From the NCBI GenBank assembly GCA_959020415.1, contig CAUERX010000003.1, positions 5,783 through 69,782 on the forward strand: DNA of 64,000 nt. The letters are read 5' to 3'. The DNA is from an uncultured bacterium (GTDB taxonomy: Bacteria; Bacillota_I; Bacilli_A; RF39; UBA660). The notes under the pieces were generated by a model, which did no database searches, had not been told where the DNA came from, and worked only from the letters and a program-made list of their open reading frames with translations. This document shows, in pieces, positions 1 to 64,000 of the stretch. A program made the translations under genes and the position numbers. The first letter of the stretch is position 1; each line of letters opens with the position of its first letter.

Positions 1-2
1 CC

Positions 3-164
3 GAACTTGAAAGCTTAGGAGAACCAGAAAGAACGATTATGATTAGTAGATATTATGAAGATATGACACAATCACAAATCGCGGATAGTCTTGGAACAAC
101 ACAGGTTGATGTTTCTAGACGTGAAGGACGAGTACTTTCAAAACTTAGATCAAGTGTTCATTGA
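3..164 (+). CDS. C-terminal fragment of a sigma-70 family sigma factor (region 4), SigF/SigG-like sporulation sigma; 5' end outside window
   Basis: Frame 3 reads ...RYYEDMTQSQIADSLGTTQVDVSRREGRVLSKLRSSVH-stop, a region 4.2 helix-turn-helix. The RYY-D-TQS pattern resembles SigF. The spoVA operon lies about 1.2 kb downstream, as in the Bacillus spoIIA-spoVA neighbourhood. Confidence 0.6.
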   Translation, partial: ELESLGEPERTIMISRYYEDMTQSQIADSLGTTQVDVSRREGRVLSKLRSSVH

Positions 165-197
165 CTTTTGTTATAAATTTACCTATAATTAAAATAG

Positions 198-605
198 GTG
201 AAACATATGAAAAAAGGATTTACGTTAATTGAATTAATTATGGTTATTACATTGCTTGGAATTATTGCGTTAATTGCAGTACCGACTATTAATACAATAA
301 TTAATGACTCAAAGGACAAAGCATATAAAGAGCAAATAGAGTTAATTGAGGATTCAGCTAAGACATATATGTCCAATAATTCTTTAGAATTGCCTGCACA
401 GGTTTTAAATGCTAATAAATGTATTTCTGTAAGTAAATTACAAACAGAGGGACTTCTAGCTAACAAATCAATCGAAAACCCAAAGTATAGAAGTGGAAGT
501 ACTGATTCTGAAGAGAACTTTCAATACTTTACTGGAGCGGTGAAAGTTACTTGGAATGGCTCTAAATATAAATATGTATATACAAAAAGTGCAACATGTG
601 CTTAA
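198..605 (+). CDS. Prepilin-type N-terminal cleavage/methylation domain protein (type IV pilin / ComGC-like pseudopilin)
   Basis: The N-terminus MKKG-FTLIELIMVITLLGIIALIAVP is a class III signal peptide: G/F cleavage site, Glu at +5, hydrophobic helix. An AGGTGA RBS lies upstream. Confidence 0.85.
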   Translation: MKHMKKGFTLIELIMVITLLGIIALIAVPTINTIINDSKDKAYKEQIELIEDSAKTYMSNNSLELPAQVLNANKCISVSKLQTEGLLANKSIENPKYRSGSTDSEENFQYFTGAVKVTWNGSKYKYVYTKSATCA

Positions 606-664
606 GAAGGTTTTATATCTTCTTTTTTTGTTTTTAACAAATATAATTTATTGGAGGGGATAAT

Positions 665-1273
665 ATGTATAGTTTAATGACATTACCGTATCCATATAAT
701 GGGTTAGAACCAGATATTGGTGAGGAAGTAGTGACAATTCATTATGACAAGCATCATAGGAGCTATGTAAATAAATTGAATGAAGCGTTAGAAAAGGCTA
801 ACTATAAAGGTAATTATAGTTTGGAAGAAATTCCAAATCATATCGATGAATTTCCTTTACCACTTCGCGGAGATATTTTATATAATGCTGGTGGAGTATT
901 AAATCATAATTTATATTGGTATAGTTTAAATCCTGTAAAAAGTAATCCAAGTGGGAAATTACTATATAAAATAAATGCGCAGTATGGTAATTTTGAGAAT
1001 TTTCGTAAAGATTTTATTGATAGGGCTAAACACTTAGTTGGATCTGGGTATACTTTTTTAGTTAGTAATAATCGTGGGGACTTAACAATTGTAAATTTAG
1101 TAAATCAGGAAACGCCTATTTCTTATAATTTAATACCTTTATTTACGATTGATTTATGGGAACATGCTTATTATTTACAATATAAAAATGATCGAGATAG
1201 TTATATCAATAATTTCTGGGATAAGGCAAATTTTGATTATGCAAGTAAAAAATATGATGAAATAGTTGACTAG
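665..1273 (+). CDS. sodA: Fe/Mn superoxide dismutase
   Basis: LPYPYNGLEPDIGEEVVTIHYDKHH N-terminus and the DLWEHAYYLQYKN metal-ligand motif. 202 aa, the typical length. GGAGGGG RBS. Confidence 0.93.
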   Translation: MYSLMTLPYPYNGLEPDIGEEVVTIHYDKHHRSYVNKLNEALEKANYKGNYSLEEIPNHIDEFPLPLRGDILYNAGGVLNHNLYWYSLNPVKSNPSGKLLYKINAQYGNFENFRKDFIDRAKHLVGSGYTFLVSNNRGDLTIVNLVNQETPISYNLIPLFTIDLWEHAYYLQYKNDRDSYINNFWDKANFDYASKKYDEIVD

Positions 1274-1286
1274 TTCAACTGTTTTT

Positions 1287-1316
1287 GTATAAAAAAATAA
1301 ATTCATTTCCATAATA
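1287..1316 (+). promoter_or_regulatory. Forespore sigma-G/F-type promoter candidate for the spoVA operon
   Basis: GTATA (1287-1291), an 18-nt spacer, then CATAATA (1310-1316). This matches the GHATR-N18-CATxHTA sigma-G consensus. spoVA is sigma-G dependent in B. subtilis. Confidence 0.5.
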
Positions 1317-1333
1317 AACACAGGAGGAATATT

Positions 1334-1774
1334 ATGGAAAAGAACAAATATAAAAGTATGGTGGACAAGTATACACCAAAAGAAGATATTTTATACAACG
1401 CTATTATTGCTTTTATAACTGGGGGAATTATGGGAATTGTTGGTCAAGGGTTAATTGATTTTTATTCTTATTATTTAACTATTCCGTCAAAGGAAGCAAC
1501 AGTTTGTATGCTGGTAACACTTATCTTCTTGAGCTGTTTATTTACAAGTTTAGGCTTCTTTGATAAGTGGGTTAATTTTGCTAAATGCGGATTAATTATT
1601 CCAATTACAGGATTTGCTCATGCAACGATGAGTGCAGCGTTAGAATATCGTAAGGAAGGTCTAGTAACTGGAATAGGCGCGAATATGCTTAAATTATCTG
1701 GTGCGGTGGTCATATTTGGAGTCGTCAGTGCTTGGACCTTTAGTTTAATTAGAATGGTTTTGGGGGTGATATAG
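1334..1774 (+). CDS. spoVAC: Stage V sporulation protein AC (dipicolinate channel subunit)
   Basis: 146-aa polytopic membrane protein with a GFAHATMSAALEYRKEG-type core. Order and sizes match the spoVAC-AD-AEb trio. Abuts the next gene. Confidence 0.88.
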   Translation: MEKNKYKSMVDKYTPKEDILYNAIIAFITGGIMGIVGQGLIDFYSYYLTIPSKEATVCMLVTLIFLSCLFTSLGFFDKWVNFAKCGLIIPITGFAHATMSAALEYRKEGLVTGIGANMLKLSGAVVIFGVVSAWTFSLIRMVLGVI

Positions 1775-2764
1775 GTGACTTTTAAATATAATAATGTATA
1801 TCTTAATGAAACGGCAACAGTCACCGGGCCCTACGAAGCTAAAGGACCACTTAGCAAGTATTTTGACAGGAGTTATGATGACTTATATTTTAATGCGCTT
1901 ACTTGGGAACAAGCAGAAAGTAAATCAATTAACGATGCAGTGGATATTCTACTTGGCAAAGCGGGAATGACACGCTTTGATATTGATATGTTTATTTCTG
2001 GAGATTTATTAAATCAGTTAACCGCTTCTAATTATGCTGCGGCTAATATGCCATCATCATTTATGGGGGTTTATGCAGCATGTGCTACTAGTACTTTAGG
2101 TTTAGCCACTGGCGCGAATTTAGTTGAAGGTGGGATGGTGGATAAGGTGTTATGTGCAACTTCTTCACATAACAATGGCGCAGAAAAACAATTTAGATAT
2201 CCAGTTGAGTATGGAGGGCCTAAACCAAAAACGACAACTTTTACTTCAACTGGTAGTGCAGTAGCATTACTATCTTCTAAAAAAAGCAATATTAAAATAG
2301 ACAGTTCGACAATTGGAACAGTCATCGATTCAGAAATTAATGATGTGTTTAATATGGGGGCTGTTATGGCGCCAGCTGCAGCTGATACTATTTATAAACA
2401 TTTAATGGATACTGGAAGAAATATTGATTATTATGATTTAGTATTAACTGGTGATCTAGGAATTTACGGTAAAGAAATATTAAAAGAATATATGCAAATT
2501 GAATATGGAATTAGTTTAGATAAATATAACGATACAGGAACGATGTTATATAGTTTAGAAAGACAACCAGTTTATGCTGGAGCTAGCGGACCGGCATGTG
2601 CGCCACTTGTAACATATGGATATATTTTAGATCAAATGCGAGCTAAAAAATTAAAGAAAGTTTTAGTGGTAGCAACTGGAGCTTTAATGAGTCAGACGAT
2701 GGCTAATCAAAAGTTAACAATTCCAGCTGTAGCGCATGCGATTAGTTTGGAGGCGGTAAGATGA
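1775..2764 (+). CDS. spoVAD: Stage V sporulation protein AD (thiolase-fold, DPA-binding)
   Basis: 329 aa with beta-ketoacyl synthase-like fold signatures (AACATS, SSHNNGAEKQFRYP). GTG start directly after the spoVAC stop. Overlaps spoVAE by 4 nt. Confidence 0.88.
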   Translation: MTFKYNNVYLNETATVTGPYEAKGPLSKYFDRSYDDLYFNALTWEQAESKSINDAVDILLGKAGMTRFDIDMFISGDLLNQLTASNYAAANMPSSFMGVYAACATSTLGLATGANLVEGGMVDKVLCATSSHNNGAEKQFRYPVEYGGPKPKTTTFTSTGSAVALLSSKKSNIKIDSSTIGTVIDSEINDVFNMGAVMAPAAADTIYKHLMDTGRNIDYYDLVLTGDLGIYGKEILKEYMQIEYGISLDKYNDTGTMLYSLERQPVYAGASGPACAPLVTYGYILDQMRAKKLKKVLVVATGALMSQTMANQKLTIPAVAHAISLEAVR

Positions 2765-3111
2765 TTTATTTAAATGCATTTTTATTTGCCGGGTTAGTGT
2801 GCATGCTTGGACAGTTAATTTTGGATAATACTAAATTAACGCCAGGTCATATTACAGTTATATTTGTAGTTTTGGGGGCGTTCTTAGATGTTTTCGATAT
2901 TTATGATAAACTAGTTTTATGGGCTGGTGGAGGAGCACTTGTGCCAATTACAAGCTTTGGGCATATGCTTACTCATGGAGCAATAATGGGCTATCAAAAT
3001 GATGGAATTATGGGACTGCTTGTAGGAACATTTGATTTAACTTCAGCAGGTATTTGTGCCGCGATTATATTAGCTTTTTATTTATCATTTATATTTAAAC
3101 CAAGAGATTAA
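2761..3111 (+). CDS. spoVAE: Stage V sporulation protein AE (AEb type)
   Basis: 116-aa membrane protein paralogous to SpoVAC (PITSFGH motif). Third gene of the conserved trio. Confidence 0.85.
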   Translation: MIYLNAFLFAGLVCMLGQLILDNTKLTPGHITVIFVVLGAFLDVFDIYDKLVLWAGGGALVPITSFGHMLTHGAIMGYQNDGIMGLLVGTFDLTSAGICAAIILAFYLSFIFKPRD

Positions 3112-3841
3112 TTTCTCTTTTTTTGTTACCTTTGGTCATTAAATATAACCAAAAACTTGAGAAAAAAGTAATAACAATAATGAAGAGAATTATATACCAA
3201 AACATTCCTAGTGTATTAATTACACTAATTAAAATATCATTAAATGAAAGTCCATTTAAAAGAGGTATATTAAACACTTCAATATTAACAGCATATGGTA
3301 AATGATAGTTTGGAAATAAGAAGGAATTTAAAAATATATAATTGGCGTCATTTTTAATTATAATGTTTGCTAGAAGACCGATGATGATTTGAAGATAAAC
3401 TATCAAAATTGGTTTGAAGGAAAAAGGTGGTTTATAATTTTTGATAACGTAAGTACCAATGAAAATTAAAAGACTATGGTAGATGTAACATTCTAATACA
3501 TTAAAACTTAAAAATGGATTTGGACTGGTCATAGTAATAGCTGCAGTTCCATATAAAATTCCAAATGCTCCTAAAAAGCTTAATACATAATTTTTAGGTT
3601 TTAAAAGATAAATAATTCCGATAATAGGGTATGTAAAACATAGTTGTAAGGAAAGATCTTTATTTATATCAAAACTATTTGTTATGATTAGGAAAATGAC
3701 TCTAATTATTTCGATGATAAGTAGTGTTAGTAGACTGAATTTTAATATTTTATAATTTTTTTTAAGGTTAAGAGCCCAAATAATGGGGATAACTAAAAAG
3801 GAGAAAATAATTAGTAAATGTCTTATTGAATAAAAACTCAT
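3095..3841 (-). CDS. Polytopic integral membrane protein of unknown function (possibly YwaF/TIGR02206-like)
   Basis: 248 aa with at least 6 hydrophobic segments. AAGGTGA RBS upstream of the ATG. Convergent with spoVAE. The family assignment is from memory only. Confidence 0.7.
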   Translation of the reverse strand: MSFYSIRHLLIIFSFLVIPIIWALNLKKNYKILKFSLLTLLIIEIIRVIFLIITNSFDINKDLSLQLCFTYPIIGIIYLLKPKNYVLSFLGAFGILYGTAAITMTSPNPFLSFNVLECYIYHSLLIFIGTYVIKNYKPPFSFKPILIVYLQIIIGLLANIIIKNDANYIFLNSFLFPNYHLPYAVNIEVFNIPLLNGLSFNDILISVINTLGMFWYIILFIIVITFFSSFWLYLMTKGNKKREINLLV

Positions 3842-3899
3842 AGTATCACCTTATATATTTTATGTTTTAATGCTAATTAAAAGAATTAAATGTTATTGA

Positions 3900-3913
3900 C
3901 AAACAATTGTTCG
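3900..3913 (+). promoter_or_regulatory. Candidate LexA (Cheo) box upstream of uvrA
   Basis: CAAACAATTGTTCG against the Firmicute consensus CGAAC-N4-GTTCG, with one mismatch. It overlaps a TTGACA hexamer at 3896-3901. uvrA is a classical SOS gene. Confidence 0.4.
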
Positions 3914-4003
3914 TGTGATAAAGTGATAATGTATTTGCTTGACAATTATGTTATAATAAGAAACAAGCAGTGAGAAAATGCTAATAGACTAGGAGTTAAT
4001 AAA

Positions 4004-6814
4004 ATGGATGAGATTATAATAAAAGGTGCACGAGAAAATAATTTAAAAAATATAGATATAACTTTACCTAAGAATAAATTAATTGTTATGACAGGGGTTA
4101 GTGGTAGTGGTAAAAGTTCACTAGCGTTTGATACAATTTATGCAGAAGGTCAAAGGAGATATGTTGAAAGTTTAAGTGCTTATGCACGTCAATTTTTGGG
4201 TGGATCAGAAAAACCATTGGTTGATAGTATTGAAGGTTTAAGTCCATCAATAAGTATCGACCAAAAAACTACTCATAAAAATCCACGAAGTACGGTGGGA
4301 ACAGTAACAGAAATATATGATTATTTTAGACTTTTGTATGCTCGCATTGGAATTCCATATTGTCCAGTTCACCATAAGCCAATTTTTTCACAAAGTGTTG
4401 AGGAAATGGTTAATGATGTTTTAAAGTTAGATGTAGGAACTAAAATTCGTGTTTTGGGACCTGTGGCGGCTCTAGAAAAGGGAACTCACAAGGATTTATT
4501 AGAAGGTTTACGCAAAGATGGTTATGCTAGGGTAGTTATCGATGAAAAAGATTATGATTTATCTGAGGAAATAATTTTAGAGAAGAATAAAAAACATACA
4601 ATTGAAGTTGTCGTGGATAGACTTGTAATTAAAGATGAAATTAGAAGTAGGCTATTTGAATCAGTAGAAATCGCCACTAAATTAGGTAAGGGACGAGTTT
4701 TGATTGATATTATTGGTGGTGATAAAATCTTGATGAGTGAGACTTATGCTTGTCCGGATTGTGATTTTTCATTGCCAGAATTAGAGCCTAGGATGTTTTC
4801 GTTTAATGCACCATGGGGGGCTTGTCCAGATTGTAAAGGTTTAGGTATTAAATATAAAATAGATGAGGATTTAGTACTTCCTGATAAAGACTTAAGCATT
4901 AGTGAAGGGGCAATTAAAGTTATTAATAATAGTGATGATAGTAATATTACTTTTACTAATTTACAAACAGCTTGCGAATATTATAAAATTGATATGGATA
5001 AGCCAATTAAGAATTTAACGCGTAAGGAATTAGATATAATTTTATATGGGACTAATGATGTTTTAACTTTTAATTATACATCTAAAAATGGTAATACAAG
5101 AACGAGCAAAGGTTTATATGAAGGAATTATTACGAATTTAGAACGACGTTATATGGAAACTAAAAGTACATGGATTCGTGAGTGGATCGAGAATTATATG
5201 ACAGAATTAAAATGTCCAAAATGTCACGGCTCAAGACTTAACGATAGTGTTTTGGCAGTGTTAATTGGTGGCAAGAATATTTATGAATTAACGCAGATGA
5301 GTATTAAAGATATATTTGAGTTTTTTAAGACTTTGAAACTTACTGATGAGCAGCACAAAATTTCAGAATTAATTATTAAAGAAATAAATTCACGTTTAAG
5401 CTTTTTAATTAATGTGGGGCTTGAGTATTTAACTTTATCGCGTGAGGCTGGAACATTATCTGGTGGTGAAGCTCAGCGTATTAGATTAGCTACACAGATT
5501 GGTTCAAGATTAACAGGTGTTTTATATGTTTTAGATGAACCATCGATTGGTCTACATCAAAGGGATAATCAACGCTTAATAGATTCACTTAAAGAAATGC
5601 GTGATTTAGGTAATACCTTGATTGTTGTGGAACATGATACTGATACGATGCTTGAAGCTGATTATTTGGTTGATATTGGTCCAAATGCCGGAGTTCATGG
5701 TGGCAAAATTGTGGCTGAGGGAACGCCAGAAGAAGTTATGAAAAACCCTAATAGTTTAACAGGAAGATATTTATCGGGTAAAGAAAAGATTGAAGTTCCT
5801 AGTAAGCGAAGAAAAGGAAATAAAAAGTATTTAGAGATTAAAGGAGCTTCTGAAAATAATTTAAAGAATGTTAATGTAAAATTTCCGCTTGGTAAATTTA
5901 TTTGTGTAACAGGAGTAAGTGGTAGTGGTAAAAGTACTTTAGTTAATGAAATTTTATATAAGGTGATCGCTAATAATTTATATCGTTCAAAGAATAAGCC
6001 AGGAAAATATAAAACGATTAAAGGTTTAGAAAATATTGATAAGGTAGTTGATATTTCACAAGCGCCAATTGGTAGAACACCTAGATCTAATCCAGCAACT
6101 TATACTGGTGTGTTTGACGATATTCGTGATGTGTTTGCAGAGACTAAGGAAGCAAAGATGCGTGGGTATGATAAAGGAAGATTCTCGTTTAATGTTAAAG
6201 GCGGAAGATGCGAAGCTTGCTGGGGTGACGGTGTTAAAAAGATCGAAATGCATTTTTTACCGGATGTATATGTTCCTTGTGAGGTATGTCATGGAACACG
6301 TTATAATACAGAAACATTACAAATTAAATATAAAGGTAAAAATATTTATGATGTTTTAGAGATGACAGTAGAGGAAGCTTTAGAATTTTTTGAAAATATT
6401 CCAAAGGTTAAAAATAAATTACAAGTGCTTTTGGATGTGGGACTTTCTTATATTAAGCTAGGTCAAAGTGCACCAACTTTATCAGGTGGTGAGGCAGCTA
6501 GGGTAAAACTTGCTAAAGAATTACAGAAAAAACCAACTGGAAAAAGTTTATTTATTTTAGATGAGCCAACTACTGGATTACATAGTGATGATATTAAAAA
6601 ATTGTTAGTTATTCTAAATAGAATAGTGGATAATGGTGATACGGTTTTAGTTATTGAACATAACTTAGATGTTATTAAGGTAGCTGACTATATTATTGAT
6701 TTAGGCCCAGAAGGTGGAGATCAAGGTGGGAGTATTGTGTTTGCCGGAACACCAGAGGAGTTAGTTAATGAATCTAAAAGTTATACGGGTCAGTTTTTAA
6801 AATCATACTTATAA
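4004..6814 (+). CDS. uvrA: Excinuclease ABC subunit A
   Basis: 936 aa. Two ABC modules (GVSGSGKSS and GVSGSGKST Walker A motifs, two LSGGE signatures). Zn-finger Cys pairs (CPDC...CPDC, CEAC...CEVC). Confidence 0.97.
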
Positions 6815-6815
6815 G

Positions 6816-6841
6816 GATATCTGTTTTAGATATCTTTTTTA
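6816..6841 (+). terminator. Rho-independent terminator of uvrA
   Basis: GATATCT-gtttt-AGATATC hairpin followed by a T-run. Confidence 0.8.
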
Positions 6842-6975
6842 TTTATATGTAAAAGAGAAAACAAATTTATTTTAGAATATATAAGTGATGAAAGAATATT
6901 TTAAACTCGATATCAAATAATAAAGGTTTAAATAATATTTTAAACATGATATACTTATATATAGTAGGTGGTAGA

Positions 6976-8205
6976 ATGAAAAAAGGTTTTAAATATATTT
7001 TATGTTTATTTATATCTTTATTTTTATTAACAAGTGTACAAGCGTTAGAATTAGATATTCATTCAAGTAATGCTATTTTATATAATACGAATGACGATAA
7101 GGTTTTATATCAAAAAAACGAAAATGAAAAAGTTCAAATTGCTAGTTTAACAAAAATCATGACAGCAATAGTTACACTTGATAAGATTGATAATCTAGAT
7201 GAAAAGGTGACTTTAGTCAGTGAAGATTTTAAAGGGTTATTGGAAGAAAATTTAGTTACGGCAGGATTTAAAGTTGGTCAATCGGCTTCATATCGTGACT
7301 TGCTTTATGGTTTATTACTTCCATCAGGAGCGGATGCTGCTAAAGCTTTAGCACGCTCCATTGGTGGAACTGAAGAAAATTTTGTAAAACTTATGAATGA
7401 AAAAGCTAGGGAATTAAATTTAAAAGAAACGCATTTTACCAACCCAATTGGGCTTGATGATGAAAACAATTATTCGACGGTTAAAGATGTTTCATTAATG
7501 TTTAAGTATGCTTTAAAAAATGATGATTTCAAAAAGATTATTACTAGTAGTAGTTATACAACTTCGGATGGAAGGTTAACTTTAAAAAATAAAATTCGTC
7601 ACAATAGTAACGTTGGAACTTATTTGCTTGGTGGGAAAACTGGAACAACCGATGGAGCTGGTCTTTGTTTGGCAAGTATAGCTTCAAAAGATGGAGTGAA
7701 TTTTTTATTAGTAACCACAGGCGCTCCATATGATAAGAAAGGTCCACACAATTATGAGGATGCAAAAACAATCTATGGATATTTTCTTTCCAATTATAGT
7801 TATCAAAATATTTTAACCCCTAGTGATAGTATTTTAACACTAGATACTAAGTATGCTAAAGAGGACAAAGTAGATTTTTATTTAGAGGACAATTTAAAAC
7901 TTTATTTACCAAATAATTTTGATAAAAAAGATTTAAATTTTGATTATTCGGGAATTAAAAACGTAACGCCATTCATGAAAAAAGGGACTAAGCTTGGGAA
8001 TTTAGATATTTATTATAAGAATGAAAAAATAAAAAGTGTAGGAATTACATTAAATAACAAACAAGAAATTTCAATTTTAAAAATTCTTGATGAATATAAG
8101 CTCATAGTTATCGGTACTTTATTTTTAATTATTGTATTTGTTATATTAAGAAAACGAAAAAAGAAAAGAAAAAAACGTAAAGGCAAACGAAAGAAAACGT
8201 TGTGA
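6976..8205 (+). CDS. D-alanyl-D-alanine carboxypeptidase (S11, low-MW PBP) with C-terminal membrane anchor
   Basis: Signal peptide MKKGFKYILCLFISLFLL. Active-site SLTK (ASLTKIMTA) and a GKTGTT (KTG) motif. C-terminal TM helix followed by a poly-Lys/Arg tail. Start moved to ATG 6976, which has a GGTGG RBS. Confidence 0.88.
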   Translation: MKKGFKYILCLFISLFLLTSVQALELDIHSSNAILYNTNDDKVLYQKNENEKVQIASLTKIMTAIVTLDKIDNLDEKVTLVSEDFKGLLEENLVTAGFKVGQSASYRDLLYGLLLPSGADAAKALARSIGGTEENFVKLMNEKARELNLKETHFTNPIGLDDENNYSTVKDVSLMFKYALKNDDFKKIITSSSYTTSDGRLTLKNKIRHNSNVGTYLLGGKTGTTDGAGLCLASIASKDGVNFLLVTTGAPYDKKGPHNYEDAKTIYGYFLSNYSYQNILTPSDSILTLDTKYAKEDKVDFYLEDNLKLYLPNNFDKKDLNFDYSGIKNVTPFMKKGTKLGNLDIYYKNEKIKSVGITLNNKQEISILKILDEYKLIVIGTLFLIIVFVILRKRKKKRKKRKGKRKKTL

Positions 8206-8245
8206 GATTTGCTTATTATGTTATAATTTAATAGGTGATGTTAAT

Positions 8246-8857
8246 ATGGGAAAAAACATAGAAATGTTTAAGTGTTTCGTGCGAGTTATGCGAAGTGATC
8301 GGAAAGAAATCGATAAAATATTGCCTTCAATGTATCAGGAGAGTTTTTATTTAATTGACGAGGACTTTTTATTAAATCTGGGAATTAGAAATCTTATTTT
8401 GGATATCGATGGGACTTTACTACCGGTGGATGATGTGAACATTCCAGAAAAATTAATAACTAGAATAGAACTTTTACGAAAAAAGCAGATAGGTATATGT
8501 TTAATGTCTAATAACGGTGAAGAACGTGTGGCTCCAGTGGCAAAAGAATTGGGATTATCTGATAGTTATTTGGCTAATGCTCATAAACCACTTCCGTCAG
8601 CTTTTGATAGAGCTTTAGAAATCTTAGATAGTGATAAGGATTCGGTGGCTATGGTTGGCGACCAAATGATGAGTGATATTAAAGGAGCCAATGAATATGG
8701 AATTTATTCTATTTTAGTTAGACCGGTCTCTAGTCATAACAATATTCAAACAGGAACTAGTCGTTTTTTGCAAAATAGGATGGAAAAACATTTAGAGAAA
8801 ATTAATTTATTTAGTAGTGAAAAATATTATCAAAATTCAAAAGGAGTGAGAAAATGA
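8246..8857 (+). CDS. YqeG-family HAD-IIIA phosphatase
   Basis: DIDGTL, SNN, HKP and VGDQMMSDIKGAN motifs are collinear with B. subtilis YqeG. Confidence 0.8.
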   Translation: MGKNIEMFKCFVRVMRSDRKEIDKILPSMYQESFYLIDEDFLLNLGIRNLILDIDGTLLPVDDVNIPEKLITRIELLRKKQIGICLMSNNGEERVAPVAKELGLSDSYLANAHKPLPSAFDRALEILDSDKDSVAMVGDQMMSDIKGANEYGIYSILVRPVSSHNNIQTGTSRFLQNRMEKHLEKINLFSSEKYYQNSKGVRK

Positions 8858-9573
8858 CACCACATAATTCAGCCGAAAAAGGGCAGATAGCTGAAAAAGT
8901 TATAATGCCAGGAGATCCATTACGTTCAAAATTTATTGTTGAAAATTATTTCGATGACTATGAAATAGTTAGTGAAGTAAGAGGAAATACAGTTTATACA
9001 GGTCATTATAAGGGTGAAAAAGTTAGCGTAATGGCTTCTGGAATGGGAATTCCAAGTATGGGGATTTACGCTTATGAGCTTTTTAATTATTATGGTGTTA
9101 AAGCGATAATTAAGGTTGGTTCTTGTGGAACTTATAATCCAAAGATGAATTTATTTGATATTGTTTTAGCTGGTCGTAGTTATTCAGAAACTAATTATGA
9201 TATTACGGCGGGAAATAAGAATATAGATATTGTTTATCCATCTTTAGAACTTAATAAAAAATTAGCGACTAAAGCTGTTTCAATGAATATTCCTATTCAA
9301 GTTGGTGACGTTATTTGTTCGGAATGTTTTGATGCTTATATGGATGATGAAGGAAAGTTTTTAGATAGACTTCCTAAAGAACTAGACCCAATGGTTGGAG
9401 AAATGGAAAGTTATTCATTATTTTATTTAGCAAATAAATTTGAAAAAATGGCAGCTTGCGTACTTACAGTTACAGATATTATTGGAACAGAGGTGCATGC
9501 ATCGCCAGTAGAGCGTGAAAAAGGTTTAAGAGTAGCGATTGAAATGGCGCTTGAAACTATTAAAGAATTATAA
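8854..9573 (+). CDS. deoD: Purine nucleoside phosphorylase, DeoD type
   Basis: TPHNSAEKGQIAEKVIMPGDPLRSKFIVENYF...SGMGIPSMGIY...VGSCG...EMES is collinear with DeoD. Confidence 0.92.
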   Translation: MTPHNSAEKGQIAEKVIMPGDPLRSKFIVENYFDDYEIVSEVRGNTVYTGHYKGEKVSVMASGMGIPSMGIYAYELFNYYGVKAIIKVGSCGTYNPKMNLFDIVLAGRSYSETNYDITAGNKNIDIVYPSLELNKKLATKAVSMNIPIQVGDVICSECFDAYMDDEGKFLDRLPKELDPMVGEMESYSLFYLANKFEKMAACVLTVTDIIGTEVHASPVEREKGLRVAIEMALETIKEL

Positions 9574-9653
9574 TTCTTTTTAGTTTTAAGGTAATTGTTT
9601 AATTAAGGAATATAAAAATTAAAAATACGCCATAATATAAAAAGAGGTGAAAT

Positions 9654-10928
9654 ATGGATTATAAATTATACGATATGGGCAATTACAATTTATATTTGAT
9701 AAATACTGATAAATTTAAAACGATTTCGTTATCTGCTTATTTTCGCCATGAAAATACGAGAGAAGATGTAGTTTATTTATCAATTTTAAAAGACGTTTTA
9801 GAAGCTGGAACTGCTGGTTTTGAAAAACTAAATGATTATTATAGACAAAGACTTGAAATATATGATCCAAAGGTGACAATTAGATCATTAAATTATGGCA
9901 AGGATAGAACATTTTTAATTAATGGGCAATTTGCGAATGAAAATTATACTGAACAAGGGATGAATGAAAAAAGCATAAAATTTATTTTTGATATGCTTTA
10001 TAATCCAAAACTAAATGGAGAAGCCTTTGATGCAGAAACATTTGAGATTTGCCGTCACGACTATGTAGAAGCGCTTAAATCAGCTAAGGATAATCCAACA
10101 ACATACAGCCAGAGTCGTCTTTGGGAAGAAATGGATGTGTATGATTACGATATCATTAGAAATGATGAGGCAATAGATTTAGCACTTAAGATGACAGCTC
10201 ATGATTTATATAAATATTATCAGACTTTATTTACGGAAAATTCATTAGATATTTTTGTAATTGGTAATTTTGATAATGAAAAAATGAGAGAAATAATCGC
10301 ACCTTTAGTAAAAGGTGATTTTAAACAAAGTCATAAAAATCGTTATATATCTTATGAAAGTGCGCGAGAAGAAATTAAAGAAGTCATTGAACCAGCACAG
10401 ACAGGACAAAGTCAATTAGCTATTGGTTTAAAATTTGTGGATTTAACCGACTTTGAACGTAAATATGTTTCAGTATTTTATATAAGTATTTTAGGAGGCA
10501 ATTGGAGCTCTAAATTAAATCAGGTTGTGCGCGAAGAAAATTCTTTATGTTATTATATTGGGGCTATCCGTAATATACCATATAGTGCAGCTTTTATATA
10601 TGCAGGAATAGATGCCGAGGATTTTAAAAAGACTTGCGATCTGATTAAAGAGCAAATGCAATCGATGATCAAAGGTGATTTTACTTTAGATGCAATGAAA
10701 CAAGTAAAACAGATTTATGAAAATTCATTAGTGGAAATTGAAGATAGTCAAATAGCGATTTTGAATACTTTAACGTCAGAGTTGCTTAGTGATAATGATG
10801 ATATTGATAAAAGGCGTGAATTGATAGGTAAAGTTACTAAAGAAGATATTATCAATTTATCTAAAAAGGTACATTTTGATGTTATTTATTTGCTTAAGGG
10901 GGAAAACAATGAAAAAGGTCAAGCTTAA
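9654..10928 (+). CDS. M16-family peptidase-like protein, probable non-catalytic partner (no HxxEH)
   Basis: 424 aa with insulinase-like fold features but no zinc motif. Overlaps the downstream active M16 gene, the usual heterodimeric M16B arrangement. Confidence 0.7.
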   Translation: MDYKLYDMGNYNLYLINTDKFKTISLSAYFRHENTREDVVYLSILKDVLEAGTAGFEKLNDYYRQRLEIYDPKVTIRSLNYGKDRTFLINGQFANENYTEQGMNEKSIKFIFDMLYNPKLNGEAFDAETFEICRHDYVEALKSAKDNPTTYSQSRLWEEMDVYDYDIIRNDEAIDLALKMTAHDLYKYYQTLFTENSLDIFVIGNFDNEKMREIIAPLVKGDFKQSHKNRYISYESAREEIKEVIEPAQTGQSQLAIGLKFVDLTDFERKYVSVFYISILGGNWSSKLNQVVREENSLCYYIGAIRNIPYSAAFIYAGIDAEDFKKTCDLIKEQMQSMIKGDFTLDAMKQVKQIYENSLVEIEDSQIAILNTLTSELLSDNDDIDKRRELIGKVTKEDIINLSKKVHFDVIYLLKGENNEKGQA

Positions 10929-12180
10929 TGGTTTAGATTTAGATATTTATAAAGATAAATTGGATAATGGCCTTTTGGTTTATATTTGTCCAATGGAAAA
11001 ACATGATACTCATGCTTCAATTGTAACTAAGTATGGTAATGATATATTAGAATTTGTTCCTCGTGGTAAAGACAAATTTATTACAATTCCACCAGGGACA
11101 GCTCACTTTTTAGAGCACAAGATGTTTGCAACTGAAGATGGAATTGATCCGATGGTTTTATTTTCTAATAATGGTGCTTCTTCTAATGCTTATACTTCAT
11201 CAAACGTTACAAGATATTATTTTACAGGGGCATCACATTTTTATGAAAATTTAAAAATTTTGCTTGATTGCATCACAACACCATTTTTTACAAAAGAAAA
11301 TGTAGAAAAAGAGCAAGGAATAATCGAACAAGAAATTAAAGCAGGCTTTGATGATCCTGGACAAATGGCGTATTTTTTAGCTTGTAAAAGCTTATTTAAT
11401 AAGCATCCCCATAAATATCCAGTCGCAGGTTATGTAGATTCGATTAGTAAGTTAACACCAGAAATGCTATATGATTGTTATAATACTTTTTATCATCCGG
11501 ATAATATGTATTTAGTTATTACAGGTGATGTTAACCCAGAAGAAGCTTTTGAATTTGTTAAAGATTATTATCAGACTAGAGATTTTTTAGATAATGAGGA
11601 TATTGAAATTAAAAAGTATGATGAAAAAGATGAGGTTGCAGCAAAAGAAGCTTTAGAAACTATGGATATAACTAATAAAATAATAACTATCAATTATAAA
11701 GTAAAAGTCACCAATTCTAAACGCGAGAGATTTTTAACAAATTTATATATTTTAATTTATTTAGATATTTTATTTAGTGAGATGTCTTCTTTATATGATG
11801 AAGTTCATCATGATAAAAACATATTACACCATATCGAATATTACATTGAAAATGTTGAGGATTATGTTATTATATATTTTAATACAGAAGTTATAGATGA
11901 TGAGAGTATTTTAAAGAAAATTAATGATTTAATTAATCAAAAGAATTTTACAGAAAAGGACTTTAGCTTAATTGCAAAAAATTTGGTTAAATCGGCAATA
12001 CTATCAACAGAAAGTGTAAACGGAATTGCTAATTTAATTGTTAATCAAGAACTTTTATATGGTAAATTTTATACAGATTTTTATGATAAATATAAAAATT
12101 TAAGTTATGAAGACTGTTTGGATTTTATAAAAGGTTTAGATTTTTCTAATTATTCAATTGACATCATAAAAAAAGATTAG
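10909..12180 (+). CDS. M16-family zinc peptidase (catalytic subunit)
   Basis: HFLEHKMF matches the HxxEH zinc motif, with downstream EKEQGIIEQEI. Start set at ATG 10909, preceded by an AAGGGGG RBS. Confidence 0.8.
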   Translation: MKKVKLNGLDLDIYKDKLDNGLLVYICPMEKHDTHASIVTKYGNDILEFVPRGKDKFITIPPGTAHFLEHKMFATEDGIDPMVLFSNNGASSNAYTSSNVTRYYFTGASHFYENLKILLDCITTPFFTKENVEKEQGIIEQEIKAGFDDPGQMAYFLACKSLFNKHPHKYPVAGYVDSISKLTPEMLYDCYNTFYHPDNMYLVITGDVNPEEAFEFVKDYYQTRDFLDNEDIEIKKYDEKDEVAAKEALETMDITNKIITINYKVKVTNSKRERFLTNLYILIYLDILFSEMSSLYDEVHHDKNILHHIEYYIENVEDYVIIYFNTEVIDDESILKKINDLINQKNFTEKDFSLIAKNLVKSAILSTESVNGIANLIVNQELLYGKFYTDFYDKYKNLSYEDCLDFIKGLDFSNYSIDIIKKD

Positions 12181-12471
12181 GGTAGATTTTTCTATTCTTT
12201 TTTGTCTATTTGATACTAAGTTGATGAAACGTCATTATAGAAGCTTAAATCATAGTGGTTACTTAATGATGATTGGATTTTGTTTAATTTTCTTTTAAAA
12301 CCTGGCTTTAAATTATTTGGAGAAGAAACAGAGGTTAATACGTATAAAATAGGGTAACTTTAATGAGTTATCTTATTTTTTAATTAAAGTAATATAATTT
12401 ATTAAAATGATTATAAGAAATTTGCTTTTTCTTGAAAAATGTGGTAAATTAATAGAGCTAGGAGGAATACT

Positions 12472-12690
12472 ATGCAGATATTATTAATTATTGTATCAAT
12501 TCTACTTATCGCCATTGTTATTTTACAAAGTGGTAAATCAGCAACTGCTAGTAGTAGTATTATGGGTGGGAATGATGAATTATTTGCTAACCGTAAAGAA
12601 AGGGGCAGTGAATTATTTATTACTAGATTTACTGCGGTTTTAGGTGTAGCGTTCTTTGTTATTTGTATTGCAATGGAATTTATCGGATAA
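12472..12690 (+). CDS. secG: Preprotein translocase subunit SecG
   Basis: 72 aa, two TM helices, LQSGKS motif. AGGAGG RBS. Confidence 0.85.
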   Translation: MQILLIIVSILLIAIVILQSGKSATASSSIMGGNDELFANRKERGSELFITRFTAVLGVAFFVICIAMEFIG

Positions 12691-12777
12691 TAGCGCTAGC
12701 TATTGTTTTTAATCATATATAAAAGATTAAATCATAAATTTTATTAGATATGTTAAAATGAAAGAAGAGGTGTTAAA

Positions 12778-13065
12778 ATGAAAGAAGCAAGTAATAATTG
12801 GGAGTACGGATGTCAAAGTGGTGATGTGATACATACTTCGGAGTATGTTACGCTTGAGGATATTGACGACGAGCCTAATTATGAAGGGTTTGCCGAAGCA
12901 GTAGCGATGGCAGTTAATAGTGTTAGTAGGGGAAAGTATTCAAAGGATGTTTTTTGTGAGGTAATTGGAACATTGCTTGATAGATATTCAATTCCTCATT
13001 ATCATGAGCCGAGTGGTCCAGAATATTATAATGGAAGAGTTAAGAGCTTGGGAATTATAAATTAA
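12778..13065 (+). CDS. Hypothetical acidic protein
   Basis: 95-aa ORF with a GAGGTG RBS. No family recognised. Confidence 0.5.
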   Translation: MKEASNNWEYGCQSGDVIHTSEYVTLEDIDDEPNYEGFAEAVAMAVNSVSRGKYSKDVFCEVIGTLLDRYSIPHYHEPSGPEYYNGRVKSLGIIN

Positions 13066-13182
13066 TTGTTAAGAGTTTATTTTACTTTTTAATTTTGTAA
13101 ATAAATTTATTTGTTTGTAAAGTAATAGAATTTTCTATTATTTTTTTTATTTTTTTGGTATAATTTATATTAAGGTGGGAAT

Positions 13183-14205
13183 ATGGACATATATGGAGAA
13201 ACACTTGAAGAATTAGAAAACTATTTTGAGAGTATTGGTGAAAAGAAATTTAAAGCTATTCAGGTATATGATTGGCTCTATAAAAAAAGAGTAAAGTCAT
13301 TTAGTGATATGAGTAATATAAAAAAAGATGTTATTACAATTTTAGAACGTGATTTTACAATTTCTCATCCAAAAGTAGTAGAAAAACAAGTAGGAAAAGA
13401 TGTATATAAGTATTTATTTGAACTAGATGATGAATCTAAGGTTGAAGCAGTTTTAATGGTTCACGATTATGGTAATAGCTTGTGTGTTTCAACCCAAGTT
13501 GGTTGTAATATGGGCTGTGCTTTTTGTGAAAGTGGGAGACGTAAGAAAAAAAGGAATTTAGAAGTTTCAGAGATGGTTAGCCAAATTTTATTAGTAGAAG
13601 AGGATTTAGGCATTAGAATATCTCATGTAGTATTAATGGGAATTGGCGAGCCATTTGATAATTACGAAAATGTTATGAAGTTTATTAGAATTATTAACAG
13701 TGGTAAAGGTATTGATATCGGAGCAAGACATATTACGGTTTCAACATGCGGAATTGTTCCTAAAATTAGAGAATTTTCTTTAGAAGATTTACAGGTTAAT
13801 TTAGCTATTTCGCTTCATGCACCAAATGATGAACTTCGAAGTAAATTAATGAAAATAAATAAAGTATACAAACTTGAAGAAGTAATTAAGGCAGTAAAAG
13901 AGTATATTTCGAAAACCAATAGGCGAGTTACATTTGAATATATCATGCTTAAAGATATAAATGATAGTAGAAAATGTGCTTTAGAATTAGCTAATTTGTT
14001 AAAAGGAATGAATGCATATGTTAATTTAATTCCTTATAATGAAACAAGCCATATTGATTTTAGAAAAACTAGTGAAAATAAGGTTATGGAATTTTACGAT
14101 ATTTTAAAGAAAAATAAAATAAATGTGACCGTAAGAAGAGAATTTGGCTCAGAAGTAAGTGCAGCATGTGGCCAATTAAGGTCTAATTACGAGGAGGAAA
14201 TTTAA
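13183..14205 (+). CDS. rlmN: 23S rRNA/tRNA (adenine-C2)-methyltransferase, radical SAM (RlmN/Cfr family)
   Basis: CNMGCAFCESG radical-SAM cluster motif, MGIGEP, and a C-terminal AACGQL catalytic Cys. Occupies the conserved rlmN-stp-prkC-rsgA-rpe position. Confidence 0.92.
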   Translation: MDIYGETLEELENYFESIGEKKFKAIQVYDWLYKKRVKSFSDMSNIKKDVITILERDFTISHPKVVEKQVGKDVYKYLFELDDESKVEAVLMVHDYGNSLCVSTQVGCNMGCAFCESGRRKKKRNLEVSEMVSQILLVEEDLGIRISHVVLMGIGEPFDNYENVMKFIRIINSGKGIDIGARHITVSTCGIVPKIREFSLEDLQVNLAISLHAPNDELRSKLMKINKVYKLEEVIKAVKEYISKTNRRVTFEYIMLKDINDSRKCALELANLLKGMNAYVNLIPYNETSHIDFRKTSENKVMEFYDILKKNKINVTVRREFGSEVSAACGQLRSNYEEEI

Positions 14206-14939
14206 TGGAATATTCTTATTTAACAGATCCTGGGAAGGTTAGAGACCACAATGAAGACAGTGTGACCATTGTTAAAAATGGTAGTGGCGAAATTTTAATG
14301 GCTGTAGCTGACGGTATGGGTGGTCATAAAGGCGGTGAAATAGCTTCTTCAATTGCAATTACTAGTATTGGAAAACGTTTTATCAATACTAGTACAGTTG
14401 GTAATAAGGAAGATGCAATTGCTTTTATTAAAGAAATTGTTAGCGAAGCTAATATTCTTTTATATAAATATACACAAGAAAACCCTGAAAGTACAGGTAT
14501 GGGTACAACAATAGTTTTAGCTTTAATTACTAATGACTTTTTACTATTTGGTAACATCGGTGACTCATCAGGATATGTAATTAAGGATGAAAAGTTATAT
14601 AAGATTACAACTGATCATACTTTAGTAAATTTACTTGTTAAATCAGGCGAATTAACGCCAGAGGAAGCAAAGGATCATCCTCGTAAGAATGTTCTTATGC
14701 GTGCACTGGGGGCTAATATGACAGTAGAAATGGATGTGTTTGATGTTGAGACAGACGTTGATGGAATATTTCTATGTAGTGATGGTTTAACTAATATGCT
14801 TGATAATGAACAAATCGAGAAGGTATTAGATAATGATTTAAATATTGATGAAAAATTGCAAAAACTGATTTTGAAAGCAAATAATCGCGGGGGGACAGAC
14901 AACATTTCAGTAGCGTATTTAACTAAGGAGGTAAAGTGA
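14205..14939 (+). CDS. PP2C-family Ser/Thr phosphatase (Stp/PrpC)
   Basis: DGMGGH, GDS and SDGL...GGTDNIS motifs. Adjacent to the PASTA kinase. Confidence 0.92.
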   Translation: MEYSYLTDPGKVRDHNEDSVTIVKNGSGEILMAVADGMGGHKGGEIASSIAITSIGKRFINTSTVGNKEDAIAFIKEIVSEANILLYKYTQENPESTGMGTTIVLALITNDFLLFGNIGDSSGYVIKDEKLYKITTDHTLVNLLVKSGELTPEEAKDHPRKNVLMRALGANMTVEMDVFDVETDVDGIFLCSDGLTNMLDNEQIEKVLDNDLNIDEKLQKLILKANNRGGTDNISVAYLTKEVK

Positions 14940-14940
14940 T

Positions 14941-16653
14941 ATGATATCAAAAGGACAGAAGATAAATGGGCGTTATGAAATAATCCGTTCAATCGGTGAA
15001 GGAGGAATGGCTAATGTTTATTTAGCTTATGATACAATTTTAGATCGTAAAGTAGCGGTTAAAATTTTAAGAGGTGATTTGGCTGAAGATGATAAATTTG
15101 TTCGTCGTTTTCAAAGAGAAGCTATTTCAGCAAGTTCCTTAAATCACCCTAACATTGTCGAAGTTTACGATGTTGGCGAAGATGATGGAAAGTATTTCAT
15201 TGTTATGGAATATGTTGAAGGAAAAACGTTAAAACAATTGATTAAAAAACGTGGTACTTTAACACTTCCAGAAGTAGTTGATATTATGTTGCAATTAACT
15301 TCGGCGATTACGCACGCACACGAAAGCTATATAATCCATCGTGATATTAAACCACAGAATGTTATTATTTTAGAAGATGGTCGCGTAAAAATAATGGACT
15401 TTGGAATTGCGGCACAGCTTAATAGTAATGAATTAACACAAACTAATAGTGTTATGGGAACGGTATATTATTTACCACCAGAACAAGCTAATGGAACTGC
15501 GGCAACTATTAAAAGTGATATTTATTCTTTAGGTATTTTGATGTATGAATTAGTTGTCGGTAAAGTGCCATTTAAAGGTGATAGTCCAGTTGAGGTAGCA
15601 ATTAAACAGATGAAGGAAACAATTCCTGATTTGACATCTGCTAATCCAGATATTCCACAAAGTATTGAAAATATTATTTTAAGAGCTTGTGCGAAGAATC
15701 CTAAGAACAGATATGAGTCTGCTTTGGCAATGCATGAGGATTTAGAAACAGCATTAGATAAGGATCGTTTTAACGAAGCTAGAAATGTCTATGAATATCC
15801 AGAAAATGATTTTGATGAAGATGAACCAGCTTTAGGTAAGCGTACTGAACGTACTTTGAAAAAGGAAGAAGATAATAAAGATAAAAAGTTAAATAGAAAA
15901 CTGTTAATTACGGGATGTATTGCTGGCGGTTTATTATTAATTTTAATATTTATTTTCTTTATATATCCAAAGTTTATTTCTAAACCGTCCATAGAAGTTC
16001 CTGACGTTTCAGGTATGAGTATTTCTAAGGCAGAGGAGAAACTTGAAGACAAAGGTTTTGAGGTTGCAACGAAGACTAAAAAGGAAACAAGTGATGAATT
16101 CAAAGAAGGAAAGGTTATATCAACCGATCCTGAAGCAGGGCGTACAATTAAAAAAGGTACTAAGATAACTTTGATTGTTTCTAAAGGTAGTAAGAAATTA
16201 ACTATTGAAGATTATACTGGTAAAAATTATTATGAGATTAAAGCTAAATTAGAGACCGCAGGAATTGAAGTAGCAACAGAGAAAAAAGATGTGGTTAATG
16301 ATGGCAAAACCGAAGAAGATGTTATTTTAGGACAAGATGTTGAAGCTGGTGAAAAGCTTGGTAAAGGCGATTCAATTACTTTAACTATTCCAAATTTTTA
16401 TACAACTTATCCAGATTTTGCGGCTGAAGGATATAGTTTAGTTGATGTTCGTAATTTCTGTACTAAAAATGAGATTTCTTTAGAAGTTAAATATCAAACT
16501 GATAATTCTAAACAAGATGGAGCAATTATTTATCAAAATATGGTAGCGGGTACAAAGGTAACTTCTGGTTCGACTTTAACAATCACGGTTGTTAAAAATG
16601 AGACTACTAATAATGATAATAAAACAGATGAAAATACGACTAATAATCAATAG
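14941..16653 (+). CDS. prkC: Ser/Thr protein kinase with TM segment and PASTA repeats (PrkC/Stk1)
   Basis: Hanks kinase motifs (GEGGMANVY, HRDIKPQN, DFG, PPE). One TM helix, then three PASTA-like repeats (VPDVSG..., IEDYTG..., YPDFAAEG...). Confidence 0.95.
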   Translation: MISKGQKINGRYEIIRSIGEGGMANVYLAYDTILDRKVAVKILRGDLAEDDKFVRRFQREAISASSLNHPNIVEVYDVGEDDGKYFIVMEYVEGKTLKQLIKKRGTLTLPEVVDIMLQLTSAITHAHESYIIHRDIKPQNVIILEDGRVKIMDFGIAAQLNSNELTQTNSVMGTVYYLPPEQANGTAATIKSDIYSLGILMYELVVGKVPFKGDSPVEVAIKQMKETIPDLTSANPDIPQSIENIILRACAKNPKNRYESALAMHEDLETALDKDRFNEARNVYEYPENDFDEDEPALGKRTERTLKKEEDNKDKKLNRKLLITGCIAGGLLLILIFIFFIYPKFISKPSIEVPDVSGMSISKAEEKLEDKGFEVATKTKKETSDEFKEGKVISTDPEAGRTIKKGTKITLIVSKGSKKLTIEDYTGKNYYEIKAKLETAGIEVATEKKDVVNDGKTEEDVILGQDVEAGEKLGKGDSITLTIPNFYTTYPDFAAEGYSLVDVRNFCTKNEISLEVKYQTDNSKQDGAIIYQNMVAGTKVTSGSTLTITVVKNETTNNDNKTDENTTNNQ

Positions 16654-16661
16654 GGAGTTTT

Positions 16662-17495
16662 ATGCAAGGAAAAATAATTAAACAAATAAGCAATGACTAT
16701 ACAGTCAAAAATGGTGAAGAGGAATACGTTTGTAAGGCTAGGGGAAAGTTCCGGAAAATGGAGGTTTCTCCTTTAGTCGGTGATGAGGTAATATTTGATG
16801 ACAAGGATAATTATATTCTTGAAATTTTGCCACGCAAAAATGAACTTGAAAGACCGGTTATTGCTAATATTGATCAGGCAATTATAATAACTAGTTTAAA
16901 AATGCCCGATTTTGATACTAATTTACTAGATAAGTTACTTGTAATAATCACTTATAATAATATTAAACCGATAATCATTTTTACTAAAAGCGATTTATTG
17001 TCAACTTCAGAACTTCAAGATTTTCAAAAGTATTTTGAATATTATCAAAAAATTGGCTATGATTGTTACATGAATACAGAATTAGATAAGATTAAAACAA
17101 TTTTTAAAGATAAGGTAAGTGTTTTTACTGGCCAAAGTGGTGCTGGGAAAAGTACTTTGCTCAATAATTTAGATAAAAGTTTGAACATCAAAACGGCTGA
17201 AATTTCTTTAGCGCTTAACCGCGGTAAACATACAACTAGACATACGGCATTATTACCAGTTGGTGGTGGTTTAGTAGCTGATACGCCTGGATTTTCGGCT
17301 TTGGGTTTTGGAAAAATGAGTAATGCGGATATTCGCGATAATTTACCAGAGTTTAATATTTACAGAGTAGACTGTAAATATCGTGATTGTATGCATTATA
17401 AAGAAGACGATTGTAAAGTTAAAGAAAAAGTTCAATCAGGGGATATTTTAGAAAGTCGATACAATAATTATTTAAATTTTATAACAAAGAGGTGA
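16662..17495 (+). CDS. rsgA: Ribosome small-subunit biogenesis GTPase RsgA
   Basis: Circularly permuted GTPase (TKSDL, GQSGAGKST) with a C-terminal Zn knuckle CKYRDCMHYKEDDC. Confidence 0.92.
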   Translation: MQGKIIKQISNDYTVKNGEEEYVCKARGKFRKMEVSPLVGDEVIFDDKDNYILEILPRKNELERPVIANIDQAIIITSLKMPDFDTNLLDKLLVIITYNNIKPIIIFTKSDLLSTSELQDFQKYFEYYQKIGYDCYMNTELDKIKTIFKDKVSVFTGQSGAGKSTLLNNLDKSLNIKTAEISLALNRGKHTTRHTALLPVGGGLVADTPGFSALGFGKMSNADIRDNLPEFNIYRVDCKYRDCMHYKEDDCKVKEKVQSGDILESRYNNYLNFITKR

Positions 17496-17499
17496 TACT

Positions 17500-18129
17500 A
17501 TGAAAATATCCGCATCATTTTTGAAAATTCAAAATGACAAGGAAAAAATAAGAAAACTAGATTTACTTAGCGATTATATTCATTTTGATATAATGGATGG
17601 AAATTTTGTTTCAGCTTCGACTGTTAGTTACGAGGTAATGAAAGAAAATACTAGTGCAATTTTAAAACCCAAAGATATTCATTTAATGGTTGAGGATATT
17701 TATAGTTATGTGGATACATATAAAGAATTATCACCGGAATTTATAACTTTTCATTATGAGGCGGCTGATGATGTTCAATCAGTTATAGATTATATAAAAT
17801 CACTTGGAATAAAGCCTGGTATTTCAATTAATCCAGATACTGAGGTGACAGTATTGAATCCATATTTAGATAAGATAGATTTGGTTTTAGTTATGTCAGT
17901 TTTTCCAGGTAAGGGCGGTCAGGAATTTATCGATATTTCAGATAAGTTAGACTATTTAAATCATTATCGTGAAATTAATGATTTAAGTTATATGATCGAA
18001 GTAGATGGTGGCATCAATGATAGGACGATTGAAAAAGTGAAAAAGGCCGATATGGCAGTAGTTGGTTCTTATATTACGGATAGTAATGATTATGGGAGCC
18101 AATTCGAAAGGTTAAGGGATGCACTATGA
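17500..18129 (+). CDS. rpe: Ribulose-phosphate 3-epimerase
   Basis: DIMDGNFV, HLMV, VMSVFPGKGGQEF and EVDGGIN motifs. Confidence 0.9.
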   Translation: MKISASFLKIQNDKEKIRKLDLLSDYIHFDIMDGNFVSASTVSYEVMKENTSAILKPKDIHLMVEDIYSYVDTYKELSPEFITFHYEAADDVQSVIDYIKSLGIKPGISINPDTEVTVLNPYLDKIDLVLVMSVFPGKGGQEFIDISDKLDYLNHYREINDLSYMIEVDGGINDRTIEKVKKADMAVVGSYITDSNDYGSQFERLRDAL

Positions 18130-18584
18130 AAAAAGGATTTACTTTAGCAGAATTAATGGGAGTTATTGTTATTTTAGGAATTATTGCAACAATTGTAACA
18201 TTAGCTATAGATAGTAGTATTAAAAATAGTCGTTATGAAACTTGCTTGGTTCAAGAAAAAAATATTATTGAAGGGGCAAAAGCTTGGTCAGTTGATAATT
18301 GGAAAAAATTGCCTAATTTAGATAAGCCTACAGTGACAATTTCTTTACTTAATGATCTAGAAAAAGGTGGATATGTTGAAGAAGGACTCATTAATCCGAT
18401 GACTCAAAAAGAATATTCTGGAACTTCAGTTAAAATTTTTGTTTCAACTAAGCCAGTAGAGACTTGTTACACTCACAATAAAGGCCAAGCTAATGAGGAG
18501 ACTGTTTGCGAAAATGTAGCACCAACAGGTAAAGATTACCAGTATGAGGTGATTTATGGAACTGGAGAAAAATGTGCAAAATAA
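18126..18584 (+). CDS. Second prepilin-type N-terminal cleavage/methylation domain protein (pseudopilin)
   Basis: MKKG-FTLAELMGVIVILGIIATIV class III signal peptide. ATGA overlap with the rpe stop implies translational coupling. Confidence 0.85.
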   Translation: MKKGFTLAELMGVIVILGIIATIVTLAIDSSIKNSRYETCLVQEKNIIEGAKAWSVDNWKKLPNLDKPTVTISLLNDLEKGGYVEEGLINPMTQKEYSGTSVKIFVSTKPVETCYTHNKGQANEETVCENVAPTGKDYQYEVIYGTGEKCAK

Positions 18585-18596
18585 AGGAGAATAGTT

Positions 18597-21500
18597 ATGA
18601 AAAAAATAACGGTTGATGGCAATGAAGCTTGTTCTTTAGCTTCATATATGTTTACGGAAGTGGCTGGAATATATCCAATTACGCCATCTAGTCCAATGCC
18701 AGAGAACATTGACAGATGGAGTAGTATGGGGCGCAAAAACATTTTTGGAAGCCCAGTTAAAGTTGTTGAAATGCAAAGTGAAGCAGGTGCTATTGGAATG
18801 GTTCATGGTAGTTTGCAGACTGGATTATTAACAAGCACTTATACTGCTAGTCAAGGGCTACTTCTAATGATTCCTAATATGTATAAAATTGCTGGTGAAA
18901 TGTTACCATGTACAATGCATGTGGCAGCGCGTTCTTTAGCTACGCATGCATTAAGTATTTTTGGTGATCATCAAGATATTTATGCAACAAGAAGTACAGG
19001 CTTTTGCATGTTAGCTTCATCTAGTGTGCAAGATGCATATTATTTGGGTCTGATTAGTCATTTATCCGCTATTAAATCATCATTGCCGTTTATGCATTTC
19101 TTTGATGGATTTAGGACAAGCCATGAGTTTAATAAGATTGATATTTTAGATGAAAAAGACATTAAACCTTTATTAGATGAAAAAGCTTTAGAAAAATTTC
19201 GTAAAAAAGCTTTAAGTATTCATAATCCAGTAACTAGAGGGACTAACCAAAATGGTGATATTTATTTTCAGTTAATGGAATCACGTAATAATTTTTACGA
19301 TGAAGCAGTAGATAATGTTTGTAGTTATATGAATGAAATTAATAAATTATCAGGGATGGTTTATCTGCCATTTAATTATTACGGGGATGATAATGCTGAA
19401 AAAGTAATTGTGGCAATGGGATCAGTTTGTGAAACAATTAAGGAAACAATTGATTATCTCGGTGGTAAGATTGGACTAATTGAGGTTCATTTATATCGTC
19501 CTTTTAGTGTTAAGCATTTATTAGATGTTTTACCTAAAACTGTTACAAAAATAGCAGTTTTGGATCGTACTAAAGAAGCTGGCAGCAATGGAGAACCATT
19601 ATATCTAGATATTGTTAATGCATTAAGTAAAAATGGTATTACGATAGTTGGTGGACGTTATGGACTATCTAGTAAAGATACAACGCCAGGAATGATTAAA
19701 GCGGTTTATGATAGCTTAGAAAATCCTAAAAATAATTTTACAATTGGTATTGATGATGATGTAACTAATTTAAGTTTAGATTATAGGAAGCTTGATTTGA
19801 AAAATAGTGATGAGTTTTTACTTTATGGCTATGGTAGTGATGGAACAGTTAGCGCAGCTAAATCAATTATCGAATTAATTGGGGATAATACTGATAAGTA
19901 TGTTCAAGGTTATTTTGAATATGATTCTAAAAAATCGGGTGGAGTAACGGTTAGTCATTTACGTTTTTCTGATAATAAAATAAGGTCAACTTATTTTATA
20001 TCCAATCCTAAAGTAGTAGTAATTACTAAAGATACATATTTGGAGGATTTTGATCCAATAAGCAAAATAAAGGAAGATGGAATTTTAATTATTAATACAT
20101 TAAAAACTGAAAAAGAGACACTTAAAGCTTTAAATCCATATAAAAAATTACTAAGAGATAAAAATGTTAAAGTGTATATTATTAATGCTTATGCACTTGC
20201 GCGAAAATGCGGGCTTGGTAATAAGATTAGTATGATTATGGGAAGTGCAATATTTAAAGTAACTGATTTAATAGATTATGATAGGGCTATTAAAGAAATG
20301 GAAAATTTTATTAATGATAAATTTGCCAAAAAAAGCATGGATATTGTTAAAGCCAATATGCTGGGAGTTAAGGAAACCGTTAATTATTTAAAAGAACTTA
20401 CGCCGGATGATGAAGAAAGCAATTTAGACTTTGAACTTAATGACATATATGAAGCGATTGCTCATCGTCAAGGTAATTTACTTAAAGTATCAGATTTTAA
20501 AGGGATGGAAGATGGAACGGTAACGCATACTAGACCAAATAATCGTGGTATTAGTGACATAGTACCTAGGTGGTTAAATAGTAATTGTATTCAGTGTGGA
20601 ATGTGTTCTATGGTTTGTCCACACGGAGTAATTAGACCTTTCTTACTTTCAGAAGAGGAATATAAAAAAGCCCCTTTGAGCATTAAGGAAAAGTGTTTAC
20701 CAGCGATGGGAGTAGCTGAATACTATTATATAATTGGAATCGCTTTGGAAAATTGTACAGGATGCGGAGTATGCATTAATACTTGTCCAGGTAAGAAAGG
20801 CGAGAAGGCTTTGACTTATGAGAAGCTAGCTGCACGAGAGGATTTTGATTATTTAGTTAAAAATGTTACCGAAAAGACCTTAGTTAGAAAAGATACAATT
20901 AAAGGAAGTCAATTTAAAACACCAAAGTTTGCTTTTCATGGTGCTTGTGCTGGTTGCGGAGAAACGGCGTATATTAAATTATTAACACAATTATTTGGCG
21001 ACAATTTGATGATCGCTAACGCAACAGGTTGTTCATCTATTTATGGTGGCAGTATACCAGATATACCTTATTCAGTGCCTTGGGCAAATAGTTTATTCGA
21101 AGATAATGCTGAATATGGTTATGGGATGTTAATTGGCTATGAGACGGCCAGAAGTCGTGTTAAAGAGTATATGGCAAAACATGACGATGAACTATTTACT
21201 AAATGGCTTGAAAACAGTAATAATTATCAAATTACTAAAGAAGTTTACGATAATTTAGATTATGAAAAACATCCAATGTTAAAAGAACTTAAAAATTATA
21301 TTGTGTCACGCACTATTTGGGCAATTGGTGGTGATGGTTGGGCTTATGATATTGGCTTTGGCGGTATCGATCATGTTCTATCAAGTGGAGACAATATAAA
21401 TATTTTGGTTTTAGATAGTCAAGTTTATTCTAACACTGGTGGTCAAGCATCAAAGGCAACGCCTAAAGGTGCGGTAGCACAGTTTGCTAGTGATGGTAAG

Positions 21501-21941
21501 AAAAACAATAAGAAGGATTTAGCAAGAATTGCTATGGGCTACCCTAATGTCTATGTGGCGCAAGTTAGCTTGGGCGCTAATATGATGCAGGTAATTAGAG
21601 CTTTTGAAGAAGCTGAAAAGCATGACGGCCCTTCAATTATTATTGCTTATACACCTTGTATTTCTCATGGAATTAAAGGTGGAATGAAAGAAAGCGTTAA
21701 TATGGAAGCTTTAGCAACTAAATGTGGTTATTTTCCAATTTTTAGATATGATGGAGAAAATTTTACTTTGGATAGTAAGAATCCTGATTTTAATTTATAT
21801 GAAGAGTTTTTGGGTAATCAAACTCGTTATGCAATGCTAAAGGCTGTTAATAATTCTAAAGCTGATGATTTGCTTTTAGAAAATAAGGAAAACGCTATCA
21901 AGCGATTTGAATATTATAAGAGTTTAACTTCGGAAAAGTAA
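18597..21941 (+). CDS. nifJ: Pyruvate:ferredoxin (flavodoxin) oxidoreductase
   Basis: 1114 aa. Fused PFOR alpha/gamma/delta/beta domains. Two 4Fe-4S ferredoxin motifs (CIQCGMCSMVCP, CTGCGVCINTCP). TPP motif GGDGWAYDIGFGG. Confidence 0.95.
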   Translation: MKKITVDGNEACSLASYMFTEVAGIYPITPSSPMPENIDRWSSMGRKNIFGSPVKVVEMQSEAGAIGMVHGSLQTGLLTSTYTASQGLLLMIPNMYKIAGEMLPCTMHVAARSLATHALSIFGDHQDIYATRSTGFCMLASSSVQDAYYLGLISHLSAIKSSLPFMHFFDGFRTSHEFNKIDILDEKDIKPLLDEKALEKFRKKALSIHNPVTRGTNQNGDIYFQLMESRNNFYDEAVDNVCSYMNEINKLSGMVYLPFNYYGDDNAEKVIVAMGSVCETIKETIDYLGGKIGLIEVHLYRPFSVKHLLDVLPKTVTKIAVLDRTKEAGSNGEPLYLDIVNALSKNGITIVGGRYGLSSKDTTPGMIKAVYDSLENPKNNFTIGIDDDVTNLSLDYRKLDLKNSDEFLLYGYGSDGTVSAAKSIIELIGDNTDKYVQGYFEYDSKKSGGVTVSHLRFSDNKIRSTYFISNPKVVVITKDTYLEDFDPISKIKEDGILIINTLKTEKETLKALNPYKKLLRDKNVKVYIINAYALARKCGLGNKISMIMGSAIFKVTDLIDYDRAIKEMENFINDKFAKKSMDIVKANMLGVKETVNYLKELTPDDEESNLDFELNDIYEAIAHRQGNLLKVSDFKGMEDGTVTHTRPNNRGISDIVPRWLNSNCIQCGMCSMVCPHGVIRPFLLSEEEYKKAPLSIKEKCLPAMGVAEYYYIIGIALENCTGCGVCINTCPGKKGEKALTYEKLAAREDFDYLVKNVTEKTLVRKDTIKGSQFKTPKFAFHGACAGCGETAYIKLLTQLFGDNLMIANATGCSSIYGGSIPDIPYSVPWANSLFEDNAEYGYGMLIGYETARSRVKEYMAKHDDELFTKWLENSNNYQITKEVYDNLDYEKHPMLKELKNYIVSRTIWAIGGDGWAYDIGFGGIDHVLSSGDNINILVLDSQVYSNTGGQASKATPKGAVAQFASDGKKNNKKDLARIAMGYPNVYVAQVSLGANMMQVIRAFEEAEKHDGPSIIIAYTPCISHGIKGGMKESVNMEALATKCGYFPIFRYDGENFTLDSKNPDFNLYEEFLGNQTRYAMLKAVNNSKADDLLLENKENAIKRFEYYKSLTSEK

Positions 21942-21955
21942 TTTTCGAAGTTTTT
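21928..21955 (+). terminator. Rho-independent terminator of PFOR gene
   Basis: CTTCGGAAA-agtaa-TTTTCGAAG hairpin with the stop codon in the loop, followed by TTTTT. Confidence 0.8.
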
Positions 21956-22237
21956 CTTTTTTAAAAGGAAATCTGAAATTGATGTGGTATATTAAAAATA
22001 AGGGATAATGACAAGTAGATGTTTAACTAAATAAAAACATATGTTTTTATGATTAACATATGTTATAATTAAATAAACAAAAAGGACAGTCCCCCCTGAA
22101 GGGCTGTCCAAATAAAAGAATAAAAAGGGGCTGGCTAGTTTACACTAGCGCCAATCCAATATAAATTGAATTGGTGATTAATATAATATCACAAAAATAG
22201 AATATGTCAACAGTTTTTCATAAAAAAGTAAAAAAAG

Positions 22238-24229
22238 GTGATGCGAATGGAATTACAAGAAATAAAAGGAATTAGTGTTAATACCGTAAAAGATTGGAAG
22301 GCACTTGGAATAAATGATGCAATTGATTTAATTACATATTATCCATTTAGATATGAGGTTATTGAAAAAAGTGACATTAATAGTTTGCAAGATGGCGATA
22401 AAATTGTTATCGATGGGGTGGCTGAGAATGTACCTAATGTATATCATTTTTCCAGAAAACTAAATAAGATGTCTTTTAGATTAAATACAGGAGACCGATT
22501 ATTAAATGTAACTATTTTTAATCGTGCTTTTTTGAAACGTAATATTAATCCAGGGACTGAAATTATCGTAATTGGTAAATATGATATTAAACATCACAGT
22601 GTAACAGTTAATGATTTAAAATTTGGAAAGCTTTTTGAAACAATAATTAAACCAGTTTATCATTCATCTTTTAAAATAAATAGTAATAAAATTAACAAAA
22701 CTATTAATGGAGTAATTAAAGATGTTATAGTTCCTGATTATATTCCGAGTAGCTTAAAGGAACAATACAATTTTATGGATAAAAGTAAAGCTATATATTT
22801 AGTTCATAATCCTAGTAATATGACAATGGTAAATAAGGCTATTGATAGACTAAAGTATGAAGAATTATTCTTATTTATGCTTAAAATGAATTATTTGAAA
22901 AATAGCACTAAGGAAGGATATGGCCTTCAACGCTCAGTTGATTATAATCTTGTTTTGGCGGCTATAAATAGTTTGCCATTTGAGCTTACTGATGACCAAC
23001 TTAAGAGTATTAAAGATATTTACGATGATTTGGTTAGTTCTAGGAAAATGAACAGGTTATTACAAGGTGATGTTGGTAGTGGTAAAACAGTAGTAGCGTT
23101 TATTAGCTTATATATAAATTACTTAAGTGGTTATCAGGGGGCATTAATGGCACCAACAGAAATTTTAGCACTTCAGCACTATAATAATATTCAAAAATTA
23201 TTTTCTGGTTTAAAGGCTGTATTACTTACGGGAAAACTTAAGGTAAAGGAACGCCGCGAGTTATTAGCGATAGTCCAAAGCGGAGAAGCGGACATTATTA
23301 TTGGTACTCATGCTTTAATTAGTGGAGATGTAGTTTATAAGAACCTAGGATTAGTTATTACTGATGAGCAACACCGTTTTGGAGTAAACCAACGTGGTAA
23401 CTTAAAAAATAAAGGAATTTCTCCAGATATTTTATATATGAGTGCGACACCGATTCCAAGAACTTATGCTTTAACGCTTTATGGTGATATGGATATTTCT
23501 AGCATTAAAACAATGCCTAACGGGCGTAAGCCAGTTAAGACAATTTTAAAAAGCAATAAGGAAATTAAAGATGTTTTATATATGATGCTTGAGGAAATAA
23601 AAAAAGGGCATCAAATTTATGTTATTGCACCTTTAGTAGAAGACTCTGATAAAATTGATATGGAAAATGTTTATGAACTTGAAGAAAAGATGAATAAGGC
23701 ATTTGGCAAGGTTTGTAATGTTGGCGTTTTGCACGGAAAAATGAAGTCTAATGAAAAAGATGAAGTTATGGATGCTTTTAAGGAAAATAAGATTCAGATT
23801 TTAATTAGTACAACAGTTATTGAAGTTGGTGTCGATGTAGCTAATGCGACAATGATGGTAGTATTTGATAGTTATCGTTTTGGGCTTGCAGCATTACATC
23901 AGCTTAGGGGGCGTGTTGGTCGTAATGATTTAGATTCTTATTGTATTTTAATTAGTGATCGTGAAACTAAAAGGCTAAAAGTTTTAACTGAAACTAATGA
24001 TGGTTTTAAAGTTAGTGAAGAAGATTTTATTTTAAGAGGCAGTGGTGATTTGTTTGGATCTCGTCAAAGTGGGGACATGAGTTTTAAATTAGCGGACATT
24101 AAGAAGGATTATCAATTGTTATTAACGGTTAAAGAAGATAGTGAAAGATTTTTACATAGTCAAGATTATGTAAATAGTGATAACTCTCATATAAGAAAAG
24201 TTATTGAAAAAGCAAGTGGTTTGGACTAG
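22238..24229 (+). CDS. recG: ATP-dependent DNA helicase RecG
   Basis: Wedge/OB N-terminus. SF2 helicase motifs (GDVGSGKT, DEQHRFG, SATPIPRT, QLRGRVGR). The start is ambiguous between GTG 22238, ATG 22241 and ATG 22247. Confidence 0.95.
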   Translation: MMRMELQEIKGISVNTVKDWKALGINDAIDLITYYPFRYEVIEKSDINSLQDGDKIVIDGVAENVPNVYHFSRKLNKMSFRLNTGDRLLNVTIFNRAFLKRNINPGTEIIVIGKYDIKHHSVTVNDLKFGKLFETIIKPVYHSSFKINSNKINKTINGVIKDVIVPDYIPSSLKEQYNFMDKSKAIYLVHNPSNMTMVNKAIDRLKYEELFLFMLKMNYLKNSTKEGYGLQRSVDYNLVLAAINSLPFELTDDQLKSIKDIYDDLVSSRKMNRLLQGDVGSGKTVVAFISLYINYLSGYQGALMAPTEILALQHYNNIQKLFSGLKAVLLTGKLKVKERRELLAIVQSGEADIIIGTHALISGDVVYKNLGLVITDEQHRFGVNQRGNLKNKGISPDILYMSATPIPRTYALTLYGDMDISSIKTMPNGRKPVKTILKSNKEIKDVLYMMLEEIKKGHQIYVIAPLVEDSDKIDMENVYELEEKMNKAFGKVCNVGVLHGKMKSNEKDEVMDAFKENKIQILISTTVIEVGVDVANATMMVVFDSYRFGLAALHQLRGRVGRNDLDSYCILISDRETKRLKVLTETNDGFKVSEEDFILRGSGDLFGSRQSGDMSFKLADIKKDYQLLLTVKEDSERFLHSQDYVNSDNSHIRKVIEKASGLD

Positions 24230-24261
24230 TGTTAAGTAAAGTTAATTAATAGTGAAATTTG

Positions 24262-24290
24262 TTGACTTTTAGAATTAAATAATTTATACT
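24262..24290 (+). promoter_or_regulatory. Near-consensus sigma-A promoter with no CDS behind it
   Basis: TTGACT (24262-67), a 17-nt spacer, then TATACT (24285-90). Confidence 0.6.
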
Positions 24291-24296
24291 TGTAAT

Positions 24297-24391
24297 AGCA
24301 TAGACAGCTGTCTATGTTAGGAAGACTTACGAATATAATGTGAGTATTCCGACCAAAACCCCCTGAAGGCTACCGAAAGGTAGCCATTTTT
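24297..24391 (+). ncRNA. Candidate ~95-nt small RNA (unknown family) downstream of recG; its terminator region carries the IME attachment core
   Basis: It follows the promoter above and has no ORF. Three predicted hairpins: CATAGACAG/CTGTCTATG, GGAAGACTTAC...GTGAGTATTCC, and GGCTACC-gaaa-GGTAGCC plus a T-run. Confidence 0.35.
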
Positions 24392-24481
24392 GTTTATTTA
24401 TGGGTATTTTTTGATATTTTGATAGTACGCTACCCATCATTCTACCCATCAAGTTGATGGTTTATTATAGTTTATATAGGT

Positions 24482-25669
24482 TTAATCAGAAGACTTATCG
24501 TTAAAGTCTTTTTCTAATGAGTCAAAAAATTTAGGAACATTTGCATAATCTTTTTTGACTAAATGGGTATATGTTTCTAATGTTTCTGTTGTTTCTGAGT
24601 GGCCTAGATAATTAGATACAGCGGTAATAGGTGCAGCAGCTGATATTAAAGCACTAGCACAAGAATGTCTAAAATCGTGAATTCTAATATGTCTAAGTCC
24701 AGCTTTCTTACAATAATTATTATTTCTACTGTAAATTTGATGATAGGTTATAGGAGTATCATCTCCAAATACAAACCAGGTTTGTTTAAACTTTGAAAAA
24801 CGTTCATTTGATTTTTTTAATTTAGCTAAGTCTTTTAATAAAACTTCAGGAATGGGAATAGTTCTATTAGATGATTCTGTTTTAGGACTTGCTATATACC
24901 ATGAACTACTAGCGTTATTTCCAGCTAAATTTAAAACTTGTTGAGCTATTGTTAAAGTATGATTCTTAAAATCAATATGTCTCCATTGTAAACCTCTAGC
25001 TTCACTTCTTCTAAGTCCACAGTAATATAATGTTTCAAATAAACATTTATCACGCAAATCATTTATTACTGATATATATTGAAAAAATTCTTGTGGTTCA
25101 TAAAAATCCATTTCTTTTTTTATAGCCCCAGGTGTTTTAAATGGTTCTAATTTATTATAAAATTTTCTTAAATTAAAATCCCATTGTTTTTCAGCAAAGT
25201 TTAATACTTGTTTAATAAATTTCTGTATATCAGTTTTATATTTATCACATAAATTAGTTTTATTCATTTGAGATCTCCATTTTTGATAGTGTTCCCAGTT
25301 CAAATTTACTAATTCTATATTATCTAATAAACCCATATATTTAATTCTATCTCTATATGTCTTTAGAGTAGAGTCTTTTATTTTATCTTTTTGATATTCA
25401 TAATAAAGTGTATATGCTTCTTTAAAAGTCATATGGGGATTAACTTCAACATCTTTATATTTATCTAAATATTCTAGTTCTGCTTTTGTTGCTTCTTCTT
25501 TGGTAAAATAGGCTTGTGATTGATATTGATGTCTTTTACCATCTAATCCTTTACTATATTGTATAAATACCCAAGATCTTCCATCTCTTGTTCGTTTATT
25601 TTCTTTAAGCTGTCTTACGGACATTAATTTATTACCTCCTTTATTAATCCGTAAAATATCGACATACAT
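24482..25669 (-). CDS. int: Tyrosine-type site-specific integrase
   Basis: C-terminal catalytic signature: GLRRSEARGL (Arg), HDFRHSCAS (H-x-x-R), LGHSETTETLETYTH (His...Tyr). N-terminal SAM-like arm/core-binding region. Confidence 0.9.
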   Translation of the reverse strand: MYVDILRINKGGNKLMSVRQLKENKRTRDGRSWVFIQYSKGLDGKRHQYQSQAYFTKEEATKAELEYLDKYKDVEVNPHMTFKEAYTLYYEYQKDKIKDSTLKTYRDRIKYMGLLDNIELVNLNWEHYQKWRSQMNKTNLCDKYKTDIQKFIKQVLNFAEKQWDFNLRKFYNKLEPFKTPGAIKKEMDFYEPQEFFQYISVINDLRDKCLFETLYYCGLRRSEARGLQWRHIDFKNHTLTIAQQVLNLAGNNASSSWYIASPKTESSNRTIPIPEVLLKDLAKLKKSNERFSKFKQTWFVFGDDTPITYHQIYSRNNNYCKKAGLRHIRIHDFRHSCASALISAAAPITAVSNYLGHSETTETLETYTHLVKKDYANVPKFFDSLEKDFNDKSSD

Positions 25670-25813
25670 CTATATTTTACCATTTATTTAATTGTTTTTA
25701 ATGATTATCTAATTAATTTATCGATTTTATCAATAAAAAAGACCAACATAAAGTTGCTCTAATTATCTATAATTATTTTCTTAAATATTTTTATTAAAAA
25801 AATTTAATCTATA

Positions 25814-26308
25814 TTATTTTAATAATCTTAATAGAAAAGAAAATCTCCAATTTAAAGAATTTAATTCATATCTGTGTTCGGCATTAATAATTTCCATTTC
25901 AATATTATCTTTAGTTAATTTATCAATATTATTTTCGATGTTTTTATATGCATTAATTACTTCATTATTGTTAAAAGTGTCTTTTTTTAATTGGTAATCA
26001 ATGTTTTTTAATATATCTTTTTTTATATAATTCTGTTTTGTTTCAATATATAATAAACATTTTTTTAAATTAGTGGTATAGGCTAATAATAAGTCTTTTT
26101 GGATATCATTTAAATTTGTTAAAATGACTATTACAAGTATTTGATAAATTGTATAGCAAGTTATACATCTTTCTATAAAATCATATATCGTAGAAGTTCC
26201 TTTCATAAATGTTGATAAATAAGCAAGTGAGGTTGATACACCAATAACTTCAACTAAATAAATAAAAATCTGTGTTAATGTTTTTGATATAATATATCTT
26301 TTTTTCAT
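25814..26308 (-). CDS. Hypothetical membrane protein (2 TM helices + coiled-coil tail), IME cargo
   Basis: 164 aa. Two N-terminal hydrophobic helices and a K/N/E-rich C-terminal half. No family recognised. Confidence 0.55.
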   Translation of the reverse strand: MKKRYIISKTLTQIFIYLVEVIGVSTSLAYLSTFMKGTSTIYDFIERCITCYTIYQILVIVILTNLNDIQKDLLLAYTTNLKKCLLYIETKQNYIKKDILKNIDYQLKKDTFNNNEVINAYKNIENNIDKLTKDNIEMEIINAEHRYELNSLNWRFSFLLRLLK

Positions 26309-26339
26309 AAGGCATCACTCTTTCTAAAGAAGTATTATA

Positions 26340-27788
26340 TCATAATTCAAAATCATCAGATTTATCTTTATCATATTTTTTATTAATTTTTTTACTTAAA
26401 CTTTTGAAAGAGTAGTGGTCATATTCTTGTTTTTTATCAACATCTAGACCTAGTGTTCTTTTTAGAGCTTTAAATAAATCAGTGGCAACTTCTTTAACAT
26501 TAGAGATTATTTCATTAAATGTTTCTTTTAATTCTGATATTTCTTTTCTAAGTGAATTAATAATTGTATTTTGATAATTTATTGTTTCATCTTTTTCTTC
26601 AATAATTAATTTTTGATTTTCAATAATTTTATCTTTTTCTTGTAAAGTTTTACCTGATTTAAGATTTCTTATTTCGTTATTTAATTTATCAATTTGTTTT
26701 TGTTTATACTTGAGATTAATTTCATTTTGTTCAATTGTTTTATCTTTATTTAAATTATCTTTAGTTACTTCTTTAGAATAATTAGATAAATTGATAATAT
26801 CTTTTTCTTTATATCCAATTATTCTGCCTTTTTCAGGATTTAGAAGGGGATTAGTATCGACATCAGATATTTTATCTTTATATTTTAATTCTACTTTGTT
26901 TAAATCTTTATTTTTGTTATATTCCATTTTTATTAGTTTAGTTTCTGCTCTAAGTTCATCTAAATATTTTTCTGCTTTTGTTTGATGATGTTTATTAGCT
27001 CCAATTTGACCCCTATCAAGATTGAATCCTTTATCATTAATATATTTATTATAATCATCTTGAATTTTAGCAAATGAAGTTTTAAATCCTCGGTCTTTCC
27101 AAAATTGATCGGAATTTAAGAATCTTCCATATTCGATAGTATACATATTTTTTCCGTTTTCATCTTTCTTTTGAATAGGTATTAATTTTTCTTTCCCATC
27201 TTTCCCAACATATGACTTTAATAATTGATGACCATTTTCATCAGTTTCAAATACTTTTCTATGAACTTGATTTACTACTGGAGTAAAATAAAAATGCATA
27301 TGAGGAGTATCTTCGTCAAAATGAATAGCAGAGTAGACTACATTTTCTTTTCCAACTAAATCACACAAAAATTGATGAGAATATTCAAAATAATCTAATA
27401 CTTTTTTCGGAATATCATTTTTATCATTAATAACAACTTTATTTATAGGTTCACCTTTATGATCTCCAGTTAAATGAATCCTACCTGTTTCTTCAAATTT
27501 CATTCCTAATGCTTTGAAAAATTCTTGACCACTTGTTATTACACATCCGTTTAATAAGTTGATTTTTTTATTATTTTTATTAAATTCTACCTTGTTATTA
27601 TAAAGCGTTTTATAAGTTGAACTAGCTAAATTAGTACTACAAAGAGGAACATATTCTATATTAAATTTTGTTCTATTTGTATCGTAATTACCTGTGCCAA
27701 TTCTATCAGTAAGTTCTTTACCAAGACCACCAATATCAGAAGATTTTATTTTGTTTGTTATTGTTAAAACTTGTTTACCAGCAAACAT
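26340..27788 (-). CDS. mob: MobV-family (Mob_Pre) plasmid-recombination/relaxase protein
   Basis: HFDEDTPHMHFYFTPV matches the MobV HxDE..PHxH motif III. Long C-terminal coiled-coil, as in pMV158-type Mob proteins. Confidence 0.8.
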   Translation of the reverse strand: MFAGKQVLTITNKIKSSDIGGLGKELTDRIGTGNYDTNRTKFNIEYVPLCSTNLASSTYKTLYNNKVEFNKNNKKINLLNGCVITSGQEFFKALGMKFEETGRIHLTGDHKGEPINKVVINDKNDIPKKVLDYFEYSHQFLCDLVGKENVVYSAIHFDEDTPHMHFYFTPVVNQVHRKVFETDENGHQLLKSYVGKDGKEKLIPIQKKDENGKNMYTIEYGRFLNSDQFWKDRGFKTSFAKIQDDYNKYINDKGFNLDRGQIGANKHHQTKAEKYLDELRAETKLIKMEYNKNKDLNKVELKYKDKISDVDTNPLLNPEKGRIIGYKEKDIINLSNYSKEVTKDNLNKDKTIEQNEINLKYKQKQIDKLNNEIRNLKSGKTLQEKDKIIENQKLIIEEKDETINYQNTIINSLRKEISELKETFNEIISNVKEVATDLFKALKRTLGLDVDKKQEYDHYSFKSLSKKINKKYDKDKSDDFEL

Positions 27789-27870
27789 AATATAATCCTT
27801 TCGTTAGTTTATGACGTTGTGACATTAGATATTTGGGTGGGATTGTTCTTTTGGTCATTTTATGACCTAT

Positions 27871-28004
27871 CTCACTAGGGCATAGCCCGAAAGTGAGTTA
27901 AGGGAAACCCTTAAAAACCCATTCTTGTTTATAGCAAAGACTTAAGATATACTTAAGCCTAAGCTAATAAACAAGTGCTTATTTATTTTAACGATAAATA
28001 AGCA
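27871..28004 (-). promoter_or_regulatory. Candidate oriT / mob promoter region (cluster of inverted repeats)
   Basis: Nested IR CTCACT-a-GGGC-ata-GCCC-ga-AAGTGAG (27871-97). TTAAGGG-aaa-CCCTTAA (27898-914). CTTAAG-atata-CTTAAG (27941-57). TGCTTATTTAT-N7-ATAAATAAGCA (27976-28004). All sit in the 268-bp gap upstream of mob. Confidence 0.4.
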
Positions 28005-28057
28005 GAAGATGAATCATTATCGCCACTTTCACTTGCAAGCAAGCAAAACGTGCCACA

Positions 28058-29023
28058 TTAATCATCTTCATTTTGCGAAGGCTCTATAAATGTAGCATGA
28101 TATAATCTGCTTTCAGCAGTTCTACATTTAGTGATATGAATACCTTCGCTTTCTAAGAGTTCCAGACTACTATTAAGTAGTCTACCAAATCTCTTAGGTG
28201 ACATTGGTATATTGGCTTTTAACACAATATCAGTACAAGTAAAATCAATTTCTTTTTGACTAGCAACATACTTTATAAAAGAAGTCATTTCATATGAAAG
28301 TTCATCATCTTCAATAGAATTTATTTTTTGAAATATAAGATTATCTAATTTTTTTAATTGGATGTCTAACTCTGGAAAATCTCTATTAATTGTTTGTAAT
28401 TTAACATATCTTTTATTAGATTTATTTTCTATTAAAGTGATTCTACCATCTACTGTTGCATCTAATGCAACACTTCCTAAAGTTTTACCAGTTTTATTTA
28501 GATGATGTGTAACTAAAAAAGTAACATTATATTTATCACAATAAGTTCTTAATTTTGGAAATACCTGCTGAGCAACATCTTGATAATTATTAATGTCATA
28601 TTGAACTCCAAAATCAATATCTTTTAACATATCTAATATTATTAATTTACCATTGTAATCCTCAGCAAAAACTTTAATATCGTATTCTATATCTCTTAAT
28701 GATATATTAGCTTTTGTTTGTCTATCTATTATAAATAGTGAGTCGTTTTTTGCGGAAAGTTCTAGGAATTCTAGACGTTCCTTTAATTGACCAGCATCAG
28801 ATTCTGTGGTAACATATAAAACAGGTGAGTGATTTACTTTTTGTCCTAAAAAAGGTGTTCCGTTAATAACGGAGCAGGAAAGTTGCAGTGCCAACATAGA
28901 CTTTCCTACTTTTGGATTAGAAACTAGTAGATACACGCCTTTAGACTTCATTATATTATTTATGATGATGTCTTTTTTTATGCTTGTATCTACTTTTTCA
29001 ATAGGTTTGAGCAATTTTAACAT
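28058..29023 (-). CDS. RepA/DnaB-like RecA-fold ATPase (AAA_25-type) of the IME
   Basis: Walker A SNPKVGKSM, Walker B LIILDML, 321 aa. This type is commonly paired with integrase and relaxase on small islands. Confidence 0.65.
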   Translation of the reverse strand: MLKLLKPIEKVDTSIKKDIIINNIMKSKGVYLLVSNPKVGKSMLALQLSCSVINGTPFLGQKVNHSPVLYVTTESDAGQLKERLEFLELSAKNDSLFIIDRQTKANISLRDIEYDIKVFAEDYNGKLIILDMLKDIDFGVQYDINNYQDVAQQVFPKLRTYCDKYNVTFLVTHHLNKTGKTLGSVALDATVDGRITLIENKSNKRYVKLQTINRDFPELDIQLKKLDNLIFQKINSIEDDELSYEMTSFIKYVASQKEIDFTCTDIVLKANIPMSPKRFGRLLNSSLELLESEGIHITKCRTAESRLYHATFIEPSQNEDD

Positions 29024-29261
29024 CTCCCTTCAAATTTTTACTTCTTGATTCTAAATAATCAATATCGATATTTAAATATTTAACAACTTCTCGCATTGGT
29101 ACAGCGTTCTTTGGAACATAATAACCTTTACTTTCTAAATCATTTTTGATTTTACTTTTAATAGTTAATGCTGAATTTCTGCCTATATTTGCAAGTTTCA
29201 TTAAATCTGATAAGTTGCACCATTGTTGTGCAATAAGCTTTAAAGTTTCATCTACGGTCAT
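28998..29261 (-). CDS. Small DNA-binding protein (excisionase/HTH-like)
   Basis: 87 aa. Overlaps the downstream ATPase gene. The LSDLMKLANIGRNSALTIKSKI segment is HTH-like. Its position is typical of Xis-type or regulatory proteins. Confidence 0.45.
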   Translation of the reverse strand: MTVDETLKLIAQQWCNLSDLMKLANIGRNSALTIKSKIKNDLESKGYYVPKNAVPMREVVKYLNIDIDYLESRSKNLKGDVKIAQTY

Positions 29262-29274
29262 ATTACACCTCCTT

Positions 29275-29592
29275 TTATCTTTCTAATTCTTCGTATTTTT
29301 CGTATCTTATATCAACAACTTTTTTATATTCATCAGTAGGTTGCATAGAGATACTAAGACCAAGATATGAATCTTTACTAACACATTCTTCTAAGCCAAA
29401 GAAATGTGCATAATCATTTTCCATTAATTCATTAGCAAACTTTATAGTTTCTGCTTTAGTATTAGGATCTAATAGAAGTTGTCTTAATGATGTGGTTACA
29501 TCAAAACATATTAAGCAATATAGTCCTTTAGCTCCTAATGATAACTTAGAATTTTCTAAAACATCATTTCTAATAGAAGTAAAGTATTTCAT
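29275..29592 (-). CDS. Hypothetical wHTH protein (replication-initiator/DnaD-N-terminal-like)
   Basis: FTSIRNDVLENSKLSLGAKGLYCLI resembles the FT-IPN-ll-d--LS--aKglY wHTH seen in phage and plasmid Rep proteins. Start set at ATG 29592, 8 nt after a GGAGGTG RBS that lies inside the longer ORF call. Confidence 0.45.
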   Translation of the reverse strand: MKYFTSIRNDVLENSKLSLGAKGLYCLICFDVTTSLRQLLLDPNTKAETIKFANELMENDYAHFFGLEECVSKDSYLGLSISMQPTDEYKKVVDIRYEKYEELER

Positions 29593-29755
29593 ATATTTTT
29601 TCACCTCCTTCATTATCTAAAAAGGGTAGAGTACTTTCGGGCATAAGCCCTTTTGAAATTTTAGTTATTTCATAACTTGATATATTAGTCATACCATAAC
29701 TCCTCTTTGCCAGTATGAGGATAATTTCTGCCTTGCATTTTTTACTTAATGGCAT
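29570..29755 (-). CDS. Possible small Cro/Xis-like protein (61 aa), uncertain
   Basis: Internal Met of the 91-aa track ORF. Divergent from the XRE gene. Overlaps the next gene by 23 nt. No clear RBS. Confidence 0.25.
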   Translation of the reverse strand: MPLSKKCKAEIILILAKRSYGMTNISSYEITKISKGLMPESTLPFLDNEGGEKIYEILYFY

Positions 29756-29812
29756 ATCGGCGATTTCCACTAAGACTAAGTTTTCAAATAACAAATTTAA
29801 CTTAACATTTCG

Positions 29813-29880
29813 TGTCCGAAATATCAGTCGATTAAAATATAACACTGTCCGAAAAACTTGTCAATACTTTTTGTCCGAAA
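29813..29880 (+). promoter_or_regulatory. Three TGTCCGAAA direct repeats (candidate operators) in the divergent IME control region
   Basis: TGTCCGAAA occurs at 29813-21, 29846-54 and 29872-80. The third lies in the spacer of TTGTCA (29858-63)-N18-TATAGA (29882-87), upstream of the XRE gene. Confidence 0.5.
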
Positions 29881-29931
29881 TTATAGACAACTTTTTAAAA
29901 AAATGATAAAATTAGTTAAGAAGAAGAAAAA

Positions 29932-30474
29932 ATGGGAGAAAGAAGTGAATATATGAATTCAGGAGAACTTAAAAGTATTATTGAAAGTGCTAGAGAAGCT
30001 AAAGGTATATCACAAAGAGAACTTGCAAAGTTATCAGGAATCAGTAGAAGTACTTTAAATGATATTATTAATGGCAAAATAAAAAAAATAGATGTAGATG
30101 CATTAAAAAAGATAGCTGAAACATTAGACTTATCTTTGAAAAAATTATTAAAAGTAGCAGGATATGATGAATTTCTAGATTATTTATCATTAGATAGATA
30201 TAAAAATAAATCCACAAGGGATTTAAAAGATATGATAGAAAGATATAAAAAGTCCCAATTAGATTTATTAGATTGGGATGCTAAAAAAAGAGCAGTAGTA
30301 AATGATGCAAGAGGAAAATTATTTTATACTATGGAACATTTAAAATTAATGCAAGAAAATAAGGATAGTTTATATACGATTGATAAAGCTATAGAAGATA
30401 TAAAATATGCTTTTGATGAATTGGTAAAAGCTCAAAATAAATATGATTACAGCAAATTGCCAAAGGATTTTTAG
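29932..30474 (+). CDS. XRE-family HTH regulator with ~110-aa helical C-terminal domain
   Basis: ISQRELAKLSGISRSTLNDIINGK is a classic Cro/CI HTH. First gene of the plus-strand cargo block. Confidence 0.8.
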   Translation: MGERSEYMNSGELKSIIESAREAKGISQRELAKLSGISRSTLNDIINGKIKKIDVDALKKIAETLDLSLKKLLKVAGYDEFLDYLSLDRYKNKSTRDLKDMIERYKKSQLDLLDWDAKKRAVVNDARGKLFYTMEHLKLMQENKDSLYTIDKAIEDIKYAFDELVKAQNKYDYSKLPKDF

Positions 30475-30498
30475 ACAAAGTAGACATCAGTACACTAT

Positions 30499-31653
30499 AT
30501 GGAGGTAGAAATTATGAGTAGATTAAAACCGTTTATAAAATGGGCAGGTGGTAAAGAAAAAGAATTACCTATAATAATTGATAATTTGCCAACTAATTTT
30601 GATAGGTATGTAGAACCGTTTGTAGGTGGTGGATCAGTTTATTTATCAATGAATTGTAAATCATCAGTCATAAATGATAAATCAGATGAATTAATGTTAC
30701 TTTATAGTATGATTAAAGATAATAATAAAGAGTTTCATAGAAGTTTAAAAGAAATAAATAAAAATTGGATTGAGATAGAAAAAATAGTAAAGAATAGTTC
30801 AGAGGAATTACTAGATTTATATAATATGTTCAAAAAAAATGAGTATGAACTAGATGATTTAGTAGATAAATATATGAAAAATCATGCTAAAGAACTAAAT
30901 AAATTACTAAAAGAAGATTTAGATATTAATTTATATAATCTAATTATTGAAATAAAGAAAAATTTGTTATCTAAAATAAATAGAATGTACAAAATTGAAA
31001 AACAACGTGGTGAAATGTGTTTGACTGATGTTATGGACAATCTTGAAACAGCATTTAAAAGTGCTTATTATATGTATTTTAGATATTTATATAATAATAG
31101 AAAAAAACTTAAATTAAGCGATGAATTTTATTGTGCAGTATTCTATTTTATAAGAGATTATTGTTATTCGGCAATGTTTAGATATAATGCAAATGGTGAA
31201 TTTAATGTACCGTATGGAGGTATTAGCTATAATAGAAAAGACTTTAAGAAAAAAATAGATTATATTGAATCTGAAGAATTAATTAATAAATTATCTGAAA
31301 CTAAATTATATTGTTTAGATTTTGAGAAATTTTGTAATGAAGTAAAATTAACTGAAAAAGATTTTATGTTTTTAGATCCACCATATGATACTGAATTTTC
31401 TACTTATGCAAAAAATGATTTTGATAAAGATGATCAAATAAGGTTGGCAAACTATCTTAAAAATACAAAGGCTAAATTTATGCTAATTATTAAAAATACA
31501 GATTTTATTTATGATTTATATAAGAATAAAGGCTTTAACATAATTGTTTTTGATAAAAAATATTTAGTTAGTTTTATGAATAGAAATAATAAAAAAACTG
31601 AACATTTACTTATAACTAATTATGAATCGGAGGTAAAAAATGGAACAAACTAA
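30499..31653 (+). CDS. Dam-type (D12 class, alpha) N6-adenine DNA methyltransferase with enlarged middle region
   Basis: KWAGGKEKELP, EPFVGGGSVYL (FxGxG SAM motif) and FLDPPYDTEF (DPPY motif IV). At 384 aa it is about 100 aa longer than canonical Dam, with the extra sequence between motif I and DPPY. Confidence 0.85.
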   Translation: MEVEIMSRLKPFIKWAGGKEKELPIIIDNLPTNFDRYVEPFVGGGSVYLSMNCKSSVINDKSDELMLLYSMIKDNNKEFHRSLKEINKNWIEIEKIVKNSSEELLDLYNMFKKNEYELDDLVDKYMKNHAKELNKLLKEDLDINLYNLIIEIKKNLLSKINRMYKIEKQRGEMCLTDVMDNLETAFKSAYYMYFRYLYNNRKKLKLSDEFYCAVFYFIRDYCYSAMFRYNANGEFNVPYGGISYNRKDFKKKIDYIESEELINKLSETKLYCLDFEKFCNEVKLTEKDFMFLDPPYDTEFSTYAKNDFDKDDQIRLANYLKNTKAKFMLIIKNTDFIYDLYKNKGFNIIVFDKKYLVSFMNRNNKKTEHLLITNYESEVKNGTN

Positions 31654-32452
31654 AGAAAATAAAATAAGAGAAAAAGTGAGAAACGCAATAAGAGAATTTT
31701 CTGAAAAATTTGAAGAAAGATATATGAGAGAATTAAACGATTCTACAGGTGTTATTAATGCAAAAAAGAATAATGCCTTCGTTTCTGAATTAGGAAATGA
31801 ATTTATGTTTTATTCAGCTTTTTGTCGATCTTTTGATTCTAGTTTTGGGAAAGTACTAGAAAAATTATCAAACGATATTGCAGGTATTTCATATGAAGTA
31901 GTTTTAGAAAATATATCGTCTTATTTGTTACCAGAACAAATTCAACGTAAATCAAATATTATGAATGAATATGACAAGCACGTTAAACCAAGGGTTGAAG
32001 ATTATACATCATTACATGCATATAAGCCAACAAATGTAGATAGTTATAAAAAGAAACATGTTACAGACAATCATTTTTATAAAAAAGATACTAAAGAACA
32101 TTTTATAATTGAATTAAAAGCTGGTGGAGATTTAGATATTAAAAAAGCTAAAAGTGAAAAAGAAGCTTTAATAGATCAATATTATATTTTATCAAACGCA
32201 TTGGATGATCCGGAAGAAAGTGTAAAAATATATTTGGCAACTGCCTATAATATGTATGGAGAAGGAAATGAATGGAGACAAGAAAGAGTAAAACAGTTTT
32301 TTAGTGATGATGAATTGCTAATTGGAAAAGAATATTGGGATTTTGTGTGCGATGATGAAAATGGCTACAATATAATTATTGATGAATATAAAAAAAGTGC
32401 TAGATATATATTAGAAGCTTTAGATAGAATTAAAACAGCATATTTCAATTAA
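31640..32452 (+). CDS. PD-(D/E)xK nuclease-like protein, probable restriction endonuclease partner
   Basis: HVTDNHF...HFIIELKAGGDLDIKKAKSEKEAL gives a D...E-L-K motif. Overlaps the methylase stop by 14 nt and has a GGAGG RBS. Possibly TdeIII-like, from memory only and unverified. Confidence 0.55.
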   Translation: MEQTKENKIREKVRNAIREFSEKFEERYMRELNDSTGVINAKKNNAFVSELGNEFMFYSAFCRSFDSSFGKVLEKLSNDIAGISYEVVLENISSYLLPEQIQRKSNIMNEYDKHVKPRVEDYTSLHAYKPTNVDSYKKKHVTDNHFYKKDTKEHFIIELKAGGDLDIKKAKSEKEALIDQYYILSNALDDPEESVKIYLATAYNMYGEGNEWRQERVKQFFSDDELLIGKEYWDFVCDDENGYNIIIDEYKKSARYILEALDRIKTAYFN

Positions 32453-32479
32453 ATTTTATATCAAGAAAGAAGTGGTAAA

Positions 32480-34615
32480 ATGAAAATTGATTTTCATTGT
32501 CATACAATAAAAAGTAAAAGTGAAGAATCTGAAGAACGAAATGTAAGTGTCAATTTATTTAAAGAAAAAGTATTATTGAGTGGAGTTAAAATAATTGCAA
32601 TAACAAACCACAACATATTTGATAAAGATCAATATTACGAATTTAAAGCCGCTGTTAAAGATAATTGTCAAATATGGCCAGGAATAGAATTAGATGTTAT
32701 TGGACAAAGTGGTGCAAATGGACACTTAATATTAATAGCTAATCCTGATGATGTAGAGGAATTTTCTAAAAAGATAAATAAAATATTAAATGGTAGTACA
32801 CCAGATAATTTTAAAATAAATTTAGATGATTTATATAATGAGATTAAAATGCTTAATTTAGTTTATGTTGCACATTGTTTTAAATCGAAGGCTCTCCCAT
32901 TAAATGATATAGAAGAATTTTCAAAAATGTTAGAAAATCCTAAAAGATTATTTAAAGAACCAAGCTCTCTTACTTCTGTAACTGTTCTTCAATCAAATAA
33001 GCATAGAGTCGTTATCGGTACTGATGTTATTCATTGGGGTAATTATGAAAATTATAATTTTGGAGAGTTTAAATTTGAGTTAAAAGATTTTACTTCATTT
33101 ACTAAAATAATTGAAAAAGACAAATCATTTTTAAGAGATATAGTGGATGAAGAATTTAGTGAAAATGTAAAAGTATATGGTAAATTAGCTACTAAAGAGC
33201 ACCCATTTATTATACCTATATATAATGATTGTAATATAATTTTTGGTGATAAAGGAAGTGGGAAAACTGAAATATTAGAGTCGTTGGCTGAATATTATAA
33301 ACTAGAAAAAAATGAAGAACCGGTTTTTTATAAAGGTGGAGACAAAGAAGAGTGGTATAAAGGTTTAATAAAAATAAATAGCGAAGATTATGATCTTAAA
33401 AATTTTAAAGAAGTTGACGATAAAAAAGAAGAGTTAAAATATATTTCAAATTTTATAGATATTACTCCCGTATCTGTAAAAAAATATAAAGACTATTTTC
33501 AAAAAAAAGCAAAGAAAGCTAGCAAAGATAAAATGAAGTGTTTATCAATTAATAAAAGACATCTTTATAATGAAAATAAATACGTTGAAATATATAATGA
33601 TTATAAAAAAATCACTTCTTTTTTACGAGATTATAATAATATTGATACTAGCGATGTATTGGAAAATCAAGAAAATGAATTATTAACTTCATTGTTAAAA
33701 AAATTAAAAACTGGTTTATTTGAAAAATCTAGAACTGAATGGATTAATCAAAAATCAGAGTATTTATTTGATGATTTTGTTACAAATATGTCCATATATG
33801 TCTCAGAAAATGTTGGAGAACCGACAGCTCCTACTGAAACAGGGTTTGCTGCATATGCAAAGAATAGGCTAAAGATTAGAAGTTTTTCTTCAAGTATATT
33901 AGCTGAACTTGAAAAGTCAAATGAAGACGAAGGGATATATATTGGTAATTTAGGTGCCAAAGGAGACGTTTATTTATCTTCGAATTATTTTTTTATAAAT
34001 TGTAAAAATAAGAATGGTATCGATTACAAAATATTAAAAAATAATAAAGGAGATTTAAGTAACTTTGTGACGTTGTTAGAAAAATTAAAAAAAGATTTTA
34101 CTTTGGATATATCACGAACAGTAAACGATTTGAAAGTGCTTTATGATAAAGGAATAAATTCTATGACTGAATTTATTGCAGTTAAAAAAGATTTTAAATT
34201 AAATAAAATTAGTTATAAACCTTCAAAAGGAGAAAATTCTATACTTGCTTTGCAACATGAATTATTATCTAAAAAAGAAAAAAATGTTTTTCTTATAGAC
34301 GAACCAGATTTGAGCTTAGGCAGTACTTATATAAACGAGGTTATTGTTCCTTTATTTAAGGATTTAACAAAATCGCAAAAGATTTTAGTAGTTGCAACCC
34401 ATGATGCTAATATTGCAGTCAGAACTCGCCCTTTAAACAGTATTTTAAAGTTAACAGAAAATAATGTATATAAAACGTTTATTGGCAATATGTTTACTGA
34501 TGTATTAACTGATATTGATGATGAAAACAATCAACTAAGTTGGAAAGAACAAAGCATAAAGTATCTAGAGGGTGGAGAGCCAGCTTTTGAGGAAAGAGGA
34601 GAATTATATGAATAA
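32480..34615 (+). CDS. PHP phosphoesterase domain fused to Rad50/SbcC/OLD-like ABC ATPase (711 aa)
   Basis: PHP motifs: HCHT (aa 6-9), AITNHN, GIELD, GHLIL. Walker A GDKGSGKT (nt 33245-68). About 320 aa of K/E/N-rich insert. Signature-like PSKGENS. Walker B VFLIDEPD (nt 34286-). ATHD His-loop. Confidence 0.8.
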   Translation: MKIDFHCHTIKSKSEESEERNVSVNLFKEKVLLSGVKIIAITNHNIFDKDQYYEFKAAVKDNCQIWPGIELDVIGQSGANGHLILIANPDDVEEFSKKINKILNGSTPDNFKINLDDLYNEIKMLNLVYVAHCFKSKALPLNDIEEFSKMLENPKRLFKEPSSLTSVTVLQSNKHRVVIGTDVIHWGNYENYNFGEFKFELKDFTSFTKIIEKDKSFLRDIVDEEFSENVKVYGKLATKEHPFIIPIYNDCNIIFGDKGSGKTEILESLAEYYKLEKNEEPVFYKGGDKEEWYKGLIKINSEDYDLKNFKEVDDKKEELKYISNFIDITPVSVKKYKDYFQKKAKKASKDKMKCLSINKRHLYNENKYVEIYNDYKKITSFLRDYNNIDTSDVLENQENELLTSLLKKLKTGLFEKSRTEWINQKSEYLFDDFVTNMSIYVSENVGEPTAPTETGFAAYAKNRLKIRSFSSSILAELEKSNEDEGIYIGNLGAKGDVYLSSNYFFINCKNKNGIDYKILKNNKGDLSNFVTLLEKLKKDFTLDISRTVNDLKVLYDKGINSMTEFIAVKKDFKLNKISYKPSKGENSILALQHELLSKKEKNVFLIDEPDLSLGSTYINEVIVPLFKDLTKSQKILVVATHDANIAVRTRPLNSILKLTENNVYKTFIGNMFTDVLTDIDDENNQLSWKEQSIKYLEGGEPAFEERGELYE

Positions 34616-34898
34616 AAATATAATAGACGTTGAATTGATAACTGAAGAGGAAAAACAGTTATTAGTATTTAATTTTGATGAAAAAATATTTTTGGATTTA
34701 GCAAGTGATAATGCAGAAGAACTTAAAGATTTTTTTCAACAGTTATTAATAAAAATATTAGAAAAAAATATAGAATTAAATTTTGTTGAAAAAGATAGAA
34801 ATGATTTATTTTATGATGTTGCTAAAAAATATGTTGACCATTTGAAAGTTGAAATAGCATCTATTGTTAATCAACAGCTTAATAAAATTGATGATTAA
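34608..34898 (+). CDS. Small acidic protein (96 aa), translationally coupled to the PHP-ATPase
   Basis: ATG 34608 sits 6 nt after an AGGAG RBS and overlaps the upstream stop (ATGAATAA). D/E-rich with no recognised family. The track start at 34572 is unlikely. Confidence 0.6.
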   Translation: MNKNIIDVELITEEEKQLLVFNFDEKIFLDLASDNAEELKDFFQQLLIKILEKNIELNFVEKDRNDLFYDVAKKYVDHLKVEIASIVNQQLNKIDD

Positions 34899-35110
34899 GA
34901 AAATAAAATTTTGTTATATATGTTTTTAATGTCATTTTGTCATCATAATAAATAAAAAAACTGATGAATAATTTCTACCCATCAGCTACCCATCAAATTA
35001 TGCTGAATTTATCAATTTTTAGTTAAATTTTATTAAACTTAAAATGAATTGTATGCCGATATTACGGGGATTTTTAATAATCCTCTTTTTTTATTAAATT
35101 GCCCCCTGAA

Positions 35111-35137
35111 GGCGCCATATATTGGGCGCCGCTTTTT
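35111..35137 (+). terminator. Rho-independent terminator at the right IME junction (putative original terminator of the sRNA)
   Basis: GGCGCC-atatattg-GGCGCC-GC-TTTTT directly follows the CCCCCTGAAGGC core. Confidence 0.6.
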
Positions 35138-35554
35138 GTTTGAAATAAAAAATTTGTGACCTTTTTAATTTTTAGGTATAGTTATTACTGAAACTTATAG
35201 ATGAATTATAAGATACATACAATGCAATGAATTAGTAAGGAGTAATTATTTTAATAATTACTTCAGAGTGTTGGCAATTTTCAATACTCTTTTTTTTGTA
35301 AAAAAAATTGTAATATAATGTTTTAGCGAATAGGAATTTTCAACAACATAATTGTGTCACTTTTCCATATAAAAAGTAAGGATTGTAAGCTTTGTAGTTG
35401 GTTAAAATAAAGCATCATTACTATTGATTATCTTATAAATTTAAAAGACTATTGATATAATTTACTTTGTTAACAACAGTGAACTTACTATGTAAGTTTT
35501 TTGTAGTAAATATTTTTTATATCTGATATAATCAAATTAAAGAGGAGTTAAATT

Positions 35555-35809
35555 ATGAATAATGATTTTAAAGTTTTAATTCAAAATTTGAATAAATTAC
35601 ATACCACAGAAATGGGTATCGATCGAATAAAGAAAAATCTTGATTTAGGCACTAATGATGTTGTTGCTTGGTGTCGAAAAAAGATTAGAGATTCAAAAAG
35701 TTATATTTTTAGAAAAGGTAAGAATTGGTATGTTGATATAGAAAATTGTGAGATCACAGTTAATGCTTACAGCTATACAATAATAACTGCCCATAAATTA
35801 AAAAAGTAA
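35555..35809 (+). CDS. DUF3781-like small protein
   Basis: LHTTEMGIDRIKKNL and the overall 84-aa layout resemble DUF3781 (from memory). GAGGAG RBS. Confidence 0.55.
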   Translation: MNNDFKVLIQNLNKLHTTEMGIDRIKKNLDLGTNDVVAWCRKKIRDSKSYIFRKGKNWYVDIENCEITVNAYSYTIITAHKLKK

Positions 35810-35818
35810 GGTGATAAA

Positions 35819-36432
35819 ATGAGACCTCAGTTCAAAGATATAGAATCTTATGACGAATTTAAGAAGTATTGTTGGTATTTAGAAGAATTAAAGCAAATTT
35901 GTAAAGAATTAAAAATTGATTATTCTGGCGGTAAGATAGTACTCAATTATAATATTGAAGAATATTTCAAAGGTAACTTAATAAAAAAGCAACAACGAAT
36001 TAGAAAAAATAAAAATGTGGTTGATGCCCTTACGTTAGATACTAAATTAGTAGAATGTGGTTTTGCTTTTAATCAAAGATTTAGAGATTTTTTTATTGAG
36101 CAAACTGGAGTTAATAATTTTAAATTTAATGTTGATATGGCAGCAACTGTTAAAAAAGTAAAACTAGATAATGATGATACATTTACTTTAGGAGATATAC
36201 TAGATATTTATTATGGTAAAAAGGAATATGCGAAATATGATAATTCATCATATTAGTGGAATAAGTTTTTAAAAGATTTTTGTACTGATGAAAAAAACGG
36301 ATGTTTTTAATAACAAATTAAAAGATACCTCAAAGTTATGGAGTATAGCTTGCGATTCGATGGTGATAAAGTTTACAGCAGACAGTTATTAGATGAAAAC
36401 TGGGATATATTTAATAAATATTTTAATTGTTA
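35819..36432 (+). pseudogene. SAP-domain-like protein gene interrupted by in-frame stops
   Basis: The ORF ends at TAG 36254-56. The same frame then continues WNKFLKDFCTDEKNGCF, TAA TAA, then QIKRYLKVMEYSLRFDGDKVYSRQLLDENWDIFNKYFNC-stop at 36430-32. Confidence 0.5.
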
Positions 36433-36514
36433 AAAACCTTTGCGCTTTTTCCAAATGATTTTGGTAGATTATTAATAGACTTGATTTTATAATTATTAGT
36501 GAAAGGAGCAAAAT

Positions 36515-36865
36515 ATGAATATTGGAGAAAAAATTTTTAAATTAAGAAAAGAATTAAAACTTTCACAAGAACAAGTAGCAGAAAAGGTAGGGGTTACAAG
36601 ACAGACAATTTCAAACTGGGAGCTTAATGAAACTGTGCCAGATACTAATCAGCTTATTGCTTTGTCTAAAACTTTAAATATTAGTATTGATGAATTAGTT
36701 AATAACGATATAAATAATATTATGGTTAAAAAGGTTAGTAATACAGAAAGATTAGCCGGAATGGTTATTAAAATACTTAAAGTAATTGGAACTTTGATAA
36801 TTATGTATGGAGTGTTTATATTGTTTATGGGATTAGTAATTATAATATATGCAGCATGCAAATAA
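36515..36865 (+). CDS. XRE-family HTH protein with C-terminal membrane anchor
   Basis: LSQEQVAEKVGVTRQTISNWE HTH plus a C-terminal hydrophobic helix. Confidence 0.8.
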   Translation: MNIGEKIFKLRKELKLSQEQVAEKVGVTRQTISNWELNETVPDTNQLIALSKTLNISIDELVNNDINNIMVKKVSNTERLAGMVIKILKVIGTLIIMYGVFILFMGLVIIIYAACK

Positions 36866-36953
36866 TAAAAGGACAAATAAAATTTGTTCTTTTTTGTAGT
36901 TTAAATACTTGTCTTAGAGTTTGCTTTGAATGTTAAAATTATAATAAAAGGAG

Positions 36954-37445
36954 ATGGGATTTATGGTTAAAAGAATTATAGCTTTAGTGATGATAATTAT
37001 TTTAATTGGTACAATAATTTATTTTTTTGGAACTGGCAAGCAAGATAAGTCTCAAGTGTCAAACATTGATGAAAAAAAGATAAGTAGGGAAAATTTTAAT
37101 ATAGAAATCAAAATAAATGGTAGAAATTTTGTGGTTGATTTGGAAGATAATGAAACGGCTTGGTCTTTTTTTAATATTTTACCGATAACGATAAAAATGA
37201 AGGAACTCAATTCTAACGAAAAGTATTATGATTTGCCAAATAAACTTCCGACATCAGAAGAACACTATTCTAATATAGAGGTAGGTGATTTAATGTTATA
37301 TGGAGATAAGACAATAGTTTTGTTTTATGAAAACTTTAATACTTCTTACAATTACACGAGGATAGGGAAAGTTCAAAACATAAAGGAATTTAAAGAATAT
37401 TTAGGTAAAGGTGATATTAAAGTTACTTTTCAAAAAAATAATTAA
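36954..37445 (+). CDS. Membrane-anchored cyclophilin-like fold protein
   Basis: N-terminal TM helix. The pattern ING..F.V.LEDNETA...LP......ELN.NEKYY.L......VGDLMLYGD..IVLFY is typical of the cyclophilin-like family (from memory). Confidence 0.6.
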   Translation: MGFMVKRIIALVMIIILIGTIIYFFGTGKQDKSQVSNIDEKKISRENFNIEIKINGRNFVVDLEDNETAWSFFNILPITIKMKELNSNEKYYDLPNKLPTSEEHYSNIEVGDLMLYGDKTIVLFYENFNTSYNYTRIGKVQNIKEFKEYLGKGDIKVTFQKNN

Positions 37446-37451
37446 AAATGC

Positions 37452-37482
37452 TTGACTTGGAGTTAACTTCAAGGTATATGAT
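37452..37482 (+). promoter_or_regulatory. MerR-type promoter with 19-bp spacer and operator dyad
   Basis: TTGACT (37452-57), a 19-nt spacer, then TATGAT (37477-82). The spacer contains the dyad CTTGGAGTT/AACTTCAAG (37456-73, one mismatch). The MerR gene starts at 37501. Confidence 0.6.
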
Positions 37483-37500
37483 AATAATGGAGGTATACAA

Positions 37501-37878
37501 ATGAGAATTAAAGAAGTAGCAAAAATGTTTGGGATGACTGAGGATACGCTTAGATATTATGAAAAATCTGGACTAATTGGACCTATTAAGAAAATGCCGA
37601 ACGGAATGCGTGATTATACTGAAGATGATTTAGCGAGAATTGAATTTGTTAAATGTATGCGTGGGGCGACTTTACCGATTGAGGTTTTAAGAAAGTATAT
37701 GGAACTTTATGATCAAGGTGATTCAACTTTTGATAAGCGAAAAGAGCTTTTGATTAAGCAGCGAGATATATTGAAAGATAAGATTACAGATATGAATAAG
37801 GCTTATGAAAAATTAAACATGAAAATAGAAATGTATAATAATAAGAGCTTGGAAACAAAATTAGTGAAAAAGGATTGA
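37501..37878 (+). CDS. MerR-family transcriptional regulator
   Basis: MRIKEVAKMFGMTEDTLRYYEKSGLI HTH plus a C-terminal coiled-coil. Confidence 0.88.
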   Translation: MRIKEVAKMFGMTEDTLRYYEKSGLIGPIKKMPNGMRDYTEDDLARIEFVKCMRGATLPIEVLRKYMELYDQGDSTFDKRKELLIKQRDILKDKITDMNKAYEKLNMKIEMYNNKSLETKLVKKD

Positions 37879-37890
37879 AAAGGGGTAATT

Positions 37891-38294
37891 ATGAACGAAG
37901 GAATTGAAATCTTTCCAAGAGGAGATAAAAATCCTTTTGGTCAATATTTTAGTGGTCAAAGTTATTTAAGTATGCTTTCAACAGAAGGAGTAGTTATTGG
38001 AAATGTAACTTTTGAACCAGGTTGTATTAATAATTGGCATATTCATCATGCAAATAAAGGTGGCGGACAGATTTTATTAGTAACATCTGGCCGTGGTTAT
38101 TATCAAGAATGGGGAAAAGAGCCAATTGAATTACATTCTGGCGATGTAGTAAAATTCCAGCTAATGTCAAGCATTGGCACGGCGCTGCTAAGGATAATGT
38201 GTTTGTTCATTTTGCGATTGAGGTTCCGGGTGAAGAAGCAACTAATGAATGGTGTGAACCAGTTAGTAATGATGATTACTGTAATCTTAAATAG
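37891..38294 (+). pseudogene. Cupin-domain protein gene with a 1-nt frameshift in an A-run
   Basis: The frame is good to GDVVK (38143-54). The conserved continuation IPANVKHWHGAAKDNVFVHFAIEVPGEEATNEWCEPVSNDDYCNLK-stop (38292-94) is read starting from 38154, which is also the last base of the AAA Lys codon. A4 at 38151-54 should therefore be A5. Confidence 0.7.
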
Positions 38295-38302
38295 GAGGCG
38301 TT

Positions 38303-38785
38303 ATGAAAACATTAATAGTTTATTTTTCGTATAGTGGTAATACGAGAATAATTAGTAATTATATAAATAGTAAAATTAATTCTGATATGTTAGAGTTAGA
38401 AACGTTGGTTAAATATTCTGACGATTATAGTCAAGTTACTTATCAAGGAAAAGATGAAGTTGAGCAGGAATTTAAACCAAGGTTAAAGGTAAACGATTTA
38501 AATTTACAAGATTATGATATTATTTTATTAGGTAGTCCAATTTGGTGGTATACAATTGCACCAGCGGTTAGAACGTTTTTATCAGAAAATGATTTATCTG
38601 GAAAGAAATTATTTCCTTTTATAACTAATGGTGGATATGGGCTTGGTCATAGTTTAGAAGATATTAAAACTTTATGTACTTGCGAAGTTGGTAAAGTATT
38701 GGAAATCCCATTTGAGGGTAACTATCAAATAAAAGATAATATTGAAATAGATGGTTGGTTAAAAGAAATAGAGGAGATGAAATAA
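38303..38785 (+). CDS. Flavodoxin-like protein
   Basis: MKTLIVYFSYSGNTR N-terminus and LGSPIWWY, typical of the flavodoxin_4 type. AGGAGG RBS. Confidence 0.8.
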   Translation: MKTLIVYFSYSGNTRIISNYINSKINSDMLELETLVKYSDDYSQVTYQGKDEVEQEFKPRLKVNDLNLQDYDIILLGSPIWWYTIAPAVRTFLSENDLSGKKLFPFITNGGYGLGHSLEDIKTLCTCEVGKVLEIPFEGNYQIKDNIEIDGWLKEIEEMK

Positions 38786-39666
38786 TGGAAAAGGAAAAAG
38801 TTTATTTTACAAAAGAAATTACACCAGAGAAAGTAGTAGAAGTTTATGAAGCATTAAACAAAGAATTAGAAGGAAAAGTTGCTGTTAAGGTGCATTCAGG
38901 TGAGGCTGGGAATCAAAATTATTTACACCCAGAATTTATGCGTCCAATGATTGAACATGTTAATGGTACTGTTGTGGAGTGTAATACCGCTTATGATGGG
39001 GCACGTAATACGACAGAAAAACATAAAAAATTGATTGAAGATCATGGCTGGACAAAATACTTTAATGTTGATTTAATGGATGCCGAAGGTGACGACTTGG
39101 TTCTTGATATTCCAGAAGGAAAAATTATAAATAGAAATTATGTTGGTAAAAACTTGGCTAATTATGATTCTATGTTAGTGTTGTCACATTTTAAGGGGCA
39201 TCCAATGGGTGGCTATGGTGGAGCTTTAAAACAACTTTCAATAGGGGTTGCATCAAGTCATGGAAAAAGCTATATTCATTGTATTGGTAATGAAAATGGG
39301 ACTTTTGAAGAGATGTTTCAAGTCGATCAAACGAAATTTTTAGAGGCTATGGCTGAAGCAGCTTCTTCGGTAGTTAAATATTTTAAGGGGAATGCGGTTT
39401 ATATTAATGTAATGTGCAATATGTCAGTAGATTGTGATTGCTGTGCTGTTGCTGAAGATCCTTGTATGAAGGATATTGGTATTTTGGCTTCACTTGATCC
39501 TGTGGCTTTAGACGAGGCTTGTTTAGATTTAGTTTATAATTCTAATGATCCAGGCCGCGATCATTTAGTTGAAAGAATTGAAACAAGAAATGGAAGACAT
39601 ACCGTTGATTATGCCGCTGAGATTGGTGTAGGAACAAAGGCGTATGAGATAATAAATATTGATTAA
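38785..39666 (+). CDS. DUF362-domain (putative Fe-S) protein
   Basis: MEKEKVYFTK...VKVHSGE...LSHFKGH...CDCC pattern. The start ATG overlaps the flavodoxin stop (TAATG). Confidence 0.65.
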   Translation: MEKEKVYFTKEITPEKVVEVYEALNKELEGKVAVKVHSGEAGNQNYLHPEFMRPMIEHVNGTVVECNTAYDGARNTTEKHKKLIEDHGWTKYFNVDLMDAEGDDLVLDIPEGKIINRNYVGKNLANYDSMLVLSHFKGHPMGGYGGALKQLSIGVASSHGKSYIHCIGNENGTFEEMFQVDQTKFLEAMAEAASSVVKYFKGNAVYINVMCNMSVDCDCCAVAEDPCMKDIGILASLDPVALDEACLDLVYNSNDPGRDHLVERIETRNGRHTVDYAAEIGVGTKAYEIINID

Positions 39667-39725
39667 GGGTATATTATATATACCTTTTTTTCTGATTATG
39701 GTATAATTAATCTAGGAGGATAAGT

Positions 39726-40256
39726 ATGGTTTATTTATGTAATGTTAAGTCTCCAGTTGGTGATATTATGTTAGCAAGTGATGGCGATAATTTGACAGGT
39801 CTTTGGCTTGAAGGTCAAAAGTATTATGCTAGAACAATAAAAGGCGAAACCAATTTTAAAGATTTACCTATTTTTGACCAAACAAAAAAATGGTTGGCTG
39901 ATTATTTTAAAGGAAACATTCCTAAAACAAAACTTTCTTTAAATCCATGCGGAAGCGAATTTCAGAAAAGAGTTTGGGATATACTTGAACAAATACCGTA
40001 TGGGAAAACTATTACTTATGGTAATATTGCCAAGAAAATAGAAAAAGAAACAGGACGAAATGCTTCTGCTCAAGCAGTGGGTGGAGCGGTAGGTCATAAT
40101 CCTATTTCTATAATTATTCCATGTCACCGAGTGGTTGGGGCAGGTGGAAGTTTAACTGGATATGCTGGCGGAATTGATAAAAAGATAAAACTTTTAGAGC
40201 TTGAAGGTGTAGATATGAAAAATTTATATGTACCTTCTAAGGGAACTGCTCTTTAA
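39726..40256 (+). CDS. ogt: Methylated-DNA-protein-cysteine methyltransferase
   Basis: IPCHRV active site. FQKRVW...IPYGKTITYG DNA-binding domain. Confidence 0.9.
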   Translation: MVYLCNVKSPVGDIMLASDGDNLTGLWLEGQKYYARTIKGETNFKDLPIFDQTKKWLADYFKGNIPKTKLSLNPCGSEFQKRVWDILEQIPYGKTITYGNIAKKIEKETGRNASAQAVGGAVGHNPISIIIPCHRVVGAGGSLTGYAGGIDKKIKLLELEGVDMKNLYVPSKGTAL

Positions 40257-40385
40257 AAATACTTATTAAAATTAAAAAATGCTAATAAATAAAGATTATC
40301 AGCATTTTTTGTTTAAAATGACCGAAAATTGTTGTCATGATTTTTTGAATATGTTATAATGTACTTTAGAATAGGAGGGCTGAAT

Positions 40386-40646
40386 ATGAATGAAAAAATT
40401 AAAGTTATTAATGAAAATGGGGAAGAAATAGAAGCAGAAGTATTACTATATTTTAATTTAGATAGTACAGGAAACGATTATATTTTATATACTTTTGGAG
40501 AAAAAGATGACCAAAAGATGGAAACTATTCACGCATCAATTTTGAATAAAACTGAAGGTGGTTATAAGCTAGAAACTATGCCTGATGGAGATTGGGAGGC
40601 AGTAAAAGAAATAATGCGTGAAATTATAAGGAATGAAGAGGAATAA
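40386..40646 (+). CDS. DUF1292-family small acidic protein
   Basis: The pattern V.NENGEEIEAEVLLYF......DYILYT is typical of DUF1292. Start at ATG 40386 after a GGAGGG RBS. Confidence 0.65.
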   Translation: MNEKIKVINENGEEIEAEVLLYFNLDSTGNDYILYTFGEKDDQKMETIHASILNKTEGGYKLETMPDGDWEAVKEIMREIIRNEEE

Positions 40647-40648
40647 AA

Positions 40649-42313
40649 ATGGAAATAAAAGCAATACCATATGGGGGTAGTAAAGCTGTTAAAATTACGG
40701 AAGTTATGCGCCGTGATTTGAATTCTTATAACCAAAGAAAACAGGAAGTGGCTAGTTTTGAAGAAGAAATTGCCAAATTAGAGCAATCACTTAATGAAAA
40801 GAAAGCTACGGTTGATGAATTAAATATTCAAGCTAGTAGTGAGGATAAGAAAGAAGCTAAAGATGCTGCTAAAAAAATAAAAGCAGAAGAAAAAGAAATA
40901 AATAAAATTGATGATAATATTAAACGTATACAAGATAAAATGAAAAAATTAACTGATAAACAAAATAAGGTACAGTTAGTTGGAGTAGTTTTAAATTCTT
41001 TCCCTAAAATAGAAGATATAAATTTAGAAAGCAAAGAAATACCAGTGAGGGAAGAGGTTTCTGAAGTTGCTCCAGAGGTGCAAACACCGGAAGAAGTAAC
41101 CACATCGGAAATTGACATGCCGGTAGAAAATGAAATAAATACTGAGATGCCTTCTATAGAAGAAGCGGTTCCAGTTGGTGAAACAACTGAAGAATCAGCA
41201 ACTTCTTTAGAAAATGATGAACAATCAGGTTTTGCATCTGAGTTAGATGATGATTTTGCATCTGAATTAGACGATGACTTTGAAATCGATGAATCAACAG
41301 ATAATAATGAAGAAACTAGTGAAAAAGAGACTATTGAGCCTACACAAATTACGCCAGATTATAGTGGTTTAGACGACGAAGCTGATGATAATTCTGATAA
41401 TCCATTAGGTATTACGGAAGACGAAGCTAACCAGATTTGGGAAGGTCTTCAAAATGTAGAACTTTATAATAAAGAGATCCCAACTACTTATGATGAGCCT
41501 CAAAATTATGAACTAATTACAGAGCCTTCAGCTGAAACTACGGTGGTAGAGGAAACAAAGATTCCAGAGGAAGTTGCACCTATAATCCCAGAAAAAACTG
41601 AGGAAGAAGTTAAGGAAGAGGTACGTAATGATATTGAACAAAGTATTCCAATTGTTGAAGTTCAAACACCAGTAAACACTGAAAATGTTATGAACCAAGT
41701 TTATAATGAAGTAGGGGTAGAACCTGAGGAAGAACCAAAGGAAAGGGACTTAAAGAATTTAACATTATTTAAGGATTATGCCGATTATGTATTTACGTTT
41801 GGCCAAAAACATTATGAAAAGGATGCCTTAACACCTTCAGAAATTGAAGCTTTAGATAATGTTAAAGATTTCTTATCAGAAAAGAGTTTCGAAAATAAGA
41901 GAACTACACAATATAAAAAGATTGATGATGAGAATAAAAAGTTAAAGAAGAAAGTTGTAACACTTGGTAAAGAGTTTACAAAGAATGTTGATAGTATCTC
42001 AGCTGAATATTCAGCGGCAGTAGAAGAGTTAACAGAAATGGCTGAAGCGGCTAAAGAACAAGCCGAAGCTGATAGAGTTGAAAAAATTCAAACTCAAAAA
42101 TTAAATGATTCTTTAACTGATACAATTAAAGAACAATCACAAACTATTGAAGATTTGACTAATCAAAATACTGATTTACAAAGTACAATTGAAAGTCAAA
42201 ATTCACAAATTGCTGATCTTGAAAAACAAAATGAAGAACAAGCAGCAAGAATTAGAGATTTTGAAGAAAAACTTAATACTGTATTTGGAATTGTTAAAGA
42301 AGTTAGTAATTAA
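40649..42313 (+). CDS. Large acidic coiled-coil protein of unknown function
   Basis: 554 aa. Coiled-coil N- and C-terminal parts around a very D/E/T-rich, low-complexity centre. Contains a 24-nt tandem repeat (FASELDDD twice) at 41231-41278. Confidence 0.75.
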   Translation: MEIKAIPYGGSKAVKITEVMRRDLNSYNQRKQEVASFEEEIAKLEQSLNEKKATVDELNIQASSEDKKEAKDAAKKIKAEEKEINKIDDNIKRIQDKMKKLTDKQNKVQLVGVVLNSFPKIEDINLESKEIPVREEVSEVAPEVQTPEEVTTSEIDMPVENEINTEMPSIEEAVPVGETTEESATSLENDEQSGFASELDDDFASELDDDFEIDESTDNNEETSEKETIEPTQITPDYSGLDDEADDNSDNPLGITEDEANQIWEGLQNVELYNKEIPTTYDEPQNYELITEPSAETTVVEETKIPEEVAPIIPEKTEEEVKEEVRNDIEQSIPIVEVQTPVNTENVMNQVYNEVGVEPEEEPKERDLKNLTLFKDYADYVFTFGQKHYEKDALTPSEIEALDNVKDFLSEKSFENKRTTQYKKIDDENKKLKKKVVTLGKEFTKNVDSISAEYSAAVEELTEMAEAAKEQAEADRVEKIQTQKLNDSLTDTIKEQSQTIEDLTNQNTDLQSTIESQNSQIADLEKQNEEQAARIRDFEEKLNTVFGIVKEVSN

Positions 42314-42317
42314 TTTT

Positions 42318-42340
42318 AGAACAAGTTATATACTTGTTCT
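42318..42340 (+). repeat. Left copy of a 23-bp perfect direct repeat (hairpin AGAACAAGT-tatat-ACTTGTTCT)
   Basis: Identical to 45765-45787. Confidence 0.9.
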
Positions 42341-42396
42341 AAAAGAGTGTAAAAAACTTTGTGTAAAGATACCAATCCATGGTAATAAGATTTTTT

Positions 42397-42426
42397 AGAG
42401 ATTGAAGAACTCAGTCTCTTTTTTTA
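42397..42426 (+). terminator. Rho-independent terminator
   Basis: AGAGATTGA-agaac-TCAGTCTCT followed by a T-run. Confidence 0.7.
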
Positions 42427-42526
42427 TAATTAAATATTATCATAATTAAATAAATTTTCAAATATCAAATTAAACGATCTGAATATAAAATATTTAATTC
42501 ATTATAAATCATATCCCAGTTAGGGA

Positions 42527-42966
42527 GCCTGTAAAGATTATAAAAAATTTACTGCCAACTTAAAACTAATTTATGGAGCTTCTAATTTAAAAACAGCTCA
42601 AAATGATTTGAAAAATTTAAAACCACATGGTCAAAATATTCTGGAGCTGTTGCTGTATGGACTAGAAACTTTAACCACGTTGAACAACTTTTTGATTATT
42701 CTAGTACCATAAGGCGAGTTATGTATACAACTAATGTTATTGAATCCATTAATTCTTCATTTAGAAAAGTCACAAAAAAAGCGCTTTTCCTAATGAAAAC
42801 GCACTATTCAAATTATTATATTTACGGATAACTGAGCTTTATAAAAAATGGGATAATTCTACTATCTATCATTGGGCTATGGTTAGAAATGAACTAGATG
42901 CCCATCACAAGTTTCAAGACAGATTTCGTAAATATGTTTCAAGACAGATTTCGTAAATATTGTAAT
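42527..42966 (+). pseudogene. IS256-family (Mutator-type) transposase C-terminal remnant, multiply frameshifted
   Basis: Pieces read KDYKKFTANLKLIYGASNLKTAQNDLKNLK, then WSKYSGAVAVWTRNFNHVEQLFDYSSTIRRVMYTTNVIESINSSFRKVTKK, then AFPNENALFKLLYLRITELYKKW. They lie in different frames, and no N-terminal part is present. Confidence 0.75.
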
Positions 42967-43005
42967 TAAGTTCTTTGATAATTTTATTTATGATATATTA
43001 ATTAC

Positions 43006-43116
43006 TTACACACTTTTCTTGACACACCCTAGTTTTCTTACTAGATGATTCTTTGGTACCAATTCCTCTAGGGTACTTAATATAATACAATCATTTTTTC
43101 TTCTTTGTTTGGTCAT
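43006..43116 (-). pseudogene. IS1182/IS5-type transposase N-terminal fragment (36 codons)
   Basis: The minus strand reads MTKQRRKNDCIILSTLEELVPKNHLVRKLGCVKKSV-stop. LVPKNHLVRKL is the InsH-N/DUF772 signature. Confidence 0.6.
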
Positions 43117-44017
43117 TGCTATACTTTATCACTACGGTTTTCAACATCTTTATTTTACCATTTTTACACTAAAAAAGCGAGTTATGACAATTAATTTGTT
43201 GAGAATCGATTATTACTCGTTCTTTCATTATACTACTTTCTTCTAATAAACACCATTGTTATTTGTCAACAGTCTGATATAAATTATTGTTTTTTATATT
43301 TTATTTTATTGTTATAATTAACTCTTTTAATATTATACAAAAGTATATGTTTTGTTATTTGATTTATTTTTAAATATAATTTTAAATCCATAAGCCTTAG
43401 TAATGTGATTTGCAGTTATTAATGTAATTGTTCTTGAATTGTTTTTATAATTGGCAATAGTAGGAGAAGCTATATTTGTTTTTTTGAAGATCTAATTGTT
43501 TTAGTTTTTTTATTTTCATAAATTTTAGTATTTTACTTATTATTCGTCATTAATTAGTTATTTATATTTTGTTAGATGAATAAATTTTTGTTTAAAATAT
43601 AAAGTTATATGGTGTAATTTATATAGTATATGTTTATAAAGGTATTGGTGCTATAATGGAGATGAAACATATAGATGGTTATGGTAAAAGATATTCATAT
43701 AATGGTTTATTGTATTTTAGTATCGAGCGATTAGCTGTTTTATTTAAAGCTATTTTATTAGAAAAGAAAATGAAAAAATCATAAAATACAAGAAAAATAT
43801 TATAAGTATATGTTATATTTATAAGAAATATAAATAAGCTTAAAGAAAAATTATTTATTTAATAAGGAATGATTATAGATGACATAATGGCTATAACCTC
43901 GAACGCTTTTATATGATAGCGAAAAATTCTCATTTTGGTTGAATTTTATTCTTAAAATAAGTTGTGGTTTTTTATAATTTGATATTTTATAATTAAACTG
44001 TGAAAGGAGCGATATGT

Positions 44018-45091
44018 ATGAAATTACATATAAATGATAAAATAAAAGATTTAAGAAAGGGTAACAAATGGACACAAGAAGAGTTAGCAGAAAGGTTAAA
44101 TGTTTCACCGCAAGCAGTTAGTAGGTGGGAAACAAACGCAACATTTCCAGATATTGAACTGTTACCTGATATTGCAAGTATTTTTGAAGTTAGTGTTGAT
44201 GAATTATTAGGTGTTAATGATCTATTAAATAGTGACAGAATAAAAAAATTGATAAATGAGGCAAATTCTTATTATGATACTAATGAAGTTGATAAAGTTG
44301 TAAGTTATTTAGAACAGGCTAAAAAGGAATACTCTACTAATGTTAATATAACATTGAATTTAATTTATGCTTTAAGTGCTTTATGTAGTGAAGATAGAAC
44401 TGAAATATGTGAAAGAATAATGAAATTAGGGACTAAAATTATTGATAAATTAGTCGACATTAATGAAAAATGCAGGTTATATCAAATAATGGCATATACA
44501 TGTGTTGAACTTGGTAAGTTAGAACAAGCTAAGATATATGCAAATAAATTACCTGATATGGAATATACATCAAACGTGGTGTTACCTTCTATATTAGTAG
44601 GTGAGGATAAAGTAAAATTTATTCAAGAAAATATTAAAAATTTAGTATGTACTTTAAATATGCAAATAAGTTATTTGGTTAATGTTGCAGGTTATACTGA
44701 TAAAGAAAAAATAACAATATTAAAAAAATTAGATGCTTTAATAGAATTAATGTATGAAAAAGATGATTATATATATACTAATTGGTTGCTTTGTGGTAAT
44801 AATATGAATATTGCTGATATTTATGCAAAATTAAAAGATGAAAAAAATTTATGTTTGCATTTATCAAAAGCAATAAATTATAGTAAGATAAGTAATAAAA
44901 AAGAGTCAAATTCATTATTAAATAATGTTCTTGAATATGATGTAGAAAAAATTTTGGGAAAGACATTTGAACAAAATGAAACTAATATGATTTTAAGTAG
45001 AATTGAAGATGAAAGTTATGATTTTGTAAAAAATACAAAAAACTTTAAAGAAATAATTAATAGTTTAAATAAGAATAGAGGTGATAATTAA
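44018..45091 (+). CDS. XRE-HTH + TPR-like helical-repeat regulator (RNPP-like architecture)
   Basis: WTQEELAERLNVSPQAVSRWE HTH followed by about 290 aa of helical repeats. Start at ATG 44018, 9 nt after an AAGGAG RBS. Confidence 0.75.
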   Translation: MKLHINDKIKDLRKGNKWTQEELAERLNVSPQAVSRWETNATFPDIELLPDIASIFEVSVDELLGVNDLLNSDRIKKLINEANSYYDTNEVDKVVSYLEQAKKEYSTNVNITLNLIYALSALCSEDRTEICERIMKLGTKIIDKLVDINEKCRLYQIMAYTCVELGKLEQAKIYANKLPDMEYTSNVVLPSILVGEDKVKFIQENIKNLVCTLNMQISYLVNVAGYTDKEKITILKKLDALIELMYEKDDYIYTNWLLCGNNMNIADIYAKLKDEKNLCLHLSKAINYSKISNKKESNSLLNNVLEYDVEKILGKTFEQNETNMILSRIEDESYDFVKNTKNFKEIINSLNKNRGDN

Positions 45092-45155
45092 TATGGAAAT
45101 TAAAAGATTATGAAGATTATATAAAAAGATTAACAAAAGAGGAATTAAAGATGGG

Positions 45156-45491
45156 TTGGAGAAAGCATTTTTACCAGAAAGTCTTAAAAATAATACCGCA
45201 GAGTTTTATTTAATTGATAATGGAGAATTTTGGTTTTATAAAAAAGAGAATAATGGAGTTGAATTAGTTGTACGGGGAAAAGAAGAAGATACTATATTTG
45301 GTAGTCCAACTATTATGGAGAAAATATTTGAATTTTTAAAAAACCAAGGTTATACAAAAATTGTAATGAGTATACTAAAGGGTAAGTTTTCTGAAAGACA
45401 TTCATTAATGTTAAAATATGGATTTATTGAAAAAGAAAGTGTTGATTTGGAAGGCAGTGTTATAGCTTATTATGAAAAAACTTATAATTAA
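45156..45491 (+). CDS. Hypothetical small protein (possibly GNAT-like remnant)
   Basis: TTG start in the track. Upstream short frames (MEIKRL-stop, and an alternative frame reading YEDYIKRLTKEELK) suggest a disrupted 5' end. Confidence 0.35.
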   Translation: MEKAFLPESLKNNTAEFYLIDNGEFWFYKKENNGVELVVRGKEEDTIFGSPTIMEKIFEFLKNQGYTKIVMSILKGKFSERHSLMLKYGFIEKESVDLEGSVIAYYEKTYN

Positions 45492-45517
45492 AATTTAAGA
45501 GGGTGGGGTAAGTTTTA

Positions 45518-45706
45518 ATGAATATTAAAATACAAAGAGAAAGAACGTTAGAAGAAATACACCAAGAAAAACAAGAATTGAATAATATGAAAGAGGCTTT
45601 ATTACTTATAAAGTTTTGGACAGTCCCTGATGTTGAATATATAAAATATCAAAATAGAAAAGGGAAAGTTAAAGTTTTAACTCGTTATCCAAAACCAAGG
45701 CATTAA
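45518..45706 (+). CDS. Hypothetical 62-aa protein
   Basis: ORF with a GGGTGGGG RBS. No family recognised. Confidence 0.4.
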   Translation: MNIKIQRERTLEEIHQEKQELNNMKEALLLIKFWTVPDVEYIKYQNRKGKVKVLTRYPKPRH

Positions 45707-45764
45707 GCCAAATCCAAAAGATTTAGTTTTAGACCGTTGACAAAATTATTTTGTCAACAGTTTG

Positions 45765-45787
45765 AGAACAAGTTATATACTTGTTCT
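45765..45787 (+). repeat. Right copy of the 23-bp direct repeat; here followed by a T-run, so a functional-looking terminator
   Basis: AGAACAAGTTATATACTTGTTCT, identical to 42318-42340, followed by TTTTTT. Confidence 0.9.
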
Positions 45788-45859
45788 TTTTTATGAACCA
45801 TGTCGTTTTTTGTTGTTTTTTGTTATGCTCTATAGTATAATATAAACAGGAGGGATATA

Positions 45860-46288
45860 ATGGAGCAATGGTATGTATGGCTTGCTGTTATCATAATTTT
45901 AGCTTTTTTGGAAGCAACAACAATCAACTTAACAACCATTTGGTTTGTAGCTAGTGGTTTAGTTGCTTTAGCGATTTCATTCTTTACAGATAACTATATT
46001 ATCCAATTTGGAGTTTTCGTTATTTTAGGTATTATTTTATTAGTAACAACTAAACCAATTTTAGAGAAAACTTTAAAAGCCAAAAAGGAAGCAACGAATG
46101 TTGAAAGAGTTATCGGAATGGAAGGCGTAGTTACTGAAAAGATAACTAAAAATCAAAACGGTGAAGTAAAAGTTGACGGGAAACGTTGGACTGCTTATGC
46201 TGATAAGGCAATAAAAGAGGGCAGCGTTGTCAAGATTTTAGAGATAAATGGGGTTAAACTAAAAGTTGAACAGTTAGAGGGGGAATAA
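45860..46288 (+). CDS. NfeD-family membrane protein
   Basis: Three TM helices plus a C-terminal OB domain (GEVKVDGKRWTA). Immediately upstream of an SPFH gene. Confidence 0.85.
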   Translation: MEQWYVWLAVIIILAFLEATTINLTTIWFVASGLVALAISFFTDNYIIQFGVFVILGIILLVTTKPILEKTLKAKKEATNVERVIGMEGVVTEKITKNQNGEVKVDGKRWTAYADKAIKEGSVVKILEINGVKLKVEQLEGE

Positions 46289-46290
46289 AA

Positions 46291-47178
46291 ATGAGTGTTT
46301 TTTTAGTAATTTTAGTTTTAGTAATAGTAATTATTATACCAAATGTAAAGGTAGTACCACAATCAAAATGTTATATTATTGAAAGACTTGGATCATATTA
46401 TACAACTTGGAGTAATGGTTTGCATTTTAAGATACCATTCGTTGATAGAGTATCAGCAGTAGTAAGTTTAAAGGAAATTGTTAAAGACTTTCCACCACAA
46501 CCAGTTATTACCAAAGATAACGTTACTATGCAAATTGATACAGTAGTTTATTTTCAAATTACTGATCCAAAATTATATACTTATGGAGTTGAAAATCCAA
46601 TCAATGCAATTGAAAATTTAACAGCAACTACACTTCGTAATATTATTGGCGAATTAGAATTAGACCAAACATTAACTTCAAGGGATGTAATTAATTCTAA
46701 AATGCGTGCTATTTTAGATGAAGCTACTGATCCTTGGGGTATTAAAGTAAATCGTGTAGAAGTCAAAAATATTTTGCCACCACGTGATATTCAGGATGCA
46801 ATGGAAAAGCAAATGCGTGCTGAGCGTGAACGTCGTGAGGCAATTTTAAGAGCTGAAGGCGAGAAAAAATCTAGCATTTTAATTGCTGAAGGTGAAAAAC
46901 AAAGTGCAATTTTAAGAGCTGAGGCTGATAGGGAATCACAAATTAGAATTGCTGAAGGTGAAGCTGAAGCAATATTAAAAATTAATCAAGCGGAAGCTGA
47001 AAGTATTAGAATGATTAAAGAAGCAAAAGCTGACCAAACTGTTCTTACTTTAAGAAGTTTTGAAGCTTTAGCTAAAGTTGCTAACGGTAATGCAACTAAA
47101 ATTATTGTGCCATCAGAATTACAAAATATGGCAACGCTTGGAACTACATTGAGTGAAATGTTCAAAGATAAAAAATAA
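46291..47178 (+). CDS. SPFH/band-7 (stomatin-like) protein
   Basis: N-terminal TM helix, an SPFH core, and EAE/RAE-rich repeats (REAILRAEGEKKSSILIAEGEKQSAILRAEA). Confidence 0.9.
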   Translation: MSVFLVILVLVIVIIIPNVKVVPQSKCYIIERLGSYYTTWSNGLHFKIPFVDRVSAVVSLKEIVKDFPPQPVITKDNVTMQIDTVVYFQITDPKLYTYGVENPINAIENLTATTLRNIIGELELDQTLTSRDVINSKMRAILDEATDPWGIKVNRVEVKNILPPRDIQDAMEKQMRAERERREAILRAEGEKKSSILIAEGEKQSAILRAEADRESQIRIAEGEAEAILKINQAEAESIRMIKEAKADQTVLTLRSFEALAKVANGNATKIIVPSELQNMATLGTTLSEMFKDKK

Positions 47179-47271
47179 GACTAGAAAGATAGTCTTTTTT
47201 CTTTACGATTGTTGACATAAAGCGTAAAAAAGCTGTATAATGTAAATAAGAAATAGATACTTGGAAAATGG

Positions 47272-48795
47272 GTGATCAGGGTGGCAGAAGAAAACATAAA
47301 GAAACCAAAGTTCAGTGAAATTAAAGATTGGCTGCAAGAACATTTAGATGAGCCAAATCATTTAATACTTAAAAATGACAAGTTAAGTAGAATTGTCACT
47401 GTTAATTCTCTTTCTGGAGGAAGGGAATATATAATTCCTGTAAAGCCGTTAAAGCCTAGTGTTGATGCTTCAAAGGAAGAAATTTTAGAATTTAAAAAGT
47501 CACTTATGGGATTTAGAGAAGCCTGGGTTGACGTTTATTTAGGGTGTTTAGATTATTTAAAACAGAATGTGGCTTTATTGTTTGAAACTGGTAAAATTGA
47601 ACATTCTGAAGATGGTAATACAGTTGTAATTGAAGATAGAGAATTTAAGTTTACTGACGAGATGGACAGTGTAGCTTATATTAATATGTTAGAAGAGGTA
47701 TCAAAGGCATATGATAAAAAAATAGAAGACGAACGTCAGCGAAAGGCGGATAATCTTTCAAAAATTGCTGTTCATAAAATTACAGTACCACTTGACCCGG
47801 TTGCTAGCACTTTAGGAAAAACAAATGCAGAGATGGTAATATCTGGTGGCGTAACAGAGCTTACTAGTTTACCAGAAGGGATTTATCCTATCATCGGCGA
47901 GCAGCTTTCTTTGAGCAATGAGCCACAATTTACGCAGGTTGATTATGAAAATTATGCTGCTAATAAAAATGCAAATATAGAAGTGCCTGTTTATGAAAAA
48001 CCAAAATCGGAAATGGAAGTAATTATTCCAACTCCAGACGAAGATGTTTCTAAAGCAGTAAAGACAGAAATGGCACCGAAAAAAAAGAGAAAAGCTAAAA
48101 TTGTCGATTTAGAAAAACTTAGAAATTTACAATCTACTAAAGCGGTGTATGCTAAATTGACTGATGATGATCGTTTATCAAAGTCAGACTGTGATGCACT
48201 GCGTGATAAGGAAATTATTTTTGTTCCAGGAACAGCATCAAATAAAGGTGAACCAATTTTTATCGATAATATGGATTTTCTTCAGGATGTTATTCCAAAT
48301 GTCCCAAGAGCGGCTTTTATAAGTGGTAAAGCGGTTTCAATGGAAAAAGTTCCAAAAGAAGCGTTAAAAATAATTAAGCTATGTAGTGAGGATGTTAATT
48401 CAGGGATTATTTGTTATGAGGTTAATAATGATGCGTTAAGAGGCTTAATTGATGATAAAGAAAATTTCTTATCAGCAATGATAGCAGTTGAACAAATGAA
48501 TGAAGTTTTGGCCAACGAAGGATATAGACCAATGGTTTGTATGGACTTAGATGTAAGAAGTACTTATGATCAAGTAAACGCTGAATTAAGACCAGGGTAT
48601 GAAGAGCAATATCCTATTTTGACACGTATATCTTCTAGACAGTTAGATGAAGTTGATGATAATATGAATTTGATTGTTATGGATCCGGGATATGAAAATG
48701 ACCAAGTTATTGTCGATGGCAATACACAAGAATATATAGATCAAGCAATTAGAAATATAAAACATGTTAAAATGTCAAGTCAGCAAGCTGCTTGA
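47272..48795 (+). CDS. Hypothetical 507-aa protein
   Basis: Long ORF with a GTG start. No family recognised. Confidence 0.6.
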   Translation: MIRVAEENIKKPKFSEIKDWLQEHLDEPNHLILKNDKLSRIVTVNSLSGGREYIIPVKPLKPSVDASKEEILEFKKSLMGFREAWVDVYLGCLDYLKQNVALLFETGKIEHSEDGNTVVIEDREFKFTDEMDSVAYINMLEEVSKAYDKKIEDERQRKADNLSKIAVHKITVPLDPVASTLGKTNAEMVISGGVTELTSLPEGIYPIIGEQLSLSNEPQFTQVDYENYAANKNANIEVPVYEKPKSEMEVIIPTPDEDVSKAVKTEMAPKKKRKAKIVDLEKLRNLQSTKAVYAKLTDDDRLSKSDCDALRDKEIIFVPGTASNKGEPIFIDNMDFLQDVIPNVPRAAFISGKAVSMEKVPKEALKIIKLCSEDVNSGIICYEVNNDALRGLIDDKENFLSAMIAVEQMNEVLANEGYRPMVCMDLDVRSTYDQVNAELRPGYEEQYPILTRISSRQLDEVDDNMNLIVMDPGYENDQVIVDGNTQEYIDQAIRNIKHVKMSSQQAA

Positions 48796-48852
48796 TATTT
48801 TTTTTGATTTTATTAAGTAACTAGCGTATAATTAATATAGCGAGGCGAAAGA

Positions 48853-51171
48853 ATGCTAAAATTAACAAAAATTAAAAAGAGTTATGTAACAGGTAATTTT
48901 ACGCAACATGCTTTGAAAGGCATAAGCTTAGAATTTAGAGACAATGAATTTGTTGCTATATTAGGTCCTTCAGGTAGTGGTAAAACTACTTTATTAAATA
49001 TTGTTGGAGGATTGGATAATTACGATAGCGGTGATTTAATTATCAATGGAAAGTCAACTAAACATTTTAAAGCGTCTGAATGGGATGCTTATCGTAATAA
49101 TTCAGTTGGTTTTATTTTTCAAAGTTATAATTTAATTCCTCATATTTCTATTTTAGAAAATGTGGAAATGGGAATGACTTTAAGTGGAGTATCTACTAAA
49201 GCTCGTAAAGAAAAAGCTTTGGAGTTATTAAAAAAAGTGAGCCTTGAAGAACATTATCATAAAAAACCAAGTCAATTATCAGGTGGGCAAATGCAAAGGG
49301 TGGCAATTGCTCGTGCTTTAGCAAATGATCCAGATATTATTTTGGCTGATGAGCCTACTGGAGCTTTGGATACAAAGACTAGTAAGCAAATCATGAATTT
49401 AATTAAAGATATTGCTAAAGAAAAATTGGTTATCATGGTTACGCATAATCCAGAATTAGCTAATGAATATGCTAGTAGGGTAGTTGAGATGCGTGATGGT
49501 GAGGTTACTAGTGATAGTAATCCATTAACAGAAGCTGAAAAAGAAGAAGATAATTTTTTGTTAAATAAAACTTCAATGGGATTTTTAACAGCCTTGAAGC
49601 TATCTTTTAATAATATTAAAACTAAAAAAGGAAGAACAGCTTTAACAGCTTTTGCGTCTAGTATTGGTATTATAGGTATTGCTCTTATTTTATCACTGTC
49701 AAATGGATTTAAGATTGAAGTAGATAATTTTGAACAAAATTCATTGGCACAGTCACCGATTATGATTACAAGTCAATCGATGAAAATGGATGAAGAGACA
49801 ATGAAAAAAGTTCAAGGTGGTAGCGATCTTAAAAAGTATCCTACCGAAAAAACAGTATTTGCTCAAGATGATATGATGGATACAGTTTTACATAATAATA
49901 AAATAACGCAGGATTATGTTGATTATATTGGAAAACTGGATAAGGAAAAAATATCTGGTTATACTTATGAAAAAGGAACTAATTTAAATGTAGTTTGTAA
50001 AAACGCCGATGGCACTTATTCTAAAGTAGAAATGCCAAGTGGTGGTGAGAGTATGCAATTATGGACTTTATTGCCTAGTAATCCTAATAAAGATGAAGAT
50101 GGGGTTATTGAAAAGAACTATGATGTTTTAGCTGGTGAGCTTGATGAAACAACACCTGGGCTTATTTTACAAGTTAATAGTAAGAATCAAGTTTCAGCCT
50201 CAGTTCTTAAACAATTAGGATTTGATGGTAAAGAAAAAGTAAGTTTTTCAGATATCATGGAAAAAGAACTTAAAGTAATTGTTAATGATGACTATTACCA
50301 AAAAATTGGCGGGAACTTTATACCAAACCAAGATTTAGGAAAAATGTATAATAGTTCTGAGAGTATTACAGTTAAGGTTCAAGCGATTATCCGTGGTAAA
50401 GATGGTAAGGAAATGGTTACTAATGGTAGTGGCTTAGGATATACTAATGCTTTAATTGATATTATCATTGATAAGAATAAAAATTCAGAGATTGTTAAAG
50501 CTCAGGAAAAAGCGGATTATAATATTTTAACACATCAAGAATTTGATAATAAAGAGGGAAGTACCAATACTAAAGAAATTATGATGGGCTATTTAGGGGC
50601 TGAGGCCTTACCAGTGGCTATTTACATTTATCCAAAAGACTTTGATACTAAAGATTATATTACTAATTATTTGGATGATTATAATAAGAATAAGTCTGAA
50701 TCGGATATAGTTCAATATACAGATACAGCTAAGATGATCTCTTCTTTAACAGGGAACATTATGGATGCAATTACTGTGGTATTGGTGGCATTTTCATCGA
50801 TTTCATTAGTTGTATCATCAATTATGATTGGAATTATTACCTATATTTCAGTATTAGAGAGAACTAAAGAGATTGGAATTTTACGAGCGCTTGGAGCTCG
50901 TAAGAAAGATATCAAACGAGTATTTAATGCAGAGACATTTATCATTGGTATTTTTTCAGGATTGCTTGGAATTGGCATAGCTTATTTATTAACGGTTCCG
51001 ACTAATATAATTATTGAAAATCTTTCAGGATTAGCTAATGTCGCAAAGCTAAATCCAATTCATGCAATAGTATTAATTATTATTAGTATGGTATTAACGG
51101 TTATTGGTGGGGCAATCCCGGCAAACATGGCTTCGAAAAAGGATCCAGTAGAAGCATTAAGAACTGAATAA
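48853..51171 (+). CDS. MacB-like ABC transporter, fused ATPase + FtsX-type permease
   Basis: GPSGSGKTT, LSGGQMQRVAIARAL and ILADEPTGALD, then a large extracytoplasmic domain and a C-terminal FtsX 4-TM module. Confidence 0.9.
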   Translation: MLKLTKIKKSYVTGNFTQHALKGISLEFRDNEFVAILGPSGSGKTTLLNIVGGLDNYDSGDLIINGKSTKHFKASEWDAYRNNSVGFIFQSYNLIPHISILENVEMGMTLSGVSTKARKEKALELLKKVSLEEHYHKKPSQLSGGQMQRVAIARALANDPDIILADEPTGALDTKTSKQIMNLIKDIAKEKLVIMVTHNPELANEYASRVVEMRDGEVTSDSNPLTEAEKEEDNFLLNKTSMGFLTALKLSFNNIKTKKGRTALTAFASSIGIIGIALILSLSNGFKIEVDNFEQNSLAQSPIMITSQSMKMDEETMKKVQGGSDLKKYPTEKTVFAQDDMMDTVLHNNKITQDYVDYIGKLDKEKISGYTYEKGTNLNVVCKNADGTYSKVEMPSGGESMQLWTLLPSNPNKDEDGVIEKNYDVLAGELDETTPGLILQVNSKNQVSASVLKQLGFDGKEKVSFSDIMEKELKVIVNDDYYQKIGGNFIPNQDLGKMYNSSESITVKVQAIIRGKDGKEMVTNGSGLGYTNALIDIIIDKNKNSEIVKAQEKADYNILTHQEFDNKEGSTNTKEIMMGYLGAEALPVAIYIYPKDFDTKDYITNYLDDYNKNKSESDIVQYTDTAKMISSLTGNIMDAITVVLVAFSSISLVVSSIMIGIITYISVLERTKEIGILRALGARKKDIKRVFNAETFIIGIFSGLLGIGIAYLLTVPTNIIIENLSGLANVAKLNPIHAIVLIIISMVLTVIGGAIPANMASKKDPVEALRTE

Positions 51172-51850
51172 GTTGACAAAATTTTAAAAGGCGCTATAAT
51201 AGATGGCGTCTTTTTGAAAGGGGAATTTAAAAATATGCAGTTAAAAGATTCACCAATTCAAATACTTGAAAAAGCAGGATTTAGATAAGCTTTATGATTT
51301 TGTATTGGCAAAACCTTTATTTGACGATTTTAATGAATAGTGTTGTCAATGCCGAGAAGCGGCTAAAACATATGCTGGAATATTAAAGTTAACTAGTGTG
51401 TTAGGGTTAGAAGATTACGACAATTCTCGAAAAGTTGAATATGGTGTGGCCTGGCTACAATACGTTCTTATTTCAAAGATAGAGAAATAGATAAAATGAA
51501 AGAGGTACTTTTTGTATTTTACCATACAAAGGCAATTCTTTGGTTTTAATGTAGAATCCTTTAACTAATTGTGATTTAATTAGGGCTGATTTTAGTTGCC
51601 GTAAAATGATAACCGTTGTTTTGAGTTTAAGTTCAGAAGTGATAAGAAAAGAAAATTATTATATGTGAGTGATCTTGCTAAAAAACAATTCGGACGTAAA
51701 AATGGAAATGGTTACTTTTTATGATCAGTATATGGCTTATGTAACGCATACCAAATTTTTAAAACCGAATGGTTTTAGATAAAAGACAGAAATTGTCTTT
51801 TTTTAAACATAATATTGGTTATAAATTCCATATTAATAGAAGGTGATACT

Positions 51851-52744
51851 ATGAAGGAAATATATTTAGCTGGCGGTTGTTTTTGGGCAGTACAGAAGTA
51901 TTTTGATTTGATTTTTGGCGTTCTTGAAACAGAAGTAGGGTATGTTAATGGCAGAAGTGCGCGAACTAATTATTTTAGAATTCCCAAAACGGGTCATGCT
52001 GAAGCAGTTCATATTATTTATAATCCTAAAGTATTATCTTTAGAAAAATTACTTAATTATTATTATGAAGTTATTGATCCAACTAGTTTGAATAAGCAAG
52101 GTAATGATGCTGGAAAGCAGTATAGAACTGGAATATATTACACAGATAAAAGTGATGTTCCTTTAATAATCAAATCTTTAGAGGAACTTCAAAAAAAATA
52201 TACTAAAAAAATAGTTGTTGAAGTTGAACAATTAAAAAACTTTGTTAAGGCTGAAGGGTATCATCAAGATTTTCTAAAAAACAATCCTTTTGGTTATTGC
52301 CATATTTCAAATGAGAAATTTGAGGAAGTTAAAACAAAACAATTTGATGATATGACTTACCGAGTTACAAAATTCAAAGAAACAGAACCGGCTTTTGACA
52401 ATGAATATGTCGACAATTTTGAAGCGGGTATATATGTTGATAAAGAAACTAATAAACCTTTGTTTTCTTCAAAAGATAAGTATGACGCTAGATGCGGGTG
52501 GCCAACTTTTTATAAATCTTCTTTTGAAGATGAAATTGAAAAGCATATTGATTTAAGAAATTTAATGATTAGAATGGAAGTTATGTCTAAAACTGGTAAA
52601 AATCATTTAGGACATCTTTTCTATGATGGCCCAGTAAATTATGGTGGTAAAAGGTTTTGTATAAATAGTGCGGCTTTAAGATTTATTCCGAAAGATAAAA
52701 TGATTGAAGAGGGATTTGAAGACTACTTGAAATATGTTGATTAA
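51851..52744 (+). CDS. msrAB: Bifunctional peptide methionine sulfoxide reductase MsrA/MsrB
   Basis: GGCFW MsrA active site, and C-terminal MsrB motifs (GWPTF, RFCINSAAL). Start set at ATG 51851 with a GAAGGTG RBS. Confidence 0.9.
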   Translation: MKEIYLAGGCFWAVQKYFDLIFGVLETEVGYVNGRSARTNYFRIPKTGHAEAVHIIYNPKVLSLEKLLNYYYEVIDPTSLNKQGNDAGKQYRTGIYYTDKSDVPLIIKSLEELQKKYTKKIVVEVEQLKNFVKAEGYHQDFLKNNPFGYCHISNEKFEEVKTKQFDDMTYRVTKFKETEPAFDNEYVDNFEAGIYVDKETNKPLFSSKDKYDARCGWPTFYKSSFEDEIEKHIDLRNLMIRMEVMSKTGKNHLGHLFYDGPVNYGGKRFCINSAALRFIPKDKMIEEGFEDYLKYVD

Positions 52745-52787
52745 AAGGTGAATAATAAATTTATTTATCTTTTTTTATATTTTATGG

Positions 52788-52827
52788 TTGACAAAAGTCT
52801 TTGTTATTAATATAATGTTAATAACAA
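52788..52827 (+). promoter_or_regulatory. Consensus sigma-A promoter of the NAD operon, overlapped by a 27-bp inverted repeat (candidate NrtR/NiaR operator)
   Basis: TTGACA (52788-93), a 17-nt spacer, then TATAAT (52811-16). TTGTTATTAA (52801-10), N7, TTAATAACAA (52818-27) is a perfect inverted repeat spanning the -10 box. Confidence 0.7.
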
Positions 52828-52897
52828 GTGAAAAAACTTGATTGCATAGATAGTTAATAATGCTAGGGTGTAATCACTGATATTTTTTTGAAAAGTG

Positions 52898-52918
52898 TTA
52901 TTAACAAAATATTAATAA
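52898..52918 (+). promoter_or_regulatory. Second 21-bp palindrome TTATTAA-N7-TTAATAA upstream of pncA
   Basis: Same half-sites as the promoter-overlapping repeat. Includes TGTTATTAACA (52896-906). Confidence 0.5.
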
Positions 52919-52934
52919 GAAAAGAGGAGAGAAA

Positions 52935-53540
52935 ATGGGAAAATTAAAAGAGATAGAAGATTTACTATTAGTTGTAGATATGGTTAATGGTTTTGTAAAA
53001 GAAGGAGCTTTAGCTGATCCATATATTAAAAGGCTTATTCCCTTACAACAAAAACTTTTAGAATATTATTATGGAAACGAAAATAAAGAAATTGCTTTTG
53101 TAAAAGATGCACATCATAAAGGGTCAAGAGAATTCACTGATTTCCCGGAACACTGCATTTTAGGAACTGCCGAAGCTGAACTAGTGAAGGAGTTAAGAGG
53201 ATATGAAGGTAATGCTTTTATTTATCCGAAAAATTCAACTACTGTGATGTTGGCCGATGGATTTATGTCTGATCTTGAAGCCATGAAAAACTTAAGACGA
53301 GTAGTGATTACAGGGTGCTGTACAGATATTTGTATTATGAATGCAGCAATGCCATTAGTAAATTATTTTAATGAATATGATTTTGATTCTGAAGTTTATG
53401 TTCCAAGGGAACTATCTGAAACTTATGAAATTCCAGGAGTTCATGAACGCGAACAATACAATAATATGGCATTTTTCCTAATGAGCCAAGCGGGGGTTAA
53501 GATAGAAATGCCTAATGATTTACAAAAGGTTTTAAAATGA
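52935..53540 (+). CDS. pncA: Nicotinamidase / isochorismatase-family cysteine hydrolase
   Basis: LLVVDMVNGF, and the catalytic Cys context ITGCCTDICI. First gene of the NAD salvage cluster. Confidence 0.7.
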   Translation: MGKLKEIEDLLLVVDMVNGFVKEGALADPYIKRLIPLQQKLLEYYYGNENKEIAFVKDAHHKGSREFTDFPEHCILGTAEAELVKELRGYEGNAFIYPKNSTTVMLADGFMSDLEAMKNLRRVVITGCCTDICIMNAAMPLVNYFNEYDFDSEVYVPRELSETYEIPGVHEREQYNNMAFFLMSQAGVKIEMPNDLQKVLK

Positions 53541-53593
53541 TCTTAAATTTATATTTTGTGTTATTAACATTTTGATAGAAAGAAGATGGTGAA

Positions 53594-55054
53594 ATGGAAA
53601 ATAAAACTTTAGCAACAGATTTTTATGAATTAACAATGGCTCAAGTATATCAGGATCAAGGCGAGCAAGATCAAATTGTTTATTTTGATGCCTTCTTTAG
53701 AAAAACTCCTTTTAATGGCGGCTATGCAGTTATGGGAGGTTCTGATGAAATTATTGATTATATTAAAAACTTAAAATTTACTGATAAAGATATCGAATAC
53801 TTAAGATTAACAGGACAATTTAATGATAATTTACTCAACACTTTAAAAGATTTTAAATTTACAGGGGATTTATATATGGTTCCTGATGGAACACCAGTTT
53901 TTCCTTCAGAACCTGTTATGACAGTTAGGACAAATATGGTAGAAGCTAGTATTTTAGAAACAGCACTTTTATCGTATTTAAATGCTGGAATTATATTTAC
54001 AACCGCAGCTAAAAGAATTACAGAAGCGGCATCAGGGAAACCGGTGATGGAGTTTGGCTTGCGTAGATCACACGGAATAGAAGCGGGAATAATGGCTAGT
54101 AAATGTGCGATTATTGGGGGCTGCGCTGGAACATCTAATGTGCTTGCCGGTAAGAAATTTAATTTAAAATTAATGGGAACGATGGCGCACAGTTTAGTTA
54201 TTAATGGGCATAATGAATATGATTCGTTTTTAAAATATGCTAAAACATATCCAGAAAATACCGTTTTATTAGTTGATAGCTACGATACTTTAAAAAGCGG
54301 AATCCCTAATGCGATTAAAGTAGCTCAAGATTATTTAATACCAAATGGTTATAGGTTATCAGGAATTAGAATAGATAGTGGAGATTTAGCTTACCTTACT
54401 AAAGAAAGCCGAAGATTACTTGATGAAGCAGGACTTACCGATACTAAAATTTGTGTTTCCAATGGGTTAGATGCGAAAACTATTGAAAGCTTATTAAATC
54501 AAGGGGCGCCTATTGATTCATTTGGTGTTGGTGAAAACATTTCATCGCCGAAGGTTATTGGTAGTTGTGTATATAAATTAGCAGCTAAAGATGAGTGCAC
54601 TGCGATATCACCTAGAATTAAAATAAGTAATAGTAAAGCTAAAACGACAAATCCAGGTTATAAAAAAGTTTATCGTTTTTATGATAAAGAAAGTGGTTTT
54701 GCTTTAGGTGATGTAGTTACTTTGCACGATGAAAAGGTCCCTACAGATGGTTATACTTTAATTGATCCAAATAATAATTTAAATCGTCAAACACTTACGG
54801 ATTACGATGTAAGAGAATTACAGGTTCCTGTTTTTATAAATGGCGAGTTGGTATATGAAAATAATTCAGTTATGGAGAGACAAGATTATTGTAGTAGACA
54901 GATGGAAACTCTATATCCAGAGGTTAAGCGTTTAGATAATCCACATGAATATTATGTAGATTTATCCGAAGATTTACTTTCGTTAAAAACAAATATGATT
55001 AATGAATCAAAAGAAAATGGTTTTCAATATAGTAAGTGTGTAAGCCATGAATAG
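53594..55054 (+). CDS. pncB: Nicotinate phosphoribosyltransferase
   Basis: TDFYELTMAQVY N-terminus, MEFGLRR, GTMAHS, DSGD. 486 aa. Confidence 0.92.
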   Translation: MENKTLATDFYELTMAQVYQDQGEQDQIVYFDAFFRKTPFNGGYAVMGGSDEIIDYIKNLKFTDKDIEYLRLTGQFNDNLLNTLKDFKFTGDLYMVPDGTPVFPSEPVMTVRTNMVEASILETALLSYLNAGIIFTTAAKRITEAASGKPVMEFGLRRSHGIEAGIMASKCAIIGGCAGTSNVLAGKKFNLKLMGTMAHSLVINGHNEYDSFLKYAKTYPENTVLLVDSYDTLKSGIPNAIKVAQDYLIPNGYRLSGIRIDSGDLAYLTKESRRLLDEAGLTDTKICVSNGLDAKTIESLLNQGAPIDSFGVGENISSPKVIGSCVYKLAAKDECTAISPRIKISNSKAKTTNPGYKKVYRFYDKESGFALGDVVTLHDEKVPTDGYTLIDPNNNLNRQTLTDYDVRELQVPVFINGELVYENNSVMERQDYCSRQMETLYPEVKRLDNPHEYYVDLSEDLLSLKTNMINESKENGFQYSKCVSHE

Positions 55055-55080
55055 AAAAAAATATAGAAAGAGGTGATAAT

Positions 55081-55830
55081 ATGGAATTTGATGCTCAAAA
55101 AGAAACTAATAATATTATAAATTTCATTAGAAAATATTACGAAGAAAATAATCTTGGTGGAGTAGTTATTGGGATTAGTGGTGGCAAGGATAGTGCAGTA
55201 GTATCGGCTTTATTTACAAAAGCGCTTGGCAAAGAAAATGTTATTGGTGTAACAATGCTGTGTCATTCAAAAGAAGATGATATGAGGGATGCTGAAGTAA
55301 TTAGTGACTATTTCGGTTTTGAGCTTTACGAAGTTAATCTTACTAATACATTTGATGTTATGAAAAAAAGTCTAAATATTAATAGTTTTAATAGCGAGGA
55401 ACTTTTGGATAGTGATATTAATTTAAAACCGCGTTTAAGAATGGCAACGCTTTATTATTTAGCAGCAGCTTTTAGTAAAAATAAAAAACAAACATATTTA
55501 GTAGCCGGAACAGGAAATGCTTGTGAAATATATGTTGGTTATTTTACTAAAGGTGGCGATGGGATGAGTGATATTAATGTTCTTGCTAATTACAAGGTTT
55601 CTGAAGTGATTAAAATAGGTGAGTATTTAAATGTGCCTAGAGAAATTTTATATAAAACACCAAGTGATGGGCTTAGCCAGCAAACAGATGAGGATAAATT
55701 GGGAGTTACATATAAAGATATTGAAATGGTTATGAATAAAGAAGATGTGCTACCAAACGTATATGAAATTATAAAAAAAATGAATAAAAGTAATAGTCAT
55801 AAAAAAGGGATAGTTATTTATAGGAGATGA
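55081..55830 (+). CDS. nadE: NH3-dependent NAD+ synthetase
   Basis: GISGGKDSAV PP-loop. YFTKGGDG. 249 aa. Confidence 0.9.
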   Translation: MEFDAQKETNNIINFIRKYYEENNLGGVVIGISGGKDSAVVSALFTKALGKENVIGVTMLCHSKEDDMRDAEVISDYFGFELYEVNLTNTFDVMKKSLNINSFNSEELLDSDINLKPRLRMATLYYLAAAFSKNKKQTYLVAGTGNACEIYVGYFTKGGDGMSDINVLANYKVSEVIKIGEYLNVPREILYKTPSDGLSQQTDEDKLGVTYKDIEMVMNKEDVLPNVYEIIKKMNKSNSHKKGIVIYRR

Positions 55831-55835
55831 TTTAA

Positions 55836-56792
55836 ATGGAAATTGTTAAAACTCATACAGGAAAAATTTTTGTTGATAGTGAAAGAAAATTAGAATTTTT
55901 GACGGTTGGTGATTACGGAAAAGAAAATAATATTAAAGCGGATTTTTTAAATCTTTATAAAGAGATAAATGGTGTTGCTAATACTGAAGTTGATTTAACT
56001 AAAAAATGGGTGGCGACAATAAGTACACAAAAGGGTTGCCCAATGAATTGTTTATTTTGTGATTGCCCTAAATTTGGTTTTTATGGTAACGCTTCTTTAG
56101 AAGATTTAATTTATCAGATAGAGACGATTTTAAAAAGTGAAACTGTTAATAATACTGATAGATTTAATGTACATTTTGCTAGAATGGGTGAGCCGACATT
56201 TAATAATAATGTTTTAGATTTTACGAAAAATTATTTAAGGAAAATTGTTTCTGAACATATTGATGCGAAAACTATTCATCCGGTTATTTCAACGATGTTA
56301 CCTAAAAATAATCCTTTTTTAGAAAAATTTATTTTAGAATGGTGCATTATTAAAAATGAAATATATAATGGAGAGGCCGGATTACAGTTTAGTATAAATT
56401 CTACTGATGATAAAGCGCGTGATTTGATGTTCGATAATAAAAGCTTGAGTTTACCAGAGATATCTAAACTAGCTAGGAAATTACCTAAACCGGTTGGCAG
56501 GAAGTATACTTTAAATTTTCCTGTCACTAAAGATACAATTATTGATGCTAAAAAATTGTCTAGTTTGTTTGATAAAAATTACTTTATTGTTAAGATTACG
56601 CCAATTCATGAAACTAAATCAGCAGTTGCTAATGGTTTTGATCCAACTACGACATATGATGATTATGACGTTTATCGAAAATTTGAAAAGCCACTTGTTG
56701 AAGCAGGCTTTGATGTAATTGTTTTTATTCCCAGCAAAGAAGAAGATAGTGATAGAATCACATGTGGCAATGCACTTATAAGTATGGTGTAA
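55836..56792 (+). CDS. Radical SAM protein of unknown function embedded in the NAD operon
   Basis: CPMNCLFCDC matches CX3CX2C. ARMGEPTFN is a GGE-like SAM motif. 5-nt gap after nadE and 4 to 10 nt before nadD. Confidence 0.75.
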   Translation: MEIVKTHTGKIFVDSERKLEFLTVGDYGKENNIKADFLNLYKEINGVANTEVDLTKKWVATISTQKGCPMNCLFCDCPKFGFYGNASLEDLIYQIETILKSETVNNTDRFNVHFARMGEPTFNNNVLDFTKNYLRKIVSEHIDAKTIHPVISTMLPKNNPFLEKFILEWCIIKNEIYNGEAGLQFSINSTDDKARDLMFDNKSLSLPEISKLARKLPKPVGRKYTLNFPVTKDTIIDAKKLSSLFDKNYFIVKITPIHETKSAVANGFDPTTTYDDYDVYRKFEKPLVEAGFDVIVFIPSKEEDSDRITCGNALISMV

Positions 56793-56802
56793 CTAGAAGA
56801 AA

Positions 56803-57348
56803 ATTGGAATTTATGGTGGAGCTTTTAATCCTCCACATGATGGCCATAAGCAAATTGTTTTAGATTTATTGGAATTTAATTATTTGGATAAAGTCGTATG
56901 TGTTCCAGTTGGTGATAGTTATTTTAAGCAGAATTTAGTTTCGTGTTATCACCGAATAAAAATGTTACAAATTGTGTTTAGGGATAATCAGGACGTGGTG
57001 ATTAGTGACTACGAAAATAAACACAGGGTTGTTTATACATATCAGACTTTAGATTATTTTCATAAGTTATATCCTCGTGATGAAATTTATTTTATATGTG
57101 GTAGTGACAATATACGGGAGATAACAACATGGAAAAATTATGAATATATTTTAGGTAATTATAAAGTATTAACAATTTCTAGAAATGGTTATAGTTTAGA
57201 AACTAAAAATTCAGCGTCAATTATTGAAACAAGCGTTATGCCGAACGATATTTCGTCAACTGAAATTAGAAAAAATCTATCTAGTAAGGGTATCGATAGT
57301 GACGTTAGAAAATATATTTATGAAAACGGATTATATATTAGTAATTAA
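56803..57348 (+). CDS. nadD: Nicotinate-nucleotide adenylyltransferase; start codon non-canonical or damaged
   Basis: In-frame KKIGIYGGAFNPPHDGHKQIV (56797-) carries the essential GxFxPxHxGH motif. It lies upstream of the first canonical start (TTG 56869) and just after an in-frame TAG (56794-96). ATT 56803 is the only plausible start. Confidence 0.7.
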   Translation: MGIYGGAFNPPHDGHKQIVLDLLEFNYLDKVVCVPVGDSYFKQNLVSCYHRIKMLQIVFRDNQDVVISDYENKHRVVYTYQTLDYFHKLYPRDEIYFICGSDNIREITTWKNYEYILGNYKVLTISRNGYSLETKNSASIIETSVMPNDISSTEIRKNLSSKGIDSDVRKYIYENGLYISN

Positions 57349-57402
57349 TATATGGTGTTAAAATTTATTTACTTGAGTTATAATATAGATGGAGGAATAA
57401 TA

Positions 57403-57876
57403 ATGGAAGAAAAATTAAGAAAACTAATTCAAAAATTTACTTTGGAAAATAAAACTATTAGTACAATGGAATCATGTATTGGTGGCGGCCTAGTCAATGC
57501 TTTTACAAATATTGAAGGCGCTAGTGAAGTAATAAAGTTTAGTGCGGTTACTTATTCTAATGAATACAAAATTAAAATGGGCGTTTCTAAAGAAATAATT
57601 GATAAATATACAGTTTATAGTAAAGAGACAGCTGAAGCTATGGCTAAGACAATTGCTAAATTTACTAATAGTAATTATGGCATTGGGATAACTGGAAAGT
57701 TAAACAGGGTAGATCACTATAATTTAAATGGCAATGATAATGAAGTTTTTATTAGTATTTATAATAATGATAAAAATGTTTTTGATACTTTTAGTTTGAT
57801 TGTTACAAAAGGCTCACGAAAGGATAATAAGGAAGATGTTATTGCCGAAATTTTAAGGCATTTGGCTAATTGCTAA
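57403..57876 (+). CDS. pncC: CinA-C-terminal-domain protein / NMN amidohydrolase
   Basis: The TMESCIGGGL motif is typical of PncC/CinA-C. Start at ATG 57403 after a GGAGGA RBS. Confidence 0.75.
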   Translation: MEEKLRKLIQKFTLENKTISTMESCIGGGLVNAFTNIEGASEVIKFSAVTYSNEYKIKMGVSKEIIDKYTVYSKETAEAMAKTIAKFTNSNYGIGITGKLNRVDHYNLNGNDNEVFISIYNNDKNVFDTFSLIVTKGSRKDNKEDVIAEILRHLANC

Positions 57877-57924
57877 AGATAGTTAAAATATGTTATAATC
57901 ATTTTAGAAACAAGAGGCGATAAA

Positions 57925-58767
57925 ATGTATAAATCAGAGGAAGAATTTTTAAAATCTTATAATCCAGATGATTATGATAGATTATCTTTAACAACGGATA
58001 TTTTATTATTTAGTGTGTCATCAAAACCTGAAGAGAATTACCGAAAACTTAGTAAAAAATATTTTAGTATTTTGCTTGTTAAAAGGGAAACTTATCCTTA
58101 TAAAGATAAATGGTGTTTACCGGGTGGATTTGTTTTGATTGACGAAGATTTAGAAGCTGCACCTAAACGTATTTTAGCAAAGGAAACAAATCTTCATAAT
58201 ATTTATATGGAACAATTATATACCTTTGGTGACGTTTATAGGGATCCTAGGATGAGAATTATATCGACAGCTTATATGGCTTTGGTTGATAAAAATCAAT
58301 TAACAGAAACAATAACCCCAAATTCTTCATGGTTTGATGTAACAGTAATGGAGGATAACAATAGATTAGATATAATTTTAGATAATGATAATAATGTTCA
58401 CATGCATATTAAATATGAAAGAGTTTTGGAGGATGCAACAACAGGAAGGTATAGTTTTAAGGTTATTCATAATGATGATTTAGCGTTTGATAATGCTTTA
58501 GTTATTTTAACAGGAATTGAGCGCCTAAAGAATAAAATTGAATATACTGATATTGTGTTTAATATGATGCCTAAATATTTTACCTTGGGAGAGTTGCAAC
58601 AAGTTTATGAAGTTATTTTAGGTAAAAAACTTTTAGACCCGGCGTTTAGAAGAATTATTAGTAATAAGGTTATTAAAACTGATAAGGTTAAAAAAGGAGA
58701 AGGACATAGGCCATCAGCATTATTCATGTATAAGGAGAATAATCATGAGGAAGATAAACAGAGTTAA
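57925..58767 (+). CDS. nrtR: NrtR-like regulator (degenerate Nudix domain + C-terminal winged helix)
   Basis: Nudix-like GGFVLIDEDLEAAPKRILAKETNL with the REx2EE box degenerated. About 90-aa C-terminal wHTH region. Lies within the NAD cluster. Confidence 0.7.
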   Translation: MYKSEEEFLKSYNPDDYDRLSLTTDILLFSVSSKPEENYRKLSKKYFSILLVKRETYPYKDKWCLPGGFVLIDEDLEAAPKRILAKETNLHNIYMEQLYTFGDVYRDPRMRIISTAYMALVDKNQLTETITPNSSWFDVTVMEDNNRLDIILDNDNNVHMHIKYERVLEDATTGRYSFKVIHNDDLAFDNALVILTGIERLKNKIEYTDIVFNMMPKYFTLGELQQVYEVILGKKLLDPAFRRIISNKVIKTDKVKKGEGHRPSALFMYKENNHEEDKQS

Positions 58768-59548
58768 AATTATTGCAGGTACGCAAAATAAATCTAAAAA
58801 AATTAAAACTGATTTAGAAAAGATTTTAAATGAATATAATTTTGAAATTAATGATACTTTATATGATTTGGTGATTGCAATTGGTGGCGATGGAACTTTT
58901 ATCAATGCGGTTCGTGAACTTCGCTTTGATAGTAATATTTATTATGTGGGTATTAATACGGGGACTTTAGGGTTTTTGCAAGAGACTAATCCAGAGGAAC
59001 TTGAAAATTTTGTTAAAAGATTAAATAACGATGAGTTTAAAACGGAGAAAATTGGTTTACAAGAAACTGAAGTTATTACTAAAGAAGGTAGTTTTCGCTT
59101 TTTCTCATTAAATGAGATTGTTATTAGGGATTACAAATTTAAAACAACATTTTTAGTTGTTAAAGTAAACGATGAGTTGTTAGAGGAATTTGCCGGTGAT
59201 GGGTTATTAATAGCAACGTCATTAGGTTCGACTGCTTATAATGCGAGTTTAGGGGGAGCAATGATTGGTTCTGGAATTCATACTGTTCAAATAACACCAA
59301 TAGCGCCTTTAGTAAATCATGCATATCATAGTCTTAAAAATTCATTAGTGTTACCTGAACATAATATAATAACAATTGAACCTAGTCATGTGAAGGACAA
59401 TGATTTATTAGTTATCGTCGATGGAGTAGAAGATGTTTATAAAGATGTTATTCATGTTACTACTAAAGCAGGGGATAAACATATTACTTGTCTTAGATTG
59501 AATGATTATAATTTTACTAATCGTATTCATGCTAAATTTTTAAAGTAA
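58745..59548 (+). CDS. nadK: NAD kinase
   Basis: IGGDGTF motif and the GDGLLIATSLGSTAYNASLGG motif. Confidence 0.92.
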   Translation: MRKINRVKIIAGTQNKSKKIKTDLEKILNEYNFEINDTLYDLVIAIGGDGTFINAVRELRFDSNIYYVGINTGTLGFLQETNPEELENFVKRLNNDEFKTEKIGLQETEVITKEGSFRFFSLNEIVIRDYKFKTTFLVVKVNDELLEEFAGDGLLIATSLGSTAYNASLGGAMIGSGIHTVQITPIAPLVNHAYHSLKNSLVLPEHNIITIEPSHVKDNDLLVIVDGVEDVYKDVIHVTTKAGDKHITCLRLNDYNFTNRIHAKFLK

Positions 59549-59576
59549 AAAAGACTCATGTTGAATCTTTTTTGTA

Positions 59577-60062
59577 TTATAGCTCAATTAGTTTATATTT
59601 GTAATTTAGCTCTTTAATAAATTTAAACATATCATCCATAGATATAAAGAAAGTTGCGGTGTTATCGTTAGGGTGGAATGTAATAATTTTTTCATTTAAT
59701 AATTCTTTATCAATATAAATTTCAATGTCATGTTCTTGGTTATTAATTAGCCCAAAAAGAGAGACCATTCCAGGCACTAGACCTAATTTTTCTTGCAGTT
59801 TTTCTTCAGAACCAAAGTGTAATCTATCACCAATTAATTCTCCAACTTTTTTAAGCTCTAATCTCTTGTGATCGTCCATGATGATTAAATAGAAACGACG
59901 ATCTTTTTTACCAGCCATAAATAATGTTTTAGATGGAACGCCTTCTTTTCCTTCGATAGCTTTATCGGCTTCTTCTGTTGTCCAAACGGCACCATGATTA
60001 ACTTCTTCAAATTTTATATTCATTTTGTTTAAAGTGTTAATAACCAGCTCTTTTTGATTCAC
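59577..60062 (-). CDS. YbaK/ProX-type aminoacyl-tRNA editing domain protein
   Basis: 161 aa with a KTLFM...GLVPGMVSLFGL pattern, typical of free-standing prolyl-tRNA-synthetase-associated domains. Confidence 0.65.
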   Translation of the reverse strand: MNQKELVINTLNKMNIKFEEVNHGAVWTTEEADKAIEGKEGVPSKTLFMAGKKDRRFYLIIMDDHKRLELKKVGELIGDRLHFGSEEKLQEKLGLVPGMVSLFGLINNQEHDIEIYIDKELLNEKIITFHPNDNTATFFISMDDMFKFIKELNYKYKLIEL

Positions 60063-60204
60063 TTTATCAACTCCTTATTCGAATTATAGCATAAAACAAA
60101 TGGTTAGAAAACACATATATCTTAATTTGATTATAATTTTTTATAATTTTGATTCAAAAATATTGTTAATTAAAAAAGAAAATGATATAATTAAAAAGTC
60201 AGAT

Positions 60205-60245
60205 GTCTCTGTAACTCAATTGGTAGAGCAATTGACTCTTAATCA
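60205..60245 (+). pseudogene. 5'-half fragment of tRNA-Lys(CTT)
   Basis: GTCTCTGTAACTCAATTGGTAGAGCAATTGACTCTTAATCA matches the intact gene 72 nt downstream through the anticodon arm, with 3 mismatches, then diverges. Confidence 0.75.
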
Positions 60246-60276
60246 GTCGCCTAGTTAATAGGACAAAATTTTATAT

Positions 60277-60352
60277 GTCTCCGTAGCTCAGTTGGTAGAG
60301 CAATTGACTCTTAATCAATGGGTCCACGGTTCGAGCCCGTGCGGGGACACCA
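60277..60352 (+). tRNA. tRNA-Lys (anticodon CTT), CCA encoded
   Basis: A cloverleaf can be drawn. Acceptor GTCTCCG/CGGGGAC, anticodon loop CT-CTT-AA, T-arm CACGG-TTCGAGC-CCGTG, discriminator A, then CCA. Confidence 0.9.
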
Positions 60353-60447
60353 AGGTGATATTAAAAGCTTCTAAATTGAAGCTTTTTTCTATATTATATA
60401 GTAATAAATAACGAATATTATGGTATAATGATAGCAAGAGGAATAGC

Positions 60448-60867
60448 ATGAAAGAAGTACAAAATGTTAGTGAACCTGTTGCAACAAATAAGGAATATCC
60501 AATCTTATATGGTTTTGGAGATACTTACTGTAAAACTGTAGATGAACTTTCTCAACACATGAATGCTGAAGAGGGTTATTTATCTTATTTAACCACATAT
60601 AAATATATTGGTCCTTATGAAGGACGAGAGGATGTAATCATTCAGCAACAACTTGGGGGAATAGGACGTTGTATTACAGCGACTGATGAAAATACTTATG
60701 AAAGTTTTTGCGTTCGTAATGGGGAATGGAAACAGAAAATCGGAAGTTTGGAAGATGTGTATAAAGCTTTTAACCATTATTATGGCATTGAAATGGATGA
60801 TGATGTTTTTCAAGATGCCAAAGAGCGTCGTCATAAAGTAAAAGAGATTTGCGAATCATTTAAATAA
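60448..60867 (+). CDS. Hypothetical 139-aa protein
   Basis: ORF with a weak RBS. No family recognised. Confidence 0.5.
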   Translation: MKEVQNVSEPVATNKEYPILYGFGDTYCKTVDELSQHMNAEEGYLSYLTTYKYIGPYEGREDVIIQQQLGGIGRCITATDENTYESFCVRNGEWKQKIGSLEDVYKAFNHYYGIEMDDDVFQDAKERRHKVKEICESFK

Positions 60868-60929
60868 TAGGGCATGGTAACAGGTGAAAATAAAGCTCCT
60901 TCATATAATAGGGTGAAAGGAGTTTTATT

Positions 60930-61343
60930 ATGGAAGATAATTTATTAACTCCACTAGGAACGTTTGAAGAAAAAAGAATTGGGTGTGACGGACCTTTTTG
61001 TTGCGGTTCTAATGAAGATGCTCATTTTATTATTAGTAATGCAAATTTAGTTAATTCAACTATTATGGGTACAGCTATTATTAATGATTGCTGTCCATGC
61101 ATTAAAGTGGCTATTGGGGCATGTATTAAGCTTTGTAAAGGAAATCAGTTTATTGCACAAACGAGTACTAATGCATGTGGTAATTATAAATTCACTGGTA
61201 TATTACCTGGATGTTATACTTTAGTTGGTTATAGAAAAGGACTTTGTGTAGTAAGAAAGCAGATTATGATTAATGAAGATAATAGTATTTATATGCTTCA
61301 TCTCTTGTTTGATCGTGATGAAAAAAATGACTGCGATAAGTAG
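60930..61343 (+). CDS. Cys-rich hypothetical protein with carboxypeptidase-regulatory-like beta-sandwich signature
   Basis: CGNYKFTGILPGCYTLVGYRKG resembles CarboxypepD_reg-type repeats. 14 Cys in 137 aa. GGAG RBS. Confidence 0.5.
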   Translation: MEDNLLTPLGTFEEKRIGCDGPFCCGSNEDAHFIISNANLVNSTIMGTAIINDCCPCIKVAIGACIKLCKGNQFIAQTSTNACGNYKFTGILPGCYTLVGYRKGLCVVRKQIMINEDNSIYMLHLLFDRDEKNDCDK

Positions 61344-62021
61344 TCATTTTATTTTGTTTAAATATTCGAGTATATAGTTATAGCAGTTTTCAAATAGTTC
61401 TTCTAATTCTTCTTCGGTAAACATTTGATAATTTTCTTTGTTATATTTATTTTGACTATTTATTAATTTGTTTATCTTATGAATAGTTCTATCAAGGTCT
61501 TCTTTGGTTAGTGGGCATTCTTTTATTTTTAGAGCATTTTCTAAAGTCATATTATTTTTATCAATTTTAGGCCCTAATTTTTTATCATTAATTATTTTTT
61601 GACCAAATAATTTAAAATCGTTTTGTTTAATTTGCCAAGGCGTTATATTTTCGTCTTTTAAGATACTACCATCTTTTAAGATGGTTACTCTTTGGTCGTT
61701 TTTAATGATAATATGGTGTTTGTGGGTATATGTATTATAATAACTATCGGTTATTAAATGGACAAGGTAGCCGGTAATTATATCCCTGGTCAATTGTTCT
61801 TTATAATTATTTATAAAATAATCAATATCAATCTTAAATTTTTTCTTAGCTTGATTTAGTCTATAATGGGTTATGCTTGAGTCAACAATGGAACTAGGAT
61901 TTTCGATTTCATAGCCATTTAAAACATCAGGAAGAACATTACCAATAATAAAATCATTGCTAAAATTTAATTCTTTATTAAGCTTATTTGCCATAGCTAG
62001 ATGAATTGGCCAAGAGGGCAT
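61344..62021 (-). CDS. Hypothetical protein (possible metal-dependent hydrolase; uncertain)
   Basis: Start moved to ATG 62021 (MPSWPIHLAMANK...) with an AAGGAAG RBS. The longer track ORF begins at a TTG with no RBS. Confidence 0.55.
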   Translation of the reverse strand: MPSWPIHLAMANKLNKELNFSNDFIIGNVLPDVLNGYEIENPSSIVDSSITHYRLNQAKKKFKIDIDYFINNYKEQLTRDIITGYLVHLITDSYYNTYTHKHHIIIKNDQRVTILKDGSILKDENITPWQIKQNDFKLFGQKIINDKKLGPKIDKNNMTLENALKIKECPLTKEDLDRTIHKINKLINSQNKYNKENYQMFTEEELEELFENCYNYILEYLNKIK

Positions 62022-62153
62022 ATAATCACTTCCTTTACAAAAATTATAACATATTTTCTGTATAAATATCTTGATAAATTGTTTTTTATGTGATAGAATA
62101 ATATAGAAATTTTGATATTTATACAAAACTTAAAAAAAATTTATGCAAAATAC

Positions 62154-62182
62154 TTGTCAAATTTCATAAAATAAGGTATACT
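62154..62182 (+). promoter_or_regulatory. Sigma-A promoter of the tRNA / T-box / gatCAB unit
   Basis: TTGTCA (62154-59), a 17-nt spacer, then TATACT (62177-82), 18 nt before tRNA-Ile. Confidence 0.65.
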
Positions 62183-62199
62183 TATAAAGTCGATTAGAT

Positions 62200-62276
<77 letters not shown>

Positions 62277-62285
62277 TTTTTATTT

Positions 62286-62362
62286 GGTCCGTTGGTGAAG
62301 CGGTTTAACACACATGCCTTTCACGCATGCATTCACGGGTTCAAATCCCGTACGGACTACCA
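62286..62362 (+). tRNA. tRNA-Glu (anticodon TTC), CCA encoded
   Basis: GGTCCGT acceptor, anticodon stem CATGC/GCATG with loop CT-TTC-AC, T-arm ACGGG-TTCAAAT-CCCGT. Confidence 0.88.
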
Positions 62363-62394
62363 AAATTTGTTTTTAAGTTAATTTTATATAAATA

Positions 62395-62648
62395 CGAAGA
62401 AGTGGAAGAGTAATATTTGAACCCTTATTCCTAGAAAGCTAGAACGATGGAAGCTAGCAATAAGCCAAATATGAAAAACACCACGGAGTAATTTGTCTGA
62501 AGTAATAGTAGGATAAGTCGGCTGTAATCCGTTACCATATTATAAGTTTCTTAAGAAACTATAAAGAGATCACGCAAGTGATAAGTAAGGTGGTACCGCG
62601 AATTACAGTTTTTCGTCCTTATAACAAGGGATGTTTGGCTGTTTTTTT
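62395..62648 (+). promoter_or_regulatory. T-box riboswitch leader, probable Asn (AAC) specifier
   Basis: T-box sequence AAGGTGGTACCGCG (62587-600). An antiterminator can be drawn: AAGG/CCTT, a 7-nt bulge TGGTACC, and GCGAA/TTCGT. It competes with the terminator hairpin at 62606-41 plus T7. The specifier context GAAA-AAC-A (AAC at 62477-79) sits next to the stem I closing pair GTGG/CCAC. Confidence 0.8.
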
Positions 62649-62657
62649 ATTATATTT

Positions 62658-62733
62658 GCCTAATTAGCTCGGTTGGTAGAGCAAACGGCTGTTAACCGTT
62701 GGGTCGTAGGTTCGAGTCCTACATTAGGCGCCA
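62658..62733 (+). tRNA. tRNA-Asn (anticodon GTT) copy 1
   Basis: Acceptor GCCTAAT/ATTAGGC, loop CT-GTT-AA, discriminator G, then CCA. Confidence 0.9.
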
Positions 62734-62738
62734 TTTCT

Positions 62739-62814
62739 GCTCAATTAGCTCAGTTGGTAGAGCAAACGGCTGTTAACCGTTGGGTCGTAGGTTCGAGTCC
62801 TACATTGAGCGCCA
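62739..62814 (+). tRNA. tRNA-Asn (anticodon GTT) copy 2
   Basis: The body is essentially the same as copy 1 (one D-loop base differs). Acceptor GCTCAAT/ATTGAGC shows compensatory changes. Confidence 0.9.
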
Positions 62815-62819
62815 CATAT

Positions 62820-62895
62820 GCCTGATTAGCTCAGTTGGTAGAGCAAACGGCTGTTAACCGTTGGGTCGTAGGTTCGAGTCCTACATCAGGCGCCA
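62820..62895 (+). tRNA. tRNA-Asn (anticodon GTT) copy 3
   Basis: Identical body to copy 2. Acceptor GCCTGAT/ATCAGGC. Confidence 0.9.
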
Positions 62896-62935
62896 CTTTG
62901 TTAATAAATAAAGGAAGCTTTATTTAATTATAGTA

Positions 62936-62968
62936 GGGCGTAGGTATATATCCTACTGCCCGTTTTTT
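62936..62968 (+). terminator. Hairpin + T6 between the tRNA-Asn array and gatC
   Basis: GGGCGTAGG-tatatat-CCTAC(t)GCCC-G-TTTTTT. It ends 19 nt before the gatC ATG. Confidence 0.6.
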
Positions 62969-62986
62969 GTATAAGGAGGTATTTCA

Positions 62987-63292
62987 ATGGGAGAAAGTGC
63001 AAAATTTACGAAAGAAATGGTCGATGATTATGCAGATAAGTTATTAATTGGTTTAACACCGGAAGAAAATAAACAGGTTTTAGATGAATTTGAAATCATT
63101 GATGCAAATATTGATTTAATTAATGAAATTCCAGATATTTCAAAGGTTAAACCAATGACACATGCACTTGATAATTTTGAGTGTAGTTTTAGGGAAGATG
63201 TAGTGGAAGAATCGATATCAATTGAAGATTTACTTGCAAACTGTGATGAATCTGATGATGGTGAAGTTGAAGTACCAAGGATGGTGGGATAG
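62987..63292 (+). CDS. gatC: Asp/Glu-tRNA(Asn/Gln) amidotransferase subunit C
   Basis: 101 aa with a GatC-like DEFEIIDANIDLINE...VKPMTH pattern. AAGGAGG RBS. Followed by gatA. Confidence 0.85.
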   Translation: MGESAKFTKEMVDDYADKLLIGLTPEENKQVLDEFEIIDANIDLINEIPDISKVKPMTHALDNFECSFREDVVEESISIEDLLANCDESDDGEVEVPRMVG

Positions 63293-63294
63293 TA

Positions 63295-64000
63295 TGGAAT
63301 ATATGAGTAAAAGTATATTAGAAATTCATGAAGCCTTGAAAAATGGTGAAGTTACTAGTGAAGAATTAGTAAAAGAGTCAATTTCAAAATCGCATGAAGT
63401 TAATGAAAAATGTAATGCTTTTGTAACTATATTGGACGATGCTAAAGGCAGTGAAGTAACTGAAGATTTACTTTCAGGAATTCCTTATGGTGTTAAAGAT
63501 AACTATAGTACAAAAGATGTTTTAAGTACAGGTTCATCAAATACTTTAAAAGACTATGTGCCTTTCTTTAGTGCAACAGCAATTGAAAATTTAGAAAAAC
63601 ACGGAGCTGTGATGGTTAATAAAACAGTACTAGATGAATTTGGTATGGGTGGAACTGGAACAACAGGTCATACAGGGATCGTAAGAAATCCTTGGGATAC
63701 TTCTAGAATGTGTTCAGGTTCATCAGCTGGAAGTGCCGCAGCTGTAGCAGCGGGAGTTTATCCATATGCAACAGGTAGCGATACAGGTGATTCGATTAGA
63801 AAGCCAGCAGCTTATTGTGGTATTGTTGGATATAAACCAACTTATGGGATGATTTCTCGTTATGGATTATTTCCGTTTGCTAGTAGTTTAGATCACTGTG
63901 GGGCATTAACGAGAACAGTTGAGGACGCGGCTATCGTTGTTGATGCGATGAAGGGTATTGATGCAAACGACATGACATCATGGGATTCAAAAGATATTAA
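63295..64000 (+). CDS. gatA: Asp/Glu-tRNA(Asn/Gln) amidotransferase subunit A (5' part; continues beyond window)
   Basis: Not in the ORF track because it is truncated. MEYMSKSILEIHEALKNGEV... with the amidase signature GGTGTTG...GSSAGSAAAVAAG...GSDTGDSIRKPAA. Confidence 0.9.

What the first reader, a model, noticed from the sequence alone, without database searches (positions are those of the whole stretch)
29932..34898. IME cargo operon: XRE regulator, enlarged Dam methylase, PD-ExK nuclease-like protein, PHP::ABC-ATPase fusion and small acidic protein, a candidate composite or novel anti-phage system
Five co-directional genes occupy the whole cargo half of the mobilizable island.
- They are tightly coupled. 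The methylase and nuclease-like genes overlap by 14 nt. A 27-nt gap precedes the PHP-ATPase. The PHP-ATPase and the small ORF overlap as ATGAATAA.
- A Dam-type MTase plus a PD-ExK protein would make an ordinary type II R-M pair. Here, however, they sit in an apparent operon with a 711-aa phosphoesterase-ATPase and a 96-aa acidic protein, neither of which belongs to canonical R-M.
- The methylase carries roughly 100 extra residues between motif I and DPPY.
- PHP+ATPase single-gene defence proteins have been reported, to my recollection as Ppl/PplA in Gao et al. 2020. I also recall, without being able to verify it, PGAP labels linking TdeIII-type nucleases with an accessory AAA-like ATPase.

The 4-5-gene linkage on an IME could be either an R-M stacked with a Ppl-like gene, or a single modification-dependent system in which the ATPase-phosphoesterase is the effector or sensor.
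Basis: partly seen in the sequence, partly recalled or inferred. Interest (0 to 1): 0.85.

Follow-up and report, generated by a model that had tools for sequence, protein, structure and literature searches.

The report
Restriction system plus PHP-ATPase defence pair
The five genes are not one machine: they are a mobile-element regulator, an ordinary restriction-modification pair, and a separate, widespread but untested two-gene nuclease-ATPase module, sitting side by side on a small mobile island.

Summary
They fill the cargo arm of a 10.75-kb integrative mobilizable element (window 24359-35112), bounded by an 11-bp direct repeat. They fall into three independent parts.

1. The XRE gene belongs to the island backbone. 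Homologues sit at the same backbone position in related islands that carry other cargo.
2. The 379-aa Dam-family methylase and the 270-aa TdeIII-family endonuclease form a self-contained type II R-M pair. Homologous pairs occur on a Psychrobacter plasmid and in 39 of 80 metagenome loci, never with the PHP-ATPase.
3. The 711-aa PHP::ABC-ATPase and the 96-aa acidic protein form an invariant, translationally coupled two-gene cassette. The pair is present in 76 of 80 genome loci (the other four are truncated) across six or more phyla. It never sits with a TdeIII gene, has no other conserved neighbour, and often lies beside unrelated defence genes.

The ATPase is a distant, collinear relative of the untested PADLOC candidate PDC-M49A. 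It is not a member of Ppl or TrlF. The small partner matches no family or fold library.

Verdict: an R-M stacked with an uncharacterised candidate defence pair, not a single five-gene system. Interest is moderate.

The parts
24359..24369 (+). Left copy of the 11-bp direct repeat CCCCCTGAAGG. This is the left border of the island.
   Evidence: Identity with 10 other copies of the island ends exactly here.
29836..29912 (.). Divergent promoter-like region between the backbone genes (- strand) and the cargo genes (+ strand).
   Evidence: On the - strand, TTGACA-17-TATATT (11/12, with TG). On the + strand, TAGACA-17-TAAAAT (with TG), ending 20 nt before the XRE ATG. These are consensus matches only.
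29932..30474 (+). XRE/Cro-C1-type HTH regulator (180 aa), part of the island backbone.
   Evidence: Pfam HTH_3, E 1.5e-16. Homologues of 74% and 56% identity sit at the same position in L060 and L067, next to homologous Mob, AAA_25 and orf87 genes but ahead of different cargo.
30514..31653 (+). Alpha-class (Dam-family) N6-adenine DNA methyltransferase, 379 aa. The alternative start at 30499 gives 384 aa. An enlarged region lies between motif I and DPPY.
   Evidence: - TIGR00571 scores 172.5 bits against a cutoff of 114.85.
- PADLOC MTase_II PDLC03349 aligns in one stretch, 9-374 to 5-357 of 374.
- It is 41% identical over its full length to the methylase next to the TdeIII gene of plasmid pA3H9.
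31640..32452 (+). TdeIII-family type II restriction endonuclease (270 aa).
   Evidence: Pfam PF09520, E 5e-43, 7-251 to 2-239 of 242. It is 46% identical to the annotated TdeIII-family enzyme of pA3H9.
32480..34615 (+). PHP phosphoesterase (about residues 1-225) fused to an SMC/Rad50/AriA-like ABC ATPase carrying a short coiled-coil insert (711 aa).
   Evidence: - The AF2 model has pLDDT 90.3.
- Foldseek matches the PHP domain to Pol III alpha and RNase AM, and the ATPase to SMC3, JetC, Rad50 and AriA heads.
- Invariant in 73 homologues: H6, H8, H44, E70, H82, H132, D182; Walker A G256-K262; signature S582/G584/E585; Walker B D607-E608; H641.
- PADLOC PDC-M49A, E 8e-35.
34608..34898 (+). Small acidic partner protein (96 aa, pI 4.46), translationally coupled to the ATPase gene.
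   Evidence: - A homologue lies directly downstream in 76 of 80 loci. The other 4 loci are truncated.
- 458 cluster representatives, almost all stand-alone proteins of 90-130 aa.
- No Pfam, NCBIfam, PADLOC or PHROG family matches.
- The AF2 model has beta-beta-beta-alpha-beta-alpha order, pLDDT 74.
- No significant fold match.
34959..35092 (+). Non-coding tail of the island, with two terminator-like hairpins: 34959-34987, and 35066-35085 followed by a T run.
   Evidence: The sequence is identical in all island copies.
35102..35112 (+). Right copy of the 11-bp direct repeat CCCCCTGAAGG. This is the right border of the island.
   Evidence: Eight other copies of the island diverge from the window immediately after this point, into at least 4 different flanks.

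Best explanation
The region is a stack of three independent units in the cargo arm of a 10.75-kb integrative mobilizable element.

1. **Backbone regulator.** An XRE-type repressor-like regulator belongs to the island backbone. It probably controls the divergent promoter region.

2. **Type II R-M system.** An alpha-class Dam-family m6A methyltransferase with an enlarged target-recognition region protects an unknown A-containing site. The TdeIII-family endonuclease cuts that site when it is unmodified.

3. **Autonomous two-gene cassette.** An N-terminal PHP metal-dependent phosphoesterase (nuclease) is fused to a Rad50/SMC/AriA-like ABC ATPase, and is made together with a ~96-aa acidic protein.

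For the cassette, the most likely mechanism is inferred, not shown:
- ATP binding and hydrolysis by the dimerising ABC head gates the PHP nuclease.
- The small subunit is a stoichiometric regulator or sensor that keeps the nuclease silent until infection or foreign DNA is detected.
- The nuclease then degrades nucleic acid. This parallels ATP/NTP-controlled Ppl and the ATPase-nuclease pairs of PARIS, Septu and Gabija.

In this island the three units are probably co-transcribed. That is packaging, not functional integration.
For: **Independence of the cassette**
- Among 80 genome loci encoding relatives of the PHP-ATPase, a homologue of the small protein lies directly downstream, overlapping, in 76. 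The other 4 end less than 280 bp after the gene.
- None of the 80 has a TdeIII homologue. Only 3 have a remote Dam-like gene.
- No other neighbour family occurs in more than 16 of the 80 loci.
- Pairwise identities of the two proteins correlate, r = 0.95 over 72 loci.
- Annotated plasmids pCF011-89, pWMD-P1-1 and pV2200 carry the pair without the R-M.

**Independence of the R-M pair**
- Psychrobacter plasmid pA3H9 has a TdeIII-family enzyme (46% identity) beside a 376-aa adenine methylase (41% identity over full length), and nothing else of this set.
- In 80 metagenome loci with TdeIII relatives, 39 have the homologous methylase. None has the PHP-ATPase or the small protein. This includes the closest relatives, at 83%/64% identity.

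**XRE as a backbone gene**
- L060 and L067 share Mob, AAA_25, orf87 and XRE homologues with the window, but carry other cargo such as SoFic.

**Intact catalytic apparatus**
- The PHP metal ligands and all the ABC motifs are invariant in 73 homologues.
- The AF2 model has pLDDT 90, with a PHP domain like Pol III alpha and RNase AM and an SMC/Rad50/JetC/AriA-like head.
- AriA is the best PDB sequence match.

**Defence context**
- Neighbours elsewhere include HsdR, SoFic, an AbiO/Nhi-like Schlafen helicase, and type II methylases.
- The ATPase matches PADLOC candidate PDC-M49A in 24 of 24 family members.
Against: - In this island only 27 nt, with no terminator, separate the nuclease gene from the PHP-ATPase. 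No internal promoter stands out above shuffles. The units are therefore co-expressed here, and some cooperation cannot be excluded.
- R-M genes are the commonest immediate neighbours of the cassette elsewhere. That could reflect more than defence-island clustering.
- A defence role rests on guilt by association and on remote homology to an untested PADLOC candidate.
- No relative was found in the phage collection, and no experiment exists.
- The role of the small protein is pure inference: no family, no fold match, and no complex model could be run.
Confidence: 0.8

Rival explanations
1. All five genes form one integrated, modification-dependent defence system. The methylase marks self DNA, and the PHP-ATPase with its small protein acts as effector or sensor together with the PD-(D/E)xK nuclease. 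This would resemble MADS, BREX or MANTIS.
For: - The genes are tightly packed and co-directional: a 14-nt overlap, a 27-nt gap and an 8-nt overlap.
- There is a single strong promoter-like site upstream and terminator-like hairpins only after the last gene.
- There are weak PADLOC hits of the XRE to mad1 and of the ATPase to mad8.
Against: - 0 of 80 PHP-ATPase loci have a TdeIII gene.
- 0 of 80 TdeIII loci have the PHP-ATPase or the small protein.
- Each pair occurs alone on plasmids.
- The mad1 and mad8 hits are generic HTH and ABC-ATPase matches (E 1e-3 and 1e-4).
Confidence: 0.04
2. The PHP-ATPase/small-protein pair serves the mobile element itself rather than anti-phage immunity. It could be an addiction or stabilisation (toxin-antitoxin-like) module, or a DNA-processing factor for transfer or integration.
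For: - The pair is found on IMEs and plasmids.
- In S. aureus plasmids it lies next to IS257 and an Fst toxin.
- A nuclease with a small acidic partner, tightly coupled, looks like a toxin-antitoxin layout.
- It is absent from the phage collection.
Against: - Most of the 80 loci are chromosomal contexts without a shared mobility backbone.
- The neighbours are mainly defence genes, not transfer genes.
- Related ABC-ATPase nucleases are defence proteins: AriA, PtuA, GajA, AbiLi, Ppl.
- The two roles are not mutually exclusive.
Confidence: 0.12
3. The cassette is a PARIS-like guard of restriction. It senses phage anti-restriction proteins or the failure of a neighbouring R-M, whichever one lies nearby, and then unleashes the PHP nuclease. 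Its placement after an R-M would then be functionally meaningful without a fixed partner.
For: - AriA is the closest solved relative of the ATPase by sequence, E 6e-11.
- R-M genes are the most frequent immediate neighbours: type II methylases and HsdR.
Against: - The similarity to AriA is no stronger than to PtuA, AbiLi, mad8 or HEC ATPases.
- There is no Toprim AriB-like partner.
- Many loci have no R-M gene next to the pair.
- Clustering with R-M is expected for any defence gene.
Confidence: 0.08

Closest known systems
TdeIII-family type II R-M with a ~376-aa Dam-family methylase (for example Psychrobacter plasmid pA3H9, WP_181716609/WP_181716615)
   Same: - The endonuclease is 46% identical and the methylase 41% identical over full length, including the enlarged region.
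- The two genes are adjacent on one strand.
- The same pairing occurs in 39 of 80 metagenome loci.
   Different: - The gene order here is methylase then nuclease, with a 14-nt overlap. In pA3H9 it is nuclease then methylase.
- In many relatives the Dam-like domain is the C-terminal half of a 670-aa fusion with a beta-class methylase.
- The recognition site is unknown. TdeIII itself is recalled to cut GGNCC, which has no adenine. That is my own knowledge, not tested here.
PADLOC phage-defence candidate PDC-M49 (component A)
   Same: - PHP plus ABC ATPase of about 680-710 aa.
- All 24 family members tested hit the PDC-M49A models. Relatives align end to end, 3-703 to 4-670 of 674.
   Different: - The scores are low for a 700-aa protein (about 120 bits), so this is a sister family.
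- The small partner matches no PADLOC model.
- The identity of PDC-M49B could not be looked up.
- PDC-M49 is itself an untested candidate, and no paper mentions it.
Ppl (Gao et al. 2020), a single-gene PHP exonuclease plus NTPase
   Same: - It combines a PHP nuclease domain with an NTPase.
- Ppl is described as an ssDNA 3'-5' exonuclease held off by bound NTPs (PMC12904381).
- This is the best functional analogy for an ATP-gated PHP nuclease.
   Different: - The PADLOC Ppl model does not hit the window protein at E <= 0.01. It hits only 5 of 24 relatives, best E 5e-8.
- Ppl works as a single gene. This family always has a coupled small partner.
PARIS (AriA ABC ATPase plus AriB Toprim nuclease)
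   Same: - AriA is the best PDB sequence match, E 6e-11. AriA heads also appear in the fold search.
- Both are two-component ATPase/nuclease designs.
   Different: - The nuclease here is a fused PHP domain, not a separate Toprim protein.
- The partner is a 96-aa acidic protein with no nuclease motif.
TrlF of the Photorhabdus temperature-restriction locus (NCBIfam NF045780)
   Same: - N-terminal PHP ('histidinol phosphatase') followed by an AAA-like ATPase.
- The PHP regions align, E 5e-18.
- The operon begins with a small regulator.
   Different: - 65 bits against a cutoff of 350.
- The TrlF profile is 944 positions long.
- The TRL operon has TrlG (AlbA_2 plus HATPase_c_4) and no small acidic downstream partner.
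Mre11-Rad50 / SbcCD
   Same: The design logic is shared: a metal-dependent phosphoesterase nuclease controlled by a Rad50-type ABC head with a coiled coil. Rad50 heads appear among the fold matches.
   Different: - The nuclease fold differs (PHP versus calcineurin-like).
- The two are fused in one chain.
- The coiled coil is very short.
- There is no evidence of a repair role.

Membership tests
TdeIII-family type II restriction endonuclease (Pfam PF09520) | Full-length match to the family profile above the gathering score | tested here: met
   147.9 bits against a cutoff of 27.2; residues 7-251 align to 2-239 of 242.
TdeIII-family type II restriction endonuclease (Pfam PF09520) | Adjacent cognate DNA methyltransferase | tested here: met
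   A Dam-family methylase overlaps by 14 nt. Homologous pairs occur in pA3H9 and in 39 of 80 metagenome loci.
TdeIII-family type II restriction endonuclease (Pfam PF09520) | PD-(D/E)xK catalytic motif | tested here: inconclusive
   D143 ... E158-L-K160 are identical in the window protein and the pA3H9 enzyme. No structure or wider alignment was examined.
TdeIII-family type II restriction endonuclease (Pfam PF09520) | Sequence-specific cleavage blocked by the partner's methylation, and the recognition site | not testable with these tools
   This needs methylome data or enzyme assays.
Dam-family (alpha-class, D12) N6-adenine methyltransferase | TIGR00571 score above the cutoff; motif I FxGxG and motif IV DPPY | tested here: met
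   172.5 bits against a cutoff of 114.85. EPFVGGGSV and LDPPYD are in the sequence.
E. coli Dam equivalog (NF008152, GATC) | Equivalog score of at least 441 bits | tested here: not met
   81.5 bits. The region between the motifs is enlarged, so a different specificity is expected.
Ppl (Gao 2020) | Match to the Ppl profile (PADLOC PDLC02208) | tested here: not met
   No hit for the window protein at E <= 0.01. 5 of 24 relatives hit, best E 5e-8.
Ppl (Gao 2020) | Single-gene system | tested here: not met
   A small partner gene is directly coupled in 76 of the 76 loci that extend far enough downstream.
PADLOC candidate PDC-M49 | Component A profile match | tested here: met
   E 8.3e-35 for the window protein. 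24 of 24 relatives match, and relatives align end to end. The scores are low, so this is a sister-family level of relatedness.
PADLOC candidate PDC-M49 | Second component (PDC-M49B) present | tested here: inconclusive
   No PADLOC model matches the small protein or 49 of its relatives. What PDC-M49B is could not be looked up.
TrlF family AAA-like ATPase (NF045780) | Score of at least 350 bits; operon with trlR and trlG | tested here: not met
   65.2 bits, essentially the PHP part only. No AlbA_2/HATPase_c_4 gene is in the operon.
PARIS (AriA/AriB) | AriA-type ABC ATPase plus a separate Toprim AriB | tested here: not met
   AriA similarity is at superfamily level only: E 1.7e-8 in PADLOC and 5.8e-11 against PDB. 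There is no Toprim protein, and the partner is a 96-aa protein with no family.
Methylation-linked multi-gene systems (MADS, MANTIS/Gao_RL, BREX-like) | Conserved co-occurrence of the methylase with the ATPase/effector genes | tested here: not met
   0 of 80 and 0 of 80 in the two reciprocal synteny surveys. Only generic mad1 and mad8 hits were seen. The MANTIS components differ.

The most novel reading that the evidence does not exclude
The PHP::ABC-ATPase plus 96-aa acidic protein is a genuine, so far undescribed two-component immune system. A small subunit with no detectable sequence or fold relatives gates an ATP-controlled PHP nuclease. Its frequent placement next to R-M genes may reflect a PARIS-like role as a back-up that fires when restriction is subverted.
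Probability: 0.3. Interest if true: 0.6.

Novelty: new variant of a known kind. Interest (0 to 1): 0.35.

Why it matters
The finding is not a new five-gene architecture, and the R-M part is ordinary. What remains of value is a cleanly delimited two-gene cassette.

- It is strictly conserved, with 458 partner-protein clusters.
- It spans Bacillota, Bacteroidota, Campylobacterota, Spirochaetota, Pseudomonadota and Patescibacteria.
- It occurs on plasmids, including S. aureus resistance plasmids.
- Public annotation labels it only 'histidinol phosphatase', 'AAA family ATPase' or 'hypothetical protein'.

If it is a defence system, it adds a PHP-nuclease branch with an obligate small regulator to the ABC-ATPase/nuclease defence superfamily (PARIS, Septu, Gabija, AbiL, Ppl). 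It would also give a compact 2.4-kb unit that can be tested directly.

The island is also a tidy example of a mobilizable element that stacks defence modules and inserts at many sites.

Tried and rejected
- **Literature.** 'PDC-M49' appears in no paper. 'TrlF' turned out to be the Photorhabdus temperature restriction locus, not a TdeIII-linked factor. Searches for PHP plus ABC-ATPase defence systems found only Ppl and Ophion. MANTIS/Gao_RL was read and rejected as unrelated.
- **Small protein, family searches.** No match in Pfam, NCBIfam, PADLOC or PHROGs. The KH_DTX3L hit occurs in 1 of 49 members, so it is chance. One LmuC hit in 49, at E 0.003, was not pursued.
- **Small protein, fold and fusions.** Foldseek against PDB and BFVD gave nothing with E <= 0.001. 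The top weak hits, retroviral integrase cores with TM 0.35-0.46 and rmsd around 13 Å, share only the beta-beta-beta-alpha-beta-alpha order. There were no informative fusions among 458 representatives, apart from one 214-aa protein.
- **Phage collection.** No relative of the ATPase was found.
- **Insertion site.** No Rfam family lies there.
- **Look-ups that failed.** The integrase look-up with the 394-aa start failed. The 380-aa start worked.
- **Other negatives.** A large-plus-107-aa gene pair flanking one island copy (L095) is not a homologue of the cassette.
- **Not attempted.** Motif-avoidance analysis to guess the R-M site was not run, because the sequence is too short and the island is mobile.

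Full report
**Observation**

- XRE 29932-30474
- Dam-like methylase 30499-31653
- nuclease-like protein 31640-32452
- PHP::ATPase 32480-34615
- small ORF 34608-34898

The 14-nt overlap, the 27-nt gap and the ATGAATAA overlap were read directly. The methylase more likely starts at ATG 30514, 8 nt after a GGAGG. That start (379 aa) is used by the gene calls on eight identical metagenome copies. The small protein is acidic, pI 4.46.

**The island**

Sixteen other metagenome contigs carry the same element at about 100% identity. Identity with the window stops on both sides exactly at an 11-bp direct repeat, CCCCCTGAAGG, at 24359-24369 and 35102-35112. The element is therefore 10.75 kb.

- The - strand carries the integrase, a 164-aa ORF, a Mob_Pre relaxase, an AAA_25 protein and small ORFs.
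- The + strand carries the five genes.
- The flanks differ between copies: at least 5 right and at least 6 left contexts. It is an active, multi-site mobilizable island.
- A divergent pair of promoter-like sites lies at 29836-29912. Terminator-like hairpins occur only after the last gene.
- Internal promoter-like matches are no more frequent than in shuffles (58 against 48 ± 7). Co-transcription of all five genes is plausible but not shown.

**What the proteins are**

- *XRE.* A plain HTH_3 regulator.
- *Methylase.* It passes the Dam-family model (172.5 bits against 114.85) but not the E. coli Dam equivalog (81.5 against 441). The Dam profile aligns in two pieces, leaving about 75 residues between motif I and DPPY. 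A PADLOC type II methylase model of 374 positions aligns in one piece, so a subfamily of this size is already known.
- *270-aa protein.* A full-length member of Pfam RE_TdeIII, E 5e-43.
- *711-aa protein.* By profile it is only weakly PHP and SMC_N. It hits PADLOC PDC-M49A at E 8e-35, and AbiLi, AriA, mad8, PtuA and GajA weakly. It does not hit Ppl. It scores 65 bits against the TrlF cutoff of 350.
- *96-aa protein.* It matches nothing.

**Synteny test, from the ATPase side**

The ATPase has hundreds of homologues of about 710 aa. A scan of one genome per GTDB species found 271 loci, of which 80 were fetched.
- An iterated profile of the small protein finds a homologue on the same strand, overlapping or abutting the ATPase stop, in 76 of 80 loci. 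The remaining four contigs end less than 280 bp downstream.
- No locus has a TdeIII homologue. Only three have a remote Dam-like gene, which is far off or on the other strand.
- After clustering all neighbours, the next most common family is in 16 of 80 loci, at variable distance and on either strand.
- Pairwise identities of the two proteins correlate across 72 loci, r = 0.95.
- The hosts span Bacillota, Bacteroidota, Campylobacterota, Spirochaetota, Gammaproteobacteria and Patescibacteria.
- RefSeq plasmids of Clostridium, Photobacterium and, more distantly, S. aureus carry the same large-plus-small pair. They annotate it 'histidinol phosphatase', 'AAA family ATPase' and 'hypothetical protein'.

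**Synteny test, from the R-M side**

- Psychrobacter plasmid pA3H9 (8.6 kb) has a TdeIII-family enzyme (46% identical) directly followed by a 376-aa 'DNA adenine methylase'. That methylase is 41% identical to ours over its whole length, insertion included. The plasmid has no ATPase.
- Among 80 metagenome loci with TdeIII relatives, 39 contain the homologous methylase and none contains the PHP-ATPase or the small protein. The closest relatives are 83% (nuclease) and 64% (methylase) identical and keep the same gene order.
- In many loci the Dam-like part is the C-terminal half of a 670-aa double methylase.

**The XRE gene**

L060 and L067 carry homologues of the window's Mob (54%), AAA_25 (47-61%), orf87 (59-60%) and XRE (74%, 56%) in the same arrangement. 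Different genes follow the XRE:
- In L060: SoFic, a kinase-like protein and others.
- In L067: unknown 1358-aa and 295-aa proteins.

A divergent (34% identical) PHP-ATPase pair comes later in each. The XRE is therefore a backbone regulator of this island family, not a dedicated R-M controller. The PHP-ATPase pair is a recurrent cargo of that family.

**Anatomy and likely mechanism of the cassette**

In an alignment of 73 homologues the following are invariant:
- PHP ligands H6, H8, H44, E70, H82, H132 and D182
- Walker A (G256-K262)
- ABC signature (S582, G584, E585)
- Walker B (D607-E608)
- H-loop histidine (H641)

AlphaFold gives a confident model, pLDDT 90.3.
- Its first ~225 residues match the PHP domains of Pol III alpha and RNase AM.
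- The rest matches SMC3, JetC, Rad50 and AriA heads, with a short helical insert at 365-477.
- AriA is the best PDB match by sequence profile, E 6e-11.

The small protein is predicted with pLDDT 74 as beta-beta-beta-alpha-beta-alpha, with conserved polar faces on both helices. It has no significant fold relative. Its family has 458 representatives, almost all stand-alone proteins of 90-130 aa, with a median pI of 4.7.

- *Shown:* an intact-looking PHP phosphoesterase fused to an intact-looking ABC ATPase, always co-inherited and translationally coupled with the small protein.
- *Inferred:* they form a complex in which ATP turnover gates the nuclease and the small subunit regulates or senses. 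This is by analogy with NTP-controlled Ppl (PMC12904381) and with PARIS, Septu and Gabija.

A defence role is supported only by context and by homology to an untested PADLOC candidate. The context includes HsdR, SoFic, AbiO/Nhi-like helicase and type II methylase neighbours.

**Comparison with known systems**

- The R-M part is an ordinary member of a known pairing.
- The cassette is a sister of PDC-M49A. All 24 members tested match, and relatives align end to end, but at only about 120 bits.
- It is not Ppl: the profile is not matched and the system is not single-gene.
- It is not TrlF: it scores far below the cutoff, and the operon differs.
- It is not PARIS: there is no Toprim partner.
- No paper in the library describes PDC-M49 or a PHP-ABC-ATPase with a small partner.

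**Verdict**

The 'composite' alternative is supported and the 'single novel five-gene system' alternative is not. The interesting residue is the uncharacterised two-gene cassette, a new variant within the ABC-ATPase/nuclease defence-like superfamily. Interest is 0.35.

Noticed in passing
window 24359-24395 and 35102-35130; L081-L088, L093-L102: The island is bounded by the 11-bp direct repeat CCCCCTGAAGG and sits in at least 5 different right and at least 6 different left contexts (after recG here; also beside GmrSD, VanZ and others).

In every copy the right flank starts with a GC-rich hairpin plus a T run, which looks like a host terminator. The island carries its own such hairpin (CTACCGAAAGGTAGCC plus Ts) just inside the left repeat. 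This suggests insertion just upstream of terminator hairpins. No Rfam family lies at the site.
   Followed up: partly
window 22092-22102: A third exact copy of CCCCCTGAAGG lies upstream of recG, here inside the loop of a hairpin (GGACAG...CTGTCC). In shuffles, three matches to the 10-mer with up to one mismatch are rare: mean 0.5, and 2 of 100 shuffles reach 3. It is possibly a secondary target, or chance.
   Followed up: no
L060 1-4235; L067 1-7788: Related islands share the Mob, AAA_25, orf87 and XRE backbone but carry other cargo after the XRE: SoFic in L060, and a 1358-aa plus 295-aa gene pair in L067 and L069. That pair has no Pfam or PADLOC match and lies directly upstream of the PHP-ATPase pair. 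It is an unexplored candidate module.
   Followed up: partly
L126 6810-8822 (and about 25 similar loci among L124-L178): In many TdeIII-family loci the partner is a 670-aa double methylase. The N-terminal half is beta-class (DPPY near the N terminus). The C-terminal half is the same enlarged Dam-like domain as in the window. This hints at an asymmetric or two-strand modification requirement in those relatives.
   Followed up: partly
protein P0321 (214 aa): This is the single case of a fusion. An HsdR_N/PD-(D/E)xK-like N-terminal domain is joined to the C-terminal two thirds of the small-protein family. It could be a real Rosetta-stone link to a nuclease, or a gene-call artefact.
   Followed up: no
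L092 (S. aureus plasmid pV2200 and at least 4 similar plasmids): A distant relative of the cassette (704 aa plus an overlapping 100 aa; 28-30% identity) sits between IS257 and an Fst toxin on mobilizable staphylococcal resistance plasmids. Both genes are annotated as hypothetical. The large protein hits only mad8 in PADLOC.
   Followed up: partly
L081-L088 gene tables versus window 31640-32452: The same Pfam accession, PF09520, is labelled 'RE_TdeIII' by the hmmscan library and 'HinfI' in the precomputed gene tables. The naming is inconsistent, so the label says nothing reliable about the recognition site.
   Followed up: no
window 35555-36256: Just outside the island are a DUF3781 protein (84 aa) and a SAP_new25/DUF6434 protein (145 aa), followed by another XRE-type gene at 36515-36865. 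These are host-side genes of unknown function.
   Followed up: no

What the first reader, a model, noticed from the sequence alone, without database searches (positions are those of the whole stretch)
32480..34898. One-polypeptide SbcCD-like architecture: PHP phosphoesterase replaces Mre11/SbcD in front of a Rad50-like split ABC ATPase
The N-terminal ~230 aa carry PHP metal-ligand motifs (HCHT, TNHN, GIELD, GHLIL). The remainder is an ABC ATPase split by a ~320-aa Lys/Glu/Asn-rich insert.
- Walker A is GDKGSGKT at codon 256.
- The signature-like SKGENS, Walker B VFLIDEPD (about codon 603) and ATHD follow the insert.

This topology matches Rad50/SbcC/OLD-class proteins that clamp or sense DNA ends. 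Fusing such an ATPase to a PHP nuclease or phosphatase suggests an ATP-gated DNA (or nucleotide) degrading machine. The translationally coupled acidic 96-aa protein could be an inhibitor, an immunity factor or an adaptor.
Basis: partly seen in the sequence, partly recalled or inferred. Interest (0 to 1): 0.7.

Follow-up and report, generated by a model that had tools for sequence, protein, structure and literature searches.

The report
Ppl-like PHP nuclease–ATPase with small partner
This is a two-gene module, very likely for phage defence: a predicted metal-dependent PHP nuclease fused to an ATP-binding sensor domain, plus a small acidic partner protein. It is a shorter, untested relative of the known Ppl defence protein and rides on a small mobile island next to a restriction system.

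Summary
ORF 32480-34615 encodes 711 aa, and every quoted motif sits at the stated codon. A 96-aa acidic ORF (34608-34898) overlaps its stop codon by 8 nt.

The N-terminus is a PHP fold and the rest is a soluble SMC/Rad50/AriA-type ABC ATPase head. The head is split by a helical insert of about 135-190 aa, not a long Rad50 coiled coil.

The "fused SbcCD" reading is only an analogy. The protein aligns end to end with TrlF-family proteins, whose best PADLOC match is Ppl. Ppl is a validated single-gene defence protein, reported to be an NTP-gated 3'-5' ssDNA exonuclease. The window protein's own best PADLOC match is the untested candidate PDC-M49A.

This clade differs from Ppl in three ways:
- It is about 170 aa shorter.
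- Its Walker B Asp-Glu is invariant.
- It always has a homologous acidic partner of about 100 aa (79 of 79 full-length loci, in bacteria and archaea) with no known relative.

Neighbouring genes vary but are often defence or mobility genes. Here the pair is the last cargo of a 10.8-kb integrative mobilizable island, directly downstream of a type II restriction-modification system.

Most likely it is an ATP/NTP-gated PHP nuclease defence system whose partner acts as regulator. It is a new variant of a known kind and is experimentally untested.

The parts
32480..34615 (+). Gene A: 711-aa PHP-ABC ATPase fusion (Ppl/TrlF/PDC-M49A-like)
   Evidence: ORF. Best PADLOC match is PDC-M49A, E 8e-35. NCBIfam TrlF_fam_ATP scores E 5e-18, below its cut-off. 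The AF2 model has pLDDT 90.4. There are 374 cluster representatives at E<=1e-30.
32480..33157 (+). PHP phosphoesterase domain, residues 1-226. Invariant D4 H6 H8 N43 H44 E70 H82 H132 D182.
   Evidence: Foldseek matches Pol III alpha PHP 4gx9 at E 1.6e-6 and RNase AM 7ug9 at 1.1e-5. Invariant columns. Pfam PHP scores only 19.1 bits, below the gathering score of 26.4. This is one of the two most conserved segments.
33158..33514 (+). ABC ATPase N-lobe, residues 227-345, with Walker A GDKGSGKT at 33245-33268
   Evidence: Beta strands 227-256 and the P-loop helix 262-276 in the model. G256/G259/G261/K262 are invariant. It aligns to AriA residues 13-60.
33515..33919 (+). Helical insert, residues about 346-480 (helices 365-385, 396-445, 456-477). 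Presumed dimerisation or arm module.
   Evidence: DSSP assignment on the AF2 model. This is the least conserved segment. The corresponding region is about 170 aa longer in TrlF.
33920..34615 (+). ABC C-lobe and conserved C-terminal tail. Signature SKGENS at 34223-34240, Walker B VFLIDEPD at 34286-34309, H-loop ATHD at 34394-34405, tail LEGGxxAFxERGxLYE.
   Evidence: Invariant S582 G584 E585 D607 E608 H641 and a near-invariant tail. It aligns to AriA 367-430 and to the C-terminus of TrlF.
34608..34898 (+). Gene B: 96-aa acidic partner protein (pI 4.46), overlapping the stop of gene A by 8 nt
   Evidence: Sequence and properties. A homologue is present in 79 of 79 full-length loci. There are 554 homologues, none named and none with a Pfam domain. 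The model is beta3-alpha-beta-alpha, pLDDT 78.8. It has no significant structural neighbour.
34596..34601 (+). GAGGAG Shine-Dalgarno sequence for gene B, inside the 3' end of gene A
   Evidence: Read directly from the sequence.
29932..32452 (+). Upstream genes on the same strand: XRE-type HTH (29932-30474), Dam-family MTase (30499-31653), TdeIII-type REase (31640-32452). Gaps to the next gene are at most 27 nt. Probably one transcription unit with A and B.
   Evidence: Pfam and NCBIfam matches. No terminator-like site lies between 29932 and 34898. A promoter-like site is at 29884-29912.
35066..35140 (+). Two terminator-like hairpins downstream of B. The second overlaps the right island end.
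24359..35113 (.). Integrative mobilizable island of about 10.8 kb that carries the module. It has a CCCCCTGAAGGC core at both ends, paired CTACCCATCA repeats, an integrase at 24482-25669(-), a Mob_Pre relaxase at 26340-27788(-) and an AAA_25 protein at 28058-29023(-).
   Evidence: The same block appears in metagenome contigs with different flanks.

Best explanation
Genes A and B form a self-contained two-gene anti-phage (or anti-mobile-DNA) defence module of the Ppl/TrlF/PDC-M49 superfamily. Here it is cargo on an integrative mobilizable island, next to a type II restriction-modification system.

Proposed mechanism, with the basis for each step:
1. A dimerises through its ABC heads, and probably through its helical insert. 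Two nucleotides are sandwiched between Walker A of one subunit and the signature motif of the other. This follows from the general mechanism of ABC ATPases; all the catalytic motifs are shown to be intact and invariant.
2. The nucleotide-bound state keeps the N-terminal PHP metallo-nuclease off. This is inferred by homology to Ppl, which is reported to be inhibited by bound NTPs.
3. Infection-linked cues release the PHP domain. Candidates are free DNA ends and/or a fall in the nucleotide pool. The PHP domain then degrades DNA exonucleolytically and stops phage replication. This is inferred.
4. The small acidic protein B is a stoichiometric regulatory subunit, made by translational coupling. 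Most likely it is a safety catch or adaptor that binds A, possibly by occupying a nucleic-acid-binding surface, and it sets what the system responds to. This is inferred from strict co-occurrence, correlated A and B trees and conserved acidity. No direct evidence exists.
For: Fold and catalytic residues: PHP fold and ABC head fold; invariant metal-ligand and ATPase motifs.

Homology to Ppl/TrlF: the family profile aligns end to end with a TrlF-family protein, 1-711 against 16-874 of 878, probability 98.2%, with every motif in register. The best PADLOC match of TrlF proteins is Ppl, at 3e-34 and 3e-35. One family member hits the Ppl model directly at 1.4e-6. Ppl is a validated defence gene and is reported as an NTP-inhibited ssDNA 3'-5' exonuclease that senses 3'-OH ends (PMC12904381; PMC11482910; reference 10 of PMC13223576).

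Defence-library match: the best PADLOC match for the window protein and for 10 of 10 distant relatives is the candidate PDC-M49A.

Genomic context:
- type II restriction-modification systems, GmrSD, McrBC and type I HsdR as neighbours, and one placement inside a BREX locus;
- ResIII/HsdR proteins, integrases and transposases the commonest among 135 flanking ORFs;
- copies on plasmids of Clostridium, Photobacterium and Staphylococcus;
- patchy spread over many bacterial phyla and two archaeal MAGs.

Partner gene: present in 79 of 79 full-length loci with its start abutting the stop of A. The A and B distance matrices correlate at r 0.94, Mantel 0 of 999. 78 of 80 B proteins have pI below 5.5.
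Against: - No member of this clade, nor of PDC-M49, has been tested, as far as the searchable literature shows.
- The window protein itself does not hit the Ppl model at E<=0.1. It is far below the TrlF cut-off, 65 bits against 350.
- The substrate of the PHP domain cannot be read from sequence. PHP enzymes include phosphatases and RNases as well as DNA exonucleases.
- The Ppl mechanism is known to me only second-hand, from a review; the primary paper could not be read.
- Ppl works without any partner, so the role of B has no precedent to lean on.
- B has no significant structural or sequence relative.
- Correlated A and B trees would also follow from tight linkage alone.
Confidence: 0.6

Rival explanations
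1. A and B are a toxin-antitoxin-like addiction module that stabilises the island or plasmid. A is a nuclease toxin and B is its labile acidic antitoxin. Any phage protection would be a by-product (abortive infection).
For: The pair lies on an integrative mobilizable island here and on plasmids elsewhere. B is small, acidic, translationally coupled and never absent. The weak, non-significant fold resemblances of B include HicB-like antitoxins.
Against: Classical type II antitoxins are usually encoded upstream and carry a DNA-binding domain, which B lacks. Many copies are chromosomal and lie in defence islands or inside BREX loci. The homologue Ppl is a bona fide defence gene that needs no antitoxin. 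The two readings overlap in mechanism.
Confidence: 0.15
2. A and B are an accessory of the adjacent restriction-modification system, not an autonomous system. For example, they might process DNA ends made by the restriction enzyme.
For: In the window A starts 27 nt after the REase gene, with no terminator in between. Several relatives directly follow different type II restriction-modification pairs. E. coli TrlF lies inside a type I restriction-modification operon. Ppl is reported to act on 3'-OH ends made by an endonuclease (PMC12904381).
Against: The neighbouring restriction-modification type differs from locus to locus. Most of the 135 flanking ORFs in 80 genomes are not restriction-modification genes, and no third gene is conserved. 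Plasmid copies lack an adjacent restriction-modification system.
Confidence: 0.1
3. The PHP domain does not act on DNA. It is a phosphatase or RNase, for example acting on nucleotides, signalling molecules or RNA 5' ends as RNase AM does. The ATPase would gate that activity.
For: Among the PHP structural neighbours are RNase AM (7ug9, 9etk), a 5'-3' exoribonuclease. NCBIfam also gives a weak CehA/McbA metallohydrolase match. Some databases name relatives 'histidinol phosphatase'.
Against: The closest full-length homologues belong to the Ppl/TrlF group, and Ppl is reported to be a DNA exonuclease (PMC12904381). The ATPase belongs to the nucleic-acid-associated SMC/Rad50/AriA group.
Confidence: 0.1
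4. A is a housekeeping DNA-repair machine, a one-polypeptide functional equivalent of SbcCD/Mre11-Rad50.
For: The domain logic is the same: a metallo-phosphoesterase plus a Rad50-like split ABC head. Rad50, RecN and cohesin heads are among the structural hits.
Against: The distribution is patchy and horizontally transferred. Copies sit on mobile islands and plasmids and in defence islands. There is no long coiled coil and no zinc hook. The nearest sequence relatives are defence ATPases: AriA, AbiLi, PtuA.
Confidence: 0.05

Closest known systems
Ppl defence protein (ppl; listed with the Gao et al. 2020 systems; PADLOC model PDLC02208, 894 positions; mechanism in Xu et al., Mol Cell 2026, as summarised in PMC12904381)
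   Same: N-terminal PHP domain followed by an ABC-type NTPase. The domain order inferred through TrlF is the same. One member of this family hits the C-lobe of the Ppl model at E 1.4e-6. Both are found in defence contexts.
   Different: Ppl is a single-gene system of about 890 aa. This protein is 711 aa, has a much shorter insert and always comes with a 96-120-aa acidic partner. The window protein does not reach the Ppl model at E<=0.1.
TrlF family AAA-like ATPase (NCBIfam NF045780). Examples: Vibrio tubiashii p123, WP_004748894.1, and E. coli AR_0137, WP_088263294.1.
   Same: Collinear homology from the first PHP motif to the C-terminal EGGxxAFxxR tail. hhalign gives 98.2% probability over 1-711 against 16-874. 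The C-lobe and tail align to the E. coli protein at 96.2%.
   Different: TrlF proteins are 878-879 aa (the model has 944 positions). The window protein scores 65 bits against a cut-off of 350. Both TrlF proteins examined have Walker B Asp-Gln, whereas this family has an invariant Asp-Glu. TrlF genes sit in larger operons, with a RecB-like nuclease or a type I restriction-modification system, and have no small acidic gene downstream. No B-like domain is detectable within TrlF.
PDC-M49 (PADLOC-DB v2 'phage defence candidate', two genes A+B). Example on Enterococcus faecalis plasmids, L102.
   Same: The same two-gene layout: a PHP-ABC ATPase of about 670-710 aa followed by an acidic protein of about 100 aa. 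PDC-M49A is the best PADLOC match for this family and covers the full length.
   Different: Scores are modest: 118 bits here against 650 bits for a true member. The B protein here and five B proteins from related loci do not match PDC-M49B. Profile comparison with the Enterococcus PDC-M49B finds nothing. PDC-M49 itself is only a computational candidate, and no paper mentions it.
PARIS AriA, Septu/retron PtuA, AbiLi and OLD-type soluble ABC ATPases of defence systems
   Same: An ABC head split by a helical insert. AriA is the closest solved protein by sequence profile (E 1e-10). PtuA (9n69) and AriA (8v46) are among the fold hits. There are also weak PADLOC hits.
   Different: In those systems the nuclease (TOPRIM or HNH) is a separate protein or is fused at the C-terminus. 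None has a PHP domain.
SbcCD / Mre11-Rad50
   Same: A metallo-phosphoesterase nuclease working with a split ABC ATPase head. Rad50 heads are structural neighbours.
   Different: Mre11/SbcD is a calcineurin-like phosphoesterase, not a PHP domain, and it is a separate subunit. Rad50/SbcC has a coiled coil hundreds of residues long with a zinc hook, which is absent here. SbcCD is a vertically inherited repair system, whereas this is mobile defence-island cargo.
PHP exonuclease domains of Pol III alpha, PolX and RNase AM (YciV)
   Same: The best structural matches for residues 1 to about 226. The His/Asp/Glu ligand pattern is conserved.
   Different: Those are domains of polymerases or stand-alone RNases with no fused ABC ATPase. 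The Pfam PHP score here is below the gathering threshold.

Membership tests
Ppl (PADLOC PDLC02208) | Significant match to the Ppl profile | tested here: not met
   The window protein has no Ppl hit at E<=0.1. Only 1 of 10 relatives hits, at E 1.4e-6 and in the C-lobe only. TrlF proteins reach about 1e-34.
Ppl (PADLOC PDLC02208) | N-terminal PHP domain fused to an ABC-type NTPase in one polypeptide | tested here: met
   AF2 model and Foldseek search. Collinear alignment with a Ppl-like TrlF protein.
Ppl (PADLOC PDLC02208) | Single-gene system (no obligatory partner) | tested here: not met
   A homologous small gene follows A in 79 of 79 full-length loci.
Ppl (PADLOC PDLC02208) | NTP-inhibited 3'-5' ssDNA exonuclease activity and phage protection | not testable with these tools
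   This needs biochemistry and plaque assays. It is known for Ppl only from PMC12904381.
TrlF family (NCBIfam NF045780) | Score at or above the curated cut-off of 350 bits | tested here: not met
   65.2 bits, E 5e-18, matching residues 2-171 only.
PDC-M49 (PADLOC candidate) | Match to a PDC-M49A profile | tested here: inconclusive
   It is the best hit, at E 8e-35 and 118 bits, with full-length coverage in relatives. A true member scores 650 bits, and no curated cut-off is available.
PDC-M49 (PADLOC candidate) | Adjacent gene matching a PDC-M49B profile | tested here: not met
   No PDC-M49B hit for the window B protein or for five B proteins from related loci. hhalign against the Enterococcus PDC-M49B gives 0.3% probability. 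Size, position and acidity are analogous.
PHP domain (Pfam PF02811) | Pfam gathering score | tested here: not met
   19.1 bits against 26.4. Two relatives do carry a precomputed PF02811 hit.
PHP domain (Pfam PF02811) | PHP barrel fold with conserved His/Asp/Glu metal ligands | tested here: met
   Foldseek matches 4gx9, 7ug9, 2hnh and 9etk at E 1e-6 to 1e-4. H6 H8 H44 E70 H82 H132 D182 are invariant. Assigning each of these to a specific metal site rests on my own knowledge of PHP enzymes and was not measured here.
Rad50/SbcC-SMC class | ABC head with Walker A, signature, Walker B and H-loop, split by an insert | tested here: met
Rad50/SbcC-SMC class | Long antiparallel coiled coil with an apical zinc hook or hinge | tested here: not met
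   The longest helix is 50 residues and the helical insert is about 135-190 aa. The insert has a single Cys and no CxxC (sequence).
Rad50/SbcC-SMC class | Mre11/SbcD-type (calcineurin-like) nuclease partner | tested here: not met
   No such gene is in the island. The nuclease candidate is a fused PHP domain.
Transporter-type ABC ATPase | Compact nucleotide-binding domain with an adjacent permease gene | tested here: not met
   The head is split by a helical insert. There are no membrane-protein neighbours here or in related loci.

The most novel reading that the evidence does not exclude
This is a widespread two-component defence system, found in many bacterial phyla and in archaeal MAGs, that has not been validated. 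In it a Ppl-type PHP nuclease-ATPase has come under the control of a dedicated small acidic subunit of a previously undescribed fold family. That subunit would act as a nucleic-acid-mimicking safety catch or as the infection sensor. The system would then have a trigger logic different from the partner-less Ppl, and PADLOC's present models would fail to report it as a complete system.
Probability: 0.45. Interest if true: 0.6.

Novelty: new variant of a known kind. Interest (0 to 1): 0.45.

Why it matters
Ppl has only recently received a mechanism: a nuclease gated by nucleotide levels and DNA ends. This clade keeps the same catalytic chassis, but it is shorter and has a hydrolysis-competent Walker B. 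It is also strictly paired with a small acidic protein that has no known relative.

If it is a defence system, it gives a natural comparison for how one effector is rewired to a different control mechanism. It would also add a common module to the defence catalogue. There are 374 clusters (at 50% identity) with E<=1e-30, spread from gut Clostridia, Bacteroidota, Actinomycetota and staphylococcal plasmids to archaea. PADLOC's present models detect this clade only partly: the Staphylococcus aureus plasmid A protein has no PDC-M49A hit, and none of the six B proteins of this clade that were tested matches PDC-M49B.

It is not a new principle. The domain fusion itself is already known.

Tried and rejected
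- PDB sequence searches found no full-length relative. This held for the single protein, the family profile and TrlF. No Ppl or TrlF structure is in the PDB copy searched.
- No relatives were found in phage genomes (tblastn), and there were no PHROG hits for A or B.
- Rfam found nothing in 22-37 kb.
- A literature search for 'TrlF' returned only spectroscopy papers. 'PDC-M49' returned nothing. The primary Ppl paper is not held in the library.
It was redone with database proteins.
- Fold searches for B in the PDB and viral libraries gave only non-significant matches to RNase H-like, integrase-core and HicB-like folds, best E about 0.02 with TM-scores mostly 0.3-0.4. I do not rely on them.
- I tested whether B is a split-off piece of the longer Ppl/TrlF proteins, or related to part of A. 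It is not; hhalign probability is below 1%.
- I tested whether a third gene is conserved next to the pair. None is.
- The idea that Lys/Glu/Asn richness marks the insert was rejected.
- Promoter-like sites are not enriched over shuffled sequence, 54 against 44 +/- 7. The operon structure is therefore inferred only from gene spacing and the absence of terminators.
Full report
**1. What is in the sequence**

The ORF at 32480-34615 (+) encodes 711 aa.

| Motif | Codon |
|---|---|
| HCHT | 6 |
| TNHN | 42 |
| GIELD | 68 |
| GHLIL | 81 |
| GDKGSGKT | 256 |
| SKGENS | 582 |
| VFLIDEPD | 603 |
| ATHD | 639 |

The second ORF starts at the ATG at 34608. That is 8 nt before the TAA of the large gene, and a GAGGAG ribosome-binding site lies upstream at 34596-34601. 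It encodes 96 aa with pI 4.46 and net charge -10.

Two details of the observation need correction.
- The Lys/Glu/Asn content of the inter-motif region is 33%, against 28% in the rest of the protein. It is not distinctive in this AT-rich genome (24-25% G+C locally).
- Only part of the 320 residues between Walker A and the signature motif is an insert.

**2. Folds**

A 46-sequence alignment of full-length relatives (33-74% identity to the window protein) has invariant columns exactly at the expected catalytic positions:
- D4, H6, H8, N43, H44, E70, H82, H132 and D182 in the N-terminal domain;
- G256, G259, G261, K262 (Walker A);
- S582, G584, E585 (signature);
- D607, E608 (Walker B);
- H641 (H-loop).

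AlphaFold2 with this alignment gives a confident model, mean pLDDT 90.4. Foldseek against the PDB matches two regions.
- The N-terminal ~226 residues match PHP domains. Pol III alpha (4gx9) scores E 1.6e-6 and RNase AM (7ug9) scores 1.1e-5.
- The remainder matches the heads of PtuA (retron IA, 9n69), cohesin SMC1/3, Rad50, RecN, JetC and AriA.

Pfam alone would not have called the PHP domain, at 19.1 bits against a gathering score of 26.4.

The insert consists of short helices from about residue 290 and three longer ones: 365-385, 396-445 and 456-477. The longest is 50 residues. The insert has one cysteine and no CxxC hook (sequence). It is therefore a helical module of the kind seen in AriA, PtuA and OLD-type proteins, not a Rad50/SbcC coiled coil. 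By sequence profile the closest solved protein is AriA of PARIS, E 1e-10.

**3. Family placement**

PADLOC's best match is the candidate family PDC-M49A (E 8e-35). Weaker hits go to AbiLi, AriA, PtuA and GajA. NCBIfam gives a sub-threshold match of the PHP domain to 'TrlF family AAA-like ATPase', 65 bits against a cut-off of 350.

I retrieved TrlF proteins from a Vibrio plasmid and from an E. coli chromosome. Their best PADLOC match is Ppl, at 3e-34 and 3e-35.

Profile comparison aligns the present family with the Vibrio TrlF protein end to end: 1-711 against 16-874 of 878, probability 98.2%. All motifs are in register, including a conserved C-terminal tail, LEGGxxAFxERGxLYE against MEGGREAFERRKIIYQ. 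The C-lobe and tail also align with the E. coli protein.

Ppl is an experimentally validated single-gene defence protein with a PHP domain and an ATPase domain (PMC11482910; listed in PMC13223576). A 2026 review summarises its mechanism (PMC12904381):
- It is an ssDNA 3'-5' exonuclease.
- NTPs bound to both domains inhibit it.
- It is activated by nucleotide depletion together with 3'-OH ends made by a phage homing endonuclease.

The primary paper is Xu et al., Mol Cell 2026 (reference 10 in PMC13223576). I could not read it.

So the fusion is not new.

**4. What distinguishes this clade**

An exhaustive profile search finds 4163 cluster representatives at E<=1e-3 and 374 at E<=1e-30. Of the best 150, the full-length proteins (most of the list) are about 690-745 aa and match the profile from end to end; the shorter entries match only part of it.

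A scan of species-representative genomes returned 80 loci. They come from:
- Clostridia and Bacilli;
- Bacteroidota;
- Coriobacteriia (Collinsella, Eggerthella);
- Proteobacteria, Verrucomicrobia, Nitrospinales and Saccharibacteria;
- two archaeal MAGs.

In 79 of 79 full-length loci a small ORF follows gene A, with its ATG overlapping or abutting the stop codon. All 79 are homologous to the window's 96-aa protein.

| Property of the B family | Result |
|---|---|
| Acidity | 78 of 80 have pI below 5.5; median 4.58 |
| Correlation of A and B pairwise-identity matrices | r 0.94; Mantel 0 of 999 |
| Homologues in the protein database | 554, all unnamed, no Pfam domain |
| Predicted topology | beta3-alpha-beta-alpha, pLDDT 78.8 |
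| Structural neighbours | none significant in PDB or BFVD |

B is not a detached piece of TrlF or of A.

PDC-M49 proper, exemplified on Enterococcus plasmids, has the same layout: a PHP-ATPase plus an acidic protein of about 100 aa. However, its B protein shows no detectable similarity to this one. PADLOC's B models miss this clade entirely.

The two TrlF proteins examined have Asp-Gln in Walker B. This family has an invariant Asp-Glu.

**5. Context**

In the window the pair is the last cargo of an island of about 10.8 kb (about 24359-35113). The evidence for the island:
- lower G+C;
- a CCCCCTGAAGGC core at both ends, the only two copies in the window;
- paired CTACCCATCA repeats inside each end;
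- a tyrosine integrase, a Mob_Pre relaxase and an AAA_25 protein.

Identical islands occur in metagenome contigs with different flanking genes.

Directly upstream, on the same strand, are an XRE regulator, a Dam-family methyltransferase and a TdeIII-type restriction endonuclease. There is no terminator-like site between them and the pair.

Relatives lie in several settings:
- next to other type II restriction-modification systems, GmrSD, McrBC or type I HsdR, and in one case inside a BREX locus;
- on plasmids of Clostridium, Photobacterium and Staphylococcus.

Across 135 flanking ORFs no third gene is conserved. The most frequent families are ResIII/HsdR, integrases, DUF6602, methylases, RloB, GmrSD and transposases. 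No copy was found in phage genomes.

**6. Interpretation**

The best-supported reading is an autonomous two-gene defence module. The ABC heads dimerise around nucleotide and gate a PHP metallo-nuclease, as reported for Ppl. The acidic protein B is a stoichiometric regulator.

Shown here:
- the folds and the intact catalytic motifs;
- homology to TrlF/Ppl-type proteins;
- the obligate partner gene;
- the mobile and defence-island context.

Inferred:
- the substrate (DNA ends);
- gating by nucleotide;
- the role of B.

The rivals are listed with their tests: an addiction module, an accessory to the restriction-modification system, a PHP activity on something other than DNA, and housekeeping repair.

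**7. Verdict**

The module is a new variant of a known kind, namely Ppl-like PHP-ABC defence proteins. Its layout parallels the untested PADLOC candidate PDC-M49, but its partner family is undescribed. Interest is moderate. The main open point is what the small acidic subunit does.

Noticed in passing
window 24359-35113: An integrative mobilizable island of about 10.8 kb. It has a CCCCCTGAAGGC core at 24359 and 35102, and paired CTACCCATCA repeats at 24430/24442 and 34975/34986. It carries an integrase (24482-25669, -), a Mob_Pre relaxase (26340-27788, -) and an AAA_25 protein (28058-29023, -). It is inserted just downstream of recG. The same island is seen in several metagenome contigs with different flanks.
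   Followed up: partly
window 29932-32452: A type II restriction-modification cassette: an XRE-type HTH (possible control protein), a Dam-family N6-adenine methyltransferase and a TdeIII-type endonuclease. The MTase and REase genes overlap by 14 nt. The recognition site is unknown.
   Followed up: partly
L103:1993-10020 (E. coli AR_0137 chromosome): An E. coli TrlF-family PHP-ATPase (879 aa) is embedded in a type I restriction-modification operon, between hsdR and an 'RNA-binding domain' gene followed by hsdS. It lies next to Tn7-like transposition genes. Its Walker B is Asp-Gln, as in the Vibrio TrlF protein.
   Followed up: partly
L017 and L018, 1-12142: The A+B pair sits inside a BREX locus, after PglX and before PglZ. 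It is accompanied by DUF4238 and AbiH genes.
   Followed up: no
L102:3995-6319 (Enterococcus faecalis plasmid): The canonical PDC-M49A on common Enterococcus plasmids is annotated as 558 aa, while the model has 674 positions. A 345-nt gap separates it from PDC-M49B. This copy may be truncated or frameshifted.
   Followed up: no
L101:4001-6407 (S. aureus plasmid pCFSAN007850, and two further S. aureus plasmids with the same full-length match): Staphylococcal tet(K)/IS257 plasmids carry an A+B pair of this clade. B matches the clade's HMM at E 7e-15. The PADLOC PDC-M49A and PDC-M49B models do not detect either gene.
   Followed up: partly
L019:2529-8592 (Vibrio tubiashii p123): The Vibrio TrlF gene overlaps the end of a 1144-aa 'TM0106 family RecB-like nuclease' gene, whose best PADLOC match is MkoA. 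An SMEK-domain gene lies upstream. This looks like a larger multi-gene system.
   Followed up: no
L015:7142-7549: One contig encodes the same A protein as L016, but no small gene was called after it. This may be a disrupted B gene or a gene-calling miss.
   Followed up: no
window 37891-38334: A 147-aa ORF has an odd, low-complexity C-terminal tail and overlaps the start of the next gene at 38303. It may be a frameshifted gene.
   Followed up: no
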